A DNA stretch of 9,605 nucleotides, taken from the NCBI RefSeq assembly GCF_006345805.1, contig NW_021827878.1:1-9605 (forward strand). Reading direction: 5' to 3'. Position 1 is the first letter of the stretch. Every line of letters starts with the position of its first letter. Made by a program: the position numbers and the translations under genes. Shown here piece by piece: positions 1 to 9,605 of this stretch. A model generated the notes under the pieces. The model had not been told where the DNA came from, ran no database searches, and saw nothing but the letters and a program-made list of their open reading frames with translations. This DNA is from Octopus sinensis. Lineage: Eukaryota.

Positions 1-175
1 TTGTGCATCAGGTGTTTGGTTGATATTTCCTGCTCCTGATTTGCTGGATTGCAAACGCAGACCCTTCAAAGTGGGAGGTAGTAATCCGGCTATTAGCCCA
101 TGATAGACTGTTTTGATGATCGATGTTACTATCATCACGGAGCTTTCTATTGACATATCTATGCATAGTCTTCTG
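1..175 (-). mobile_element. Decayed fragment of a non-LTR retrotransposon ORF, resembling the region between RT and the CCHC/restriction-like endonuclease of R4/Dong-type elements
   Basis: Minus strand reads QKTMHRYVNRKLRDDSNIDHQNSLSWANSRITTSHFEGSAFAIQ. Removing an 8 nt near-duplication (36-43) continues the frame as EQEISTKHLMH. The K.MHG...ID...S..W......EG...AIQEQ.I.TK pattern is one I recognise from R4/Dong-like ORFs. The fragment runs off the window edge. Confidence 0.6.
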
Positions 176-251
176 TCCATGTATGTATGTATGTTTGGAT
201 GGATGGATGTATGTATTTATGTATGTATGGATGGATGGATGGATACATGTG

Positions 252-283
<32 letters not shown>

Positions 284-419
284 TGTATGTATGTATTTGT
301 GTGTGTATGTATGCTTGTCTGTATGTATGTATATGTGTATGTCTCTATATATGTGTGTAAGCATGTAGTATGTGTATGGATGTGTGCATGTATGTATAAT
401 GTGTGTATTTGTATGTGTG
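176..419. repeat. Compound microsatellite (TATG)n/(TGGA)n/(TG)n
   Basis: Directly visible tetranucleotide and dinucleotide tracts; source of ORFs 113..433, 123..368 and most of 8..364. Confidence 0.95.
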
Positions 420-512
420 TGACTGAAGATTAGAGGCTTCGAATGACCCGTCCGTTTTTTTTGTATCGTCTATTTGAATGTTTTGCGTTCTTGTCCCATT
501 TTGTATTTTTAT
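420..512 (+). repeat. Direct repeat, copy 1
   Basis: tgactgaagattagaggcttcgaatgacccgtccg...cgttcttgtcccattttgtattttta; differs from copy 2 mainly in T-run lengths. Confidence 0.95.
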
Positions 513-599
513 ATATATTTTTTATACATATGTTATCGCGGCGTACGTACAGCTTGTTCTCTTATATGTATGTAAGCATTTCACTAAACTTTGTACGAC

Positions 600-912
600 T
601 TCTACACACACTTTCTCGGTCTTTCTCACTTTGTACTTCACTTGTCTCTGTCTTTCTCTTTTCTCGCCTCTTTGATTCTTTGGTCTCCTCTTTCCCCACT
701 CTCTCACATTTCTCTGCCTCTCTTACTTTGCACTTCACTGACCCTGCCTTTCTTTTGTCCCGCCAATCCTTGGGACGCTCTCTTTCTTCTCCCCCTCCTT
801 AATTCCTTCTTTCTCTCTCTTCTCCCCCTCCTTAATACCTTTGTCCCTCTTTTTCTCTCTCTTCTCCCTCTCTTTAATTCCTTTGCCCCTTTTTTCTCTC
901 TCTTCTCTTCTC
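600..912 (+). repeat. Polypyrimidine tract containing three degenerate ~40 bp units (ctctcttctccccctccttaattcctt-like, ~781-905)
   Basis: Strong C/T bias on the + strand; the unit cores ccttaattcc, ccttaatacc and ctttaattcc recur. Confidence 0.8.
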
Positions 913-1284
913 ACATAACCGCCGGTCAACTATAGCCTCTCGGCTTCTGACCAGCGCCACGACAACATCGATCTTTTCGTCTGCCGTAAGGCATTAATTT
1001 TTCAAATACGCCAGTTAAGTTGAACTGTCTAAAGTCGAAAGACGCCTGTTGTTTTTGTCCTGCTATTATTATCATTATTGTTTTTTTTTATTTATATTCG
1101 TATTGCTTTTTGCTTTTTGTATTTATATTCGTGTAACATCGTCCGTTTTTCTGTCCTTGTTTCGTATACATTCGATCCTTTTCCCAAGAAATATAATGCT
1201 CGTAGTTTAGTTTTTCCTTGGGGCTAGCCAGATCGGAGCAATCTCAAGATTAATCAGCCGAAATTGCGAGGATGATCCGGTTCT

Positions 1285-1380
1285 TGACTGAAGATTAGAG
1301 GCTTCGAATGACCCGTCCGTTTTTATTTTGTATCGTCTATTTGAATGTTTTTGCGTTCTTGTCCCATTTTGTATTTTTAT
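1285..1380 (+). repeat. Direct repeat, copy 2
   Basis: Matches 420-512 almost base for base. Confidence 0.95.
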
Positions 1381-1411
1381 ACATATATATATGTTACATA
1401 TATATATATAT

Positions 1412-1458
<47 letters not shown>

Positions 1459-1480
1459 TATACGTGTATGTGTGTATATT
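1381..1480. repeat. (TA)n microsatellite
   Basis: Directly visible. Confidence 0.95.
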
Positions 1481-1552
1481 TGTGAGTATCTGTTGTTTTA
1501 TGTGTCTGTGCAGTAAGTTTGTGTGTGAAGAAGAAGAGAAATTCAGATATTC

Positions 1553-1602
1553 GGTTCAGTCTCACTTTGTGGCACCTGGGCGAGTGGTCGTCTTCTGCAG
1601 CC
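1553..1602 (+). mobile_element. Degraded fragment of the SINE head seen at 4823-5262
   Basis: ggttcagtctcactttgtggcacctgggcgagt...tcttctgcagcc aligns loosely with ggttcagtcccgctgtgtgacaccttgggcaaatatcttctactgtagcc (4873-4922). Confidence 0.5.
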
Positions 1603-1879
1603 GGGGACAGACCTATAGCTTTAAACAAACGATATATTAGTTAATTGCTTAGATAACTTATCAATAGACAGGTAATAAAGAAGTGAAACTGAACCAGCGC
1701 ATGTGTTTATTATTCACGTAATGACCTTCCCTGGCAACAAGATTTGTTTCAACACACGAGTTGATATTAATAATCTTGCAAACCAAATAGAAAAACGAAA
1801 TGTGTGTGTGTATGTGTGTTCATGATATGTATGTTTATATACATGTGTGTGTGTGAGTGCGCGTGTATATATATATATG

Positions 1880-2572
1880 GGATCTTTACCTTTTGACCGA
1901 CAGTTTTAAAAAATAATTTCTTGTAACTGAATACTTTCAAACTTCGGACACTGGTAGAATGTGTCATATAAAACATCTTCGCATTTTTGAGAAAAAAACA
2001 TATTTACGAAGTAATTTCACGTTAAAGTTGTCCTATTTCGGTAATTTCTATCAATCAATGACGTGTATTCAGCTGAATAAAATTACTGCTGTTGTTTGTC
2101 AACAATAACTTCCGGCGGTGTATATTTCGTTTGTCACTGTTATTTATGACAACCCTAACCCTAAAACCCTAACCTAACCCTATCATCCTAACCCTAACCC
2201 TAAAACCCTAACCCTAAAACCCTAACCCTAACCCTAACCCTAACCCTAACCCTAAAACATTAAAGCTAAAACCAGTACAAAAGCACAAATGACGTCATAA
2301 ATAACAGTGACAAACGAAAAATACACTGCCGATAGTTGTTGTTGACAAACAACGGCAGTAATTTTATTCAGCTGAATACACGTCATTGATTGGTTGAAAT
2401 TACCGAAATACGACTACTTTAACATGAAATAACTTCGCAAATATAAGTTTTTCTCAAAAATGCTAAGAGTAAAAGATGTTTTATATGACACATTCTACCA
2501 GTGTCCGAAGTTTGAAAGTGTTTAGTTACAAAAAATTATTTTTTAAATCTGTACGTCAAAAGGTAAAGATCC
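1880..2572. mobile_element. Fold-back element: ~271/279 bp inverted arms around a telomere-like core
   Basis: Arms 1880-2150 and 2294-2572 are reverse complements (about 90% by eye, one ~8 nt indel). Both begin GGATCTTTACCTTTTGAC, and both flanks are TA-rich. Confidence 0.9.
2151..2258. repeat. Interstitial telomere-like repeat (CCCTAA)n with CCCTAAAA variants
   Basis: Six perfect tandem CCCTAA units at 2220-2255 plus degenerate units upstream. TTAGGG is the common metazoan telomere repeat. Confidence 0.95.
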
Positions 2573-3077
2573 AATATATGTCCATAAAGTCGCAATGAAA
2601 TCTGTCATTCGCCTTTCCTGCATAACAGCTTTAAAATACTGTCACTAATAACACGCTGAATTAAAACCAAACATGACAGATTTTATTTAACGAGATACCC
2701 TTTATAACATCACCCGAGGAGATGCATCTACACCGAGGGATGCACCACAATCAGTTGTACATTATCCTACCCACAAGGAATCGATGCAGGATGCGTCGAA
2801 ACGATCGTTGTGAATAATAAAGCTTCTTGTATATCCATTTTCCCTTTCTGTTATTTGTTGTGTGTGTGTGTGTAGAATAGGTAGGGTTTAGGCTACTGGT
2901 AATCTAAGCTAATAAGTACGCTGCCTGAGTGGTCCACTTGATAAGCTACTAGGGTCCAAGTTCACAACGGGGGACTGGAATTAGGGATCCATAGCCTACT
3001 CACGAGTCAGCGGGTATAAATTAAAGGACGACGAAAAGAAAATCTCGGCAGGAAAAGCTTATCAGATCATTTAAATT

Positions 3078-3173
3078 AACGTTTTTTCAAACATTTTTTT
3101 TTTTTTGTCGCGACCCATTTTATTTACCTCGCACCCACTGAAGGGTTCAGGACCCACAGTTTGAAAAATGCTG
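3078..3173. mobile_element. Small hAT(Charlie)-like MITE remnant, copy 1
   Basis: Ends aacgttttttcaaac...gtttgaaaaatgctg are imperfect inverted repeats. The internal gtcgcgaccca and gacccacagtttga motifs resemble hAT/Charlie-type MITE termini. Confidence 0.5.
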
Positions 3174-3197
3174 GATATTCTGCATTTTGCACCCTCT

Positions 3198-3293
3198 TGC
3201 GTTTTTTTTTTTTTCTTTCTTTCCTTCATCTTGTCGTGACCTATTTTCTCACAACCCACTGAAGAGTCGGGAGCCAGAGTTTGAAAAATGCTG
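3198..3293. mobile_element. Small hAT(Charlie)-like MITE remnant, copy 2
   Basis: gtcgtgacctatttt...acccactgaagagtcgggagccagagtttgaaaaatgctg parallels 3107-3173. Confidence 0.45.
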
Positions 3294-3414
3294 ATGGCGA
3301 ATTATTTAAAGGATTTGATAAGCTTAGCTTGCCTTGATTTGTTTTCCTCTTCCTTTAAAACACACACACACACACACACACAGATATTTATATATACTTT
3401 ATTTAAAAGTAGCA

Positions 3415-3476
3415 GTTCCCGTTCGTCGGACAGTTTTGTTAAAACATTTTAACAAAACTGTCCGACGAACGGGAAC
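3415..3476. repeat. Perfect palindrome: 30 bp arms with a 2 nt loop
   Basis: gttcccgttcgtcggacagttttgttaaaa-ca-ttttaacaaaactgtccgacgaacgggaac. Confidence 0.98.
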
Positions 3477-3597
3477 GTGAACTCTGAGTAACAGCTTTTT
3501 GTTATATTTCTGCTGCTTTTGAATAAAACATATTACTCTACCTCTGGTATTTGATTACTCTTTTTTCCACCTTGTTTCACATTATGTGTTTACTCCG

Positions 3598-3619
3598 GTA
3601 TATACATACATACATACAT

Positions 3620-3674
<55 letters not shown>

Positions 3675-3721
3675 ATATATGTATGTATGTATATATTGTA
3701 TGTATATATATATATATATAT

Positions 3722-3773
<52 letters not shown>

Positions 3774-3787
3774 TATAATATATATAT
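3598..3787. repeat. (TA)n/(TACA)n microsatellite
   Basis: Directly visible. Confidence 0.95.
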
Positions 3788-3998
3788 GCTTTGCGTATTT
3801 CTGTGTTCTTGTCCCCTACCAGTGTTAGTTTGTACCCTGAACCAAGCGGTTCGGCAAAAAAGTCAGATAGAAACAGTATCAGGCTAAAAAAAAAAAAATA
3901 ATAATATAGTACTGATGTCGGTTCGTTCGAGTAAAACGCTTCAAGACGGTGCCCCAGTATGGCCGCAGTCCAATAACTGGAACAAGTAAAAGGTAAAA
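3788..3998 (+). mobile_element. 3' half of the SINE family seen at 4823-5262 (diverged copy)
   Basis: Shares agcggttcggcaaaa, gatagaa..agta, A-rich linker, gacggtgccccagtatggccgcagtc and acaagtaaaa with 5097-5245. Confidence 0.85.
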
Positions 3999-4296
3999 CC
4001 ATCTAAACACTAAAAACATGCAAGAATCCGCACATACCGTCACACGTATTCCACGTATACACACACACTCATATGTATTCAGACATACGTACATAAAACA
4101 TACACGCACCACTTTCTCACACACACTCACTCATGTATACAGACATACTTACATAAAACATACGCGCGCACACACACACTTACACACATAAAAATAACAA
4201 CACAGAATAGAGGATATAAGGCTTTGAAAGTAGATCACTACATTTGTTTCTGCATTGTACACCAGCATTAAGTTGTTGAGCGTGCATTCATATACC

Positions 4297-4824
4297 TATT
4301 TCTTTATTACCCACAAGGGGCTAAACATAGAAGGGACAAACAAGGACAGATATCGACCCCGAAAGGATGAATGGCAATGTCGACCTCGGTAGAATTTGAA
4401 CTCAGAACGTAACGCAGACGAAATACTATTTCTTTATTACCCACAAGGGGCTAAACACAGAGGGGACAAACAAGGACACAAACGGATTAAGTTGATTACA
4501 TCGACCCCAGTGCGTAACTGGTACTTAATTATCGACCCCGAAAGGAAATGGCATGTCGACCTCGGCAGAATTTGAACTCAGAACGTAGTGGCAGACGAAA
4601 TACCATTTCTTTATTATCCACAAGGGGCTAAACACATTGGGGACAAACAAGGACAGACTAGGTATTAAGTCGATTCACATCGACCCCAGTGCGTAACTGG
4701 TACTAATTTATCGACCCCGAAAGGATGAAAGGCAAAGTCGACCTCGGCGGAATTTGACTCACAACGTAACGGCAGACGAAATACCGCTAAGCATTTCGCC
4801 CGGCGTGCTAACGTTTCTGCCAGC
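4297..4824 (-). mobile_element. tRNA-derived SINE with a Nin/Deu-like central domain, as one head plus three tandem body units
   Basis: Head at 4785-4824 (A-box-like gctggcagaaacgttagc on the minus strand). Units are 4604-4784, 4427-4603 and 4297-4426 (the last with a ~50 bp internal deletion). The B-box-like gagttcaaattc is clear in two units and has a 1 nt deletion in the head-proximal unit. The core gtcgactttgcctttcatcctttcggggtcgataaatt-agtaccag resembles the Nin/Deu SINE domain. Confidence 0.85.
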
Positions 4825-5262
4825 AGGCGTGGTTGTGTGGTAAGCAGCTTGTTTCTCAATCACATGCTCCCGGGTTCAGTCCCGCTGTGTGACACCTTGG
4901 GCAAATATCTTCTACTGTAGCCTCGGGCCGACCAAGGCCTTGTGAGTGGATTCGGTAAACGGAAACTGAAAGAAGCCCATCGTATAAATATATATATGTA
5001 TGTGCGTGTGTATGTGTCTTTGTGTCTGTGTTTCTTCCCCCCCCCTCGAACACCTCTTGACAACCAGTGCTGGTGTGTTTACGTTTCCATAACTTAGCGG
5101 TTCGGCAAAAGACACCGACAGAATAAGTACCCGGCTTTAAAAAAACCCAAAAAAAACAAAGTACTAGGGACGATACATTCGACCAAAAATTCTGCAAGGT
5201 GGTGCTCGAGCATGGTCGCAGTCTTATGAGTGAAACAAGTAAAAAATAAAAGATAAAAGATA
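4823..5262 (+). mobile_element. Near full-length tRNA-derived SINE with an internal TA/TG microsatellite and (AAAAGAT)-like tail
   Basis: A-box-like tggttgtgtgg (4830-4840) and B-box-like ggttcagtccc (4873-4883), followed by ccttgggcaa as in CORE-type SINEs. Related copies lie at 3788-3998 and 1553-1602. Confidence 0.85.
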
Positions 5263-5397
5263 TACAAGAATAATACAACACGAAGATGGAAGATATGAAA
5301 CTTTAATATGTATATTACATTTGTTTCTGCACCGTACACCAGCTTTAAGTCGCTGATTTTACATTTACCCTTATACAAGATCTTTATCATTAATATA

Positions 5398-5806
5398 CGG
5401 ATCTTTTCGGTTTGAACGGCAGTTTTTTAAAATAATTTCCACGTAACTAAACACTTTTAAACTTCGTATACTGGTAGAATGTGTTTATAAAACATCTTTT
5501 TATCTTGGCTTTATTGAGAAAATTCTATAGTTTGTAAGATATTTGTTGTTGTTTTTCTTCAATTTATGCAATTTCAACCAATCAATGACGTCTATTGAGG
5601 TGAAAACATTACATGCCGTATGTGTCCCTCGTTTAAGAAACAGATTGGGTTTATTTACATTTGTGAAGAAAAGAAAATACCCTTCCCCCCACCCATAACC
5701 CTAAAATAGATTGAAATGCAATAGATCGATACTAGGGTCATAATTATGGGTGACAATTTCATATGACACCGCTAGAAAAAACTGCCGTTCAAACCGAAAA
5801 GATCCG
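5398..5806. mobile_element. MITE with perfect 31 bp TIRs, related to the 1880-2572 element
   Basis: cggatcttttcggtttgaacggcagtttttt (5398-5428) is the exact reverse complement of 5776-5806. 5399-5592 aligns with the arm of 1880-2572. A cccataaccctaaaa remnant lies at ~5692-5706. Confidence 0.9.
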
Positions 5807-6198
5807 ATCTTTATAATTACTATACATTTGAATATACTCAATTTCCTAGCCTCAGGTCAGATCTCGTTGAACAAAGGTTTCCGAGCCGTAATCATTCCCA
5901 ACTGTTTTATACAAATTAGACAAATTGGATTATTTATATTAGGACTATATCGGCCAGTATTTCCTTTATTAACTTACCGTAGTGTGTGGTCAGAAAATTT
6001 GGCTTCTATTTCTAGCAGATGAGTGTCACATTTGCTTTTTGTTTCGTGTGTGAGTGTATACACTTATGGTGTCCCAAGACAAAGTAGAAATTATTTATAG
6101 ATGCTTTATACTCGAAAATCTGAAGATTACGGAACAGCGAATGCGAATGGGGACAGCAAAAATGTGTACACACACGCTAAAACATATTTATACATACA

Positions 6199-6393
<195 letters not shown>

Positions 6394-6433
6394 AAATATA
6401 TGTAAATATATATGTATGTACGTATATGTATGT

Positions 6434-6931
6434 ATAATGTAATAAATAAAATATATGCATACATACATACATATATGTACGTACCTACATCTACATGTGT
6501 ATATACATGCATATATAAATATATATATATGACACCAAAAAATAGACTAGAACTCAACGAGAACGAAACCATAAACAGAGAAAACGGCCTTTTTTTAAAA
6601 ACGAAAAAAAATACAGAACACAGGACAAACAGCACAAGGAAATTCCCCTTCATCAGCTGTCCCCGGTTCGACTCCATGCGTGTTTCGAACGAACCGGGGA
6701 CAGCTGTTGAAGGGGAATGTTCCTTGTGTAGTTTGTCCTGTGTTCTGTTTTTTCGTTGTCAAAAAAAGTCCGTTCCCTTGTATTTATGTTTTCGTTTCTC
6801 GTTGAGTTCTACGTCTATTTGTGGTGTCCTATATATATATTTATATATGCATGTATATATACATGTAGATGTGTATGTACGTACATATATGTATGTATGT
6901 ATGTATGCATATATTTTATTTATTACATTAT
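6434..6931. repeat. Long inverted repeat: ~240 bp arms with a 19 nt spacer; probably an inverted duplication of a retroelement end
   Basis: 6434-6670 and 6690-6931 are reverse complements. The innermost cagctgtccccggttcg / cgaaccggggacagctg is perfect, and the middle of the arms has scattered substitutions. Confidence 0.92.
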
Positions 6932-6987
6932 TGTATGACTGAGCGCCCTCGCGTCGTTTCGTTTCGTTCTTTCCTTTCTCCCAGTAT

Positions 6988-6998
6988 GTTTTTATATG

Positions 6999-7055
<57 letters not shown>
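6988..7055. repeat. (TA)n(TG)n microsatellite
   Basis: Directly visible. Confidence 0.95.
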
Positions 7056-7304
7056 ATCTATATAATAGGGAACGAAAATGACAGTTCTAGAGACAGTGAA
7101 GAGGAGAGAGAGATTGTGAAAAAAAAAAACAAAGAATAGATATGCTTTTCTACCCCTCTCTCTCTCGCTTCACCACATTCTTGCAGTCCTCTCCACTTCT
7201 TCAGTTCTTCAGTTCTTCGCCTGCCTGCCTGACTGACTGTCTGCTCGCCAGCAGGGCAAAGCCGGCAGTTCGGCTGGACGGTCTGTCGGATGGTCTTTCA
7301 GCTT

Positions 7305-7471
7305 CGGTGATGATGATGATGATGATGATGGCGAAGATGTTGGTGACTGCGGCGTTGGTAGTGGTGGTGGTGGTGGTGGTGGTGGTGGTGGTGGTGGTAT
7401 TCGTAGACGCTGTTGATGGCGACGATGTGGGGGGGGAGGGGATGAGAGTTTTTAATGATGGTGCTGGTGCT

Positions 7472-7502
<31 letters not shown>

Positions 7503-7809
7503 ACGGTCACAACGGATGTGGTGTTACTGACGGTGTCGGTGTCGGTGGTGGTGGTGGTGGTGGTGGTGACGATGATCGTAGCTGCGGTGATGGTGGTGGT
7601 GGTGATGCTGTTGATGATGTTGACGTTGGCATGTGACATCGGCATCGGCAAGCAACGTCAGGCGGCTCGAACAGTCGCGTGAGGGGCACGCGCCGACTAC
7701 CGCCAATCCTTCCCCTCCCCTACCCTTCATCTTTCAGCCGTCTCCGGTTTAATACCACCACTATTGCTACTGCCACCACCACCACCACCACCACCAACAA
7801 CACCATCAG

Positions 7810-7846
<37 letters not shown>

Positions 7847-8275
7847 GCTAGCACCAACACCATCACCACAGTTACTACTACTACTACTACCATCACCACC
7901 ATCGCTGTTCTTGTTGTTACAACAACTACTGCTACCACCACCACCACCATCAGCAGCAGCAGCAGCAGCAGCATCATCATCATGATTATTACCACCCGTC
8001 GCCATCGACATCGCCGCCGCTGCTCGCTATTTGGTACTGGCCAACCAACTAACCAGCCAACCAGTCGATCTACCGACCGACCGACCGGCCGACCGTCCCA
8101 CCAACCCTTACTGTCACGATGACTCTAACTGCACCCTCACCTCTTACCACTACCACTACCACTGCCACTACTACTGCGGTTTAGTTTTTTTTTTTATTTG
8201 CTTATCGTCCCCTCCCCTTCCTTCTTCCTTCCTCGTCGTTAAAGCCTTTCGCTTTCTCCTCCTCCGCCTTCTTCT

Positions 8276-8315
<40 letters not shown>

Positions 8316-8614
8316 TGTTGTTCTTCGCTTCGCACAAAGATGTTGCCATCAGTTTCAATGTCGCTTGGTTGACAAGTTACAAACTGCTGGTCATAGAGAT
8401 GATGATGATGATGATGATGATGATGTTGATGACGATGGTGGTGGTGGTGGTGGTGGCGGTGGTGGTGGTGGTGGTGGTGAGCTGTTGCTGTTGTTAATTG
8501 TTATTGTTATTGTCGGTTAGTTCTCCCTCCCTCCCTTCCCACCACCACCACCACCACCACCACCCATCTAGATCAGACCTGATCGAACTGACTTCGTTAT
8601 CATCGTCTTCATCG

Positions 8615-8648
<34 letters not shown>

Positions 8649-9536
8649 TCAATCGTCATCGTCATCATTATCATTATCATTATTATTATGAAAGACCATT
8701 CCAGCCGCGACGATCCCGTTTTATTGTTAAATCTAGGACGTTTTAAAGACGGTAGGTGGTAGCATGGTTTAGTGGTGATGGTAGTAGTTGTGGTGGTGGT
8801 GGTGGTGGTGGTAGTGGTGGTCGTCGCCGTCGTGTTGACGGAGATAGCGGCGGACGTGGTAGCGGTGGTGGCGGGGGTTGGAGGTGGCGGCGGTAGTGGA
8901 AACGGTATCAGAGGTGCAGATGGCGGGTGGGGGGAACGGGGTAGGGGTGATATGAATGTTTATCTCTAGATCATGCCTTATATACAAAGACGCTCCAGCT
9001 GTGACCATCCCCTGTTTTTCTTTTTTTTTCTTTTCTTATATACAAACTACCCGGTTTCCACCCACCCACCCACCCACCGCCACCACAACCACCACCCACC
9101 GCCACCACAACCACCACCCACCCCACCACCACCACAACCACCCACCCCACCACCACCACCACCACCTTCAGGACTACATATCTAAACGGCTTGTCCTCCT
9201 TTTTTTTTTAGTCAGTGGACTATTATGTTTATCTGAGGTTCCGCTGTTATTTCTAACACGCTCGGCTTGTACCAGTTGCCATTATTTGCTGTCGATGGAG
9301 TCAAGCTCTTCCATCCGTGACCATCGTTCAGACTTGTACGAGGACTATATATATATATATATATTATGCTATGTATGTACGATGTCTTTTTGCATTTTGA
9401 AGACAGCTAGGCGGGGAGGGGGCGGCGGGTGTAGAGGAGCGGAATGGTGCGACTTGAGAGAGCTTTTAGCTACTACTTCTTGTAGATCGAGCGTTCTACA
9501 CAGAGGCTCTCTCGTTGATTGTGATGGTAATTTCTT

Positions 9537-9567
<31 letters not shown>

Positions 9568-9590
9568 AATAGGTAATAGTAGTAGTACCA
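7305..9590. repeat. Mosaic of trinucleotide microsatellites (GAT, GGT, GCT, ACC, ACT, AGC, CGT, CAT, CTA) separated by short unique spacers
   Basis: Directly visible blocks at about 7305-7625, 7752-7995, 8277-8318, 8398-8512, 8539-8690, 8768-8895, 9058-9166 and 9538-9570. Confidence 0.95.
7626..7750. promoter_or_regulatory. CpG-rich unique spacer, possible regulatory element
   Basis: High CpG density for this AT-rich window, with acgtca (CRE half-site) and gccaat (CCAAT) words. No transcript evidence. Confidence 0.2.
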
Positions 9591-9605
9591 GTGGTTGTAA
9601 TATAA

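What the first reader, a model, noticed from the sequence alone, without database searches (positions are those of the whole stretch)
1880..2572. Fold-back element with a telomere-repeat core
Two ~275 bp inverted arms enclose a 143 bp spacer, about three quarters of which is (CCCTAA)n. The array starts exactly where the left arm ends (2150/2151). As single-stranded DNA or RNA this gives a long hairpin whose loop could form a G-quadruplex on the TTAGGG strand, or bind telomere proteins. Possible readings (inference): a non-autonomous transposon that disperses interstitial telomere seeds, a telomerase-healed break captured inside a transposon, or an element that uses shelterin-like proteins. I cannot assign GGATCTTT termini to a named superfamily.
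Basis: partly seen in the sequence, partly recalled or inferred. Interest (0 to 1): 0.72.

Follow-up and report, generated by a model that had tools for sequence, protein, structure and literature searches.

The report
Old foldback transposon with telomere-like loop
This is a decayed, non-coding "foldback" jumping-gene copy with a stretch of telomere-type repeats in its hairpin loop, and a second, diverged copy 3 kb away has a worn-down remnant of the same repeats at the same spot, so the repeats seem to travel with the element.

Summary
Arms 1880-2150 and 2294-2572 are 91.5% complementary. They enclose a 143-nt spacer, and 105 nt of it (2151-2255) is a (CCCTAA)n-like array that starts exactly at the end of the left arm.

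The structure is not single-copy. A second family member lies at 5399-5805. It has perfect 30-nt terminal inverted repeats with the same GGATCTTT...CAG ends, a left arm about 73% identical to the copy-1 arms, and a right arm with an internal deletion. At 5679-5706 it carries a degenerate telomere-like tract, on the same strand and at the same distance from the left end as in copy 1 (281 vs 272 nt). This tract is the best telomere-like stretch in the window outside copy 1.

Copy 1 is flanked by a 7/8-bp direct repeat. No ORF in the element or elsewhere in the window has a Pfam domain.

Best reading: an old, non-autonomous TIR DNA transposon of foldback/MITE type, superfamily unassigned, that inherited a telomere-like tract in its loop. 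Copy 1 later re-expanded the tract by slippage. A telomerase repair scar as the origin of the tract is inferred, not shown. Nothing supports the shelterin idea.

The host genome could not be reached, so copy number, an autonomous partner and Dfam/Repbase status remain untested. Interest is moderate to low.

The parts
1880..2572 (+). Copy 1: complete foldback element, 693 bp
   Evidence: Inverted arms, hairpin fold and shared termini
1872..1879 (.). Candidate target-site duplication, left (TATATATG)
   Evidence: Matches 2573-2580 AATATATG at 7 of 8 positions, with an exact 7-mer ATATATG. It lies at the edge of a TA/TG microsatellite, so it is not conclusive.
1880..2150 (+). Copy 1 left arm, 271 nt; the terminal 24 nt GGATCTTTACCTTTTGACCGACAG form the TIR core
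   Evidence: nhmmer E 3e-88
2151..2255 (+). Telomere-type array, C-strand on +. It holds 13 perfect CCCTAA units, including 6 in a row at 2220-2255. Variants are CCCTAAAA (x4), CCTAA and CCCTATCAT. There is a 14-nt higher-order unit CCCTAACCCTAAAA.
   Evidence: G4 motif on the minus strand at 2192-2252
2256..2293 (+). Unique 38-nt rest of the loop. It ends in ATGAC, a direct repeat of the last 5 nt of the left arm.
   Evidence: no other match in the window; no Rfam match
2294..2572 (-). Copy 1 right arm, 279 nt
   Evidence: nhmmer E 3e-91
2573..2580 (.). Candidate target-site duplication, right (AATATATG)
5399..5805 (+). Copy 2: second family member, 407 bp, with its right arm internally deleted
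   Evidence: blastn 78-83% to the copy 1 arms; nhmmer E 3e-67; global alignment
5399..5428 (+). Copy 2 left TIR, GGATCTTTTCGGTTTGAACGGCAGTTTTTT
   Evidence: Read directly, it is 30/30 complementary to 5776-5805. The alignment covers 29 of these bases, because its right-hand slice stopped at 5804. One search confirms the first 24 bases.
5679..5706 (+). Copy 2 degenerate telomere-like tract ACCCTTCCCCCCACCCATAACCCTAAAA. It sits 281 nt from the left end and, like the copy 1 array, ends in AACCCTAAAA.
   Evidence: Top-scoring telomere-like 40-mer in the window outside copy 1 (25 vs 18 for the next). It holds the only other CCCTAACCCTAA-like match. Local alignment z 3.7. G4 motif on the minus strand at 5680-5701.
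5737..5772 (-). Copy 2 remnant of the inner end of the right arm (GTCATAATTATGGGTGACAA...CACCGC)
   Evidence: Its reverse complement aligns to copy 1 arm positions 235-271 and ends at the same ATGAC (z 2.2 alone). The colinear test of array end + unique + inner arm gives z 4.0, with 3/2000 shuffles and 0/1689 random places reaching the score.
5776..5805 (-). Copy 2 right TIR
5379..5398 (+). 20-nt direct repeat flanking copy 2, left (GATCTTTATCATTAATATAC)
   Evidence: 18/20 identical to 5806-5825; no other copy in the window; 0 expected by chance. Unexplained.
5806..5825 (+). 20-nt direct repeat flanking copy 2, right (GATCTTTATAATTACTATAC)

Best explanation
The feature is one old, inactive copy of a non-autonomous class II (TIR, cut-and-paste) transposon of the foldback/MITE type.

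A transposase encoded elsewhere would recognise the 24-30-nt ends (GGATCTTT[A/T]C..TTTGA.CG.CAG). It would excise the element and insert it with a staggered cut of about 7-8 bp.

The element consists of two long inverted arms of about 271 nt and a short non-coding loop. The loop carries a telomere-type (CCCTAA)n tract next to the left arm, followed by 30-40 nt of unique sequence. This layout was already present in the common ancestor of the two subfamilies seen in the window. The tract is therefore carried along as cargo, and each transposition seeds a short interstitial telomere-like, G4-prone tract.

In copy 1 the tract later grew and was partly homogenised by replication slippage. In the copy 2 lineage it decayed.

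For the first origin of the tract I commit to a telomerase-mediated repair scar at a break near the hairpin tip of a master copy. On the minus strand, the 3' end of the unique segment is followed by TTTTAGGG(TTAGGG)n, and the array is then joined to the inner end of the other arm.

Shown: the anatomy, two copies with sharp shared ends, a colinear loop layout, and no coding capacity.

Inferred: trans-mobilisation, TSD length, slippage growth, telomerase origin, and that the tract has no function for the element.
For: - All four termini match one 24-nt pattern with at most 2 mismatches, against 0.00 matches expected.
- Homology between the copies starts exactly at GGATC, and the flanks are unrelated.
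- Copy 1 is flanked by TATATATG / AATATATG.
- No ORF over 69 aa overlaps the element. Ten other ORFs in the window have no Pfam domain.
- Each copy's two ends match each other better than they match the other copy. At 53 sites L = R differs from copy 2, against 9 L-private and 6 R-private changes. This indicates two subfamilies, each with its own paired ends, and roughly symmetric neutral decay of the copy 1 arms.
- The telomere-like tract of copy 2 is at position 281, against 272 in copy 1, on the same strand. It is the top telomere-like segment of about 1,900 windows scanned on both strands and the only CCCTAACCCTAA-like hit outside copy 1.
- Both tracts end in AACCCTAAAA. The segment from array end through unique sequence to inner right arm is colinear in the two copies (z 4.0; 0/1689 random places reach the score).
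- Slippage is suggested by the 14-nt period scoring higher than the 6-nt period, and by the recurring unit CCCTAACCCTAAAA.
- Short telomeric arrays are documented as double-strand-break repair scars. This includes insertions inside repeats, and insertions with added random sequence or flank duplication (PMC2246262).
- Foldback transposons with a non-coding middle domain, and with no autonomous copy found, are documented (Tetris, PMC4079207).
Against: - There are only two copies, both in one 9.6-kb window. No sequence from the host genome could be obtained.
- The copy 2 tract is short and about 76-82% telomere-like. Its support comes from position and rank (roughly p < 0.01), not from a long alignment.
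- The unique loop segments of the two copies are not significantly similar on their own (z -0.1).
- The inner-arm remnant of copy 2 is weak on its own (z 2.2).
- The copy 1 TSD lies in TA-rich sequence and is only 7/8. Copy 2 has no 7-8-bp TSD and instead has an unexplained 20-nt flanking direct repeat.
- No transposase, and therefore no superfamily, is known for this element.
- The telomerase origin has no direct support. The junction shows at most 1-2 nt in register, and the window is full of ordinary microsatellites.
- The host, and so its telomere motif, is not established.
Confidence: 0.55

Rival explanations
1. This is the same transposon family, but the tract is not of telomeric origin. 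A C-rich loop sequence that happened to contain CCCTAA-like words (as in copy 2) acted as a proto-microsatellite. In copy 1 it expanded in place by replication slippage into something that only looks like a telomere array.
For: The window is extremely rich in microsatellites, with 31 TRF rows. The array has a 14-nt higher-order period and many variant units, which points to slippage or unequal exchange rather than processive telomerase synthesis. The copy 2 tract could be the unexpanded seed.
Against: The expanded unit is exactly the canonical TTAGGG/CCCTAA hexamer, with 13 perfect units. The copy 2 tract reads as about four decayed in-phase units rather than a single seed word. The variant CCCTAAAA also closes the tract in copy 2. 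These points are suggestive only.
Confidence: 0.22
2. The tract arose by recurrent, independent telomerase healing. The centre of a long palindrome is fragile. Each copy broke at its hairpin tip after insertion and was repaired separately with telomeric repeats, so the tract marks fragility rather than inheritance.
For: Interstitial telomeric sequences (ITSs) are documented repair scars at break sites, including inside repeats (PMC2246262). The spacer is flanked by a 5-nt ATGAC duplication, and without the spacer the centre would be the perfect palindrome ATGAC|GTCAT. This fits the 'duplication' and 'addition' classes in that paper.
Against: In both copies the tract has the same strand, lies on the same side of the loop, has the same closing AACCCTAAAA and is colinear with the following segment. 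Independent events should differ in orientation and junction. Copy 2 has perfect 30-nt TIRs, which suggests a younger insertion, yet its tract is the more decayed one. That fits a tract already old in its master copy.
Confidence: 0.1
3. This is not a mobile element. It is a local inverted duplication (palindrome) formed by fold-back repair or sister fusion at a telomere-healed chromosome break.
For: The structure is a long palindrome with telomere repeats at its centre.
Against: A second copy 2.8 kb away has the same ends and unrelated flanks. The centre is asymmetric: it has one orientation of repeats plus 38 unique nt, not head-to-head arrays. No microhomology is placed where fold-back priming would need it (read). 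Copy 1 has a flanking 7/8-bp duplication.
Confidence: 0.03
4. The structure is an assembly or sequencing artefact, such as a fold-back chimeric read.
For: Palindromic chimeras do occur in long-read data (general knowledge).
Against: The arms differ at 23 positions plus an 8-nt indel, with changes private to each arm. An artefact would give near-identical arms. A diverged second copy also exists.
Confidence: 0.02

Closest known systems
Foldback-type non-autonomous DNA transposons (Drosophila FB, Galileo, Tetris; Tm1 in root-knot nematodes)
   Same: Most of the element consists of very long inverted arms. It has a short non-coding middle domain of variable content, a flanking duplication in the 7-10-bp range and no transposase. 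Tetris is described in exactly these terms, with TSDs of 8-10 bp (PMC4079207).
   Different: The arms here are unique sequence without internal tandem subrepeats; TRF finds none in them. The element is much smaller, 0.4-0.7 kb. The middle domain is a telomere-type array. The GGATCTTT ends match no superfamily I can name from memory. [quoted passage not shown]
MITEs that carry or seed internal microsatellites or tandem repeats
   Same: It is a small, non-coding, TIR-bounded, multi-copy element whose interior holds a tandem repeat that varies in length between copies.
   Different: The repeat unit is the canonical telomere hexamer. The TIRs extend to about 270 nt in copy 1.
Short interstitial telomeric sequences (ITSs) inserted during double-strand-break repair (Nergadze et al. 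2007, PMC2246262)
   Same: The array is short, about 16 units of exact-hexamer repeats with a few variants. It lies inside a repetitive element and is accompanied by extra non-telomeric sequence and a small flank duplication. All of these classes are listed in that paper.
   Different: There the events are single-locus scars defined against empty orthologous sites. Here the tract appears to be inherited by a transposon family, and no empty site is available. No telomerase-RNA-like sequence was detected.
Retroelements with telomeric-repeat tails or telomere targeting (Penelope-like Athena/Coprina; TRAS/SART). From memory, not tested.
   Same: Mobile DNA is physically joined to telomere-type repeats.
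   Different: Those elements encode reverse transcriptase and carry the repeats at an end. This element has TIRs, no ORF, and repeats in the middle.

Membership tests
Non-autonomous TIR DNA transposon (MITE in the broad sense) | Terminal inverted repeats | tested here: met
   Copy 1: 24-nt ends with 2 mismatches, continuing into 271/279-nt arms. Copy 2: 30/30 perfect.
Non-autonomous TIR DNA transposon (MITE in the broad sense) | Target-site duplication of fixed length flanking each copy | tested here: inconclusive
   Copy 1: TATATATG / AATATATG, 7/8, in TA-rich sequence. Copy 2: no 7-9-bp TSD, but an 18/20 direct repeat of 20 nt.
Non-autonomous TIR DNA transposon (MITE in the broad sense) | Several dispersed copies whose homology ends exactly at the termini | tested here: met
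   There are two copies in the window with unrelated flanks. Genome-wide copy number is not testable with these tools.
Non-autonomous TIR DNA transposon (MITE in the broad sense) | No transposase gene; small size | tested here: met
   Sizes are 693 and 407 bp. Only short ORFs are present. The one arm ORF searched (49 aa) has no homologue. Ten other ORFs in the window have no Pfam domain.
Non-autonomous TIR DNA transposon (MITE in the broad sense) | An autonomous partner with the same termini | not testable with these tools
   The host genome is not in any reachable collection.
Foldback elements (FB/Galileo/Tetris type) | Long inverted arms that make up most of the element, around a middle domain | tested here: met
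   Copy 1 has 550 of 693 bp in its arms and a 143-nt middle domain. Copy 2 looks like a derivative with its right arm deleted.
Foldback elements (FB/Galileo/Tetris type) | Tandem subrepeats inside the arms | tested here: not met
   TRF and the repeat finder report no tandem repeats within 1880-2150 or 2294-2572.
hAT superfamily | 8-bp TSD and short TIRs beginning YARNG (from memory) | tested here: not met
   The TSD is compatible at 7/8, but the termini begin GGATC at all four ends. Transposase is not testable.
Mutator/MULE superfamily | 9-11-bp TSD and long TIRs (from memory; 8-10 bp for Tetris in PMC4079207) | tested here: inconclusive
   Long TIRs are present. The direct repeat at copy 1 does not extend beyond 8 bp. 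Transposase is not testable.
P superfamily (Galileo-like foldbacks) | 7-8-bp TSD; THAP-transposase binding sites in the arms | tested here: inconclusive
   The exact 7-bp repeat ATATATG fits. No shared subterminal motif emerged: TTCG/TTCGG enrichment is weak and absent in copy 2.
Short interstitial telomeric sequence (DSB-repair scar) | Short head-to-tail array of the host's telomere hexamer at a non-terminal site | tested here: met
   About 16 units with 13 perfect CCCTAA. That TTAGGG is the host's telomere repeat is assumed, because the host is unknown.
Short interstitial telomeric sequence (DSB-repair scar) | An empty ancestral or orthologous site, and break-site nucleotides in register with the repeats | not testable with these tools
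   No orthologous locus or family consensus is available. The junction GCTTTAATG|TTTTAGGG is uninformative.
Helitron/Helentron-derived tandem-repeat MITEs | No TIRs or TSD; 3' hairpin; insertion at A/T (from memory) | tested here: not met
   Long TIRs and a candidate TSD are present.

The most novel reading that the evidence does not exclude
The telomere-type tract is a maintained, functional part of this transposon family rather than cargo. For example, it could be a G-quadruplex or telomere-protein binding site at the hairpin tip that helps replication, excision or nuclear targeting. It could also make the family a major genome-wide source of interstitial telomeric sites and fragile or recombination-prone spots. 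In this reading both subfamilies keep a G4-capable tract in the loop because it is selected.
Probability: 0.08. Interest if true: 0.65.

Novelty: new member of a known kind. Interest (0 to 1): 0.35.

Why it matters
How interstitial telomeric sequences arise and spread is still debated. The candidates are chromosome fusion, break repair by telomerase, and carriage by mobile elements. The review PMC6410037 lists carriage by mobile elements only as a possibility.

A transposon family that carries a telomere-type tract in a fixed internal position would be a clean, countable example of that third route. Each insertion would seed a G4-prone, possibly telomere-protein-binding site inside a long hairpin, which is a doubly fragile structure.

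With the host genome in hand this becomes a simple census. On present evidence it is an ordinary decayed foldback MITE with an unusual passenger, and it has no demonstrated function.

Tried and rejected
1. Other copies through proteins. The 49-aa arm ORF and a 64-aa ORF from the 177-bp repeat gave no homologues. Ten window ORFs are not in the exact-sequence collection. The protein collections evidently do not cover this host's non-coding DNA.

2. Other copies through DNA. A 23-mer from the arms found nothing in metagenome, prokaryote-genome and viral contigs, and a 20-mer found nothing in metagenome and prokaryote-genome contigs.

3. RNA families. Rfam gave only sub-threshold miRNA-like hits on microsatellites. 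Nothing matched in or around the loop, and no telomerase-RNA family matched. No tRNA was found.

4. Host identification. A search for the 177-bp repeat sequence in papers gave 0 hits. My recollection that it resembles a cephalopod SINE stays unverified.

5. Subterminal transposase-binding motifs. TTCG/TTCGG are mildly enriched in the copy 1 arms (P about 0.02) but not in copy 2. I rejected this as evidence.

6. Fold-back priming or template switching as the origin of the right arm. The bases next to the arm/loop junctions do not provide the required complementarity (read). The second copy makes this reading unnecessary.

7. Two head-to-head insertions. No internal GGATCTTT/AAAGATCC remnant exists in the centre.

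8. Literature. Five searches found no paper describing a MITE or foldback family with telomere repeats in its loop. This covers only the held open-access library and is not proof of novelty.

Full report
OBSERVATION

The arms are 1880-2150 (271 nt) and 2294-2572 (279 nt, with one extra 8 nt). They are inverted copies, 91.5% identical over aligned positions (K2P 0.09). The spacer 2151-2293 is 143 nt. TRF reports an AACCCT array at 2151-2255 with 16.3 units, 81% matches and 16% indels. The array starts at the base after the left arm. It contains 13 perfect CCCTAA units, six of them consecutive at 2220-2255. Variant units are CCCTAAAA (x4), CCTAA and CCCTATCAT. The remaining 38 nt (2256-2293) are unique in the window. 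As a single strand the element folds into one hairpin of -245 kcal/mol (z -36.6 against shuffles), with the whole spacer as the loop. The minus strand of the loop matches a G-quadruplex motif. The window itself is non-coding, microsatellite-rich eukaryotic DNA. It has no tRNA, no Rfam family above threshold and no Pfam domain in ten ORFs.

A self-BLAST of the element against the window found a second, diverged copy at 5399-5805. A profile of the arms confirmed it (nhmmer E 3e-67).

- Copy 2 begins GGATCTTTTCGGTTTGAACGGCAGTTTTTT and ends with the perfect reverse complement of those 30 nt.
- A 24-nt degenerate pattern of the termini matches exactly four places in the window, the four ends of the two copies, against 0.00 expected.
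- Homology between the copies begins exactly at GGATC, and the flanks are unrelated. This is the signature of a mobile element rather than a local duplication.
- The left arm of copy 2 is about 73% identical to both copy 1 arms (K2P about 0.33).
- At 53 aligned sites the two copy 1 arms agree with each other and differ from copy 2. Only 9 changes are private to the left arm and 6 to the right arm.
- The two copies therefore represent two subfamilies, each with its own matched ends. The copy 1 arms have decayed roughly symmetrically since a common origin.
- The right half of copy 2 is shortened. After the loop come about 36 nt (5737-5772) whose reverse complement aligns to positions 235-271 of the copy 1 arm and ends at the same ATGAC boundary. 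The 30-nt TIR then follows. About 200 nt of the right arm appear to have been deleted. This remnant is weak on its own (z 2.2).

THE CORE IS SHARED

Copy 2 carries ACCCTTCCCCCCACCCATAACCCTAAAA at 5679-5706. This is on the same strand as the copy 1 array and 281 nt from the left terminus, against 272 nt in copy 1.

- I scored every 40-nt window on both strands against (CCCTAA)n. This stretch is the best in the whole window outside copy 1, scoring 25 against 18 for the next.
- It also holds the only CCCTAACCCTAA-like match (up to 2 mismatches) outside copy 1, where 0.64 matches are expected in the entire window.
- The chance that the single best telomere-like stretch falls in the roughly 110-nt interior of copy 2 in the right orientation is well below 1%.
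- Both tracts end in AACCCTAAAA.
- The segment from array end through unique sequence to inner right arm is colinear between the copies (global score 41, z 4.0). Three of 2000 shuffles and 0 of 1689 random places in the window reach that score.
- The unique parts alone are not significantly similar (z -0.1).
- Both loops carry a G4 motif on the minus strand. Only three other G4 motifs occur in the window.

I conclude, with moderate confidence, that a telomere-like tract next to the left arm was already part of the element before the two subfamilies split.

INSERTION SIGNATURES

Copy 1 is flanked by TATATATG (1872-1879) and AATATATG (2573-2580). This is 7 of 8, with an exact 7-mer, at the edge of a TA/TG microsatellite. 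It suggests a 7-8-bp TSD but is not conclusive in such sequence.

Copy 2 has no such TSD. It is instead flanked by a 20-nt direct repeat: GATCTTTATCATTAATATAC and GATCTTTATAATTACTATAC, 18/20 identical, found nowhere else in the window, with 0 expected. I cannot explain this. The last 8 nt of each repeat (TAATATAC / TACTATAC) resemble the AT-rich target of copy 1.

HOW IT MOST LIKELY WORKS

This is a non-autonomous cut-and-paste transposon of foldback/MITE type. It would be mobilised in trans through its 24-30-nt ends and now appears inactive at copy 1, whose arms are 8.5% diverged. The perfect TIRs of copy 2 suggest a younger insertion. If it were as old as copy 1, 0 differences in 30 nt has a probability of about 0.07.

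The more recently inserted copy has the more decayed tract. This fits a tract that was already old in that copy's master element. It also fits secondary re-expansion in copy 1. That is consistent with the 14-nt period scoring above the 6-nt period and with the recurring unit CCCTAACCCTAAAA, both typical of slippage or unequal exchange.

For the first origin I favour a telomerase-mediated repair scar near the hairpin tip. On the minus strand the unique segment is followed by TTTTAGGG(TTAGGG)n, and the array is then joined to the inner end of the other arm. The spacer is bracketed by a 5-nt ATGAC duplication, and without the spacer the centre would read ATGAC|GTCAT. Nergadze et al. document short telomeric arrays inserted at breaks, including inside repeats, with added random sequence, flank duplications and even telomerase-RNA fragments (PMC2246262). 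This step is inference only.

The main alternative is that a chance CCCTAA-like seed grew as an ordinary microsatellite in a genome that makes many of them. Independent healing of each copy is less likely, given the shared strand, side, closing unit and colinearity. A non-mobile palindrome and an assembly artefact are essentially excluded by copy 2 and by the divergence between the arms.

COMPARISON WITH KNOWN ELEMENTS

The architecture is that of foldback transposons such as FB, Galileo and Tetris: long inverted arms, a non-coding middle domain, TSDs of 7-10 bp, and often no autonomous copy found (PMC4079207).

It differs in several ways. The arms are unique sequence without tandem subrepeats. 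The element is small. The middle domain is a telomere-type array. The GGATC termini do not fit the hAT terminal consensus. The TSD length is compatible with the P, hAT, Merlin or short-TSD MULE ranges (from memory). Without a transposase no superfamily can be assigned.

I found no paper in the held library describing a MITE or foldback family with telomere repeats in its loop. [quoted passage not shown] Dfam and Repbase could not be consulted.

LIMITS

No sequence from the host genome could be reached. The DNA collections are prokaryotic, viral or metagenomic and gave no hits. The protein collections hold nothing from this locus or from its abundant repeats. All family-level inference therefore rests on two copies 2.8 kb apart. 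Finding a second copy that close hints that the family is abundant, but this is not a measurement. The host, and hence its telomere motif, is not established.

VERDICT

This is a new, unclassified member of a known kind of element with an unusual passenger sequence. Interest is moderate to low unless a genome-wide census shows that the tract is a conserved family feature.

Noticed in passing
window 5379-5398 and 5806-5825: Copy 2 is bracketed by a 20-nt direct repeat (18/20 identical) instead of a 7-8-bp TSD. The repeat begins GATCTTTAT, which resembles the element's own terminus GGATCTTTA. It could be an unusually long duplication, an insertion into a relative's end, or a repair product.
   Followed up: partly
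window 3415-3476: A perfect 62-nt palindrome: 30-nt arms GTTCCCGTTCGTCGGACAGTTTTGTTAAAA and a 2-nt loop. It is weakly similar to the subterminal part of the family's TIR (..CGGACAGTTTT..AAAA; nhmmer E 0.08). Rfam gives sub-threshold miRNA-like hits here. It may be a miniature relative, or it may be unrelated.
   Followed up: partly
window 4284-4785: A 177-nt unit is repeated 2.4 times in tandem (88% matches), and a further 65-nt piece lies at 4284-4348 (family D18). It looks like a SINE-type repeat. From memory it resembles an abundant cephalopod SINE, but no tool confirmed this.
   Followed up: partly
window ~3093-3176 and ~3205-3296: Two adjacent copies of a repeat of about 90-110 nt. Each starts with a T-run and ends ..CCCACTGAAG.GT..GGA.CCA.AGTTTGAAAAATGCTG. 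Seen by eye.
   Followed up: no
window 7140-9605: A GC-richer block (47-57% GC) is built almost entirely of trinucleotide arrays: GGT/GAT/GCT on one side and CCA/CTA/CAG on the other. Together they form long imperfect inverted repeats (I16, I24, I25). Its long ORFs are low-complexity artefacts.
   Followed up: no
window 179-420, 1378-1462, 3599-3787, 6199-6387, 779-907: Microsatellite load is very high: (ATGT)62, (TA)44, (TA)97 and (TATC)47, plus a 33/42-nt CT-rich minisatellite. This matters when judging whether the telomere-like array could be an ordinary microsatellite.
   Followed up: partly
window 2059-2085 and 2359-2385; copy 2 5576-5592: The best-conserved block in all three arms is CAATCAATGACGT. 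In copy 1 it is followed by the 14-nt palindrome TATTCAGCTGAATA. It could be a protein-binding site, but there is no statistical support beyond conservation.
   Followed up: partly
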